From TPA_inf: Saccharomyces (Eukaryota), in the NCBI GenBank assembly GCA_000146045.2, contig BK006944.2, forward strand, positions 384,001-448,000: 64,000 nt of DNA, given 5' to 3'. Each line of letters begins with the position of its first letter. Position 1 is the first letter of the stretch. Made by a program: the position numbers and the translations under genes. The notes under the pieces were generated by a model. It had not been told where the DNA came from. It ran no database searches and saw only the letters and a program-made list of their open reading frames with translations. Below, piece by piece: positions 1-64,000 of the stretch.

Positions 1-725
1 ATACCTTCCGAATCCGACACAACGATGTAGTCTACATCTTTGTCTCCACCGTATGTAGCCAATCTACATTCGATGGAATCAGGTTCGGTAATGTCTAAAA
101 ACACACCTTCTGGCTTTCTGAACCTGTGGGAATAGGCAGCAATAGCATCACCTTCGGTTGGGGTGTAAATGATAGGAACTAATTCCTTGATATGTCTCCT
201 TATTAATGCAAAATATAGGACTTTGTTCTGTACTCTCAAAGACGTCATGAAGTCGTTTTTGGCCAAGGGCGTCTTCAAATAGCATAACTGCTTGTAGCTT
301 CTTTCCAGTTGTTCGTCCAAAGTGTTCACTTGTGGTGGTAGCAATGCTTCTAAATTAAACGCTTCCCTTTCTTCTTGTGTAAATGCAGAACCCTTGTTAA
401 ATAAAGGAGAGTTTAAAAGTTGAAAGCTCTCCAAGGGACATTCTATGGCACCTTCTACAGTCAAACGAGTGGCATGTGGGTGAGGAGCTTCGAAGATCTT
501 TCTGGCGCGAGAACCGACGGGTGTTTTAGTGACCTCCTCGTCGCTGTATGGCTTTTGGAAAGTATTTTCTCTTGTTGTGGTAGCTTTATGCGATCTAGTG
601 TTAGAAGAATATAAACGCGATTGCTGAATAGGCCATCTTCTTAATGGTGCTGTCCTTGATGCTGTCAAGGATCTGGTTAGTTGCGATCTAGCAGCAACGG
701 AAACGGATAGTCTGGTTCTAAGCAT
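1..725 (-). CDS. MAE1: Mitochondrial malic enzyme, N-terminal ~241 codons (YKL029C); the 3' part lies before the window start
   Basis: Reverse-complement of 1..725 translates from ATG (725..723) as MLRTRLSVSVAARSQLTRSLTASRTAPLRRWPIQQSRLYSS...YTPTEGDAIAAYSHRFRKPEGVF..., an open frame to the window edge; it matches remembered Mae1 and sits where expected relative to TFA1. Absent from the ORF track because it is truncated. Confidence 0.85.
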   Translation of the reverse strand, partial: MLRTRLSVSVAARSQLTRSLTASRTAPLRRWPIQQSRLYSSNTRSHKATTTRENTFQKPYSDEEVTKTPVGSRARKIFEAPHPHATRLTVEGAIECPLESFQLLNSPLFNKGSAFTQEEREAFNLEALLPPQVNTLDEQLERSYKQLCYLKTPLAKNDFMTSLRVQNKVLYFALIRRHIKELVPIIYTPTEGDAIAAYSHRFRKPEGVFLDITEPDSIECRLATYGGDKDVDYIVVSDSEG

Positions 726-1103
726 AACCGTATTTCTACCTTTTGTCTTGGTATTTATGTGCACTAAACTCGTTAAAAGTTGTAGGTTTCAAAAGCACAA
801 ATATCCGAAGCTGGACACAATATACGAGTAAGTATAAAGATACGCATATATATATATATATAATATGTCAATCATGCCGGTAACGGGTACGACTTCGAAA
901 CTCTATAGCGCTAAAGCTGTAGACCAAAGGAAGTCAAATGGAGCATACGCGGTACAGTAATAGGAAATTGCGAAAATTTTTCACCATAGAAAGGCGATGA
1001 TGAGTCGAAGCCAAGGGGACTCAGTCACTCAGTCAGCTGATGCGATGCGATGTTAGCGCAAACAATAACGCGTACGATAATAAAACTTCAAATGCGCCAA
1101 TTC

Positions 1104-1127
1104 TTTTTTTTTTTTTTTTTTTTTTTT
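1104..1127. repeat. Poly(dT) tract of 24 T in the MAE1/TFA1 divergent promoter
   Basis: Uninterrupted T24; also (TA)n at about 845-866. Confidence 0.95.
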
Positions 1128-1757
1128 GATTTCTTTTCATATATCCGATTTAAACCGCCTAGGGAAGAGTAAAAACCCGAATTGTTCCGTCTATACTTGG
1201 TTGTATGGGTGTTTTTTCTTCGATGCTTTTCGTATAAGAAGATATGCAGTGAATATCTTTCAATCGCCTTGAACGGTTGACAAGACGCAAGAATTTGAAA
1301 AACCTTGCAATGCACGATGCAATATTCAATTTGCACACATCGAAACGAATTGGTATCGAAAATAAACGCGAAACATATGAGAAATTTTTCTAACTTTTCT
1401 TCCTTCGTTAAGAGTGATCCTTGCACTGTGATGAATCGCTATAATTGTTGTAATGATTGACACTGGGTGAAGGGCAAAGGATGTCCAAATGATAAAAAAA
1501 CAAAAAAATTTGGAAGTGTAAATTGTACCATGGGCGAATTTCAGGTTACTATTGTAGTCTGGTGAGTTAATACGTAATAATACTTGGTTTTTTTTTTTGG
1601 TTTTTTACTAAGCGTTACCGTGTGTAGTGATTATCTAAGCGGTTCTTGCAAGATTAGGAAAAAAGCTAATTAAGTGTAAACTTGGCAGCATGATTGCTCG
1701 TCCTAATCGAGCCAAAGATAGAAAACTACTGGAAGCAGCTGCTGCAGTGAGTAGAGT

Positions 1758-3206
1758 ATGGATAGACCTATAGATGATATTGTGAAAAATCTTTTAAAGT
1801 TCGTCGTTAGGGGGTTTTATGGTGGCTCCTTTGTACTGGTACTCGATGCTATACTATTTCACTCGGTCCTAGCTGAAGATGACTTGAAACAATTGTTGAG
1901 CATAAATAAGACGGAACTGGGGCCGCTAATTGCTAGACTAAGATCAGACAGGTTAATATCCATACACAAACAAAGAGAATACCCTCCAAACTCAAAAAGT
2001 GTGGAAAGAGTTTACTACTATGTAAAATATCCTCATGCTATTGACGCAATCAAATGGAAGGTCCATCAAGTCGTACAAAGATTGAAGGATGACTTGGACA
2101 AAAATTCAGAACCTAATGGTTACATGTGTCCGATTTGTTTGACCAAGTACACACAATTGGAAGCTGTACAATTATTGAATTTTGATAGGACAGAATTTTT
2201 ATGTTCCCTATGTGATGAACCGTTGGTGGAAGATGATTCTGGTAAAAAAAACAAAGAGAAGCAAGATAAATTAAATAGGTTAATGGACCAAATTCAGCCA
2301 ATCATTGATTCTTTGAAAAAGATTGATGATTCAAGAATTGAGGAGAATACTTTCGAAATTGCATTGGCTCGCTTGATACCACCTCAAAATCAATCACATG
2401 CAGCATACACGTACAATCCAAAGAAAGGCAGCACCATGTTCAGACCGGGAGATTCTGCTCCATTGCCAAATCTTATGGGTACTGCTCTTGGTAACGACAG
2501 TAGTAGACGTGCCGGTGCTAACTCTCAAGCCACATTACACATCAACATTACCACGGCAAGTGATGAAGTGGCTCAAAGGGAATTGCAAGAGAGACAGGCT
2601 GAAGAGAAAAGAAAACAAAACGCTGTCCCTGAATGGCATAAACAGAGTACCATCGGTAAAACTGCTCTTGGTAGACTGGATAATGAAGAGGAGTTCGATC
2701 CTGTAGTTACTGCATCTGCCATGGATTCTATAAATCCTGATAATGAACCTGCACAGGAAACATCCTATCAAAATAACAGAACTCTGACCGAGCAAGAAAT
2801 GGAAGAAAGAGAGAATGAAAAGACGTTGAATGATTACTACGCTGCTTTGGCTAAAAAGCAAGCAAAGCTCAATAAAGAAGAAGAGGAGGAGGAAGAAGAA
2901 GAAGAGGATGAGGAAGAAGAAGAGGAAGAAGAGATGGAAGATGTTATGGATGATAACGATGAAACTGCTAGAGAAAATGCATTGGAAGATGAATTTGAAG
3001 ACGTAACGGATACAGCTGGCACCGCAAAGACAGAATCAAACACCTCCAACGACGTAAAACAAGAATCGATTAATGATAAGACTGAAGACGCTGTAAATGC
3101 TACTGCCACTGCTTCAGGTCCGAGTGCAAACGCTAAACCAAATGATGGTGATGATGATGATGATGATGATGATGATGAGATGGACATTGAGTTTGAGGAC
3201 GTTTGA
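1758..3206 (+). CDS. TFA1: TFIIE large subunit (YKL028W), 482 aa
   Basis: ORF 482 aa starting MDRPIDDIVKNLLKFVVRGFYGG...; zinc ribbon CPICLTKY...CSLCDEP; acidic Glu/Asp-rich C-terminus; length matches Tfa1. Confidence 0.93.
   Translation: MDRPIDDIVKNLLKFVVRGFYGGSFVLVLDAILFHSVLAEDDLKQLLSINKTELGPLIARLRSDRLISIHKQREYPPNSKSVERVYYYVKYPHAIDAIKWKVHQVVQRLKDDLDKNSEPNGYMCPICLTKYTQLEAVQLLNFDRTEFLCSLCDEPLVEDDSGKKNKEKQDKLNRLMDQIQPIIDSLKKIDDSRIEENTFEIALARLIPPQNQSHAAYTYNPKKGSTMFRPGDSAPLPNLMGTALGNDSSRRAGANSQATLHINITTASDEVAQRELQERQAEEKRKQNAVPEWHKQSTIGKTALGRLDNEEEFDPVVTASAMDSINPDNEPAQETSYQNNRTLTEQEMEERENEKTLNDYYAALAKKQAKLNKEEEEEEEEEEDEEEEEEEEMEDVMDDNDETARENALEDEFEDVTDTAGTAKTESNTSNDVKQESINDKTEDAVNATATASGPSANAKPNDGDDDDDDDDDEMDIEFEDV
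2875..3176 (+). repeat. TFA1: Coding trinucleotide repeats in TFA1: GAA/GAG run (2875-2940, poly-Glu) and (GAT)9 (3150-3176, poly-Asp)
   Basis: Translate to EEEEEEEEEEDEEEEEEEEME and DGDDDDDDDDDE. Confidence 0.9.
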
Positions 3207-3561
3207 TATGGTCCGTTTTTTTTAAATCTTACCAACTAGCTCTTACAATGTAGAACCAACTTTTCCTTTCTTCATTTTCTTCTCTATTGTATCAAGCTTC
3301 TCTTAAAATCTAAAAAAAATGAGAGAAAAAAAAAAGAATACGTCTGGAAAAAATCACATGAAAAAATTTCAGAAAAAGAAAGCGGAGCTACTAGACATAT
3401 GGCATCTTTATAGTAATAATAAAAACATTACTAGTGAGAATATTGAGGTGTAAAAAATATTTTTTCGAGCATATTTAGTTTATATATATTTAATAAAGAA
3501 CCTCAACTTATAGAAGGCACAGAAGGATTGCTTTATCATTCAACCAAAGTACAAAAATAAT

Positions 3562-4905
3562 ATGGTAGAGAAGGATACATGGAAACTGATAACTGCCACT
3601 GCACTATTCACTGTGGCAGTGACGACGATTACAGATTATGCTTGGACCAGTTGGCAAGCACAAAAGCAAGTAATTGCGCAACAAAAAAATAAGAATAAAG
3701 GTGGGCAAACAAAATCTGACACGGATAAATATCATCAATATGATGAACAGTTTATTCGCCAATCTTTGAAAAACAATGTTGAATTTCTTGGTGAGGACAC
3801 AATTGAAAAACTATCCAATCAATATGTTGTTGTCGTGGGAGCAGGTGGAGTTGGATCTTGGGTGGTTAACTCTTTGGTGCGGTCCGGATGCCGAAAGATC
3901 AGGGTCGTTGATTTTGACCAGGTCTCACTAAGTTCACTAAATAGACACAGCTGTGCCATACTAAATGATGTTGGCACGCCAAAAGTGGAATGTCTACGAA
4001 GGCATATGCGGGAAATTGCACCATGGTGTGAGATTGATCCGATTAATGAATTATGGACGTTACAAAATGGCGAAAGACTGACCCTTGGTAATGGAACTCC
4101 TGACTTTATCGTGGACTGCATTGATAATATTGATACAAAGGTCGACTTACTTGAGTTTGCCTATAATCATGGTATCAAAGTGATCTCTTCCATGGGTGCT
4201 TCCGCGAAAAGTGATCCTACAAAACTTAATGTGGGGGACTTGGCTACCACGGAGGAGGATCCTCTTGCAAGGGTAGTGAGAAGGAAATTAAAGAAAAGAG
4301 GTATCTTATCCGGAATTCCTGTAGTATTTAGTGCCGAAAAACCAGATCCGAAGAAGGCTAAATTATTACCCTTACCAGATGAGGAATATGAAAGAGGAAA
4401 GGTCGACGAGCTGAGCGCCCTGAAGGACTTCCGTGTAAGAATCCTACCCGTTTTAGGTACTATGCCAAGTTTGTTTGGATTGACCATCACTACGTGGATT
4501 TTATCTAATATATCCGATAAACCTCTAGAACCTGTTGAGGGTAAGAATAGAATTAAGGTATACGATGGTATATATCAATCGTTGGCAGGTCAAATGAGCA
4601 GAGTCGGTATACCGAGCCAAAGAATCCCATTGGCTTTGAAGGATGTTAGTTACCTTGTCGAAGAGGTGTTTAAGGGTAAATCTCCAATTAGCGGCATTTC
4701 CACTAGACTAACTTTAACCAAATGGGATCCCTCTAAACCTATCTCTTTGCAAAATGTGGTAGTACTAACTAAAAACGAACAGAAAGTGCACGAAGACCGT
4801 GTCTTGAAGGGTAAGGAAAGCTTACAAGATGTTTATGATGCCAAAGTTCTAAAACTGGTTTCACAAAGATTCAGAGAAGAAGCTTATTACTCTCAATTCA
4901 GATGA
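3562..4905 (+). CDS. TCD2: tRNA threonylcarbamoyladenosine dehydratase, ThiF/MoeB family (YKL027W), 447 aa
   Basis: N-terminal hydrophobic anchor; Rossmann GAGGVGS motif of E1-like/ThiF proteins; position between TFA1 and GPX1. Confidence 0.85.
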   Translation: MVEKDTWKLITATALFTVAVTTITDYAWTSWQAQKQVIAQQKNKNKGGQTKSDTDKYHQYDEQFIRQSLKNNVEFLGEDTIEKLSNQYVVVVGAGGVGSWVVNSLVRSGCRKIRVVDFDQVSLSSLNRHSCAILNDVGTPKVECLRRHMREIAPWCEIDPINELWTLQNGERLTLGNGTPDFIVDCIDNIDTKVDLLEFAYNHGIKVISSMGASAKSDPTKLNVGDLATTEEDPLARVVRRKLKKRGILSGIPVVFSAEKPDPKKAKLLPLPDEEYERGKVDELSALKDFRVRILPVLGTMPSLFGLTITTWILSNISDKPLEPVEGKNRIKVYDGIYQSLAGQMSRVGIPSQRIPLALKDVSYLVEEVFKGKSPISGISTRLTLTKWDPSKPISLQNVVVLTKNEQKVHEDRVLKGKESLQDVYDAKVLKLVSQRFREEAYYSQFR

Positions 4906-5379
4906 TCTTGTTCCTTTCCAACATATAAAGCATTTTCTTCCATAGAGTTACGTACTATTCCAGGAGGCTTTTCGGACTCATACCATATAGAAAACTATTT
5001 TTATGCTTCTTCATTTACTTCTACTTGTTTATGTTTATTTGTAAAATTACATTATTTAATTTCTTGAAAGTAAAAAACTTGAATTTCTGAAATAAATAAA
5101 AACTAGAGAAAAATTAACGATGAGGCATGCGACGGAAATCAATATTGAAACTTCTCAAAGCTGAACCACTGAAAGGGTTCTTTAGGACAATTTTCATTCC
5201 CTTAATCAACAAAAAATGACTAAAACCTACATATTCTTCTTAGAAAAAATACATACGCAAAACAAGATAGAAGAGCAACTGTTGATACGATAGCAAGGGT
5301 GACAGAGACTATTCAATTATATGTCTTTTATTTTCATTCTTATCACCACTTTTCCGTTTTCAACTTCGTTGACCGCAAA

Positions 5380-5883
5380 TTAAATCTGTTCTTCTGGTGG
5401 TTGATTCAGTAATTCTTCGATTATTGGACAAAGCTCTAGTGGCCTAGTCATGCATGAAAACCTTTTAACCACCTTCCCATTTCGGTCTACCACAAACTTT
5501 TCAAAATTCCATTTTATCATTTTTATTCCAGACTTCCCGCTTACTGAATTCTTTAAGAACTTGTAGACGGGATCTTGCTTTTGCCCGTTGCAACGGATCT
5601 TATGTAGAATAGGGAAGGTTACACCATATTTATCTTGACAGAACTTATTAATCTCTTTATCCTTCTCGAACTCTTGATTTCCGAATTGACCACAGGGAAA
5701 GGCCACAATCACTAGACCATGTGATTTGTATTTTTCGTACAAGTACTCTAATTCCTTGTATTGAGGTGTGAACGCACAATGAGATGCTACATTGACTATC
5801 AAAACCACTTTGTTACGCAGGGAGTTGAAGGGGAATGGATTTCCGTTTTCATCTATTGGTGAAAAAGAATAAAATTCTTGCAT
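5380..5883 (-). CDS. GPX1: Glutathione peroxidase (YKL026C), 167 aa
   Basis: GPx family signature VNVASHCAFTPQY...LVIVAFPCGQFGNQE; 167 aa. Confidence 0.9.
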   Translation of the reverse strand: MQEFYSFSPIDENGNPFPFNSLRNKVVLIVNVASHCAFTPQYKELEYLYEKYKSHGLVIVAFPCGQFGNQEFEKDKEINKFCQDKYGVTFPILHKIRCNGQKQDPVYKFLKNSVSGKSGIKMIKWNFEKFVVDRNGKVVKRFSCMTRPLELCPIIEELLNQPPEEQI

Positions 5884-6126
5884 CGTTACTTATAAATATT
5901 GTGTTTCTCCGCTTATATTCCTTATACGGGTTCACAATCAGAGAACCTCGCCGTGCACAATATCACCTACATGACTAAAATATATTTGTACATTACTGTG
6001 TTATATAATCACTTAATATTGTTCACCATAAGCAATCTCTGTAGTAGAGGTGAGCCCCGGCTTTAAGTTCTCTTAGATGTGGCGAACAAGGGATGAATCG
6101 CTTACCCTATAGAATTAGGGAACAGA

Positions 6127-6186
6127 AGGGGAAAGCAAATACGGAAAATTTTCCACATGAAGACGGTAGTGGGGTATGTCAAGGGG
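6127..6186. promoter_or_regulatory. Two STRE (AGGGG) motifs upstream of GPX1
   Basis: AGGGG at 6127-31 and 6182-86, roughly 250-300 bp upstream of the GPX1 ATG (minus strand, 5883). Msn2/4-type stress element. Confidence 0.45.
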
Positions 6187-6239
6187 ATACTAATGTATAA
6201 TTAATATATATGTGTGTATCTACATTATTTGGTGTTGTT

Positions 6240-8279
6240 TTATTGGGTGATGGATCGAAAGGTGGATTCTATCAAGTCCTTCAACTCCTTATAGGATATA
6301 ATAATACAGTTTAACTCATCGGGCGTTACCAACATTAACTTTTCTTGAATACCAGCGTCTAATTTGTTCAAACATCTTAGGACATGAGTTAAATCCATTA
6401 TTGGTTTCCCATTCGAATCCACTTGATGGAATACGTAGTCATAAAATAGTATAATGGGGAATTTAGTCCCAGATTCGGACCAATTTATGTCTATTCTTGA
6501 TTCGATTCTACCAAAAATGCAATTTAGCTTGTTGACCAGCCTAAATAATCTGCCATTTTCTAGTTCTCTTGATAAGACAGACTCCATGTATTCTGTATAG
6601 GTTTGTGACGATTCCAGGACCATGAACATCTTATCATAAAAGTGACTAGTAAGATCATGAATGCTCTTTTTGGAATCGCCGTTGTCTGATATCAGATACT
6701 TGAGTACATCCTTGAACTTATCATCGATCTGTCTCATGTCATCAATTGATTGAGGGGTTATTTCCTCCAATCGATATTCTTTAGGGGCAGTGTTGTTATT
6801 AGAGTTTTCAATATTAATGGATAGGTTAAATAATAGCTCTCCTAAATATTTGTAGTCTAGCTGTTGTTGTCCCTCTATGGTACTTCCGCCGGAAGATACT
6901 ACGGTATCAGTATCATCATTGAACAAAAGGTCCATAAAATTGCAGTGTGATAACTTGATTCTCCCTGGGTCCCCAGTAATCAAAACTTTTCTCCAGTTTA
7001 ATGTATTGCCAATACTCAAGTTTTGTGAATGGATAGAGTTTATTACATTGGTGAGTTGAACTAAATATATCCATAAATAATTATTCGTTATTGGAAACTT
7101 AGGGAAATTAACAAAGTGGTAATCATACAAAGATAGCGAGTTTGGGTAGTAGTCAAAGACCAAACAAATAGACAGATCACCAAATTTAGTAGTTTGAAAA
7201 ATGTCCCTAAACTTTATCAAATTTGTACAATTAATTTTTGACCATATCTGATATATTTTGGATATTTTGTTTGGATTCATTGACTTATCGATGTTAGGAA
7301 GCCTCTTCAAAACGTAGGCTTTACCGTCATAATTGGAAAAAACTTTGAAGAGCGTAGTTTTATTTAAAAAATCGTTATTATTGAAGTTCAATGGAACCAA
7401 ATTAAAATAATCTTGTACAATACTTGGTATAACTTTACCTGAAGAGGGGAAAACCTGCAAAATCGATAAGTTTTTCTTGGTTAAATCTTCTCTAATATTG
7501 TTTGGAATGAAAAGCTGATCTGCAGACCTTTCATTAGGCTTTAATAATGATTTCAATGATGATGGCTGTTCAGGTGCATATAGGTGATACTGTAGAAGAC
7601 TGTGAGGAGGCGGATAAATACGTGGGTACTTAAGATTACTACTCTCTATGGGTGGCGGTTGCATAGGAGGTGGCACATTATTAGCCATACTCATATTGTT
7701 ACTATTATCATCAGTGGCGTTTATATTTATGCCACCAGAATTTGCAATGGAGGGAAATGGAAAAGAATGTGCATTTGCATTAGTGTGAATTGAGGAGGTT
7801 GAAGACGGAGTGAAAATGGGGGCATTGAAGGGGTCGTAATTGGAACTCGAAGCGGTAGTTGGTATTGATATGCTTATATTACTATTATTGTTATTGTTAT
7901 TCACTAACGAGCTATTAACTATCGGATTAATCATCGGATTAACTGTAGAAGCAGTAGCAGAGGTAGCTGCCATGGCGATATTGCCAGTAGCATTTGTAGC
8001 AGCGGAGGTGGTATTCGTCACAGTGGTTAAGGAGTCACTACCGACTGTCATCGGAGTGAAACTTGCGGATACTTTAGCATTGAACTTAGGAACTGATGTC
8101 ATGGTCGGAGTTGTAGCCTCACCCACATCTATTGGAGGAGGAACGTCATTTATGGTAGTAGCGGTAGTGTTATCGCTGTGTTTGAAAGGGCAACCTTCTT
8201 TCTCCTTTTTGCAGTAGCCATAAATAGTGATATTTCTGCACGGAATATCCTTCGCCCAATCAGGATTGATTTTGTCCAT
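6240..8279 (-). CDS. PAN3: PAN2-PAN3 deadenylase subunit Pan3 (YKL025C), 679 aa
   Basis: N-terminal CCCH zinc finger ([12 protein letters not shown]), low-complexity S/T/N linker, C-terminal pseudokinase; length 679. Confidence 0.9.
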
Positions 8280-8525
8280 GGCGTAAGATACGTCTGACTA
8301 GTCTTTTAGGCTTACCTATCATCGAAACAGTGCTCCCGCCATTGTTATTATTGCTCTTTTAATTCATAAACCAAATAATTTAGCAGTTTATTTTAAGGTT
8401 ACCCTGTAAAGGTCTGATATGTAGGGGAGGGCATATAATCATTTTAATATATATGTATATATTCTTACATATATATATAATATCGCCGTAACTTATAGCG
8501 TAAACTATATAAAATACGTCTTAGT

Positions 8526-9140
8526 CTATAAGCTATCACGGATAGCGTCTTGGACGTCTTTGTACACATCTTCGACGGATCTGTCGCAACGAACACGGAC
8601 GACTTTCGATTTGGTTTCAAAGTACTCGATGACGGGCATACTAGTCTCCTTGAAAGTGTTAAATCTCTTCTTAATGGACTCAATGTTGTCATCGCTTCTA
8701 CCACTGGTCTTGCCACGCTCCAATAGTCTCTCTAACATGATATCTTCAGGGCAGTCAAAGAACAGGATGAATTTGCTTTCAACGATGTCTCTTTCAAAGG
8801 AAATGGCTTGATCCATCTTCCTAGGAAATCCGTCAATTAAGAACTTATGCTTGTTCGCCTTGACGTTATCGGAAATAGCGTTGCGTAAAAGCGCCAAAGT
8901 AATCTCTTGAGGGACAATCTGGCCCTCTTTGATGCAGTTCTTGATCAATTCCCCATATTGGGAACCTGCTCTGCCCTGCTCAGCACGTAGAAGGTCTCCG
9001 GCTGACAAATGGACAAATGAATAGTCCTTAACTAGTTTTTCACACTGAGTACCCTTGCCTGCACCGGGTCCTCCTAGAACGAAGATCACGGAAACTTGGT
9101 CAGGCGAGAAAGCTGGCTGTGATGTAGTGGCAGCTGTCAT
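8526..9140 (-). CDS. URA6: Uridylate (UMP/CMP) kinase (YKL024C), 204 aa
   Basis: Adenylate-kinase-family P-loop VIFVLGGPGAGKGTQCEKL; 204 aa. Confidence 0.93.
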   Translation of the reverse strand: MTAATTSQPAFSPDQVSVIFVLGGPGAGKGTQCEKLVKDYSFVHLSAGDLLRAEQGRAGSQYGELIKNCIKEGQIVPQEITLALLRNAISDNVKANKHKFLIDGFPRKMDQAISFERDIVESKFILFFDCPEDIMLERLLERGKTSGRSDDNIESIKKRFNTFKETSMPVIEYFETKSKVVRVRCDRSVEDVYKDVQDAIRDSL

Positions 9141-9145
9141 TTGTC

Positions 9146-9373
9146 TTATTCAAGAAATTCAACTGGTTCGTTCTTTTGATAGTTTACCGAAATAACTGAT
9201 GTCACGAGTGCTAAAGTTCCTACGAGTACCAACAATTTGCCTTTGTGTTTACCCTTGCTTTGACTTTTGTTAGCGCGTGGTACGTTTACGTTGGTCTTCG
9301 AAGGTGCTGTATTGTGGAAAGTTGGTTTTTTCGAAGAATAAAATCTCAGTATAAACCTGTAGCGTGGATTCAT
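9146..9373 (-). CDS. Small 75-aa protein with a basic N-terminal presequence-like segment and one C-terminal TM helix (probably YKL023C-A)
   Basis: MNPRYRFILRFYSSKK... then K/R-rich middle then LLVLVGTLALVTSVISV. Its stop codon is 5 nt upstream of the URA6 ATG. I recall a small annotated ORF at this position but not its name with certainty. Confidence 0.55.
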   Translation of the reverse strand: MNPRYRFILRFYSSKKPTFHNTAPSKTNVNVPRANKSQSKGKHKGKLLVLVGTLALVTSVISVNYQKNEPVEFLE

Positions 9374-9720
9374 AATATAACTAAGCTAACATAAAAACGG
9401 GAGAGGGTGTGTGCGACTAAAGGCAAAGACAGGAATGCATCGCTTTAAAAGATCACCATAACTACTTAAAAGTTTCGTTAACGTGGTGAAAAAGAAAAGA
9501 AAAAGAAAAGTGAAAAAAATAAACCTAGGGTTGAAAATATAATCAGTTAGGTGTCATGATATTGATACATTTATTTCTATAGGTCTGAGAGTACTAACTT
9601 AGGGTATATGAGGGGTGTTAAGTTGGGATGATGACGCATTAATTAAGAGTTCATTATATGAGGATATTGTATACAATGCAAGAATAGCGCCCCAATCCCG
9701 GCCAGGTATAACGTGCAAGC

Positions 9721-10554
9721 ATGAATAAAGAAGAATTATTGGGTTTTCTACTAGATGACAGTATTGATAGCCAAAAAAGATGCGTCACGGATCAGCAGGC
9801 CTACTCTAATTGGTTAAAGAATGATAATGATGAACGTACGGCCCATGAGGAAAGCTCTTCACAAAGTACGATAGCCGCATTGAATAAGAAGAAGCAGACA
9901 GAAGCTGCTCAAGAAGATATAGAAGAACTGTTAAACGGCTTAGAAGGCATTATTGGAGGAGCCGACCCCCGTAATCTCAAGAGTAAGTCAAAGAGGAAAA
10001 CCAAAAAGGGCGGATCGAAACCAAGGGAAGAAAACGTGAATACGGAGAAACATATTGTAATGCTCGAGGTAGAAGATTTTAGTGATATGAGCACCCACGA
10101 AGATGTCAACGGAGCAAGTCCGTCGCCAAATCTGGACCGGTCGAAGAAGAATGAGAAGCGAAGGAAAAACGCCAAGGAGCTGTCATACGATGAACTAAAA
10201 GACAAACTAGAAGTTACCACTCGCAAATCACGTCTTGAGTGCAAAGACTTGAAAAAGAAAGTTCATGGGCTCGAAAGAAGGAACCTTGAACTTGAACAGC
10301 GTTTAGAAGAGCTGAAGATTGAGAACCAGACTTTGATAGAGATTAACAATAAACTGTTGAAAAACACTAATGAGGATGAGATTAACAAGAGCCAGAGGAA
10401 CAAGGAGAAGGACCGAAAGCGGAGGGAAAGAAGAACGGCAAGGAGAAAAGATGAAAGAAAGCAGGAAAAAAAGCAGGAAAAAAAGCAGGATAATAAAACA
10501 TCTCAATCTTTTCCTTCCTCAACTGACATGAATGGACAGCCTATAGAATTTTGA
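9721..10554 (+). CDS. YKL023W, 277-aa charged/coiled-coil protein (possibly the SKI-complex-associated protein)
   Basis: 277-aa ORF, Lys/Glu-rich with a coiled-coil-like segment (LERRNLELEQRLEELKIENQTL) and a KQEKK repeat; matches the YKL023W position between URA6 and CDC16. Confidence 0.7.
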   Translation: MNKEELLGFLLDDSIDSQKRCVTDQQAYSNWLKNDNDERTAHEESSSQSTIAALNKKKQTEAAQEDIEELLNGLEGIIGGADPRNLKSKSKRKTKKGGSKPREENVNTEKHIVMLEVEDFSDMSTHEDVNGASPSPNLDRSKKNEKRRKNAKELSYDELKDKLEVTTRKSRLECKDLKKKVHGLERRNLELEQRLEELKIENQTLIEINNKLLKNTNEDEINKSQRNKEKDRKRRERRTARRKDERKQEKKQEKKQDNKTSQSFPSSTDMNGQPIEF

Positions 10555-10725
10555 ATGCATTCTAATGACATAACTATTTGACGACGTGAATTAGAAACAC
10601 ATACTTTTACGTGTGGCTGCCTCTAAGAATTAAACTTCTTTTCTTTTTATTCTTATTTTCTTTAATGAATATATACGCTATACTTGTACTAAGTCGTGTC
10701 TTTATTCCTCGCCCGCCTTCGTACT

Positions 10726-13248
10726 TTATTCCAGTTCCATATCTGCGTCAAAATCATCGTCGGCATTATTACTTCCAGTTTTGCTGTCATGACCTCCCTT
10801 TCTTAGAGCTTTGTTATTCTGATCAAAGATCTCCTTTTGTGTTCTCAACCTTTTAGCCATGTTGACAGGGTCATAAGTCAATGAAGATCTTTTTTTATTG
10901 AGCGAAGCCTTGTCCTTACTTGCCTGACTCATTAAATTCGACTTGTCAATAAGTGGGTGGCTGGCATCCAATGATAACGTCACGTTTAGCTCTAGGGCAT
11001 TTTTCAAAAGCGCTGTTGCAGATGAATTATTAGGCTTTAGGTACAATGATTTGTGCAAATGATCAATGGCCTTTTGTAATTTCTTCGTCTTCAAATATAA
11101 GTAACCTAAGGAACAATGAATTTCAGAGTTTTTATCATTTTTCTCCAAAACGCATCTAAAACATTTAATGGCAATTTCGTTCTCATTTAACTTTCTGTAA
11201 GTGTGTCCTAGATTTAATTGAATTGATATTGTCGTTCTTGAACTTGGATCAAGATCTTTCACCACTTCCAACGCCTTCTTCAGGTATTTCTTGGCTTTGA
11301 CAAATTCGTTCTTCTTAAAATACATTACACCCATTTCATTGAGTACTAATGGATCGTTTGGACAAATGTCATATGCCAGAACAAAATACGATTCTGCTAA
11401 ATTTAATGAATTCATCGCCATAAACTGCATCCCGAGAAACAGTTTTGGTAAGTGCATTCCAGGAAAGAATCTGGAGGCTGTAGAGTATGCTGTTAATGCT
11501 TGGTCTTGTTCACCTTCTAGGGCATACGTGTGTGCAAATCCCAGCCATGCGGCAGCAAAGCTTGGATCCAGTATTGAGGATTTGGAATAGTATTTCTGTG
11601 CTTCACTAATTCTGTCCAAGCTCATATAATAGGTCGCAACGCTAAACCATGTTATCGCAGACTTCGGGAAAGTTTCCGCTAATCGATGCGACAGAAGGAA
11701 AAGCTTATTTTTATTTGATAGTTCATATAGACATCCAATGTATGCTGGCAAGATATTCGTATTAAATTCGTCGTTTTCCAAAACGGTCTCGCACAACTCT
11801 AAGCATTCGTTGAATTTGCATTGCGTATAGCAGATATCCACCTTACTTCTTACGACATCTACATTGTCAGCTAATTTATAATCTTTCGCTAAAATCTCAT
11901 TGGACTTCGTTATATCTTCCGTGTTGATGTATTTAGATAGGTTGATCTTATAAAGATTCTTCATAATCTCTTTATCTTCCCCAAATTCTTTGAAATCCAA
12001 AGAGTCAAACAGGTCCCATTCCTCTTGTGGAGTTAACAGGTTCTTGGACAGGAGCATTTCGAAAGCTTCAAAATTTTTTATATCTACCAAAATCGCTTCA
12101 CGAAATGCATCCCTTGCCTTGTTAAAATTATTTTGTGCAAAATATATTTTCCCTCTCAGAAAACATAATGATGACTCCATTTTTATACCGCCGTCAGTAA
12201 CTGGCTGTGACGTATTGCTGTTATTGCCATTATTGCTCATGGTGTTTGCTGCCGTCGTAGATGGGTCCTCGCTGAATGGATTGTATTCGCCTATAACATC
12301 TAGAGCGTCATCAAATCTCTGTAATTTAACAAAGGAGAGTCCCAACAGATATCGACACAGGATATTAACGCCATCCAAGTTGTTCCTGGTAATAAGTTCT
12401 ACAGCCCTTACGTACTGATTATTATTGTAATATACTTGGCCGAGCCAGAAGGCATCATCAGGATCATTGGATATGTTATACACTTTATCAGCAATATATT
12501 CTGCGGTCCTATACATATGCTGCATCAATGCGTCGAACCTCCAAAGTCTCAATCTTTCTATAGCTGACAATTCAGAAACATCTAGTTGAGTTGCTGTAGT
12601 TGTTGTCGTTAATGTTGTTGTCGTCAATGGCCCATTATGCCCTAGTTTACTCTCCCGATCATTATTAGCATTCGCAGCTGCATCGCCATTGTTATGAACA
12701 TCCTCATCATTATCTTCATCACGAACCACACCATCAACTGAATCCTTATATTCACGCTGTAAGCTCACCTTCCTTAATGTGGACGGTATGGTAGAACCGA
12801 ACATACTATTCTTAGACATAGAAGCTAACAAATTATTGTCGTTCACAACATTGCCCGTAATGGAATTGGAATTAGAATTAGAATTAGCAGATGGCTGGTG
12901 CGGAGTCATAATATTCGCTTGCAACTTCTGTATTAAAGGGCTATTTGCTAACGACTGGTAGGGACTCGTAGCCGTATTGGTTCTGTTCCAGGGTTGCTGC
13001 AAACGATCATTCTGAGCATCGGTTGGTAAACTCTGTTGTGTTCTTGCTGCAGATACGTTAGAAACAAATGGCGAGGCGGCCAATGTAGAATTATGTTGTG
13101 AATGTTGCTCCGAAGGCGACATGGGGTTTCTCATAAGTACCCTGTTTGACGATTTCAAGTTTGATGTGGCTTTTGATGACTTGTAATAATGTGTAGCCTT
13201 TCCACAAATAACGATATAACAATGACAGCAATAAAGACAAAACTTCAT
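10726..13248 (-). CDS. CDC16: Anaphase-promoting complex TPR subunit (YKL022C), 840 aa
   Basis: 840 aa with multiple TPR repeats in the C-terminal half; N-terminal low-complexity region. Confidence 0.93.
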   Translation of the reverse strand: MKFCLYCCHCYIVICGKATHYYKSSKATSNLKSSNRVLMRNPMSPSEQHSQHNSTLAASPFVSNVSAARTQQSLPTDAQNDRLQQPWNRTNTATSPYQSLANSPLIQKLQANIMTPHQPSANSNSNSNSITGNVVNDNNLLASMSKNSMFGSTIPSTLRKVSLQREYKDSVDGVVRDEDNDEDVHNNGDAAANANNDRESKLGHNGPLTTTTLTTTTTATQLDVSELSAIERLRLWRFDALMQHMYRTAEYIADKVYNISNDPDDAFWLGQVYYNNNQYVRAVELITRNNLDGVNILCRYLLGLSFVKLQRFDDALDVIGEYNPFSEDPSTTAANTMSNNGNNSNTSQPVTDGGIKMESSLCFLRGKIYFAQNNFNKARDAFREAILVDIKNFEAFEMLLSKNLLTPQEEWDLFDSLDFKEFGEDKEIMKNLYKINLSKYINTEDITKSNEILAKDYKLADNVDVVRSKVDICYTQCKFNECLELCETVLENDEFNTNILPAYIGCLYELSNKNKLFLLSHRLAETFPKSAITWFSVATYYMSLDRISEAQKYYSKSSILDPSFAAAWLGFAHTYALEGEQDQALTAYSTASRFFPGMHLPKLFLGMQFMAMNSLNLAESYFVLAYDICPNDPLVLNEMGVMYFKKNEFVKAKKYLKKALEVVKDLDPSSRTTISIQLNLGHTYRKLNENEIAIKCFRCVLEKNDKNSEIHCSLGYLYLKTKKLQKAIDHLHKSLYLKPNNSSATALLKNALELNVTLSLDASHPLIDKSNLMSQASKDKASLNKKRSSLTYDPVNMAKRLRTQKEIFDQNNKALRKGGHDSKTGSNNADDDFDADMELE

Positions 13249-13343
13249 ATCATCTTTAACGATTAAGATAAATTATTTTATATTATACATATAAACTAAC
13301 TTTAGTACGCAACAATTCTGAGCTGCACGCATGTATAAGGCGT

Positions 13344-14750
13344 TTATTCAAGTTCTACTGATACTTTACTCTTCTTCAATTGCTTCCGCTTCTTTTTATT
13401 GAGTTTCTTCTTCTCACCAAACATTATCTTCTTTAATTCTTCGGTATCACTTTCCACCTCACTTTGGTCACCTATATCAGCTGTTTCAGCATCCCTCTTC
13501 TTCATTGTGTTGTATTTCTCAATGCTTTCATCGCATAGCGTTAAGCAATTTAGCCTTTCGCCACAGTCGTAGACTGCTACTTGTTCTTTTGTAGACATAT
13601 CCCATACGACAATTTTACCATCAGAACCAATGGTGACTAGGTAGGTACCAAATTCATTCGTATAAAACTTGAAATCTTTAATACGGTTTGTGTGACCCAA
13701 TAAAGAAAAAGCGGGGCTGATATCCTCCTTGTCGTCATCATCTTCCTGCTTTTCATTTTCTTCAACTTTTTCGAATAACTCCTCACAAGGATAGAAATGA
13801 ACATTACCATCGCTGATACCAACAGAAAGGTATTCCTTATTATCGAATGGTAAAATATGTGTTTCAATATGCATAAGAGTTTTCCTTTGAAAGACTATTT
13901 CTTTAAAAACTTTAGCCGATCCAGTTTCATAAATAAGCACCCTATCCCTTAAACCCACGGCAAAATAATCACCTTTGGCGCCTAACCATCTAACACAAGT
14001 CCCGTTTGTATTATATTTTCTTAGTTTTAGTACAGCAGCATTTCTTAGAGTCATCAAATTCCAAAGACGTATAGAATGGTCATCACTAACACTGATGGCA
14101 ATTCTATTGGTGGGGTGAATATCCACATCATTAACCCTTGCCGTGTGTCCCTTTAAAGTCCCCACTGTTTCCCAGTCCTTTACTCTCCAAACCATAATTT
14201 TGTGGTCTTCTGATGCTGATAATAACCATTTGCTATTCTTGCTCCCCTTTGAAACAGCAGCATCCTCACTGGAAGAAGCTGGATGTGAGAATTGTAGAGC
14301 AGTAATAGAGCCCTGATGACTTAACAAAGTACCCAGTTCCTTCCTCTTTTGCAAATCATAAATTCTGATGTGCTCGTCATTGGATCCAGAAACTAGGTAT
14401 CTTCTTGAAACAGCCAAACATTTAATACTCAACGAATGGGCTTGAAAATGAAATATTGGCATAAAATGTGGTGTCTTTGCTGCATCATTTTCCTTTTGAT
14501 TTGGGATATCTAAGGATAAACACAAAATGTTGTGCTCGTATGAGCCCACAATGATACGAAATTGGTTCTTGTCGCCTATAGCACTCATTTTTCTACACGA
14601 ATTCTTGACTTGGCCCTTAGGATCTTTTCGAGATGAGGTACCATGAGTTTTCAATTTTTCATGTTCTAAAAAATTTTCGGCCTTGATCTTGAACTTTATA
14701 ATTCTAAGCAAAAAAAAAATGAAGACAGTATAAGTAGTATTCAGTAACAT
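13344..14750 (-). CDS. MAK11: WD40 ribosome-biogenesis protein Mak11 (YKL021C); annotated form 468 aa
   Basis: WD40 repeats. The track ORF (474 aa) starts 6 codons upstream at 14768. The annotated start that I remember gives a hydrophobic N-terminus MLLNTTYTVFIFFLL; an internal Met at 14588 (MSAIGDKNQF...) is an alternative start (see findings). Confidence 0.8.
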   Translation of the reverse strand: MLLNTTYTVFIFFLLRIIKFKIKAENFLEHEKLKTHGTSSRKDPKGQVKNSCRKMSAIGDKNQFRIIVGSYEHNILCLSLDIPNQKENDAAKTPHFMPIFHFQAHSLSIKCLAVSRRYLVSGSNDEHIRIYDLQKRKELGTLLSHQGSITALQFSHPASSSEDAAVSKGSKNSKWLLSASEDHKIMVWRVKDWETVGTLKGHTARVNDVDIHPTNRIAISVSDDHSIRLWNLMTLRNAAVLKLRKYNTNGTCVRWLGAKGDYFAVGLRDRVLIYETGSAKVFKEIVFQRKTLMHIETHILPFDNKEYLSVGISDGNVHFYPCEELFEKVEENEKQEDDDDKEDISPAFSLLGHTNRIKDFKFYTNEFGTYLVTIGSDGKIVVWDMSTKEQVAVYDCGERLNCLTLCDESIEKYNTMKKRDAETADIGDQSEVESDTEELKKIMFGEKKKLNKKKRKQLKKSKVSVELE

Positions 14751-14831
14751 AAAGAAGATAAAATTCAAAAATGCAAAATAATAAAAAATGAATCTATATA
14801 GTGTAAGGATTATGTAGCTAGAAAAATGTCT

Positions 14832-17800
14832 TTAATTGACTCGCATGTCGTTTAGAATGTTATTGTTTTGAAACTTCGATAACTGCATTTTAAAAGAGGT
14901 TTTCATCCTTTCGTTGCCTAGTAGTACCTTGGCTAAACCAATTCTTAAATATTCCTGAACAATTTTGGATAAATTATGAAACATATCATCATCTTTCCCC
15001 AAATTCGATAATGTGAAACATAATAAGAGTACTAAAGTTAAGGGGATCCAAAAGAATAGGAGCATCTTATCATTCTGAAAGTTTTGCTTCTTGGAAAAGA
15101 TTGTGTTGAACCCGACCTGTAAAGCTTCTAATTCATCGTCTTCAGAAGAAGTTTGAGAATCATCCACGGTCATTTGGGCAGAATTATCTGGCCCAATCTC
15201 CACAGATTTGCTACCAAGTTCCCAGTTTTTGGGTTTTTTTGGGAACAAGTCTTCATACTTTGGGAGCTCGTCATTTAAACGAGTTAGCATTCTGTTCCAT
15301 AAAGATCCGTCAGGCTCTATGCTAGTCTTAGTAGTTTTTGGTATTTCATTTGGCTTTGAAGAGAAGTCCTTGATTTTGTGGGTGTTAAAGAACTCCAAAG
15401 CAATCTCATCTGAAGATGATTCACAATCACTTATGTCATAACCTGAATCCGAATCTAGGATTGAGAATGACGTATTGTCATTACAGTTGGATTGTTCGGG
15501 GGCAAGGGCAGCGGAATCCGCCAATAAATATTTTCTTTCTTGGACATAGTCATGATCAGCATCGTCATCATCAAATAAACTTGAGTTGAAACTTGACTGG
15601 GATACATTTCTCTCAAACGGTTGAGTATCACTGGATCCTGTTGTATTCTTCGTTAATCTAGTCAGAATGTCGTCAAACAGACTGGTTTCATAATTAGAAT
15701 ATCTGGTCTTGTTGACAGTATAATTCATCAGGAAGAACTGTTTAGCGATAAAGCCGTTTCTGGTTTTCTTCATAATATTAACGTTGCATTCTAACAATAG
15801 TCTTATAATTCTCAAGTCACCATTAATACACGCCATATGTAGCGGAGTAAAACCAAATAAATCTTGGTCGTTCAAATGCGACCCATATTTGATTAGTAAT
15901 GAGACAAGACTATACCAGTTATTGAATGCTGCCAGATGTAATAGAGTTCTACCCCTAACGTCACACATGGAAAGATTGACGGTAGAGAGATTATTATTTC
16001 TCTTAAATGACTTAATAACTTCAGTGATCAATTGTTCATCGTTTATATTTCGCATCATATTCGTGTACGAATTTAAAGAGCTATTCTGTGAGTGTAATCC
16101 TGCGTTATTATTAGATGGAGATGAATCACTGCCAACAATCCTTTTAGCAATATTTCTTGCATCTTCCAGTTTACCGTTCATTTTCAGCCCCACAATTTGC
16201 AGAGCCAATTCAATTAGTTGCCTATCAGTATCATCAACATAAGTAAAGATTGCTTTCTCACCGGTATACTTGTTTAAGTGCAGAATGTCATTGGTACTAT
16301 TGCTGGTGGAAACACTACTATTGCTATTATTTCTCATAGACGTTTCACTTGGGTCGACTATGGTTACCAAAACCGGTCCAGGTTTAGATGAAGGCGGTAA
16401 ATAAGTCACCATCGTAGATTCATTCCAGCATTGGCTGGACAATGCTATATTTTCGCCAAACTTGATGATTAAGCCCTGCTTAAACTTTGAGCCAAGTAGA
16501 GTCACTTCTATACCTCCGTTGATGGAACCTTGTGCGGGGATGACACGCTGAATAGAAGGCTTGTTATTTAGCGCCACGGGGACACTATTATGGTTCGATA
16601 TATCTTTGGAAGAATCGATGAATTTCTGGGGAAGACGGGAAAACGTATTAGGCGTAGACATAAAAGGCTCGTTTACCGAACGCTGCCTCTTGCCAGTGTG
16701 TCTCGCAGAGGCCGCACTGAAATCACTAGTTAATGTAGTAAGAGCGGGATTAGATGAACTATTAAAACCTGTGGACGACCAAGAGTCTAGTGAACGATGT
16801 AAATTGTTGTCGTTGTTATTAGAAAAATGAATATCTGAAAAAGAATGGTTGCTGTCCTCACTGGAGGAATTTGGTGATGGAAAGTGTCTGTTGTTGTTCA
16901 TCATTGCGGTATTAGTCTTAATGTTGTTTTTGTTATCATTATCATTGTTGTTGTTATTACAATTGCTATCAAGCATACAGTTCGTAGAAATGACAAAATT
17001 TTTACTGTTAGAAGGCAGGGGGAATTCGGATGGGAAGTTTAAGTCACTTTGCGGCGATGAAAAGGATCTAGTGTCATTTGTCATTGGCGAAACCTGGGCA
17101 TTGCTGGTGCTGGTTGGAGTTGTGGTATTGCTGGCATTTTTCTTGTCCATGATCATTATGGGATCTGTTATAGTTTTCGCCAAGATATCGCCGTTATGGT
17201 CCCTTAGAAGGAACAAAACTACAAACCCGTTAGTTGCCTTGTGGTGTCTGCAGTAACAGACGATTCTCGTCGGTAAGTCGAAATTGATACAGTTAGAGTT
17301 ACCACTCAAACCGTTATTACTAATGATGAAAAGTTGTTTACTATTGAATATGATTGCTCTTTTGTTTTCGTTATTTTGCCAGATGGAGTTGTCGTTCAAC
17401 CCAGACTTTCTTCTCGACGCTCTTCTTTTTTCCCTGTTGATACATCTATTACAAACATAGGTCTGCTTGAAGTTGTTGCTATTGTTGTTAGATGCACACA
17501 AAAGAAAGGCGTCCAAGAAAAGAGTCCTTTCGTTGATGTCCCTATTGGGTATTGTCAAGTTGGTGGGATCGTCCGAGCTGGTGAAAAACTTGTCCTTCGC
17601 TATACAATCAGAGGGCAGATGAATAAAGAAGTTTTTTCTTGCATGTGCGTTTCTAATCCGAAAACTCAGCTTCATCTGAGTTTCCACCCTAGAAACCTTC
17701 GGCAACCCAATAATTTCTAGAGACAATGGAAGGGACTGCGGGTTAATGTTGATAAAATCCAGTGGATTCGCGTATGGCGTCCTCAGAGGTAGCTTTCTGC

Positions 17801-18080
17801 CAAATTGAACGTGTCGATCAAGCAATCCTTGCAAAGATGCGATGTCATCCCTGAGCTCCCCTTCATCTTCCTTACCTGGTGTAGTAGTACCTGCTGTTAT
17901 CATTTTCTCTTGGTTCAGACTCAATAAACCAGGGTCTTGCAGAGAGGACCCAGAGTTGAGCAGAGCAATATCCAGTAATTCTGATTCTAGTAAATCCAAG
18001 TCCGGAGAGCCATCGTTGTGCTGTATGTTGGCGCTATAGCTGTGGAGCATCGAGGAAACGTTTCCTGTGCCACTCATCAT
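14832..18080 (-). CDS. SPT23: ER-membrane-anchored transcription factor controlling OLE1 (YKL020C), 1082 aa
   Basis: IPT/TIG domain, ankyrin repeats (LLHLAAFNNWYSLVSLLIKYGSHLN... TPLHMACINGDLRIIRLLL), C-terminal TM helix IPLTLVLLLCFTLSNLG; 1082 aa. Confidence 0.9.
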   Translation of the reverse strand: MMSGTGNVSSMLHSYSANIQHNDGSPDLDLLESELLDIALLNSGSSLQDPGLLSLNQEKMITAGTTTPGKEDEGELRDDIASLQGLLDRHVQFGRKLPLRTPYANPLDFININPQSLPLSLEIIGLPKVSRVETQMKLSFRIRNAHARKNFFIHLPSDCIAKDKFFTSSDDPTNLTIPNRDINERTLFLDAFLLCASNNNSNNFKQTYVCNRCINREKRRASRRKSGLNDNSIWQNNENKRAIIFNSKQLFIISNNGLSGNSNCINFDLPTRIVCYCRHHKATNGFVVLFLLRDHNGDILAKTITDPIMIMDKKNASNTTTPTSTSNAQVSPMTNDTRSFSSPQSDLNFPSEFPLPSNSKNFVISTNCMLDSNCNNNNNDNDNKNNIKTNTAMMNNNRHFPSPNSSSEDSNHSFSDIHFSNNNDNNLHRSLDSWSSTGFNSSSNPALTTLTSDFSAASARHTGKRQRSVNEPFMSTPNTFSRLPQKFIDSSKDISNHNSVPVALNNKPSIQRVIPAQGSINGGIEVTLLGSKFKQGLIIKFGENIALSSQCWNESTMVTYLPPSSKPGPVLVTIVDPSETSMRNNSNSSVSTSNSTNDILHLNKYTGEKAIFTYVDDTDRQLIELALQIVGLKMNGKLEDARNIAKRIVGSDSSPSNNNAGLHSQNSSLNSYTNMMRNINDEQLITEVIKSFKRNNNLSTVNLSMCDVRGRTLLHLAAFNNWYSLVSLLIKYGSHLNDQDLFGFTPLHMACINGDLRIIRLLLECNVNIMKKTRNGFIAKQFFLMNYTVNKTRYSNYETSLFDDILTRLTKNTTGSSDTQPFERNVSQSSFNSSLFDDDDADHDYVQERKYLLADSAALAPEQSNCNDNTSFSILDSDSGYDISDCESSSDEIALEFFNTHKIKDFSSKPNEIPKTTKTSIEPDGSLWNRMLTRLNDELPKYEDLFPKKPKNWELGSKSVEIGPDNSAQMTVDDSQTSSEDDELEALQVGFNTIFSKKQNFQNDKMLLFFWIPLTLVLLLCFTLSNLGKDDDMFHNLSKIVQEYLRIGLAKVLLGNERMKTSFKMQLSKFQNNNILNDMRVN

Positions 18081-18567
18081 TTTCAGTGGTGTACTACTGT
18101 TGTGATTAGTCGTTTAGAGGATATCTAGAGTATAATTATTTTGAATGAGTTTCGTTGACATTTTCAGTTCATGCGATCATCTTACTTTCATGGTTGCTCC
18201 TTGCCGTTAAAATTGAAACGAAAAAAGCGGGAATACAACAATGTCACCTTACACGAGCAGAGAAAAGGGCAGCAATAGCGACAATAACCGATAATGCCAG
18301 GCCTTCCAGAGCCCTATGCTGACCTATATTCATCATGACGCTATCCATATGCAACTAGAGACCTGCTGGGAAGCGCTCTCTCATTTTTGAAGGTTGCAGC
18401 AGTGCTCGCGCCGGTTTTCGATTGGGCCTCGTGATAAAACACATCAGCAAAGTTTCGCTTTTGACATTCTGTTAAATTGGTCCTTAACTGTTGGTGCAGA
18501 CCTACTGCAAGACTGTTAATTATGGTATATTATATATCAAGTGCTGATACAACGTACACCATCGAAA

Positions 18568-19518
18568 ATGGAGGAGTACGATTATTCAGACGTTAAACCT
18601 TTGCCCATTGAGACAGACTTGCAGGATGAACTGTGCAGGATTATGTATACCGAGGATTATAAGCGGTTGATGGGACTCGCAAGGGCTCTGATCAGCCTTA
18701 ACGAACTGTCACCCAGGGCACTACAGCTAACAGCCGAAATTATCGACGTGGCGCCAGCCTTCTACACCATATGGAACTACCGATTCAATATCGTCAGGCA
18801 CATGATGAGTGAATCCGAAGACACTGTCTTGTACCTGAACAAGGAATTAGACTGGCTAGATGAAGTTACGCTGAATAATCCAAAGAACTATCAGATCTGG
18901 TCCTATAGACAGTCTCTTTTGAAGCTACATCCGTCTCCTTCCTTCAAAAGAGAGCTGCCTATCTTAAAACTGATGATTGATGATGATTCCAAGAATTATC
19001 ACGTTTGGTCGTACAGAAAGTGGTGCTGTTTGTTCTTCAGTGACTTTCAACATGAGCTCGCCTACGCCAGCGACCTCATCGAGACAGACATTTATAACAA
19101 CAGCGCATGGACTCATAGGATGTTTTACTGGGTGAACGCTAAAGATGTCATTTCAAAAGTGGAATTGGCCGACGAGCTCCAGTTCATTATGGACAAGATT
19201 CAATTGGTTCCGCAGAACATCAGTCCGTGGACCTACCTCCGTGGTTTCCAAGAGCTATTCCATGATAGGCTACAGTGGGATAGCAAAGTAGTCGACTTCG
19301 CCACAACCTTCATCGGTGACGTATTGTCACTTCCAATTGGCTCACCAGAGGATTTGCCCGAGATCGAGTCCTCATATGCCCTGGAATTCCTGGCATATCA
19401 CTGGGGGGCAGACCCTTGTACCCGAGACAACGCTGTTAAGGCCTATAGCTTGCTAGCAATCAAATACGATCCTATTAGAAAAAACTTGTGGCACCACAAA
19501 ATAAATAATCTGAACTGA
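18568..19518 (+). CDS. RAM2: Protein farnesyl/geranylgeranyltransferase alpha subunit (YKL019W), 316 aa
   Basis: Prenyltransferase alpha repeats (WNYR, WSYRQ, VWSYRKW). The track ORF begins 9 codons upstream (18541); I place the start at [13 protein letters not shown] per remembered Ram2. Confidence 0.88.
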
Positions 19519-19579
19519 ATATATGTAAGCACTCTATTTGTACGAATATATTTACGTGTGTACGTGCATGCACGCAAGT

Positions 19580-19879
19580 TTAATCTAGTTCTACAAACCT
19601 ACTGCTGTATTGAGATTGATCTCTTCCCCTTCGTTTTGGACCGCTATCATTGATGCGTCCAAACCCGTCCTCGTTCAACTGCTTTCTGAAAAATTTAGAA
19701 CGTTTAACCATCTTCAGCGTCCTTGTGTAGCACATCTCTCCCCATGACAGATATCTATGTATCCAGCCGCCCAACTGATACTGGTTGTAAAAGAATATCA
19801 TTCCCGTCTCCCTTCTTATTGCCGATAGGAGCATAGCTACCAACGTCCCCTCTACTACCCACCTTATCATTCCCAACAT
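19580..19879 (-). CDS. Small 99-aa ORF (YKL018C-A), function unknown
   Basis: 99-aa ORF in the RAM2-SWD2 intergenic interval; I recall an annotated ORF of this size here. No recognisable domain. Confidence 0.55.
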   Translation of the reverse strand: MLGMIRWVVEGTLVAMLLSAIRRETGMIFFYNQYQLGGWIHRYLSWGEMCYTRTLKMVKRSKFFRKQLNEDGFGRINDSGPKRRGRDQSQYSSRFVELD

Positions 19880-20101
19880 CTTGCAATATGTTACGATCTG
19901 ATCTTCACTCTCTTTTGCTCCTTCTTTTTGCTGTTTAACTGTTACCTACACTCATTTATTCGATACCTTTTTTTACCCATTTTTTCTTCATGCAGTTTAG
20001 CACTAGTACATTAAAAAAGAAAGAAAAAAAATGAAAGCAAGACTAAAATATCGAGCAAAGCACAAGCAAATACACCGTTTGTCCTTTTAGCATAGCCAAC
20101 A

Positions 20102-21091
20102 ATGACCACCGTGTCCATCAATAAGCCCAACCTGCTGAAATTCAAGCATGTTAAAAGCTTTCAACCTCAAGAAAAAGACTGCGGACCCGTAACCTCATTG
20201 AATTTCGACGATAATGGCCAGTTTCTACTGACCTCTTCTTCCAACGATACAATGCAATTGTACAGTGCCACGAACTGCAAATTCTTGGACACTATAGCCT
20301 CTAAGAAATATGGCTGTCACTCCGCTATCTTTACGCACGCACAAAACGAATGTATCTATTCCTCTACAATGAAAAATTTTGACATTAAATACCTTAATCT
20401 GGAAACAAACCAATATCTAAGATATTTTTCCGGTCATGGCGCCCTAGTGAATGATTTGAAGATGAACCCCGTGAACGATACGTTTCTATCGTCGTCATAC
20501 GATGAATCCGTTAGGCTTTGGGATTTGAAGATCTCTAAACCGCAAGTTATTATACCAAGTCTCGTACCAAATTGTATCGCATATGATCCAAGTGGCCTTG
20601 TATTCGCATTGGGGAACCCAGAGAATTTCGAAATAGGGCTATATAATCTGAAAAAAATTCAGGAGGGTCCTTTCTTGATAATTAAAATTAATGATGCGAC
20701 TTTCAGTCAATGGAATAAATTAGAATTTTCTAACAATGGAAAGTATTTATTAGTTGGCTCCTCGATAGGAAAGCATTTAATTTTTGACGCATTCACAGGT
20801 CAACAATTATTCGAACTAATAGGAACAAGGGCCTTCCCGATGAGAGAATTTCTAGATTCTGGATCTGCTTGTTTCACACCAGATGGTGAATTCGTCCTTG
20901 GAACCGATTATGACGGTAGGATTGCCATTTGGAATCATTCTGATTCAATAAGTAACAAAGTATTAAGGCCGCAAGGGTTCATTCCCTGTGTTTCTCATGA
21001 GACCTGCCCCAGGTCAATTGCATTCAACCCTAAATATTCGATGTTTGTTACCGCAGACGAAACAGTAGATTTTTACGTGTACGATGAATGA
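20102..21091 (+). CDS. SWD2: WD40 subunit of COMPASS and the APT/CPF complex (YKL018W), 329 aa
   Basis: WD40 repeats throughout; 329 aa. Confidence 0.9.
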   Translation: MTTVSINKPNLLKFKHVKSFQPQEKDCGPVTSLNFDDNGQFLLTSSSNDTMQLYSATNCKFLDTIASKKYGCHSAIFTHAQNECIYSSTMKNFDIKYLNLETNQYLRYFSGHGALVNDLKMNPVNDTFLSSSYDESVRLWDLKISKPQVIIPSLVPNCIAYDPSGLVFALGNPENFEIGLYNLKKIQEGPFLIIKINDATFSQWNKLEFSNNGKYLLVGSSIGKHLIFDAFTGQQLFELIGTRAFPMREFLDSGSACFTPDGEFVLGTDYDGRIAIWNHSDSISNKVLRPQGFIPCVSHETCPRSIAFNPKYSMFVTADETVDFYVYDE

Positions 21092-21189
21092 CTGCTGCTA
21101 CTGCATTGATATACTAGAGGATATAATATATAACGAACATTTTTTACCTACTGTATAACGACGTATACTCTATACATCTTGTGTATTCT

Positions 21190-23241
21190 TTACAAATAAT
21201 CGTCAATGTTGGGGTACCTTACGTCAGCGTTCTCTTCACACCATTCTGACCAACTTTTTAGGTACTTGTTACCGCACCTTTGCAGAACTTCTATATTGCC
21301 AACAACAACTAGTTGCCTTCTGGGTCTTGTCATGGCGACGTTCAGTCTTCGTTCTTCCTTAAGGAAACCAACTTCAAATTTTTCATTGCTACGAACTAAA
21401 CTCAATATGATAACATCTTTTTCACGGCCCTGGAACCCATCTACAGTTGATATTTCAATATCAGTTAATTTTAATTCATCATGGATCAATTTTTTCAGAT
21501 GAGAAACTTGTGCATTGTATGGAGAAATAACACCTATAGAGTTCTCCGGGACGTTGAATGACCTTAAATTCTCAATGTGTTCTTTTACAATGGCAATTTC
21601 GCCCTCATTATACTTAGATCCAAGGATAGTAGCTTCATCTGCAGTCTCTTGAAATTCATCACCTTGCGTATCATACCAAATTAAAGGAATTTTTGTATCG
21701 TCATCATCCTCAGATGGCGTAGCATCGACGGTCGGTAGGTCTATCAAAAGTCTGTTCGCGACCGTTGCATCGGCCAATAGTTTCCCATTATACATTGAGT
21801 GCGATGGAAATTCCATAATTTTTTGATTCATCCTGTATTGAACGTTAAGAAATTTTACCATATCCCTTTTCGGGAATATTTTGATTATTCTGTCAAATAG
21901 TGTGGTTTCCAAATTGTGAATGACATTTTTGTCGTCTTCTGTTTTGATTGTGGGTGGCAATTGTTTATTGTCACCAGCAAGGACTAGTTTGTGGAACTGA
22001 TTTTGATGTGCAATTAGTGGGATCCAGCATTGTGGTTCCATGGCCTGTGAGACTTCATCGATGATCAAGGTATCGAAAAGCTGGAAATTTGGATCATCTC
22101 TATAAAGGGAGCATAGTTCTCTCGATGATGAACCGTGTAAAGTGGTGACGACTATTCTCGATTGTATTATTAAGTCCTTAATGGTTTTGAACTCTCTTTT
22201 CTTTAAATCTTTGCGCAGCAGTTTAATTTCGTTCCAGTTTTCTTTACGTTGCTTATAGTTTTTTAGTTTTTTATTCTCCTGAATTAATTTGTCAATCTCC
22301 TGGGAAATGTCCTTCACAATAGTATTCTTTTTACTAAGTATATCAAGAGAGTGTCTTTTATTAGAGTCTAATAGCCTAGCAGGATGACCGATTCTTAATA
22401 ATAAATTATTCGGCACAAGAGGCGTTAGCCTCTCCAGAATCGTATCCACAGAAATATTGGAAGGCCCACAAATTAAGATTCTCTCCTCAGGATTTTTAAT
22501 TAGCAATTGCTGGATCAATTCAATTAATGTGAATGTTTTACCCGTACCAGGAGGACCATGTATAATGGTCAAGTCATTGTTAATGGCAAAATTAATGGCA
22601 GTTTTCTGGGAGTCATTCAGATTCGGGTTTAAAAAAGATTTAATGTTTTGAAAGCTGTTTGTATTGGGGATGAAGGGGCGTTCGTTTACCAAGTATTGTA
22701 TAATTTTGTCTTGTATGGGTGAACTAATTTCAGACAGTTTTCTCATTGTGGATTCCATTCTATTATACGTGACGACATTGGTAGTCTTTAAAATGTAAAG
22801 TTTGCTATAAGAATAAAATGTGGTAGCAATAACATCTTGAGATTCTTCTAGAGCTATGGTGATTTGAGTATCACTCATTTTGTAGACAACGCCTGAGCAT
22901 TCCGCTTGCTCGCCATTGGAGTCTTCAGACACCTTTTTGACTTTGGGCTTAGTCTTGGTATTTACTTTGGTTTTTGCAGGGCGTACCAAAACAATATCAC
23001 CAACCTTAATATCACCCCTTTGAATTTTGTCGTTAACCGCCAAGTTAGGTCCCAGTTCCATATATAATTTGCCAATGAGACCGGATCTTATGTTTTCTAG
23101 ATGTATGTTGTTTATTGCCAAGCCATTTTGCACCAATTGTTGGATAGATAGCGTTGTTAATAGCCTAGAAGTTGTTTGAATGTCTTGTTCACGTTCATGC
23201 TTGATGCTTGATAAAAACTTAGAAGCCAATTCTTTGTTCAT
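21190..23241 (-). CDS. HCS1: DNA helicase A, Upf1-like SF1 helicase (YKL017C), 683 aa
   Basis: Walker A GPPGTGKT; SF1 helicase motifs (DEVSQAME, VLAGDNKQLPPT, GFQGREKDVIILSLVRSN). Confidence 0.9.
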   Translation of the reverse strand: MNKELASKFLSSIKHEREQDIQTTSRLLTTLSIQQLVQNGLAINNIHLENIRSGLIGKLYMELGPNLAVNDKIQRGDIKVGDIVLVRPAKTKVNTKTKPKVKKVSEDSNGEQAECSGVVYKMSDTQITIALEESQDVIATTFYSYSKLYILKTTNVVTYNRMESTMRKLSEISSPIQDKIIQYLVNERPFIPNTNSFQNIKSFLNPNLNDSQKTAINFAINNDLTIIHGPPGTGKTFTLIELIQQLLIKNPEERILICGPSNISVDTILERLTPLVPNNLLLRIGHPARLLDSNKRHSLDILSKKNTIVKDISQEIDKLIQENKKLKNYKQRKENWNEIKLLRKDLKKREFKTIKDLIIQSRIVVTTLHGSSSRELCSLYRDDPNFQLFDTLIIDEVSQAMEPQCWIPLIAHQNQFHKLVLAGDNKQLPPTIKTEDDKNVIHNLETTLFDRIIKIFPKRDMVKFLNVQYRMNQKIMEFPSHSMYNGKLLADATVANRLLIDLPTVDATPSEDDDDTKIPLIWYDTQGDEFQETADEATILGSKYNEGEIAIVKEHIENLRSFNVPENSIGVISPYNAQVSHLKKLIHDELKLTDIEISTVDGFQGREKDVIILSLVRSNEKFEVGFLKEERRLNVAMTRPRRQLVVVGNIEVLQRCGNKYLKSWSEWCEENADVRYPNIDDYL

Positions 23242-23464
23242 TTCCCTCTACTCTTTTTTCTATATTTCTCAAGAGACAACTTTACATCAGCCTTCATATT
23301 TTTGAAATATATGTAACGTACAAGATTTTCTTAGCGTAAGGATATGCAGGCGCACATTTGTGTATATATGACAGTAAGAATGTTTAATTATAATATTTGC
23401 CAGTTATATAAACCTGTGAAAAAAATAATAGAATATGGTGCGTAATATATAGAGGTAAAGGGTA

Positions 23465-23989
23465 CTACATCACATTCAAATTGCCGAATCTGTCCTTGTA
23501 ACCAGGTACGTCCCATTTACCCTTCTTGACCATCTCTTCTACCTTAGCATCAATTTCAGGTTTGATCTTTGTCAGGTCGTCAACAGTTAATTCATCGAAA
23601 GGTCTTGCAGATTGAATATTATCTAAGGTGCTTTGCAAATCCTTTAACTCCTTGGAAACTAAGGATTCTGTCTCCTTGGCGTTGGTCATTGCGTGCTTTT
23701 CAAAAGACTCAATCACTTGTAATTGTTTGGAGGCATCGATTTTGACCGGCTTATATTGCTTAACGTATGATTCTATCTTGTCAATGACTGAAGTGTTTTT
23801 CAACACAGATCTATAATGACTGAAATCTACTTCGGTGGGTTGACTTTGCAGCTCTAGTAATTGTCTACGTGCCTCATCGTTTCTCTTTTTAAAACTCGAT
23901 AATTGAGTGGCAGTCGACCCTGTTATACGTAGAGAAGAGATGACTTTTGCCCAGTCAAGTTTGTTAGCAGCGGATTTGGCCAAAGACAT
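23465..23989 (-). CDS. ATP7: F1F0 ATP synthase subunit d (YKL016C), 174 aa
   Basis: 174 aa, MSLAKSAANKLDWAKV..., ATP synthase d family. Confidence 0.9.
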   Translation of the reverse strand: MSLAKSAANKLDWAKVISSLRITGSTATQLSSFKKRNDEARRQLLELQSQPTEVDFSHYRSVLKNTSVIDKIESYVKQYKPVKIDASKQLQVIESFEKHAMTNAKETESLVSKELKDLQSTLDNIQSARPFDELTVDDLTKIKPEIDAKVEEMVKKGKWDVPGYKDRFGNLNVM

Positions 23990-24248
23990 AGTCGAACAAA
24001 AATATAATTAGGTGATTCTGCAATTAAGTGCACGAAAAATTTCTTTTAAATCCTAAGATTGTTCTTTTGCGTTACGTGTCAATATGAATATATAAACTTA
24101 TATAGAAAAGTATTGTACTAGTAGAAATATGTTTTACACCTACGCTAAGCAGCAAGTGGTAATTGGTGTATCTTTTACTTTTTTGGGGGCATCAAGACAA
24201 ATATCCAATCAAATCGAAGAGAAAATAATTCTTGTAACCCGCTCATTA

Positions 24249-24300
24249 GTCACGTGGTCATCACGTGAGCATAATATATCACGTGATATACACCCATACC
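24249..24300. promoter_or_regulatory. Cluster of three Cbf1/CDEI octamers (RTCACRTG) plus a Rap1-like ACACCCATACC in the ATP7/PUT3 divergent promoter
   Basis: GTCACGTG 24249-56, ATCACGTG 24260-67, ATCACGTG 24278-85, then ACACCCATACC 24290-24300. Confidence 0.6.
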
Positions 24301-24543
24301 TCGTTTATGGGATTGAGTCATCGGATATGTCATTATAAACGATATTTCTCCGCGGCAATGAGGTGGCGAATATTGGAGTAAAAATGAAAACATCCACCAG
24401 GTGCTTGATGATATACTTGACTTCGGCGGCAATTTAAAGCTTTCTAAGCAGCAATTAGTAAGTAACCATTACAATAACGATAAATACGACACTGGTCCAA
24501 CTAACTCATTGATAGGATAATTGCAGTGATCTTAACGAGTTTA

Positions 24544-27483
24544 ATGGTGACCGACCAAGGCAGTAGGCATTCGATACAATCTAAGCAACCAGCCTACGTT
24601 AATAAACAACCGCAAAAAAGGCAGCAGAGATCTTCTGTCGCATGCCTTTCTTGTAGGAAACGTCATATAAAATGTCCTGGTGGTAACCCTTGCCAAAAAT
24701 GTGTTACGAGCAATGCCATATGTGAGTACTTGGAGCCGTCAAAAAAAATTGTTGTGTCGACAAAGTATCTGCAACAACTGCAAAAAGACTTGAATGATAA
24801 AACTGAAGAGAATAACCGCCTGAAAGCTTTGCTCTTGGAGAGACCAGTGAGTGTACGTGGTAAGGATAACAGCGATGATGACGAGAGGCATATAAACAAT
24901 GCACCCTCAAGTGACACATTGGAAGTATCCAGCGCTCCGGCGGCTCCTATATTTGACCTCATGTCCAATAGTAACACTGCGTCCGATAACGATAACGACG
25001 ATGACAACAGCAACAGAATCACAAATAATAGGAGCTATGATCATAGTTTGGAAAAATACTACAAAAAGGCCATCAGCATCTTTAAACAACCAGCTAATGC
25101 TAATGGCGAAAATGGCAACGGTGCCAATGGTCATGAGGATGATGATGAAGATGATGAAGAAATATCAACAAATTTTGCTCAAAGAAGTGGTAGGCTCATA
25201 GAATCTCACAATGGATTCCATTATTTTGTTGGATCTTCTTCAATGACATTATTTGGGTTAGAAATTCAATCTTTGGTTACAAAGTATATTTCGGTCAAGA
25301 ATTTTCGACCTTTGCCAATAAACACCAAAAACAAGATTTTAAATTCAAACCTGAACCCGGCTATAAGTTCTTTTATCAATTCAAACAACTATCTTTTCTC
25401 GTCCTATAATTTTTTGAACCCTATATCGACTATTGTCAACTTAAACTCAATCAACGATAATTTATCTCCATTGATGTTTAAGATAATTTTGAAAAGCGAT
25501 ACGGATGGTAGTAGTGGCCAGGAAGAGGTAATACAGTTTCAGTTGCCTTCGTATAATTACACAAAACTATTAATTGACTGCTTTATAAATTATAACGATG
25601 GTTGTTTTTACTTTTTCAACGAAGGCCTGGTTAAATGTGGCATTAACAAATTGTACTTGGAAAATAAATGGCTATACTATGATAATACCAAAAAAGCTTT
25701 GGACAATGAGAATGATCCAATTTTACAAGCTGTTTGGTTTTGCAAAATTTTGTTAATTTTAGCAGTAGGTGAAATGTATCTGGGTTCCATCAATAATGAA
25801 ATGTTGAAGAATTATTCTAATCAGCCAAAATTGCCCGGTTCAAAATTTTTTCAAATGGGTTCTAAAATTTTTAATTGTTTGTTCTCAAGTGAAAGATTAG
25901 AAAATGTGACTAAGAAAGGCGGTATTGAAGTCCTGTTGTTATACGCGTTCTTCTTACAGGTGGCTGATTACACTTTAGCCTCTTATTTTTACTTCGGTCA
26001 AGCCCTAAGGACGTGCTTAATTCTAGGCTTACATGTTGATTCTCAAAGCGACACTCTATCCAGGTATGAAATCGAGCATCATAGGAGACTTTGGTGGACA
26101 GTTTACATGTTTGAACGAATGCTTAGCTCAAAAGCTGGGTTACCATTAAGTTTCACTGATTATACAATCTCTACAGCACTGCCAGCGGATATTGATGATG
26201 AAACTATCGAAGAGAAAAATAGTCACTATGTTTTCAGAAAGGCAGAATTGATTTCTAACTGCGTTACTATTGTGAAAATCAATGCACAAATTTTGAGCAA
26301 ATTATATCAAAGGCAACCTGAGACAAACATCATAATTACTTTGAAAGTTGTCATCAAGCAGTTGTTGGAATGGAGGAACAATTTGTCCGATTCCTTACAG
26401 GTGGATTTTACGCAAAAGGATGAAGATTTCAAAATATCGAGATTGTCAACCAATATGTTTACGGAATATTTTCAAGGAATAAACTTGGCCGTGAGACCTT
26501 TATTATTTCATTTTGCATCCATTCAATTGAAAAGGTTCAAAACGAGCAATACTTTCGTCAACTTACAAAACTATTCTGCCACAATATCTTCCTTATTAAC
26601 ATGTTCTTTGCATGCTTCTGTGAATACTATTAGGTCTCTGTGGAGTTTATTACAGAATAGTATGCTTGCTATGTTTAGTTATATGGACAGAGAGTATCTT
26701 TTTACTTCTTCTTGTACTTTATTACTATTCAACACTGCTTTTGGTATTCATGAACAAACACTATATCATTTGGATCATTCTCTGGAAATTTTCACACAAA
26801 TGAGAAACTTAGGCAACATTCCAGCAGGCTTAAGAAGAGCACAATTATTAACATTAATGGCAAATTTGGATTTCCACGGCATAATGAATGACTTGATTAC
26901 TAAATATAACGATATTTTGAAATTTGATTCTATGAATTGTGAAAACGATAACATAGTAGAAGATAGCAATGAACCCAAAAGAGAAACCGAAAAGTGTAAA
27001 CCTCACAAAGATGGCGATCGCATTGACCCTTCAATTATAGACTGTGATAAATCAAACACCAATACAAATATGATCAAGAACGAATCTATATCGAACATTG
27101 TTAGCATACTTCCGGAAGGCGCGAAACCAACGCTGACTGATTATAGTAATGGTAATAATGATGTTAATGATATTAACGTCAATAACTCGGAACCTTCTAC
27201 TTTTTTTGATATCATAACTGCGAGCTTGGAAAATTCATACCAAACCACGCTAACTGAAAAGGGCTCTCAGGTGATGGAAAAAAACATGGATCAGTTGGAT
27301 TCCGTTCATAATCTAAATGATGACGATTTACAACAATTGTTGGAGGATTTAGGCAATATTGATCATTCCGATGAAAAACTTTGGAAGGAAATCACTGATC
27401 AAGCAATGTGGCTGGGAAATACTATGGATCCAACTGCAGCTGCTGGTAGTGAAATTGACTTTACTGATTATTTAGGACCATAA
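24544..27483 (+). CDS. PUT3: Proline-utilisation Zn2Cys6 transcription activator (YKL015W), 979 aa
   Basis: Zn2Cys6 cluster [21 protein letters not shown] followed by a coiled-coil dimerisation segment. The track ORF starts 6 codons upstream (24526); I place the start at [10 protein letters not shown]. Confidence 0.9.
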
Positions 27484-27618
27484 CACCATTACAAAGACAA
27501 AGAAGAAAATACTGATTTCTTTGTTTTCTTATGCATATATTATACATTTCGCACATTATATAGAAAAGTGGACATTTAATTCTTCAAATCTTATTTAAAA
27601 TATCTATCACAAGACAGC

Positions 27619-30600
27619 TCATTTACGTAGCCTCTTGACAACATTGTCGCTATCACCTTCTGTCCATAATATTAGCCTTTTTTGTGATTTGACAAGCTCG
27701 TTGTAGCCTAATAGTAGTTTTTCAATTCCGTTTTGTTCTTGGGCTAACCTCAAAGTAGTATTTAATGTACCTCTGTTTTCGTTCCGTAAAGTACCAATGT
27801 TGTTCAGTATATCGTCCTGTGGTAGTCTAGATTTGATGTTATTGTTCAAAACCTCGAAAAACGACACAATACCGTTTCTGCTAATTAAATTCAAACCACC
27901 ATCATCTGCTACCCTTTGGACTTTGTAAAAAATAAAATAGATTAGTTCGCGTAATCTTTCTTTCAAGTATGGCATATTGATCAAGTTTAACAACCATTCA
28001 AATACACCTTTCTTCTCTAACATCTTGTAATCTTCATCCGTTTTAATTCCCTTACAAATGGTTGTTAAAACCCAACTCAATTCTCCATAGTATATTTCCA
28101 TATCAATTTCTTTCTTATTGTCATCTTGTTGTCTCTTATTGTAGGACATCATCACATCAGATACCATAGGGATGTCCCAACTACGTATGGTAGAATTTGA
28201 TAATACCCAGCGGTATGCCTTCTCATGTAAGGGCGCAGTTGGACTTCCCAATAGATCAACAATTCTAGAGATAGAAAACCAAATTAACGGATTGATAGGA
28301 TCTTGATTTTGTTGTCTCTGGTATAAAATCCTTTTAATCAACACTTGGTAAATGCTATTATATTTGATTAAATCGCTATCAGATTCTTTTCTTTCATTAT
28401 CCTTGCTAGTTATTTGCTTTTCAAGATTCATCTGGGCAGTTTTCTTCTCCAAAGAAGAAGCTAAATTTGATAAATGTTCGTAACTTATATTGGCAACGGT
28501 ATGACAATCGCTTAATGAGCAAATAATAAACTGAAATATTTTGCAATCAAGGAAATTTTCAAATTCATATCTGTATGTTACATTGCCCTCGTCATCTTTG
28601 ACCATTTTTACCAGCTCTTTGTTATGGATTATTAATAGCAGTAAAAATAATGGATCGTACATATCAACACCAGATCGTTCGGTATCATCGTAGTACTTTT
28701 TGACTAGGTCACACCTTGTAGTAGCATCATAATTGTTTGTATTAGAATCGGTATATAATTCAGGGACTTGAGGCCTTTCCAATACGTATCTGTCAATGGA
28801 CTTTTTGATCATGTTTTTTTGTAGTGTTAGTATCAACCCCTCCCTTTCTTTGGTAATCAGCCTCGTGTCTCCAATGGCTTCCAAGATTTCTTCCTCTTCG
28901 TCTTTGATAAATTCCCAAGAAAAAATCATGTTTGTCCATGAAGTAGCGGTGTGAGATTCGATAGTTTCTAGAATTTTCAGTATCAACTTGTCGTTACTGG
29001 AAATAGTACCGGAGTAAAAAGTCAATAATTTCTCTTGAACTATTGGCGTCGAATTTACGACCGGGTCGATGCTGAATAAAGAGAATAATATCATTGTGCT
29101 TAAGAACTTTCGATACGATGAATCTTCATCATTGTCTTTAATCATTATTGATGAGTAACTGTCATTGCTTAATAAAAGTTGAACCATTCTTTGCGATTGA
29201 ATTGACTTTTTGCTCACACAAAAAATTAATACAATAACGTATTCAAGAACCTTAATTTGTTTGATCCACTCACTGCCTAGAATAGCCTCTAATTGAGAAT
29301 TAATGATTTTGACATTCAACTTATTTGGTACCTCTTCAAGTTTTAAGAGCTCAGCCATCGCTCTTAGTAACTCAAAAAAAGAATTGGAGATAACTTTTCT
29401 TTCTGAAAGGTACTTTGTAAGGTAAAGAAGAGTTTTATGTAACCATGTTTCTACCCCTGGATAAGTAAAATTATTGTGTGCAGCTATGTATCTTACTGTA
29501 GCAGCATGATATTTATGGTCGCTCTGTGATAAAACACATTTCAAAATTTCATTTCGTTTCGTTTCGTCATAGAAATCAATATAAGTGGTAATCATATTTA
29601 ATATTTCGTCAAAAATCTCACTTTTCGAGGTAGTGTAAGTACTTTTCGCAATTTCATTACCATACTTGGAAATGGTTTCATGCGCAAATGCGCTAAAATC
29701 TTTATCCTGCATGTGCTTGAACAAAGCAGCCGTTGTTACAATACTTAGTAAAGGTGAATCCTTGATCCTCCAGATACTTGGTATGAAAGATGGGAAAGAA
29801 AAATGTTCCCATCTGTAAAAAGCTTTCAGTACTAGATAATTCAAATCACTAGACACAAAACTATTTATCAGAGAAGTAGTTTCTGAAAGGGATAGCTTAC
29901 CCATAGGATCAGATGAAGCATCAACACAAACTTTGTTTTCTTCAAAAAATTTAGCCAAAGAGATGTTTACTTCCTTAATTGAAGCAGGATCTTCATTTGC
30001 AGCTTTGTTCAGTATATTCTTTACAAGGGATATTTTTATAGTTTTTCCTTCGTTGAATAATTTTTGGAGAATGTTTCTTGTGGACTCTAGTTTGGTGCTA
30101 CACATGAGTAGCGAAGTTAAAGCTGAAGTACTTAAATACTCACTAACACTTGTTAAGAAAGCATTTACATCTTCTTTCTGATACAACTCATTATAGTTGG
30201 CATACTCTTCGACATTTTCACCACTAAACACGACTTTTTGAATTATTTCTCGGAATTCCACTAATTGATGGCCTGTTTCAAAGCATACTGCACCGATTAA
30301 ATTGCACATGAACCTTGATTTTTTCATGAGTAGAGCATTTCTTTTTTCAATGGCCAGTTTTGGTAAAGCGAAATTTATATACCTTTCCAAAACTTTGATA
30401 ATTGGGAATTCTGTGTCTGTTACCATGTAGCTAGCAATCTTGCCAGTTAACTCACAGGCAGTTGCTTCGAACCAATTGTCATATACAACAGAATCGTCTT
30501 CTACCAATAACTGAACTCTAAAAAGGATTCCTGCCGCATCTAATTTGTTCACTGGTAATCTAGAAATATTCATTAGATTTTTAGATGGAAGCGCCGAAAT

Positions 30601-32913
30601 ATACTGGAAAAAAGATGAGCTCTTCATTGAAGAAATTAAAGAATTAGAGCTATTAGTTTTCTTTATGTTTTCTTCAAATGAGTCAAGTTTCAAGTATATA
30701 TTAACATCATGATCAGAGACCTCAGGAAAGACATTTTTAACAAGTTTATCTATGCCTATATGGTCTTCACCAATGAAAATCATGTTTCTAAGAAAAAGTA
30801 TAAGCCATTTAATTAAAAACTCTGGGTTTCCACTCTTGTCAACGTATTTCCATTGCTCTGAAAGGCACATTATGAAGGGAGAAATGTAGTTATACTCTTT
30901 TGCCATATCGACGTACTTGTATGGTGTTTTTACGACACGAGATATAGTTTCGTCAAACCACTTCCAGACTTGTTCCATGTTGTCAATTTCAGAAACTTGA
31001 AGGGAAAGCCCTTGAAGACTATTCACTAAAGCCATCACTGGTGAAATTAAAGATATGTTGAAGATAACGTTTGTTCTCGTCAGCTCATCGAGCAAGTTGG
31101 ATATTCTTGTAGTTATCACGTTAGAAGCATTTTTGGAGGATGCTAGCTTTAATAGTAGGGTGAATAAAGAATTTCCACCAGAACTTGGATTCCACCACCT
31201 GGTTTGAGTAGAGTTAAATTCTTGAAATTGTAAGTAGTTGTCCAGAATAGCAAATTCTATGCCAGAAATCTTGGATTTTTGCATGATATCTGTGTAAATA
31301 TTTGATGATGGTAGGTTAATTGAGAAGAGGTTGGGGAACATTTTACTATAGTAGTTGAATATGATGGATATGGACAGAGGTAAAATTCTATTATCCTTAT
31401 TGGAAGCCAAAGAATTGCTCAAAGTAGATACGAAGATTGGTAAATCAGGAATTCTAGTATGAAACTCGTTGAGTAAAATAGTTTTTTCATTTCTCCAGCC
31501 TTTTTGATCATAAAATGTGGAAACTTTTTCTAATTTTTTTAACGCTAGAACTATTGATTGACAGGCTAATTGTCTTATGATGGGTGTTTCAAATTGTAGG
31601 GATTTAACCAACGAGGATTTGGTGAGCAAAGATGGCAGAATGTTTTCTATAACTAATGAAGTGGCAGGTGGAATATTGCTATCAACTTTCTCCATAAATT
31701 GCGGTATCTTAAGATTAATAATCTTGTTAATCAGTAACGTTATACCAAACCAATACGAAGTCATCTTAGGGTCATAGTTACCATTCGTCGTTAAAAAGAT
31801 GCTGTAAGGAGCAACAAGTTCGGGAACGTTCTCCAATATTTTGATCAACGTACCTAATTGCAGCGTATCTTCCCAAGGTTTGAAAAGGCGTAAAGTGTTG
31901 AACAAAAGTTTATTATGAATTTGAAATTCCACTTGGTTGACGGTTATCGGAGCTCCATGAGAAGCTCCATCAGCAACTGAATTTTTGAACCAAACGCAAT
32001 TATCAGGAAATGCTACGCTAAAGTCACGGGAAGCTCCAAAAGTTAAGAAAAACTCATTTGCCTTCTTAACCAAATTCTTGTTTGATGAATAATAAAAGTG
32101 ATGAATCTTTGAAGCCGCTAGTTCATTTAAAATTTTGGTTTTAGTAGTTCTCTTGAAGGATTTCTCCTTTAAAATGTCGTTTATGAATACCGATAGTATG
32201 TGCTCAGATAACTTGTCAGAATCAGCCTTATTCATGAATTTAAATAGGTTGCTCATAATCTTAAAGTTTTCTGTCAAAAGTTCTTTTCTCACGAATGGGG
32301 AAGCATTTGAGATCAATGTCAACCAAAACTTGATAAATGTAAATCTTAATGAGTCATGTTTGGATGAATCAGCAGATGAATTCCCATTGGCTAACTCAGA
32401 CTTGCTTGGTACCAACAGTCTTGGTAAAATAGGTAATGAAAAATCGAAATATGAAACTAATTCCTCTATATGTTGCCCATTGTTGAAATTGACTATTTGT
32501 TTGAGTAGACGAAGAATTGGATTAGTTAATTGCGCACGCATATTGTTCAACCCTCTATAGAGAACTTTTGTGTAATCGGTCAATATCAATCTAATTAGAC
32601 CGCTCCCAATAGTCACTGTACTAGTATCAGATGACAAAACTCGTAAGGTTTTAGTCAGTAATGAGGTAGTTTTCGAGAATTTCCCATGGTTATTTACTTG
32701 AGCATAATATGACCAAGTCTGTACCAATTGAGCACCAAATCCTCTTTGGAAGAACACTATTAGAGGTTGGTAATCTTTGGAGAGAGTTTCATCTTCGACT
32801 GCACTGATTATACTTTCTAGTGTTTCTAATGTACCGTCTTCGAACTCTTTCCCTTGGGTGTACTTCTCCCTTCTCTGGTCGCGAGATCCATAGGCTTCGC
32901 TATGATTACTCAT
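27619..32913 (-). CDS. URB1: Nucleolar 90S/pre-60S biogenesis factor (YKL014C), 1764 aa
   Basis: 1764-aa ORF; size and position match URB1; PAC and RRPE motifs in its promoter. Confidence 0.88.
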   Translation of the reverse strand: MSNHSEAYGSRDQRREKYTQGKEFEDGTLETLESIISAVEDETLSKDYQPLIVFFQRGFGAQLVQTWSYYAQVNNHGKFSKTTSLLTKTLRVLSSDTSTVTIGSGLIRLILTDYTKVLYRGLNNMRAQLTNPILRLLKQIVNFNNGQHIEELVSYFDFSLPILPRLLVPSKSELANGNSSADSSKHDSLRFTFIKFWLTLISNASPFVRKELLTENFKIMSNLFKFMNKADSDKLSEHILSVFINDILKEKSFKRTTKTKILNELAASKIHHFYYSSNKNLVKKANEFFLTFGASRDFSVAFPDNCVWFKNSVADGASHGAPITVNQVEFQIHNKLLFNTLRLFKPWEDTLQLGTLIKILENVPELVAPYSIFLTTNGNYDPKMTSYWFGITLLINKIINLKIPQFMEKVDSNIPPATSLVIENILPSLLTKSSLVKSLQFETPIIRQLACQSIVLALKKLEKVSTFYDQKGWRNEKTILLNEFHTRIPDLPIFVSTLSNSLASNKDNRILPLSISIIFNYYSKMFPNLFSINLPSSNIYTDIMQKSKISGIEFAILDNYLQFQEFNSTQTRWWNPSSGGNSLFTLLLKLASSKNASNVITTRISNLLDELTRTNVIFNISLISPVMALVNSLQGLSLQVSEIDNMEQVWKWFDETISRVVKTPYKYVDMAKEYNYISPFIMCLSEQWKYVDKSGNPEFLIKWLILFLRNMIFIGEDHIGIDKLVKNVFPEVSDHDVNIYLKLDSFEENIKKTNSSNSLISSMKSSSFFQYISALPSKNLMNISRLPVNKLDAAGILFRVQLLVEDDSVVYDNWFEATACELTGKIASYMVTDTEFPIIKVLERYINFALPKLAIEKRNALLMKKSRFMCNLIGAVCFETGHQLVEFREIIQKVVFSGENVEEYANYNELYQKEDVNAFLTSVSEYLSTSALTSLLMCSTKLESTRNILQKLFNEGKTIKISLVKNILNKAANEDPASIKEVNISLAKFFEENKVCVDASSDPMGKLSLSETTSLINSFVSSDLNYLVLKAFYRWEHFSFPSFIPSIWRIKDSPLLSIVTTAALFKHMQDKDFSAFAHETISKYGNEIAKSTYTTSKSEIFDEILNMITTYIDFYDETKRNEILKCVLSQSDHKYHAATVRYIAAHNNFTYPGVETWLHKTLLYLTKYLSERKVISNSFFELLRAMAELLKLEEVPNKLNVKIINSQLEAILGSEWIKQIKVLEYVIVLIFCVSKKSIQSQRMVQLLLSNDSYSSIMIKDNDEDSSYRKFLSTMILFSLFSIDPVVNSTPIVQEKLLTFYSGTISSNDKLILKILETIESHTATSWTNMIFSWEFIKDEEEEILEAIGDTRLITKEREGLILTLQKNMIKKSIDRYVLERPQVPELYTDSNTNNYDATTRCDLVKKYYDDTERSGVDMYDPLFLLLLIIHNKELVKMVKDDEGNVTYRYEFENFLDCKIFQFIICSLSDCHTVANISYEHLSNLASSLEKKTAQMNLEKQITSKDNERKESDSDLIKYNSIYQVLIKRILYQRQQNQDPINPLIWFSISRIVDLLGSPTAPLHEKAYRWVLSNSTIRSWDIPMVSDVMMSYNKRQQDDNKKEIDMEIYYGELSWVLTTICKGIKTDEDYKMLEKKGVFEWLLNLINMPYLKERLRELIYFIFYKVQRVADDGGLNLISRNGIVSFFEVLNNNIKSRLPQDDILNNIGTLRNENRGTLNTTLRLAQEQNGIEKLLLGYNELVKSQKRLILWTEGDSDNVVKRLRK

Positions 32914-33006
32914 TATGTAAGTGCTCCTCTAGTTCTGTTAGATGAAGTAGTACCGCATAGATTAGAGAAATAATATCCAATCAAGAATATAACCGAACTA
33001 TTCTTT

Positions 33007-33034
33007 GCGATGAGCTTTATTGCTGAAATTTTTC
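33007..33034. promoter_or_regulatory. URB1 ribosome-biogenesis promoter: PAC GCGATGAGCT (33007-16) and RRPE-like AAATTTTTC (33026-34)
   Basis: 95-120 bp upstream of the URB1 start (minus strand, 32913). Confidence 0.6.
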
Positions 33035-33507
33035 ATATTTCGTCTACAGTGATATAATATTGAAATCCTCATGCAAGTCGTGCATAGGTAAAAGCTGTTT
33101 ACTATATGTTGGTGCACTATTATCATATAATTTTAGTTTGGTCGTATACTAGTGCGGCAGTAATAATAAATGCTTTAGAATCTTCAATCTTCATTTGTTT
33201 ACGTAAAATGAAAACGTTTTGTGTTAGAATTGACAGATTGAAGTTTAATTTTAGGTGTCGGGAGAAACATTTTAATCCCTTTTTATGAATATAATTTAAG
33301 TACTAAAAAAATCACCATAATTATACAAAGTAACTGCAATTTAAAAGTACGTTTATAATTAATTCACATACACATGTTATTGTATCTAACTAAATAGTCT
33401 CGAAATAGTTCAATTGAGTACGCAAACTAACACAGTCAGTACAGATCGTAAAGTTTTCCGTCAATAGGGCCCTGACGGAGAAAGATTCCCTTTCCTATAT
33501 TAGGAAT

Positions 33508-34023
33508 CTAATAGACAAATTCATCAAGATATGCTTCCGCAACAAATCTTGCTCTGGCATTCAAAAACAGTTTAATTTCACTGATTTCCTTATCCACGTC
33601 CTCCATGAATTCAATAATAAAATCAACCAATTTCCCAGTTTTCATTGATTCAGTATGCTTATTAGTTATTAGAAAAGAAATACTGTAGCCAGGTATTGGT
33701 ACACGTCTCAGAATGTAGAATGCTTCAGCACGCTGTTCCAAAAATCTAGTAAACTTGTGAACTAAAATCTGCTCAATTTCATCTGCCTGTTTCACCATTA
33801 AACTCATACGCACCGAGTTTACACTGGGCTCAATCAATACTTGTTCATTTTCATTACGAGATATATGCATCGGTTGGAGCAACAATTCGGCGCTAGTGTT
33901 AGGGACTTCAACTTCCGGTCTGTTGTGCCTCTCCACTTCCTGCGAAGAGAAATTGCTCAAAGTCAACGCAGCTTCCAGGGAATAACGAACAGCCGTTAGA
34001 TACGGACGTAATGATTGTGACAT
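33508..34023 (-). CDS. ARC19: Arp2/3 complex subunit ARPC4 homologue (YKL013C), 171 aa
   Basis: [20 protein letters not shown]... aligns end to end with remembered ARPC4; 171 aa; coding sequence is contiguous (no intron). Confidence 0.9.
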
Positions 34024-34309
34024 TTCCTACTATCAGTTGCTTCCTCTTTTATCTTTTGTCAAAGTGACACCGAGTTGTTCCGAAAGCCTCTATTTGCTTG
34101 GCTTTACAGGCTTTTTTTGTTCTATAATTGTATTTTGCTATACAAAAGGGGCGACGTGGTAAACGATATGAAATTATCGACAATAATAATGTACTTGGAA
34201 ATCTGGCAGTTGATGACATCGCAATAGCGTGCCTACCTATCAGGATAACAAGGTCTGAAGCCAGATCGACCACTAGACAAGCATTGCCGGAGGTGGGAGA
34301 CGTGAAACT

Positions 34310-36061
34310 ATGTCTATTTGGAAGGAAGCTAAAGATGCAAGTGGAAGGATATATTATTACAATACTTTGACAAAGAAATCTACGTGGGAGAAGCCCAAGG
34401 AACTAATTTCTCAGGAGGAGCTACTTCTTCGAGAAAATGGCTGGAAGGCGGCCAAGACGGCAGACGGCAAAGTATACTATTATAATCCAACAACAAGAGA
34501 AACCAGCTGGACTATTCCGGCCTTCGAGAAGAAAGTAGAACCCATCGCAGAACAAAAACATGATACAGTATCCCATGCACAGGTTAATGGAAATAGAATA
34601 GCCCTTACGGCTGGAGAAAAACAAGAGCCGGGACGAACTATAAACGAGGAGGAAAGCCAATATGCTAATAACTCTAAACTGCTTAATGTCAGGAGAAGGA
34701 CTAAAGAAGAAGCAGAGAAGGAATTTATTACCATGCTGAAGGAAAATCAAGTAGACTCTACTTGGTCATTCAGTAGAATTATTTCAGAACTGGGGACCAG
34801 AGATCCAAGGTATTGGATGGTCGATGATGACCCCTTATGGAAGAAAGAAATGTTTGAGAAATATCTTTCCAATAGATCAGCCGATCAACTTCTTAAGGAA
34901 CACAATGAAACAAGCAAATTCAAAGAAGCCTTTCAGAAAATGTTGCAAAACAATTCTCATATAAAATATTACACCCGTTGGCCTACCGCAAAGAGACTAA
35001 TTGCCGACGAACCAATATACAAACACTCCGTGGTCAATGAAAAGACAAAGAGACAGACCTTTCAAGATTATATAGATACCCTCATCGACACTCAGAAAGA
35101 ATCAAAAAAAAAATTGAAAACACAGGCCCTAAAAGAACTAAGAGAGTATTTAAACGGTATTATAACAACATCATCCTCTGAAACTTTCATAACCTGGCAG
35201 CAGCTTTTAAATCACTATGTTTTTGATAAGAGTAAGAGATATATGGCGAACCGGCACTTCAAAGTCTTAACCCACGAAGATGTTTTAAACGAGTATCTGA
35301 AAATAGTAAATACGATTGAAAACGATCTTCAAAACAAACTAAATGAGCTCCGACTGCGCAATTATACCAGAGACCGTATTGCTAGAGATAACTTTAAAAG
35401 CTTATTAAGAGAAGTGCCAATCAAAATCAAAGCAAATACTAGATGGTCAGATATTTATCCTCATATAAAGTCTGATCCGCGCTTTTTACATATGCTTGGA
35501 AGGAATGGCTCGTCCTGCCTTGATTTATTTTTAGATTTTGTTGATGAACAAAGGATGTACATCTTTGCACAAAGATCAATAGCCCAACAGACGTTGATAG
35601 ATCAAAATTTTGAATGGAATGATGCCGATAGCGACGAGATCACCAAGCAAAACATAGAAAAAGTTCTGGAAAATGACCGGAAATTTGACAAGGTGGATAA
35701 AGAAGACATCAGTTTGATTGTTGATGGTTTGATAAAGCAAAGAAACGAAAAGATACAACAGAAACTCCAAAATGAGCGTAGGATATTGGAGCAAAAGAAG
35801 CACTATTTTTGGTTACTTTTGCAAAGGACATATACAAAAACCGGTAAGCCCAAGCCTAGTACGTGGGATTTAGCTTCCAAAGAGCTTGGCGAATCTCTTG
35901 AATACAAGGCACTAGGCGATGAAGATAACATAAGAAGACAAATTTTCGAGGATTTTAAGCCTGAAAGCTCTGCACCGACTGCCGAAAGCGCTACTGCAAA
36001 CTTAACGTTGACCGCGTCAAAAAAGAGGCATTTAACTCCGGCTGTGGAATTGGACTATTGA
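34310..36061 (+). CDS. PRP40: U1 snRNP protein with two WW domains and FF domains (YKL012W), 583 aa
   Basis: WW domains WKEAKDASGRIYYYNTLTKKSTWEKP and WKAAKTADGKVYYYNPTTRETSWTIP; 583 aa. Confidence 0.92.
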   Translation: MSIWKEAKDASGRIYYYNTLTKKSTWEKPKELISQEELLLRENGWKAAKTADGKVYYYNPTTRETSWTIPAFEKKVEPIAEQKHDTVSHAQVNGNRIALTAGEKQEPGRTINEEESQYANNSKLLNVRRRTKEEAEKEFITMLKENQVDSTWSFSRIISELGTRDPRYWMVDDDPLWKKEMFEKYLSNRSADQLLKEHNETSKFKEAFQKMLQNNSHIKYYTRWPTAKRLIADEPIYKHSVVNEKTKRQTFQDYIDTLIDTQKESKKKLKTQALKELREYLNGIITTSSSETFITWQQLLNHYVFDKSKRYMANRHFKVLTHEDVLNEYLKIVNTIENDLQNKLNELRLRNYTRDRIARDNFKSLLREVPIKIKANTRWSDIYPHIKSDPRFLHMLGRNGSSCLDLFLDFVDEQRMYIFAQRSIAQQTLIDQNFEWNDADSDEITKQNIEKVLENDRKFDKVDKEDISLIVDGLIKQRNEKIQQKLQNERRILEQKKHYFWLLLQRTYTKTGKPKPSTWDLASKELGESLEYKALGDEDNIRRQIFEDFKPESSAPTAESATANLTLTASKKRHLTPAVELDY

Positions 36062-36154
36062 TTCTGACGTGTCGACCTCTATCTTGTTAATCATTATATA
36101 AATTATACATAGAGATTACATGTTATTTCAAGTTTGCGATCACCGCACAATTTC

Positions 36155-37216
36155 TTAGTCATTGTTGTAAGTGTTCTGCAAAAATTTCAGCTTTTGTACC
36201 TTATTTTCACAAAATTCAAACACCTGTCCGAACTGTGTTTTAACCAGTGTTTTTGAATTCAAGAGTTCAGTAATACTTTCATAATTTTTTAACCACTCCA
36301 TCCAAGACAAACAATGGAGGAATGAATCTGCCAAATCGTCATCTTTTCTCACCCCCGAATTATCTTGGATCTCTAGTATATCACATAGCTTGAAACTTTT
36401 TTTTTTGGTAAGGGCATTTCTTATCCTATTATTCCAAACTCCTATGAACTCGACCAGTTTTGTAGAACTAGTTGAATTACCTTCTAGTATTGAGGTTGAA
36501 AGTATTTTTTTCACTAGCTTTATTCGAGAATCTTTGCTATGTTTGTTAGATTTTAACTTTTTTGAACTGGTCGGTGTCTCTTCTCTTGGAATGCACCAAT
36601 ATGAAGTCATCCGATGTGGATCGGACGAACATACCATATACCTCAACTTGGACGTATTCGGTATTTTATTCGTATACTTCATTTTATTTTCCAAGTTAGA
36701 GAAAAGAATCTGTTCGAGAATATTCACTTTTAAAATTGGGTCTAAAATATGCCTCGAAGACATAGTTCTGGTACGTTGCCTTTCAATTGTAAACATATCT
36801 GGTATCGGCATAGATTCAAATAAATACTCCGTAAGGTTAAATACAAGCTCAGAAGTTTCAGCAGGATTCAAGCTTAACTTTTTGAGGTTTTGAAAAAATT
36901 TCTCCTCTAGATTTATCTTTTGCCAGTCTAGTACTTTAGGGAGCGGATCATTATTGAGCAATTGCATCTTAGAGAAAGCAAAGTTAGAAACACCAGCATC
37001 CATAGACAATATGTTAATTCTTCCCTCTCTTATCTTTTGTTGTCGTAACTTCTCCAAAAATTCACACTGTTCTTGAATGTAGGTTCTTTTAGCTTCTTTC
37101 GTCGTGCCATTTACTGCTCCAATAACAAATGATAAAGATTTCAGTTGTGTGCTTTTTGCATTTTGGCAGCAGGAATCGATGAGTTGCAATATCTTAGCTT
37201 TCTGTGCTGTCGACAT
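36155..37216 (-). CDS. CCE1: Mitochondrial cruciform-cutting endonuclease, RuvC-like resolvase (YKL011C), 353 aa
   Basis: The track ORF (383 aa) has 30 extra N-terminal codons; I place the start at MSTAQKAKILQLIDSCC (37216). Confidence 0.85.
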   Translation of the reverse strand: MSTAQKAKILQLIDSCCQNAKSTQLKSLSFVIGAVNGTTKEAKRTYIQEQCEFLEKLRQQKIREGRINILSMDAGVSNFAFSKMQLLNNDPLPKVLDWQKINLEEKFFQNLKKLSLNPAETSELVFNLTEYLFESMPIPDMFTIERQRTRTMSSRHILDPILKVNILEQILFSNLENKMKYTNKIPNTSKLRYMVCSSDPHRMTSYWCIPREETPTSSKKLKSNKHSKDSRIKLVKKILSTSILEGNSTSSTKLVEFIGVWNNRIRNALTKKKSFKLCDILEIQDNSGVRKDDDLADSFLHCLSWMEWLKNYESITELLNSKTLVKTQFGQVFEFCENKVQKLKFLQNTYNND

Positions 37217-37423
37217 ATTACTATCTTTTTTAGCTTTAGACTGTATAACCGTAAGCCTTCGTTGTATGCAATGGATAAACAAATATGGAATCGCCAGTTG
37301 AAACAAAAAAATGAGAAAAGTACGGATAATCCGAAGAAATTTAGTCTGATTCCATCCATTTTTTGTATCTTAAGAAATAATTTTGAAGTCATATAAAACT
37401 TAAATAGAAAAAGTAACTAAAAT

Positions 37424-40400
37424 TTAGGAAAGTAGAAAAGCTCCTGCACCCTCTTCAATGGCTTGACAAAGACGAGACCGCATAATATCTTTGCTAGTAT
37501 ACTTCGGCAATTTCAAATAATTAGCACATGTCATTACACTTGGTAGATATTCGTCTGCTGTTAGGCCATCTTCAGCATGCTTTAACACAACTGTAAACTT
37601 TGGGTTCAAACTTTTAAATCCCCCAATTGGAAGCTTGGGAGATCCCGTTAAAAATTGCAAAAATAATCTTCTTTCATGCTTACCAAACGCGGATATTATT
37701 GATATAAAATCATGAATGATTGAAGAATCCATTGTATAGCCATGTTCAGCGTTCAAGTTTGTGTATAAAGTTGCCATAGACCAGTCTTCCTCAACTCGTC
37801 CGAAAATATCCACTAATTCATCCGGAAAAAGTATTAGCATCCTCTCATAGGAAAACACCTTTGAAAAACCTTCAATAAATGCTTTTAACTGTTTTTCAAT
37901 GCCCTTACCTAATATTTGGTCGATAACGCCATGGATATATTCTTCAACATTAGAAGAGTTCAAGGATTTATTACAACCCCCCGGAATCAACTCAATGTCA
38001 TCATTTCCAGGAACGGTAAATGTCAAGGACAACGATTCTAGGGTCATATTGTCATCCTTATTCGCTACTATGTATTTAAGGGATTTTGCGAGTAACGGAT
38101 CTACCAATTCGATCATTAACAGACAGGTTTCAACGTCGCTCGGCACTGTCGTCACATTGGGCGTAGACATTCTGTGCAATAACTCAAAAAAGACTTTGCT
38201 AAATCTAAAGTCAAGAATTCTATTATCAAGCAACGATCTGGCAACAAATGTCCCCAAATATCCAAAAAGTTCAATAACTTTTTCATTATTGGAAAACGGG
38301 TTGAGGGGCTCTGGGAACAATAAAGTGGTAATATAATCGTCAGTAGTATCAACATCCATTTCGCTTCTGTAACTATAAGAGTTACAACGCCACATATTTA
38401 ACGACTTTCTTGCAAAATACTTGGAAACTACGGAGTAAAATTCCAAAGTCGGTCCTAAACCTGTTCCTGCTTCTTCTTGATATTCAATTTCCAGTACGTC
38501 AGGGCTACTTCCGTACTTGGATAAAATCTTGAGACCGGTAGCGAATATTGTTTTTCTTGAAATCCGCAGCTTACGCCTAGTAATTCTCCCAAGTTGTTGT
38601 AAAGCTTCGTCATTCCTTAAATCTTTCGAGCCTTTACTCTTATTCTTCCAAAGTTGAATCAATCTTCCGTAACCAAATGAAGTACATTGTAGGAAAAGCA
38701 TCCTGGTATCAAACGGAAACAAAAATGGGAATCTCCTGGTCAAAAATAGTGACCAATCCGGCAAAGCTCCACTTGCTACTACCAATGGTTCATCTAGTTG
38801 TCTAGCGAGCTTAGCGCTTAGTTTTGAGTTGATAAAACTGTCGCTTTTAACACCGCAGCTATGTAGAAAATCCAGCAATGTCAGAATATCCGCTGAAGAT
38901 CCAGTATCAACCTGTGCGAATTCTCTTTTTTTATAAAAATCTCTTAACTTTTTCCCCTCATTAGCTTCCTCGGCTGCCTCACTCTCTCTATTGTTACCTT
39001 CTAAACTTTTGCAAAATTTGATTGTATGTGTATCATCCCATAAAGTTTTTAAGTCACGATTTCGCCTGACGAATGTATTAAATATCACACCAAATACTGT
39101 AGACTCCATGTCAACTTTTTCATTATCATAAAAAAAGTCAAAGTTCTTTTTTCTCATATGATCCAAGCAATTTTCTTCTTCTTCCCTATCAGCTTCGGTA
39201 CTGGAAGATGTAAGGTTTGGGATTAATGAATTCAAAAAACGCATTCTTACCATTCTGTGTCTCAAAAACTCATTAAGTGAGGTAAAAGAAGCTATGCAAT
39301 GGACCGAAACGATAGTAGATGATAAATCAGTACCAATATTATCTTTGCTTGCATCGCCATCATAAACCAACTTAATTTTTATCTCTTTAGCCAGTGAAGA
39401 TACACCACCACCATCGTGTAAACCGCAATCAACTATAGAGAAATTCTCCAGCCTTGTGAGAGCAGATTGTAGGATTTCTAAAAATCTGTCAATACAATCC
39501 TCAAATACCTCTAAAAATGATTTAGCAAGAATGAAATGGGATACCGTTGAGGATGTAATTCTTTTAGTTATGGAGGAAGCTAGCCCTGTAGAAGTAAATT
39601 CGAAACCTGACACGTCGAAATCTTCATGGAAAATACATTTTTTTAAAACAGACCAAATTCCCTTCCAATCCTCTTCAGTTTTGTCCGGAGTGGAAGGATT
39701 TTCTAAAATAGAAACAACGCCTTCGATTTGATGGAGCTCCTCTGTTATTGCTTCTTGCTCAACGTTCATCTGAGAAAGTACTCTATTAACTAGGTTCACA
39801 CCCTTGTTTTTAATATAAGCTAGAGATAGAGTTCTGAAAATGTGTATTGAAATTTTCTTTGGTTTTACTGAATCAGGAATTTCCATATCAGTAAATTCGT
39901 AATCATATTCTTCATCACCCTCATCACATTCCTCAATACTGCTATGCAAATCCCCTTCTTCGTCAGAAAGTGAAATATTTTCATTCCCGTCTTCCTTTAA
40001 ATCAATGTTATTGAAATCCACAGACAAATCCTTAACCAAATCAAAAATGCCCTCTCTTTTGATGGAAGGAAAGAACAGTTCGGAAAACTTTTTACAAATT
40101 AAGTCAAGCAACGAGAGACCACCAACCAACAGTGTACCAGCTTCTGATGAGTAAGTACCATTAGCGTTAGACGCTGTTTCTTTTTGGGCCAGGATAGATC
40201 CGATTAACTTAATAAGTTGATCATTGATTGCCTTTGCTGTGGAATTATTTATGCATGATACAACCCTCAGTAAAGCAATAAGTACGTATCTTCTTACGTC
40301 AAAGTCAGCAGCATTTGTATAAATTTCAACGAGAATTGGAATTAGACATTGAACTAGGGAATCAAACTTTTCCTGGTTAGAAATTACGCCACGGTCGCTA

Positions 40401-41875
40401 TTTCCGGTATATTTATCCGCTGACAGTATTCTTTCATCCTCGGGAGGAAACAATACAACTATAAATCTAGAAATGCTAATCAATAAACTGTTTGGGACAT
40501 AAATCAGTGTTTCATGTAACCCTGCGTTAGGACTTTTACTATAATGCTGGAATGATCGTGTTGCCATGTCGACAATGTCAGTTTTCTCTCTCAGTTCTCT
40601 TGAAAGTACATCACTACTCATCGCTAATACGGTTAAAATATCCAAACATTTCAGTTTATTCTCCAAGGGGGTATCCTGAATAGAAACTAGCTGAACTATT
40701 CTTTCGATTAAATCCAACGAAAACAAAGTCTCAAATTTGTCAACCCCATGCAACGCCCCGCAAATACCGTACATGGCATTTACAAGCCTGGTTAATATTG
40801 GTTGGTCTGTCGCATTCGAGAAAATTGGCTTCAGCGTTGGAAGTACTTCAACAATGGTCTTAAAGTCATCCGTTCGGATACTGCTACAGGCGTTCGAAAC
40901 AATTGCGATAGCCTTCCTCTGCGCATGTATAGTTAAAAAATCGAAGAATTGGACGTAGATTGATAATTGGCCCGTTTTTAAAATGTCTCTCCCATGTACT
41001 CTAGAAATATATTCCACCGTTTCTAAAACTTGTTCTGCGAGGTCAATGTAACTGATCTCTACCAATTTTCCTTGTAAAATTGGTATAACGTGTTCATCAA
41101 CAGCTATTGAAATAGATTCAGGGCAGACCTCAAAAAGATTATACATGCATCTACAAGCTTGCATTTGTAATTCTAATTCTTCCCGTAAAATTTTATCAGA
41201 GAGTATGGCAGCTATATTACCTATTAAGGTTTCCATCGGTATAATTCTATCGACAACCATTTGATTCATCATTAATATGTTTTCAGAAAGTTCTTTTAAA
41301 CTCTCCATTGCAATATAAGGATCCTCGGAGGCATTCCCAGTATTCTCTATCAATTTAGAAATCCGCTCATTCCTTGCCGAACTCTCTGCGCTCCTCTCCA
41401 TCCTTCCTCCAATCATCGATAAAATCTCGGGTAGTGTTCTTCCAACCGGGTGTTGCCCAAGTCCTTCACTTGTTTGTCTTCTTTGTTCTAGTCTTTGTGC
41501 GAATGTTTCCAAAATGTCAGGTAAATGTAGGGGGTTGCTGCCAAATTCATTATTATCGTGAGAACGTTCAAGTCCATCTTCTTCTTCATTTCTGTCTTCG
41601 TCACTGCCATTCTGAGTTCTATGATATCCATATAAAAGTCCAGAATCATCTTCATGATGGTAATCGTTATCGTCATCTTCACCATCATCTGCCTCAAAAC
41701 TTCCGACGCTAGAAAGCATATGTTCATCTTCATCTTCATCAGGATAATAAGAGTACTCACCCTGTACATGGCCATCCTCATCATAGTCATCTTCTACCTG
41801 CGTATCCATCATATAATCACTGTTTTCGCTATGGGACTCATGTTCATCAAGGTTGTGCGAATTATTTTCAGACAT
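37424..41875 (-). CDS. UFD4: HECT-domain ubiquitin ligase of the UFD pathway (YKL010C), 1483 aa
   Basis: Acidic N-terminus, armadillo-like middle, C-terminal HECT domain with the catalytic Cys context (PSVMTCANYLKLPKYTS). Confidence 0.9.
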   Translation of the reverse strand: MSENNSHNLDEHESHSENSDYMMDTQVEDDYDEDGHVQGEYSYYPDEDEDEHMLSSVGSFEADDGEDDDNDYHHEDDSGLLYGYHRTQNGSDEDRNEEEDGLERSHDNNEFGSNPLHLPDILETFAQRLEQRRQTSEGLGQHPVGRTLPEILSMIGGRMERSAESSARNERISKLIENTGNASEDPYIAMESLKELSENILMMNQMVVDRIIPMETLIGNIAAILSDKILREELELQMQACRCMYNLFEVCPESISIAVDEHVIPILQGKLVEISYIDLAEQVLETVEYISRVHGRDILKTGQLSIYVQFFDFLTIHAQRKAIAIVSNACSSIRTDDFKTIVEVLPTLKPIFSNATDQPILTRLVNAMYGICGALHGVDKFETLFSLDLIERIVQLVSIQDTPLENKLKCLDILTVLAMSSDVLSRELREKTDIVDMATRSFQHYSKSPNAGLHETLIYVPNSLLISISRFIVVLFPPEDERILSADKYTGNSDRGVISNQEKFDSLVQCLIPILVEIYTNAADFDVRRYVLIALLRVVSCINNSTAKAINDQLIKLIGSILAQKETASNANGTYSSEAGTLLVGGLSLLDLICKKFSELFFPSIKREGIFDLVKDLSVDFNNIDLKEDGNENISLSDEEGDLHSSIEECDEGDEEYDYEFTDMEIPDSVKPKKISIHIFRTLSLAYIKNKGVNLVNRVLSQMNVEQEAITEELHQIEGVVSILENPSTPDKTEEDWKGIWSVLKKCIFHEDFDVSGFEFTSTGLASSITKRITSSTVSHFILAKSFLEVFEDCIDRFLEILQSALTRLENFSIVDCGLHDGGGVSSLAKEIKIKLVYDGDASKDNIGTDLSSTIVSVHCIASFTSLNEFLRHRMVRMRFLNSLIPNLTSSSTEADREEEENCLDHMRKKNFDFFYDNEKVDMESTVFGVIFNTFVRRNRDLKTLWDDTHTIKFCKSLEGNNRESEAAEEANEGKKLRDFYKKREFAQVDTGSSADILTLLDFLHSCGVKSDSFINSKLSAKLARQLDEPLVVASGALPDWSLFLTRRFPFLFPFDTRMLFLQCTSFGYGRLIQLWKNKSKGSKDLRNDEALQQLGRITRRKLRISRKTIFATGLKILSKYGSSPDVLEIEYQEEAGTGLGPTLEFYSVVSKYFARKSLNMWRCNSYSYRSEMDVDTTDDYITTLLFPEPLNPFSNNEKVIELFGYLGTFVARSLLDNRILDFRFSKVFFELLHRMSTPNVTTVPSDVETCLLMIELVDPLLAKSLKYIVANKDDNMTLESLSLTFTVPGNDDIELIPGGCNKSLNSSNVEEYIHGVIDQILGKGIEKQLKAFIEGFSKVFSYERMLILFPDELVDIFGRVEEDWSMATLYTNLNAEHGYTMDSSIIHDFISIISAFGKHERRLFLQFLTGSPKLPIGGFKSLNPKFTVVLKHAEDGLTADEYLPSVMTCANYLKLPKYTSKDIMRSRLCQAIEEGAGAFLLS

Positions 41876-42080
41876 GCTTGGCTACTCTTCTATTTTAAAT
41901 GTTTATCCAAAATTTTCACACCTGAGATATATTGTTGTTAATAAAGCACACAGAAAGGAAAGTATCGATCCCAGAAAGTGGTCTTTCCCTGGGTATGATC
42001 AAAGCTATTCCCCTTTCCAACTACTGTTGGCTATGATCCCACAATTTGATTTCAGTTCAGAAAACCCAACCATTAGGACT

Positions 42081-42133
42081 TTACCCGGCGAAGGTGAAAG
42101 AAAAAATTTTTTTCCAGAAAAATGCGATGAGCT
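42081..42133 (+). promoter_or_regulatory. MRT4 ribosome-biogenesis promoter: Reb1 site TTACCCGG (42081-88), RRPE AAAAATTTT (42102-10), PAC GCGATGAGCT (42124-33)
   Basis: Perfect matches to all three motifs, 110-160 bp upstream of the MRT4 ATG. Confidence 0.7.
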
Positions 42134-42241
42134 TTTGAAAAGTTGCAAATATTTGTAGTACTTTGGCTAAGCAGAGCTGATTCCTTTTGCTATACGTACA
42201 TCACTGTCTATCGTCCATAAAAGATTTATTATAGTTGAATC

Positions 42242-42952
42242 ATGCCAAGATCAAAACGTTCCAAGCTAGTCACTTTAGCACAAACCGATAAAAAGGGCAG
42301 AGAAAATAAAGAAAGAATTTTCGATGAAGTGAGGGAAGCCTTAGATACTTATAGATACGTCTGGGTCCTACATCTTGACGACGTAAGAACTCCAGTTTTA
42401 CAAGAAATCAGAACATCTTGGGCAGGCTCTAAGTTAATTATGGGTAAGAGGAAAGTTTTACAAAAAGCATTGGGAGAAAAGAGGGAAGAAGAATACAAAG
42501 AAAATCTGTATCAATTGAGTAAGCTTTGTAGCGGTGTCACTGGTTTATTGTTCACTGATGAGGATGTCAACACTGTCAAGGAATACTTTAAGTCATACGT
42601 TCGTTCAGACTATTCAAGACCGAACACGAAAGCACCACTAACATTTACAATTCCTGAGGGCATTGTCTACTCACGTGGTGGTCAAATTCCAGCTGAGGAA
42701 GATGTTCCAATGATTCATTCTTTAGAGCCAACTATGAGAAACAAATTTGAAATTCCAACTAAAATCAAAGCTGGTAAGATCACCATTGACAGTCCATATT
42801 TAGTTTGCACTGAAGGAGAAAAATTAGATGTTCGTCAAGCTTTAATACTGAAACAATTCGGTATCGCTGCTTCTGAATTCAAAGTCAAGGTGTCGGCCTA
42901 CTATGACAACGATAGCTCCACTGTTGAAAGCACTAACATCAACATGGAATAA
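42242..42952 (+). CDS. MRT4: Pre-60S factor, ribosomal P0 paralogue (YKL009W), 236 aa
   Basis: MPRSKRSKLVTLAQTDKKGRENKE...; 236 aa; Reb1, RRPE and PAC motifs in its promoter. Confidence 0.92.
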   Translation: MPRSKRSKLVTLAQTDKKGRENKERIFDEVREALDTYRYVWVLHLDDVRTPVLQEIRTSWAGSKLIMGKRKVLQKALGEKREEEYKENLYQLSKLCSGVTGLLFTDEDVNTVKEYFKSYVRSDYSRPNTKAPLTFTIPEGIVYSRGGQIPAEEDVPMIHSLEPTMRNKFEIPTKIKAGKITIDSPYLVCTEGEKLDVRQALILKQFGIAASEFKVKVSAYYDNDSSTVESTNINME

Positions 42953-43294
42953 GCTGAACTATTATTTGGAAGCCTTTTTTAATAGACCATTGTATAAAAA
43001 TTTCTTTTTTTTGTATAGATATACTAAAGCAACGCTCATAAATGTAACATAGCTTCTTTTCAACTGAGAATTTATATTCATGCTAACTAAGCGTAAATCA
43101 CTTTTGATCTTCACAGCTCTTTAGCGGCACGAAAGCAAGAAAAAAAGATAACACTGTATGTCTGGAAAAGAATACTATAAAAATACCTGTTTACATAAAC
43201 CAATAAGGAAGAACGTGAGAGCAGGACCGTAAAAGAATTAATGTGTAAAGAATTAATGTGTAATGGTTATACTACTTAAAAACACCGTTTTCCT

Positions 43295-44551
43295 TCAAAT
43301 ATCCTTTTTCGTTGGAGTACTGTCAGTTGGAGTAGTGGAACTTTCATCACTTTCTTCGTCTGATTCACTATCACTTCTGTCATCCTTGAGAATACCTCTC
43401 CATAGAATCCTGTAAAGAACTCTAAAAATAAGGAACAGCCAATAAAGATTCACTAATTGCAAAGCGCCTATCAATACAAAGACAATTGGTAAGGAAATCC
43501 AACATTTATATTGCTGAGTGGCAAAATTCAAGACATAGTTACCTTCCGTGCGAAATTGCGTTAAAACGGACCATAGGATCTTTAAATTTATGTAATGACG
43601 CAAATAAATCCACGCAACAACAAAGATAGCAAAAGAAAAAAAAGCCAATCCAGAGTCCAAATAATTTAGAGTTTTGGAGAATGACAAAAGAAAATCAGAA
43701 ACATCCATTGTGATATAGATTGGCAGTCCCATTTTAGTGAAATGAAATACGTAGGAAGACCAAATCAATAGTAAAGTAACAATATGATGGAAAGTCAACT
43801 CGTTATGATCTTTTCTTGGCTTTTCTAGTTGCAATACAAGAATGCAGGCTTGTTGAGCCCAAAATGCAGCTTGACCCAAATAGAATACCTTGAATAAGAA
43901 GGGATTAGTGAAATCTGGATATGTTCTGTACATTGCCTTTGTGTTGAAAAACCATAAATCCGAATGGTACATACAATATATCCCGAAAGGACCGGAAACA
44001 CCGGTGTAGAAAATAGCGTACATTTGTTCCATGATTCTTTTTATTCTGTGCTTAGAAGTGACGTGTAACCTAATAGCGAACGGTCTAATGACAACATCCA
44101 TTAGGAATTCACGTAAGAATGTGAAAAAAATCATATAGTAAAATACAAAGCACAAATCGTTAATACCTTTACCATATGCGTTGGTATCACCTATTTGGTA
44201 TGACACAGCGACAAATCTATGTAACACATTTGTCTTTGTAGTGTTACCAGAAGTGAAATAGGCACTATATACCGCGATTAAAATCATCAAGGGAGCTATC
44301 CAGGCATGACGGTAACTTATCTCTCGGAATGAAAACCAGATTTTCTTGACCAGGTCGCTATCATTTTTGGTGGCTTCAGATAATCTCTGCATACGCCTTT
44401 TAGCAGCCGTTTTAGATTCTTTTGTCTCGAACATAGTACCTAAACTAGGTACAGTGTCCCCGAGGTCGATCTTACCTATGGAAGACTTGCGTCTTGGTCT
44501 TGACCTCACTTTCAAATTGTTGTTTGAAGGGCTTGGCTTTATTGTCGACAT
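43295..44551 (-). CDS. LAC1: Ceramide synthase component with TLC/Lag1 domain (YKL008C), 418 aa
   Basis: Multi-pass membrane protein; conserved Lag1 motif region with paired His ([16 protein letters not shown]); 418 aa. Confidence 0.9.
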
Positions 44552-44760
44552 AGCTCTTGTTTATTGATACTGTGTCTATCTAAATGTTTACCGGAGGTAT
44601 GAATAATAAAAACAATAGCGATCAACCGACAAAAATATCTGTATGGAACAGAAAAACGGTAACGAACAAGAAACTGTAGTTTTAACTTAAATCAGGTCCG
44701 GATTATAAAGCCGATGTAGCAGAAAAACGGGTTCACGGAATACAATAGCCAAATAACAAT

Positions 44761-44794
44761 AAATAAATAAATAAATAAATAAGAAAAAAAAAAA
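44761..44794. repeat. (AAAT)5 microsatellite followed by A11 in the LAC1/CAP1 intergenic region
   Basis: aaat x5 at 44761-80; A11 at 44784-94. Confidence 0.9.
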
Positions 44795-45117
44795 GCAAGT
44801 AAATAAAACAAAACGGGATGCAACAAGCCAAGGAGGGAAACAATAGAAAAATAACTTAAAAATCTTTGTCTAGATTCCAATACTTTCTCCCTCCTCCCAC
44901 GTTATTTGTCTAGCATGATCAGGTACAATGCCCACCGATATGAGAAAAAAGAGTGAAAAAAAAAAAATGACGAAAATGGTTCCGCGGATCTAGCAACTTT
45001 GTTGGAATGACCGGAAAAGACAGTTGTTTCCTTTCCAACTATTTTTCATTCCTGGTCTTTTTCCTGTTGAAGCCCAGCATTTTTTTTTTCGCGTCGCGTT
45101 TTTTCACAACAGTTCGG

Positions 45118-45153
45118 ATCACGTGATAATCACTGCACGTGACTATCATGTGA
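45118..45153. promoter_or_regulatory. Cluster of three Cbf1/CDEI-type octamers in the LAC1/CAP1 divergent promoter
   Basis: ATCACGTG 45118-25 (+), CACGTGAC 45136-43 (GTCACGTG on -), ATCATGTG 45146-53 (ATCACATG on -). Confidence 0.55.
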
Positions 45154-45301
45154 TACGATAGCCGGGTTATGATCCCCTTTTTCTTCCTATTGGAATACTG
45201 ATTTTACAGTGGCTAGTACTGGATTTGAGTATAGGAAGGTGTTAGCAACTGTAAGGTACTATTCAGACCGTTAATCCAACGGATCATAAGAGCGACAGAA
45301 A

Positions 45302-46108
45302 ATGTCTAGTAGTAAATTCGAAGAGGTCATCAACAAGATCATCAATGACAGCCCTCCAGGAGAATTAAGGGAAGTATACGACGATCTAATCAAGATCACA
45401 AGTGAAAACTCCAAAAATACTATTTTGGATGCTATTGAGAATTACAACGTGCAGAATTGCATCCCTATAGAAGTCAACGGGAACTCTGTAATTATTTCCA
45501 AATACAACAAGGAAGGAGCAAAGTTTTTTGATCCCGTAAATTCCGTAATATTTTCAGTTAACCATTTAGAGCGCAAGGGCCTTGACATTGAACCATATGA
45601 GTTCACGCATGCAAAGATAGAGAAAGGGCAATTGAAAGAACTGCACGATAAATTGCACGAATATCTTCTTCAGAGCTTTCCAGGTGATGTCAGTTTTGCT
45701 GTTTACCCAGTCCCTGAGGAAATAAGTAAAATTTCTATTATTATTGTTAGCACCAAATATAATCCAAACAATTTCTGGAACGGCCATTGGAGATCAAGCT
45801 ACATCTACGATTTGGAGACCAGGGAGTTATCCGGTCAAATCTCTACGCAAGTCCACTATTACGAAGACGGTAACGTTAGTTTCCAATCTGGGAAGGATAT
45901 CAATCAATCTAACGTTGATGACGTTGTTTGCACAATAAGGGATATTGAGACGAATTTCGAAAATGATCTAGATCTTTCATTTTTCGACTTGAACGAAAAA
46001 CAGTTTAAGGCCTTAAGAAGAAGATTACCAGTCACGAGATCCAAAATTAACTGGGGTAGTGCGATTGGCAGTTATAGATTGGGTAAGAATGCGGCAGAAG
46101 GCAAATGA
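45302..46108 (+). CDS. CAP1: F-actin capping protein alpha subunit (YKL007W), 268 aa
   Basis: 268 aa, CapZ-alpha family. Confidence 0.9.
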   Translation: MSSSKFEEVINKIINDSPPGELREVYDDLIKITSENSKNTILDAIENYNVQNCIPIEVNGNSVIISKYNKEGAKFFDPVNSVIFSVNHLERKGLDIEPYEFTHAKIEKGQLKELHDKLHEYLLQSFPGDVSFAVYPVPEEISKISIIIVSTKYNPNNFWNGHWRSSYIYDLETRELSGQISTQVHYYEDGNVSFQSGKDINQSNVDDVVCTIRDIETNFENDLDLSFFDLNEKQFKALRRRLPVTRSKINWGSAIGSYRLGKNAAEGK

Positions 46109-46197
46109 AATTTCATGCCTGCCTTATTCCATTCTCTTCCTATTTCTTAAATTGAATACATCTATGTACATTATTTATTTTTGGCTTGATTGGCTCA

Positions 46198-46632
46198 CTA
46201 AAATAACTTAAACAGGGTATATAGAATGAAGAATATTAATAACGCCAAACCCACCATTCTCCATATGCTATTACCAGCCTTTAATGATCGGGTTAACCTT
46301 GAGGACGAATTTTTGATATCGGTAAACATCGATCCCAATGAATCTGTCATTTGGTTTATGACAGAACTGTCAGAGACCGCTCGGTCTCCAATCTCTTGGT
46401 TTATGTTTCTGAATGTAGCTAATTTATTGGCTAACCCCTCTAGTTTCCTATCATTCTGTTTAAAGTACATGTACATGAAGGGATGATACATCTGCTCATC
46501 CGGTGTACAGAAGCAATAGTTAGTAGCTTATAACATCCATATAGCAAGCTAGGTCCCATTCTAAACACCTATGCGTGTTGCCGGTGATTTACATACGTTT
46601 GATTCGGTCTGAGAATACCTAGAATTTGACAT
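46198..46632 (-). CDS. SFT1: Intra-Golgi v-SNARE (YKL006C-A), 97 aa, spliced: exon 1 is 46632..46597 (12 codons, MSNSRYSQTESN), exon 2 is 46455..46198
   Basis: Exon 1 ends at a GTATGT 5' splice site (plus-strand acatac 46591-46596). TACTAAC branchpoint is at plus-strand gttagta 46519-46525. The 3' splice site AACAG lies immediately before AAT GAT AGG (NDRK...). Exon 2 is a SNARE coiled-coil plus a C-terminal TM helix. Confidence 0.85.
46456..46596 (-). other. SFT1: SFT1 intron (141 nt)
   Basis: GTATGT...TACTAAC...CAG signals on the minus strand. Confidence 0.82.
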
Positions 46633-47308
46633 CGCTATGATGATTATATATTACCTTTCTACCGTTCTCTCCTTGTTGAGTTCTTCCAGTATCCTTCTTA
46701 ATGATATACCTTATATTATTTCCTCTTTTTTTTTCTGCATGTAGCAATGCGCGGCTTCTTGCAATAACAAGAAAACTAGAGTAGCTAATTTACTGCATGA
46801 ACCGTACATTCAGCAACAAGAAACATAAGATACTTACCGCACAATATTCATTGGTCAGTTACCGTACACACGAAGATCCTTTCTGAGTAGCGTAGTTTAA
46901 GGGAGCACACATTTTTAAATTCTAAACATTGCCTCAAGATGTTCTCCCATATACAAGGAAGGAATATTGAGCAACATGGTTAATCTGCCAGTTGCAACAA
47001 CGCAAGTGTTATTAGAAATATTGTTCAAGGAAAATATCAGATAAAAAATTTTTCGCACTTCGCTAATCACCCATATAGAACATGGCGGTGTTCCAAGTGA
47101 TTAGCCCTAGATCGCAAATTATATCATCATTCAGTTACCTTTCTCATTGAATCTTCTTGATAAGAACTACTGGTACCTCAAATAGGAACGAAATATGATA
47201 CCACTGTATCATACTATCATTCTCAACACATTTGTTATATATTTTATGTTTCTACTGAACCTTTTGTCAGTCATCTCACTAGCAGCTGCGATTAACAGTC
47301 ATCGGATA

Positions 47309-47350
47309 TTTAAAATTGAAGCTTTTAAAATTGAAGCTTTTAAAATCAAA
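47309..47350. repeat. Tandem duplication of the 15-mer TTTAAAATTGAAGCT (2.7 copies) in the RPL14A far-upstream region
   Basis: Copies at 47309-23 and 47324-38, then partial TTTAAAATCAAAC. Confidence 0.9.
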
Positions 47351-47493
47351 CATGAATACACATTGGAGTTCACTGAAGAAATTAGGTTTAAATAAAAAAA
47401 TCCAGCATTAGTTGTGAAGTAAAAAAAGACAAAACCAGCAAATTCTTGCCAGAATGTAACTATACTCTGAGTAAAATAATTGACAGCGCAAAT

Positions 47494-47506
47494 ACACCCA
47501 TACACT
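47494..47506 (+). promoter_or_regulatory. Rap1 binding site in the RPL14A promoter
   Basis: ACACCCATACACT (consensus ACACCCRYACAYM) about 410 bp upstream of the RPL14A ATG, the typical placement for ribosomal-protein promoters. Confidence 0.7.
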
Positions 47507-47902
47507 ATTTTTACATCTTGACATCACATACATAATATGTGTGAAATATCAAATTTTGAGTGTCCGTTATCAATTTTTTTTCGATTTTGCATTTTATGAA
47601 GCTTCAAACAGGTGTCGGCCTAACTTTCCGCCCGGAAAAGAGCGGTTTACGAGAGATTGCTGCTTGCAGCTGCGTGCATTTTTCCATAATCGGGTTTCCC
47701 TTCAGCGCGCAGTGTTTCCATTCTCAGCCCAATTGGCAACGGAGAGAGCGTAGAGCTTTCAGTGGACTGCCCTTCGTACTCGTCGAGTACTATTGAACTG
47801 AAAAAAAAGTAATCTAAGGTTAAGTTGATCAGGTCTGCCGATTGTATAACAAATTTAATTGTTTGTCTTAGTGAACAAAGAGAGTCGTGAAAAATAAAAT
47901 AA

Positions 47903-48720
<818 letters not shown>

Positions 48721-49092
48721 AATATGTACATGATCTTTAATTCTGATATATTTCGTATGTAATTTTATCTTTAACTGGTGATTCTTTTAATAAATAAACT
48801 ACAATATTATAACTATTGAAAGCCTCTGTTATTCACACATCTTTGGAAAAAAAAAAATACAAATACCCAGTGAGTACTAAGTAAATTTGGAGTACCTAAG
48901 GGCTTGTATCGGTGGGGTTCCTGACCTAGCTTTATGTTTTACAAACGCATGCATATAAAATTTACAAAACTACAAAAACCATGAACACAATGAAAAGAAG
49001 GAAAAAGAGTAGGTTTGTCGTGAAAGTACACGCCTCTGAAGTTTTGTTATCATATTACTATAATATTGTTACAACTCTTAGGAATCTTATAT

Positions 49093-50877
49093 TTAATGGA
49101 TAAATTCCTGTTTCACGACAACAAATGCGAATAATGTTCTTTCATCTGATTTCATTCGCGAAAATCTCTCAGATCTTTCATCATTGTGACTGCCTAAAAT
49201 ATCTTTCAAAATTTCAGGAATTTCACCGCCCTTCGATGGAACGATATAAAAATCCTTCTCGTATCTAGTTTTTGGCTTTATACCTGCAATGCGACCTTTG
49301 TTTTCCAGGGAGTCTACAACGTCGGCAAAAGTTGTCTTACTTTCACTATCATTCGAAGGAAATAATTGGTATACTAATATAGCTCTAGAGCAAGAAATTT
49401 CCTTAAGATATGGTGCAGCAGTGGTTGTAGGTAAGCGCCCTTCTACATACAGTTTTCCGTCACCAATGGCTTCCTTGAAAATATCCCGTCTTAACTTTTG
49501 TGAAGCCCCAATGTAGTTTAGGTAACCTGTAAACTCAAGTCCTAAGCCGGGATACAAAAATGCGCAGTTTAAAGATTCTTCGTTGATTATTGTACTTGGG
49601 CTGGGTTCTTTCGAAATGGCATGAGTCTGTTCTATTTTACTCTTATCGCTGTCGATACTGTCAATGTTGTGTAATCTTATGCTGTCTTTTGAGTACAAAA
49701 TATCCTCTTGAGGTTCAGCGATATCTTCGATCAGCTCATCACCCTTGTGGGTCTTAACGTACATGGGTTTGTCAGGTACCTCCACGATAAAATTTTCTAA
49801 GATAATCTTATCCCTTTTCTCTTTAAATTCTTGTAAGTCAGGATTTGCGAGTTCAGATGCGTTCATGTTCACCAGTTTATTTAAAGGCAATTTGCCCTCG
49901 ACAACGTGTGCCTTCAGTTCCAAATTTTTTTTATCCTTTAAATTAGAGTATAACGACCTCACTTTCTCTGTGTATATCTTGTCCAAAGTACCAAACTCGA
50001 CGTTAAGGCAAGCTTTGTAAAGTTCTTCTTCCAGATTGTGCGCAAACTCTTGCGATATCGATATAACGTCTTTCCCATCAGGAAGCTCATAAAGTTTTGC
50101 CTCAATTGTTTCGGGAACGATGAATTTGCTAAATAAGGTAGAGAACATTTTTTCTGCATTATACCTCAGTTTGTGTTCTTTTTCGCTTTCAAAATCTTTC
50201 CTAGTAGGCATTTCGTTTTCGGCAGTATCAGACTTGGCGGCATCAATGCTTTTATTCCTTTTTTTTGACCCATTGGATTTCTTCACCTGTTTGGATTTGA
50301 TATGAATTCCTTTGGCACTATCGGGGCTCCTTTTTCGTTTCCTAGGGCTTTCCTCATCAAGAAAGACATCTGCATCATTGTCATCATGGTCATTTACGGG
50401 CTTGTAAACATCATCATGGTAATCTTCATCCTCTGAAACCTCTGCCTCCTTTGACGTTTCCAAATGTGCATACAATGATGGGTCGCACAATTCACAGTAG
50501 TACTTAGAATCTTCACTCATTAGCCCATCTATGGTGTCTTTACCATCAGTCATACATTTAATATGCTGCCAAGTGTCACAGCCATCGCACTGTACCATGT
50601 CGCCATGCGAATATTCTGCAGCATCGTAGTTTTCATTGTTCGCCCCACACAGACATCTAACATAGCCCTCATCCGCTTCGTCTACTTCGTCTGTTCTTAC
50701 ATTTTCAGTATCTTTCCTTGGCTCCTGAGAAGAATCAGACTTCTTATTCTTCTCTATGGCTGAATCAACTTTCTTTTTAGTTCTTTTTTTCTTTGGTGCT
50801 TCAGTCTCCTCCTGTAACAAATACTCAATATATTTATTCTGACCCTTATTAGATCTTGAAGAAGTACGGACAGACAT
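49093..50877 (-). CDS. BYE1: Negative regulator of transcription elongation; PHD finger, TFIIS-like domain, SPOC domain (YKL005C), 594 aa
   Basis: PHD finger [35 protein letters not shown]; 594 aa. Confidence 0.9.
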
Positions 50878-51579
50878 AATAAATTTAAACTAAATAAAAG
50901 CTAAAAGTAAAAGAGAACCTAGGATAATCGATAGCTCCCTGTGTATAGAACAAGTCAAAATACTAAGATCTCGTCAACCTATCCTCTTTCATTGCAAGCC
51001 TTTTGGCCAAACTGCAGTCTGGGCATCCCTTTGCATGTCTTGTGAAATAGTATCCATCTCTCCCCAGCTCCCAGAAATGATATGAAAAGTTATTCGTGAA
51101 GAGTGATCCTAAAACTGAAAAAAGGAAAAAACAAAAATGAGCTAAAAAAACCACAACAAAAGAATATCAACTTCATTGCTTGGCGGGTCATCGCTTTTTT
51201 ATTTCTTTCTGTCAAAGAATAATAAAGTGCCCATCAGTGTTCATATTTGTTACAAAGTGGTTTTCTGATTTGGTACTACTGCAGAGGCGTATTTTTTGCT
51301 TCAGTTACCATAGCGTAAGAACACTAGCGACTTTTGTTCGTGAACCAACAGAGTAGGATTTCTACTGCTACATCTCTTAGGTAGTTGGTTAGTCCGATCG
51401 CTCACTTTTGGTTGTTGTTAAGTACTTCATAAGTTTATCCTTTTCCTTTTTCACACTGAGCTACTTTGGGTATAGCTTTTGGCCCAAGGATCTTTGAATT
51501 TTCTCCAAAAGTACTTTATTTTATATCCTACAGGTTGCGGTTTTCATATTTTAAAAAGCTTTTAATCATTCCTTTGCGT

Positions 51580-52785
51580 ATGGCAAACCCTTTTTCGAGA
51601 TGGTTTCTATCAGAGAGACCTCCAAACTGCCATGTAGCCGATTTAGAAACAAGTTTAGATCCCCATCAAACGTTGTTGAAGGTGCAAAAATACAAACCCG
51701 CTTTAAGCGACTGGGTGCATTACATCTTCTTGGGATCCATCATGCTGTTTGTGTTCATTACTAATCCCGCACCTTGGATCTTCAAGATCCTTTTTTATTG
51801 TTTCTTGGGCACTTTATTCATCATTCCAGCTACGTCACAGTTTTTCTTCAATGCCTTGCCCATCCTAACATGGGTGGCGCTGTATTTCACTTCATCGTAC
51901 TTTCCAGATGACCGCAGGCCTCCTATTACTGTCAAAGTGTTACCAGCGGTGGAAACAATTTTATACGGCGACAATTTAAGTGATATTCTTGCAACATCGA
52001 CGAATTCCTTTTTGGACATTTTAGCATGGTTACCGTACGGACTATTTCATTTTGGGGCCCCATTTGTCGTTGCTGCCATCTTATTCGTATTTGGTCCACC
52101 AACTGTTTTGCAAGGTTATGCTTTTGCATTTGGTTATATGAACCTGTTTGGTGTTATCATGCAAAATGTCTTTCCAGCCGCTCCCCCATGGTATAAAATT
52201 CTCTATGGATTGCAATCAGCCAACTATGATATGCATGGCTCGCCTGGTGGATTAGCTAGAATTGATAAGCTACTCGGTATTAATATGTATACTACAGCTT
52301 TTTCAAATTCCTCCGTCATTTTCGGTGCTTTTCCTTCACTGCATTCCGGGTGTGCTACTATGGAAGCCCTGTTTTTCTGTTATTGTTTTCCAAAATTGAA
52401 GCCCTTGTTTATTGCTTATGTTTGCTGGTTATGGTGGTCAACTATGTATCTGACACACCATTATTTTGTAGACCTTATGGCAGGTTCTGTGCTGTCATAC
52501 GTTATTTTCCAGTACACAAAGTACACACATTTACCAATTGTAGATACATCTCTTTTTTGCAGATGGTCATACACTTCAATTGAGAAATACGATATATCAA
52601 AGAGTGATCCATTGGCTGCAGATTCAAACGATATCGAAAGTGTCCCTTTGTCCAACTTGGAACTTGACTTTGATCTTAATATGACTGATGAACCCAGTGT
52701 AAGCCCTTCGTTATTTGATGGATCTACTTCTGTTTCTCGTTCGTCCGCCACGTCTATAACGTCACTAGGTGTAAAGAGGGCTTAA
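51580..52785 (+). CDS. AUR1: Inositol phosphorylceramide synthase catalytic subunit (YKL004W), 401 aa
   Basis: Multi-pass membrane protein. The track ORF has 38 extra upstream codons; I place the start at MANPFSRWFLSERPP (51580). Confidence 0.9.
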   Translation: MANPFSRWFLSERPPNCHVADLETSLDPHQTLLKVQKYKPALSDWVHYIFLGSIMLFVFITNPAPWIFKILFYCFLGTLFIIPATSQFFFNALPILTWVALYFTSSYFPDDRRPPITVKVLPAVETILYGDNLSDILATSTNSFLDILAWLPYGLFHFGAPFVVAAILFVFGPPTVLQGYAFAFGYMNLFGVIMQNVFPAAPPWYKILYGLQSANYDMHGSPGGLARIDKLLGINMYTTAFSNSSVIFGAFPSLHSGCATMEALFFCYCFPKLKPLFIAYVCWLWWSTMYLTHHYFVDLMAGSVLSYVIFQYTKYTHLPIVDTSLFCRWSYTSIEKYDISKSDPLAADSNDIESVPLSNLELDFDLNMTDEPSVSPSLFDGSTSVSRSSATSITSLGVKRA

Positions 52786-53096
52786 TGAGTATTTTATCTG
52801 CAATTACGGATACGGTTGGTCTTATGTAGATACATATAAATATATATCTTTTTCTTTCTTTTTCTTAGTCAGGATTGTCGTTTAGCATAATATACATGTA
52901 GTTTATTTAATCACATACCACTGATTATCTTTAGAATTTTATAAATTTTTGAAATAAATGGGTGGCTTTTAATGGTGTCTATGTTAAGTGAGGCTTTTAG
53001 AATGCTCTTCCTGCTTTGTTTATTATATGTGTATGAAAGATATGTATGTATTTACATGTGTTTGTAGCGTCCCCAGTCAAAACCTGTGCGCTATAC

Positions 53097-53516
<420 letters not shown>

Positions 53517-53777
53517 TTATTCTTTCCTCTGTTGAAGCTTTTCTATTTTGTTTAAGCTGAACTAGTGGGAGTTTCCATTAAAAGGCTAAAGTCTTGTTGA
53601 AACTTTTCCGGGTTAGATGATAACTGCGAAAAGATAGATAAAATCAGCATTAAAGGGACTTCGTCTCCTCCTAATCAGAAATCATCCTTTCGAATTATGC
53701 GTATTCAGTTGAAGCGTATTTGTGACCAGTGTACTTCAAGGCTGATTGTTTCACCCTTGGACACAGAACGTTAAACA

Positions 53778-54544
53778 ATGAGTTTGTTTGAGTGGGTATT
53801 TGGAAAGAATGTCACTCCGCAAGAGAGGTTAAAAAAAGTATGTTGTTCTGTATTTGGATCAGTTATTTTAGTGAACATACTAACGTTAATTATTTGAGTT
53901 TTTAGAATCAAAGGGCTTTAGAAAGGACTCAGAGGGAGCTTGAAAGAGAAAAGAGAAAATTGGAACTACAAGATAAAAAACTTGTATCAGAAATTAAAAA
54001 ATCGGCAAAGAATGGGCAAGTTGCAGCTGCGAAAGTTCAAGCAAAAGATTTAGTAAGAACCCGGAATTACATCCAAAAATTTGACAACATGAAAGCTCAA
54101 CTTCAGGCGATATCATTGAGAATACAGGCCGTTCGAAGTAGTGACCAAATGACACGTTCTATGAGCGAGGCCACTGGTCTTTTGGCTGGAATGAACAGAA
54201 CAATGAATCTACCTCAGTTGCAAAGGATATCGATGGAGTTTGAAAAGCAGAGTGATTTGATGGGTCAACGACAGGAATTCATGGACGAAGCTATTGATAA
54301 CGTCATGGGTGATGAGGTGGATGAAGACGAAGAAGCTGACGAAATTGTAAATAAAGTTCTTGATGAGATTGGAGTGGATTTGAATTCACAGTTGCAAAGC
54401 ACGCCTCAAAATCTGGTTTCTAATGCGCCGATCGCAGAAACAGCGATGGGGATTCCTGAACCTATTGGCGCCGGATCAGAATTTCACGGTAATCCTGACG
54501 ATGACTTGCAAGCTCGGTTGAACACTTTGAAGAAGCAGACTTGA
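53778..54544 (+). CDS. DID4: ESCRT-III subunit Vps2/CHMP2 (YKL002W), 232 aa, spliced: exon 1 is 53778..53837 (20 codons), exon 2 is 53906..54544
   Basis: Exon 1 MSLFEWVFGKNVTPQERLKK ends at GTATGT (53838-53843). TACTAAC at 53878-53884. 3' splice site TTTAG ends at 53905; exon 2 NQRALERTQRELEREKRKLELQDKK... The Snf7-family fold is only reconstituted after splicing. Confidence 0.92.
53838..53905 (+). other. DID4: DID4 intron (68 nt)
   Basis: GTATGT / TACTAAC / TAG; the join restores the reading frame (exon 2 is in frame with the 53960 track ORF). Confidence 0.9.
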
Positions 54545-54776
54545 GCGCTCTGAGTATATTTAATGAATAATAGGTCTATACTATAATACATCAACTACTG
54601 ATATCAAAGTAGGCACTTAGAATCAAAAGGCTTCCGAAAATTTGTTCAGTTTTTCACTTTACTCAATCTCGTCACTAAAGTTTTCTTTTTTTTTCGAATG
54701 AATCCTCGAATAAATATGTTCTATATTATATATATACATCTTTTATATATCATTAAATGTACAGTAATCGGTCAAA

Positions 54777-55385
54777 TTACAAATGCTTACGGATGATTTT
54801 TTCACTGATTAAGTACTCATAAATAATGGTAGCACATTCTTCAACCGTCTTCTGGTCGGTTCTCAAATGTAGCTCTGGAGCTTTTGGCGCTTCATATGGG
54901 GCAGAAATACCTGTAAACTCCTTGATTACACCCTCCCTAGCTTTCTTGTATAAACCCTTAGGGTCCCTTTGCTCAGCGACTTCTAATGGAACATCAACAA
55001 ATATTTCAATGAACTTCAAACCAGCCTCCTTATGTAGTTCACGAGCTCTATCTCTGTCAACTCTGTATGGAGAGATAAATGAGGTGATTGAAATAGCACA
55101 TGAATCAGCAAATAGCTTAGAAACTTCGCTAATTCTACGAATGTTTTCATTTCTGTCCTTTTCTGAGAAACCCAAATCCTTGTTCAATCCAAAACGAATG
55201 TTGTCACCATCCAATCTATATGCAGACAAGTTTTTTTGGAGCAGTAACTGTTCTAGCGCACAGGCGATTGTACTTTTACCTGACGCACTTAGACCTGTTA
55301 ACCAAATAGTACAACCGTCCTGTTTTCTCAATGCCTTGCGTTCGTCGTAAGTAAGATTTGGATGCCAAGTAATATTAGTAGCCAT
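54777..55385 (-). CDS. MET14: Adenylylsulfate (APS) kinase (YKL001C), 202 aa
   Basis: P-loop [16 protein letters not shown]. The track ORF has 11 extra codons; I place the start at [16 protein letters not shown] (55385). Confidence 0.92.
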
Positions 55386-55570
55386 TGGTGTACAGTGTGC
55401 TTGGAGAAATAATTCCAACTTTTCTTGATGTCAAGTTCGAACAAAGAGAGAAAATGAACGACATTAACGGATACGCAACTGATGTTGTATAGAAATTTTG
55501 CATCTTATATAGATATTTTGACAAATTCATGAAGTTGAAGTCATATTGAGTCGTTCATCCTCTTCTCCAT

Positions 55571-55613
55571 TGCCACATTTTTTGAGGTGGCTTGTAAATA
55601 TATTGATCACGTG
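55571..55613 (-). promoter_or_regulatory. MET14 promoter: Cbf1 site ATCACGTG (55606-55613) and Met31/Met32-like TGTGGC core (55571-55579, AATGTGGCA on the gene strand)
   Basis: Classic sulfur-regulon architecture (Cbf1-Met4-Met28 plus Met31/32), 185-230 bp upstream of the MET14 ATG. Confidence 0.6.
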
Positions 55614-56127
55614 AAATTAGTGGCACGGTCTTTTATTCCTGGAAAAGCGTGCAGCTATTTTTCGAGAATAATGTAAGGTACCGTGGGTGCCGTACCATCA
55701 CGCCGAAATGAAAGCAACTGTATTCTTTAATGTTACGCATTCTTGGTTGTTGGCTTATTTACATTTCTCGCGAGCTGGTGATGAGCCAAATGTCGTAGTG
55801 GAATGATTCTAGAAGTGCAGAGTTATCTGCTACATTGCCAAGGCGTCGTAACCGGGAGGGCTCACAAAGGCGCTTGCTCTAAACATGCATAGGGAAATTT
55901 GAAAATGATTGTTATGAGTAAACCTGTTAATGCTCCTTTAAACGTAATCTTATTTCACCAATTTTAAAAAAAGAAATTGGTAATTAACCTCACCTAACTT
56001 CTGTAATCACTTGTCAACGCTATTTACAATTTTGCTTTGATTTATACAGAGGAAGCAGTTTACTCTCCTTTCTATGTGTATTTGATTATTTTAATTACCA
56101 AGAAAACAAATTCTCGTAACATTCTTA

Positions 56128-56246
56128 TTTTATACGTTCGGAAATCATGAACATTTATTTTTATGATTATGTAATTAAAAAAATATAATAAATTTATTTT
56201 GAAAATTAATTTTTTTAAAATTTTAAATATGTTTTTATCATGTGAC
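56128..56246 (-). other. CEN11: Point centromere CEN11: CDEIII (plus 56128-56152), CDEII (56153-56238, 86 bp, more than 90% A+T), CDEI (plus 56239-56246)
   Basis: On the minus strand the element reads GTCACATG (CDEI, RTCACRTG), then an 86-bp A/T tract, then TGTTCATGATTTCCGAACGTATAAA (CDEIII with the invariant CCG). It lies between MET14 and VPS1 as expected for chromosome XI. Confidence 0.9.
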
Positions 56247-56607
56247 TTATGAAAATGATATTTACGGTTCAAGAGAAAGATAAATGCAGAATCAATCAAT
56301 ACAATGAATAGTACCTTATTTAGTATTGGACCATTGAGGTATTAGGTATTAGTAGAAATATCCTAAACACTAGTATTGACAAAAGAATAATATTATATGC
56401 TATCAATTATCATTCCCATCCTCATGTTGACCTTCTTCATATTGGACAAAAGATACTAGGATCGTAATGCGAGATAGGAAATTCTTCAAAAGCATAATTT
56501 ATAGACTAGCTTCCACGTATACAAGAACAATATATAAGATTTGCAGTAAATATTAGGGAGAAATACTCAAAACCAAGCTTGAGTCGACCGGTATAGATGA
56601 GGAAAAC

Positions 56608-58722
56608 CTAAACAGAGGAGACGATTTGACTAGCGTTTCTCAATATCTCGACCATCTTCTTACATTCTTTTCTTCTTTGAATGGTTATGTCGTTTTCTTT
56701 CGTTAATTCTTCAATATCTTGCTTTCCGTAAAGTTTTTCGAGTAAAACTTTCTGAATATCAGTTTTACTTTTCACAATCAATTTAAGCATCAAAGCCTTT
56801 GGTATAATATCGGCAATGGTTCTTTTGACAATAGAGAAATAACTACTAATCAACAACTTGATTACTTCTGTTTCCATTGTTTCCCTCTCTGTCATTTGGC
56901 CAGTAGCTTTTAAAACAGGAGGTGGGGATTCCAAAGCTGCCAATTTCTTCTTGTTTTTAGTGGAGAAGAACCCACCAAAAAATCCTGATTTCTCTTCCAT
57001 AACTGGCGCCTTACTAGACGATGGTTGGGTTGGTAATGGTTTACCCGTCTTTGGGTCAACAGCGACTTGGCGAGGATGTAATTTTTCTTCCACCATAACC
57101 ATTGCTTGAGAACCCTTCAAAAGGTCGGGATGGGCTGTATTGATGTAAGTTTGTTCAGCTTTGATGATATCGACAACAAACTCATTCGTAGGAATAGTAG
57201 CATCCTTTAAGAACTGAATGAACTGATTAGAAATCGCTTCTCTTAGAGCAGGATACCTTGAGTACTTTGGTTGTGAAATAATCTGTTTTAGCATACGAAC
57301 AAGTTCATCAAACACCAGAGTAACTAAACGTAGAGATGGTTCTTCAAATCTTCTAATTTGCTGTTTAACTAAAACTTCAAAAGCTTCGGTACCGACAAAC
57401 AAAGATGGGGCAGAACCTGAACTATTGTACATAATGGTTCTGATATCAGAATCTTTGATCTGGTCGAATGGATCCAAAGAGTCTACACCATTTTTGAAAG
57501 TTTCATGGAATACGTAAGAAATTCTAGCACCACCAGAAAGTTCCTGACTGGAAAGCTCCTTCGCCTCACCGTCCAAGATACCGGCATATTCATTGGAAAA
57601 ATCAGTAATCATGCTCAAAACAACCGAACTAGCTGAATCCATAGTTTCTGGGCCCAAGTTTATAAGTTCGTTTTGATATTTTTTCAATGTGGCTTCGATT
57701 TTCGCTTTGATTTCTGGCAGAGTTTGCCTAATGTGGTGTAATAAGATTGAGTTTAACTTTTTAGCCAAATATGGTGTACCACAGTAATGAGCTTTAGAAC
57801 TGTAAGAGGGATGGTTCTCAAAAAATTTTCTTTCGTTTTCAAGGGCTTCTCTGATTGTTTTTTTGTGTTCAATATCCTTTTGACCTCTATTGATAACTGG
57901 GATATAACCATATCTCAAAGGAATGACTCTTCCAGCCAAAATATCTATGACATCTGTACCTTGATCCATCAAATCGACTTTTGTCAAGACACCAATAGTT
58001 CTCGTTCCTTCTGGATCGACCTCTCTAGCCAGCTTCAAACCATCGCTGTTGGCTAAATCGGTGTTAGCGGCATTAACAGATAATATGATAGCGTTTGGTT
58101 TCGAAATATACTTTAACAACATGTCCTTAATTTGTCTTTCAATATCAGGAGGTTGGTCACCTACGGGAACCTTCGTCAACCCAGGCAAATCCACTAACGT
58201 CAAAGTAAGAACATGCGGAGAATAAATTCTCAAGTTAATGGGCACAGAAGAAATACCTGAATTGGCACCTGTCACTTTGTCAGTTTCTTTGACGATTTCC
58301 TTTCTAATTTCGTCAAAATTATAAAACTTCTTACCAGGTAAATGCAAAAATTCACCCCATTCCTCTTTATTGTCTTCAGATTGTCCCTCGTTCTGGTGCT
58401 TTCCTGATTCATCCTTTTTCTTGTCATCATCGTTGATGTTCAAGTCAATCAATTCATTAGCAGTTTGGTTTACTTTAGCATGTTCTGACTTTTTTGGTCT
58501 CCTATTAATCAATTGTAACACTAAAGGTCTCCTGGTGACAATACCAGTACCTCTTGGCAAGAAATCCCTACCAACAATGTTCTCCAAAACGGACGACTTT
58601 CCTGACGACTGGGAACCGACAACAGTGATCTGTGGTAAATCAATAGGAGATTGAGATCCTCCTCCTAAGGGCGCCAAAGCGTCCTGAAGCTTGTTAATAG
58701 TAGAAATTAAATGCTCATCCAT
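56608..58722 (-). CDS. VPS1: Dynamin-like GTPase for vacuolar sorting and peroxisome fission (YKR001C), 704 aa
   Basis: Dynamin G domain ([31 protein letters not shown]) and GED; 704 aa. Confidence 0.95.
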
Positions 58723-59213
58723 GATATCTGATAATATAAAATGTGCAGTTTTCGTACGGTCCTTATTTTGGTGCTATAAAAGGCCTCTCTAATTCTTTTT
58801 TAGGAGTAAATAGATGAATTATCTCGGTCTGTCTTGGAAGATATGTTGTTCTCTTGATGGCAAAGCGACGCGAATCAACGGCGCCCAAGTCTTTGGGTGA
58901 CCCGGCCACTTAATAATGTTTGGGGAAGAAATCAATCCATTAGAACATTGGTTTTGGAAACTAGGCCAGTCCAAGCGCACAAGTGGTTTACCCTCGAGCA
59001 TTTTTCGACTATTAGAGGATTCAAGTATCTATCGAATTCTCTGAAGCTATCATACTATCCTCTGGACGATATTAGAACGATTTTTCAAGTGAAACGTTTT
59101 AGCAAAAGTTTAAAGACACTAAACTAGCTAAATAATTTCACTGTGAGCAAGTCTTTAAACGGTCTTTTTTGAATCAAAAGAGGCCTAGAATTAGCAAAAT
59201 ATTTAACGCATAA

Positions 59214-60938
<1,725 letters not shown>

Positions 60939-61380
60939 GACATTCCTATTTATAGTTGAATAGTTTATTAATATAGGTTAATCAGTCATAAACAAATTTG
61001 TACCCTTTTTTTTGAATCAAAGTACTTTTTTTACGAAGCAGTAAAACGTTTACGAGATTCTCTCTACATATGCTCTTTCGCGTGTAGCGACATTTTACCA
61101 TTAGGTGAGAATTTTGTGTTACAAGCTGGATGTCAGGATGATACCTTTGAAGGCATAGTTAAATTGGCTGGGAAAGGAACGGAACCTTTTCCTTTCCGAG
61201 TTTCGGCCAGATATTTAGGCTTTTTTTTTTCTGACGGAATAGGGGACCCAGGATTGACAAATATAACAAAACAAGCTTCAACGAGACGTTTATCTCGAGA
61301 ATTACGTCTGACAGTTACATGAAGTGTGAGTTCATGCAATCTGTACCTTTATTGACACAGATATACTAAAAGAAGTTACA

Positions 61381-62727
61381 ATGGGCTCCAAAAAACTGAC
61401 CGTAGGATCTGATTCGCACCGGTTGAGCAAATCCAGTTTTTCAAGTAATAAGTCGTCACATTCAGCAACAAAAGATCAGCCAATTGATACCGACGATATT
61501 GATGAAGACGATGAATCTGGTCATAATATTATCTTGAACATCATCTCACAATTGAGACCAGGCTGCGATTTGACCAGGATCACCTTGCCTACTTTTATTT
61601 TAGAAAAAAAATCGATGCTTGAACGTGTCACAAATCAGTTACAATTCCCTGAGTTTTTGTTACAGGCGCATTCAGAAAAGGACCCCTTGAAAAGATTTTT
61701 GTACGTAATGAAATGGTATTTGGCAGGCTGGCATATTGCTCCAAAGGCTGTAAAAAAACCATTGAACCCAGTCCTTGGTGAATATTTTACAGCTTATTGG
61801 GATCTACCAAACAAGCAGCAGGCATATTATATATCTGAACAGACAAGTCACCATCCTCCAGAATGTGCATATTTTTACATGATTCCTGAATCTTCGATTA
61901 GAGTGGATGGGGTCGTTATTCCTAAATCTAGATTTTTAGGTAATTCAAGTGCGGCCATGATGGATGGATCAACAGTCTTGCAATTTCTGGACATAAAGGA
62001 TGGAAACGGAAAGCCCGAAAAGTATGTTCTTACACAACCAAATGTATATGTAAGAGGAATTCTTTTTGGAAAAATGAGAATCGAACTTGGAGATCATATG
62101 ATAATTAAATCTCCTAACTTCCAAGCTGATATAGAGTTCAAGACAAAGGGATATGTTTTTGGAACTTACGATGCAATCGAAGGGACTGTAAAGGATTATG
62201 ATGGCAATGCGTATTACGAAATATCTGGTAAATGGAATGACGTTATGTATTTAAAGGACTTAAAGCAACCTCGTTCTTCACCAAAAGTTTTCCTTGATAC
62301 TCATAAAGAGTCACCATTGAGACCAAAAGTTCGGCCATTGAGCGAGCAAGGTGAATATGAATCCAGAAAACTGTGGAAAAAGGTTACAGATGCGTTGGCC
62401 GTTCGCAATCATCCTGTTGCGACAGAAGAAAAATTTCAGATTGAAGATCACCAAAGACAGTTAGCCAAAAAACGCATTGAAGATGGCGTAGAATTTCATC
62501 CAAAGTTGTTTAGAAGATCAAAGCCTGGCGAAGATCTTGACTATTGTATTTATAAAAATATCCCTGTCGACGAGGACCCTGAGAAGCAAATACGAAGCAT
62601 ATTGCAAATAGCACCTATTTTACCTGGTCAACAATTTACCGACAAATTTTTCATCCCCGCATTTGAGAAAATAAAATCACAAAAGAAGATGATTGAAAAC
62701 GAAAAGCAGAACCCAGCAAAACAATAG
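61381..62727 (+). CDS. OSH6: Oxysterol-binding-protein homologue, PS/PI4P lipid transfer (YKR003W), 448 aa
   Basis: OSBP fingerprint EQTSHHPPECAYFY; 448 aa. Confidence 0.9.
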   Translation: MGSKKLTVGSDSHRLSKSSFSSNKSSHSATKDQPIDTDDIDEDDESGHNIILNIISQLRPGCDLTRITLPTFILEKKSMLERVTNQLQFPEFLLQAHSEKDPLKRFLYVMKWYLAGWHIAPKAVKKPLNPVLGEYFTAYWDLPNKQQAYYISEQTSHHPPECAYFYMIPESSIRVDGVVIPKSRFLGNSSAAMMDGSTVLQFLDIKDGNGKPEKYVLTQPNVYVRGILFGKMRIELGDHMIIKSPNFQADIEFKTKGYVFGTYDAIEGTVKDYDGNAYYEISGKWNDVMYLKDLKQPRSSPKVFLDTHKESPLRPKVRPLSEQGEYESRKLWKKVTDALAVRNHPVATEEKFQIEDHQRQLAKKRIEDGVEFHPKLFRRSKPGEDLDYCIYKNIPVDEDPEKQIRSILQIAPILPGQQFTDKFFIPAFEKIKSQKKMIENEKQNPAKQ

Positions 62728-62798
62728 TGTATATGTTGGATATGATATTTGTTGTAAATTATAGATTAGTTTTTTTATATGTTTTTCTTTTTTTTGTT

Positions 62799-64000
62799 CT
62801 AACTATCTGATTGTTCTTTCTTATTTTTATCCAAAAACTTATTTAAGAAAAGCTTTTTATAGCCAAAATGTGCAAAATTCACAGAAGTTAGAAGATCGTT
62901 TGAAAATTTCTCAGGTACTATTGGAGTATTATTTATCATTTTGATATGACCACTGTTCTCTTCAAAATTCAGAATTTCATTTCTCCAAGTCAATAAGACA
63001 GAGTCCATTTCAATTCTAAGGGTGATATTAAATTTCGTAATTTGCAGAAGACACAGATATGGAGGCCAATCTGCAGCATACGTTCGATCAATCCATTTTA
63101 CTAATTCCTGAGTAAATGCATCCGCAGGCTGTACTTGAAAATTCAAATCCACTTTATTTATCTTGAACGGAACATTAAAAGAGCTTGTTAGTCTTTGAAA
63201 ATCACGTATATTATCGGTTTTTTTTTCCTCCTGCTGGCATACCATATATGCTAATGCGCTCCATGAGGAACAATCCTTAACATTTTGAAAGCAAAATCTC
63301 TTAGTCAAATTGAAGAGCTCAATTCTTTTATTGTAAGGTAAATTATCGTAGAACCACCTAGCAGTATTCCAACAGTAGTAATTAGAGAAATGTTGGGATC
63401 CAGAAGAATGAAATACAAATAAAATATCTGGAAGAACCAGTGTATTAGCATCAAGAGATAAAACGAATAGTTTTCGGTATAATATCCAAAGAGATGACGA
63501 CTTGTTGATACGATTGTTTGATGAACAAAGAAGCCGTTGAATCAGTCTTACTTCTTTGACCAATAAATCCGGTATTACTAAAACACTGTTGTCCTGGAAG
63601 TATCTCTTGAGTAAATCTTCGTGTACATTATATACCGTTTTGTTTTCAGGTGTTGTAAGTAGAAATCCAACAGTCATGTAATAAATATTCTCATTAGAAA
63701 TGCCGCCTAATTTACATCAATATGTAGAATTGTTAGTAGCCGTAACAATGAATCCAAAATGCGTATTGTAAAATAGCAATAGTTTTTTGTATTTTACCGT
63801 TGAGACATACTTTGATCAGAGAAAGTTTTGTTAAAATATGTATGTGCTTCTTGGAAAAGAGATAAAAATGTTGTTTTGAAGATAATTAGTTCTATGGAAT
63901 GGGCTTTTTCGTCTACGTAGTAAGGGAGAGTAATTGAAGGCTGATTGGCAGTAATGGTTAACCTGAAATCATGATAATCTAAATATGCAGTTATTTTTTC
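62799..64000 (-). CDS. ECM9: ECM9 (YKR004C), partial and spliced: exon 2 is 63706..62799; exon 1 begins at 63811 and continues past the window end with no start codon in the window
   Basis: 292-aa track ORF MTVGFLL.... Upstream on the minus strand there is a canonical intron: GTATGT (plus acatac 63805-63810), TACTAAC (plus gttagta 63732-63738), TAG 3' splice site at 63707. The exon-1 frame (…KTFSDQ|S GISNENIYYMTVG…) stays open to position 64000 without an ATG. I recall that this gene was re-annotated with an intron. Confidence 0.65.
63707..63810 (-). other. ECM9: ECM9 intron (104 nt)
   Basis: GTATGT / TACTAAC / TAG on the minus strand; branchpoint to 3' splice site distance is 25 nt. Confidence 0.6.

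Follow-up and report, generated by a model that had tools for sequence, protein, structure and literature searches.

[quoted passage not shown] An initial annotation had already called it CEN11, with a canonical tripartite structure.

Anatomy and position of the element

Read on the minus strand from 56246 to 56129, the sequence is GTCACATG / ATAAAAACATATTTAAAATTTTAAAAAAATTAATTTTCAAAATAAATTTATTATATTTTTTTAATTACATAATCATAAAAATAAA / TGTTCATGATTTCCGAACGTATAAA, giving an element of 118 bp (56129-56246) in which CDEI lies toward VPS1 and CDEIII toward the MET14 promoter. CDEI (8 bp; 56239-56246, minus strand), the site for a Cbf1 bHLH-zipper dimer, fits the consensus RTCACRTG and is part of an extended 14-bp motif, ATAAGTCACATGAT, at 56237-56250 on the same strand. 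CDEII (56154-56238, minus strand), which the literature describes as wrapping the single Cse4 (CENP-A) nucleosome, is 85 bp long, rich in A and T runs and 95.3% A+T (81 of 85 bases, four C's being the sole exceptions). These values fall within the range of approximately 78-87 bp and 76-98% A+T published for CDEII together with the CDEI consensus (PMC10810202). CDEIII (25 bp by convention; 56129-56153, minus strand), the site of the CBF3 complex, contains the (T/A)(T/A)CCGAA core with the flanking TGT..TG, and within it the 19-mer TGTTCATGATTTCCGAACG occupies 56135-56153, with the CCG at 56139-56141. Compared to the textbook 25-bp consensus, CDEIII differs at about 3 positions. Individual yeast centromeres commonly deviate from the CDEIII consensus, and a homopolymer-rich CDEII is a described property of point centromeres. 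The three parts follow each other in the order I-II-III on one strand, and this arrangement occurs a single time in the 64-kb window. The motifs, their order and their spacing therefore bear out the tripartite reading of the initial annotation, including a CDEIII with its CCG and a CDEII of more than 90% A+T. In contrast, its start at 56128 and its total length of 119 bp each counted one base too many, CDEII had been given as 86 bp instead of 85 bp, and the strand had been left unstated.

An element built in this way would be expected to act in a series of steps. A Cbf1 dimer would bind CDEI, and the CBF3 complex (Ndc10, a Cep3 dimer, Ctf13 and Skp1) would bind CDEIII, with the Gal4-type zinc cluster of Cep3 on the essential CCG. 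CBF3 would direct the deposition of one Cse4 nucleosome, for which CDEII would supply approximately one turn of DNA, and CCAN and the outer kinetochore would assemble on the Cse4 particle, leading to attachment to a single spindle microtubule. The published description likewise places Cbf1 on CDEI, CBF3 on CDEIII through the Gal4-type domain of Cep3 and the essential CCG, and a Cse4 nucleosome on an element of about 120 bp, the point-centromere kinetochore attaching to one microtubule (PMC10381965). Any substitution at the second cytosine of CCGAA inactivates the centromere, whereas changes in CDEI or CDEII merely raise non-disjunction (PMC10810202). Another report describes the use of DNA fragments from around the chromosome XI centromere in place of the chromosome III centromere region (PMC2113365).

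The element lies between YKL001C (MET14) and YKR001C (VPS1), at approximately 440 kb of a chromosome of approximately 666 kb, which is the position of CEN11; the gene names and their L/R convention are well established. On the left-arm flank, MET14 (54777-55385, minus strand) encodes an APS kinase of 202 aa, with 743 bp separating its ATG from CDEIII. On the right-arm flank, VPS1 (56608-58722, minus strand) encodes a dynamin-like GTPase of 704 aa, with 361 bp between its stop codon and CDEI. The next gene past VPS1 is PAP1 (59232-60938, plus strand; poly(A) polymerase, 568 aa), whose protein equals the chain in PDB entry 2O1P residue for residue up to the C-terminal tag of that construct; 1FA0 was also matched, both entries being yeast Pap1. 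The MRP17 protein (53097-53492, minus strand) is identical to the sequence publicly named for S. cerevisiae S288C. Among the matches listed, the exact MET14 protein was found at approximately 435-449 kb on S. cerevisiae assemblies of approximately 657-680 kb, and two public S. cerevisiae assemblies showed 2 differences from the window in 6,609 bases and were identical over the CEN11 element. Sister-species orthologues of the flanking genes bear chromosome-11 locus tags (SUVZ_11G, SKDZ_11G and SMKI_11G). Adding 384000 to 56129-56246 gives 440129-440246, presumably the coordinates of CEN11 in SGD. The MET14, VPS1 and PAP1 flanks, the position near 440 kb and the locus tags of the orthologues support the assignment to chromosome XI, which the initial annotation had drawn from the centromere. 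As an annotation anchor, CEN11 places the window around the centromere of S. cerevisiae chromosome XI and marks the boundary between the left arm (MET14) and the right arm (VPS1).

Motif statistics, Cbf1-type sites and the overlapping reading frame

We compared the window against 100 dinucleotide-preserving shuffles using the strict pattern TCACRTG-N70-95-TGTNNNTGNTTTCCGAA, which matched once in the 64 kb and in 0 of the 100 shuffles. When the scan was relaxed to tolerate a single mismatch in CDEI and any spacer with 80% A+T or more, it returned the CEN11 site alone. No other 85-mer of the 64 kb equals the CDEII interval in A+T content; the 41 85-mers that reach 90% A+T or more are all at CEN11, and the 99.9th percentile of the window is 86%. 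Within CDEII, 40 of the 85 bases belong to A or T runs of 4 or longer, compared to 22 ± 8 in composition-matched shuffles (P = 0.02). A tRNA scan of the window found none, and a full-text literature search for the CEN11 CDEIII string gave no match.

The CDEIII core TGATTTCCGAA has only one other copy in the window, at 5675-5685 (plus strand), with ATCACATG at 5718-5725 (minus strand). This pair was considered as a CEN-like site and rejected as a chance co-occurrence, since the relative strand and order are wrong, the gap between the motifs is 32 bp and the spacer is not A+T-rich.

The element could in principle be an A+T-rich intergenic stretch that contains CCGAA by chance and lies beside a Cbf1 site in the promoter of MET14 or of some other gene. 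Such sites are frequent here, RTCACRTG having 13 matches in the window compared to 6.2 expected, with enrichment in promoters. One cluster, at 24249-24287, holds three distinct sites within approximately 40 bp in the divergent spacer between an ATP7-like gene for ATP synthase subunit d (23465-23989, minus strand) and a PUT3-like gene for a Zn2Cys6 factor (24526-27483, plus strand). A second, at 45118-45154, holds three distinct sites, again within approximately 40 bp, between a LAC1-like gene for a TLC-domain ceramide synthase (43295-44551, minus strand) and a CAP1-like actin-capping alpha gene (45302-46108, plus strand). That CDEI belongs to the motif class of two Cbf1 promoter arrays, as the initial annotation had it, is correct, but each array comes down to three distinct sites because one palindrome had been counted on both strands. 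MET14 also has a Cbf1-type site, ATCACGTG, at 55606-55613, 221-228 bp upstream of its ATG. This is, however, a CACGTG site separate from CDEI, approximately 520 bp from the centromere and independently conserved, with CACGTGAT at the equivalent place in six of six other Saccharomyces species and CACGTG in Zygosaccharomyces rouxii. Moreover, the full tripartite arrangement was absent from all shuffles, and a published Cse4 ChIP-seq profile, as presented in Fig. 6 of its report, has a tight peak at CEN11, which excludes a promoter site as the explanation (PMC2656530). On this evidence we regard a promoter origin of the element as extremely improbable.

The extreme A+T content, in DNA that follows the VPS1 stop codon by 361 bp on the same strand, might equally be taken for a replication origin (ARS) or for the 3′-end/polyadenylation region of VPS1. 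The 64-kb scan for the ARS consensus WTTTAYRTTTW gave no 11/11 match near the centromere, which argues against an origin; the sole 11/11 match in the window lies at 32334-32344 (minus strand), compared to 3.5 matches expected by chance in the 64 kb. Nor does an origin or a terminator predict an invariant CDEI and CDEIII at fixed spacing across species, the pattern described below, and this explanation has, in our judgment, hardly any chance of being correct.

The least probable alternative is that the 75-codon ORF listed mechanically at 56072-56299 (minus strand) is a real small protein overlapping the centromere: although a frame stays open across 118 bp in just 6.5% of composition-matched shuffles (any frame; in CEN11, one of six is open), the ORF needs a TTG start that exists only under bacterial table 11, its first Met is codon 60 and leaves 16 codons, it matches no Pfam family, and its supposedly coding CDEII has 1-bp indels among strains and, in the comparison of S. 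cerevisiae with S. paradoxus, shows no detectable conservation of sequence. The initial annotation was right that this ORF is listed and spurious, a judgment that follows from the TTG start, the late Met and the lack of a family match. Its suggestion that the centromere explains the open frame did not hold, since A+T-rich DNA is normally rich in stops and few shuffles remain open; the centromere is a reason to dismiss the ORF, not its explanation. For an annotator, the CEN11 call means that the ORF predicted across the centromere should be dropped.

The ORF list was made with the bacterial code, and several yeast genes in it have false TTG or GTG starts (54777-55418, minus strand; 53960-54544, plus strand; 24526-27483, plus strand). 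MET14 is listed 11 codons too long, as 54777-55418. Intron-containing genes are truncated, as in the case of a DID4-like gene of the Snf7 family (53960-54544, plus strand), which is listed as a 194-aa TTG ORF, whereas public assemblies give it 232 aa and an intron.

Conservation within and between species

To examine variation within the species, the window was aligned with nine S. cerevisiae chromosome XI assemblies (10 sequences). CDEI, the whole 14-bp ATAAGTCACATGAT and the full 25-bp CDEIII were invariant, while every substitution or 1-bp indel inside CEN11 fell in CDEII, which was still A+T-rich. The tripartite pattern was present at the syntenic place in nine of the ten listed contigs with an exact MET14, the tenth (CP016816.2) carrying a MET14 cassette only.

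That tenth sequence (543,379 bp) is an observation in its own right. Its exact MET14 copy lies in a 1,127-bp cassette, at 2696-3822 of the region extracted from it (L006), that is 99.6% identical to window positions 54565-55690 and includes the promoter, without the centromere. The genome is 19-24% G+C, and the neighbours of the cassette are the bacterial ClpB, SpoU methylase and Ham1. This has the appearance of a yeast marker retained in an engineered, minimal mycoplasma genome, CP016816.2 probably being JCVI-syn3A.

Orthologous VPS1-MET14 spacers from other species were retrieved via MRP17. S. paradoxus, S. mikatae, S. kudriavzevii, S. arboricola, S. uvarum and S. eubayanus all have a tripartite centromere in this spacer, consisting of a CDEI-like octamer (GTCACATG, ATCACATG or, in S. 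eubayanus, TTCACATG), 83-88 bp of 84-92% A+T and then TG..TCCGAA. The strict CDEIII pattern TGTNNNTGNTTTCCGAA had no match in these six sister species, whose CDEIIIs diverge where the element is less conserved; all six centromeres were recovered once the search was loosened and anchored on CCGAA and TCACRTG. The S. eubayanus octamer (CP049008.1, 3270-3277 of the extracted region, L016) has T at position 1 in place of the consensus purine and is otherwise typical. In Z. rouxii (JAKETS010000004.1, 5496-6328 of the extracted region, L017), the 833-bp VPS1-MET14 spacer contains no CCGAA, in-register CDEI or A+T-rich block. The gene order PAP1-VPS1-MET14-DID4-MRP17 is kept there, although the centromere is absent from this spacer.

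The alignment of the seven Saccharomyces species contains only two invariant blocks, TCACATGA and TG..G...TCCGAA, and CDEI, CDEIII and their 103-108-bp register are conserved throughout. CDEII varies from 83 to 88 bp and from 84 to 95% A+T in these species. A comparison of S. cerevisiae with S. paradoxus gives CDEII an identity of 62%, which is what shuffled sequences give; for the spacers on either side, identity is 69-71% and the null is 52-54%. With identity at the null level and with length and A+T content kept, CDEII is constrained in length and composition and not in sequence, and we infer that it acts through its length and its A+T/homopolymer character rather than through its exact sequence. 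This pattern of constraint is consistent with the fast evolution of yeast centromeres (PMC3155921). The retention of CDEI and CDEIII at a fixed distance, with the sequence between them free to change, fits a centromere and not a promoter. Thus all three alternatives were rejected, by the pattern statistics, by the absence of a nearby ARS consensus match and, above all, by the conservation across species.

The CDEI of CEN11 has the non-palindromic CACATG form (TCACATGA), which is invariant at this centromere in the seven Saccharomyces species, while the promoter sites of the window are almost all CACGTG. One might speculate that selection has favoured the CACATG form because Cbf1 binds it in a particular way, perhaps more weakly or asymmetrically, and that its invariance is more than tolerance of either base. 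We consider this doubtful, given that the data come from one centromere in seven related species and that shared ancestry with purifying selection on a functional CDEI explains the CACATG form equally well.

Together, these results indicate that the element is almost certainly CEN11, the point centromere that genetics has defined on S. cerevisiae chromosome XI, and that the sequence is like that of S288C or close to it. The identification is supported, at the level of sequence, by four grounds: the anatomy of the element, its position, the pattern of polymorphism within the species and the orthologous centromeres in seven other yeasts. No sequence evidence contradicted it. Its probable identity to the reference CEN11 rests on synteny, on near-identical public assemblies and on the presumed SGD coordinates. 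CEN11 was reportedly first isolated by function, and sequenced, by Fitzgerald-Hayes, Clarke and Carbon in 1982. The biology of CEN11 is among the best studied for any DNA element of a eukaryote; this centromere was described decades ago and is already known, and nothing new about centromeres is learned from finding it here.

CEN11 compared with other centromeres and with promoter Cbf1 sites

Compared to CEN11 of the reference strain S288C, the element has the same locus, the same tripartite structure and the same length of 118 bp, and no difference was detected in these features. CEN3, the model point centromere of structural studies, with its sequence taken from PMC10381965, shares with CEN11 an identical CDEI, including the whole 14-bp ATAAGTCACATGAT, and the CDEIII core TGATTTCCGAA. 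The initial annotation had described the CDEI as a GTCACATG variant, which overstated the case, since the octamer conforms to the published consensus (PMC10810202) and is the very one found in CEN3. The two CDEIIs are close in length and composition (84 bp and 93% A+T in CEN3 compared to 85 bp and 95% in CEN11), but they are unrelated in sequence, and the two centromeres, which lie on different chromosomes, are approximately 66-69% identical overall. The longest run that they share in register is the 11-bp TGATTTCCGAA, and a 14-mer, TTTATTATATTTTT, is shared out of register; the published values are an identity of 66% and a longest common run of 11 bp (PMC10810202).

Promoter Cbf1 sites such as that of MET14 belong to the same RTCACRTG octamer class as the CDEI of CEN11. 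They differ from it in that, in this window, they are mostly palindromic CACGTG and have neither an adjacent A+T block nor a CDEIII. Cbf1 binds RTCACRTG both in promoters and at CDEI, and the promoter sites act in transcription and not in segregation.

In Kluyveromyces lactis (CR382122.1, approximately 5030-5228 of the extracted region, L018), the VPS1-MET14 spacer contains ATCACGTG, followed after 165 bp of 91.5% A+T by TTTGTTTCCGAAAATTAAAA. The same CDEI-CDEII-CDEIII logic thus occupies the same spacer as in CEN11 and is oriented the same way with respect to VPS1 and MET14, with a CDEI of the CACGTG form and, at 165 bp, a CDEII about twice as long as that of CEN11.
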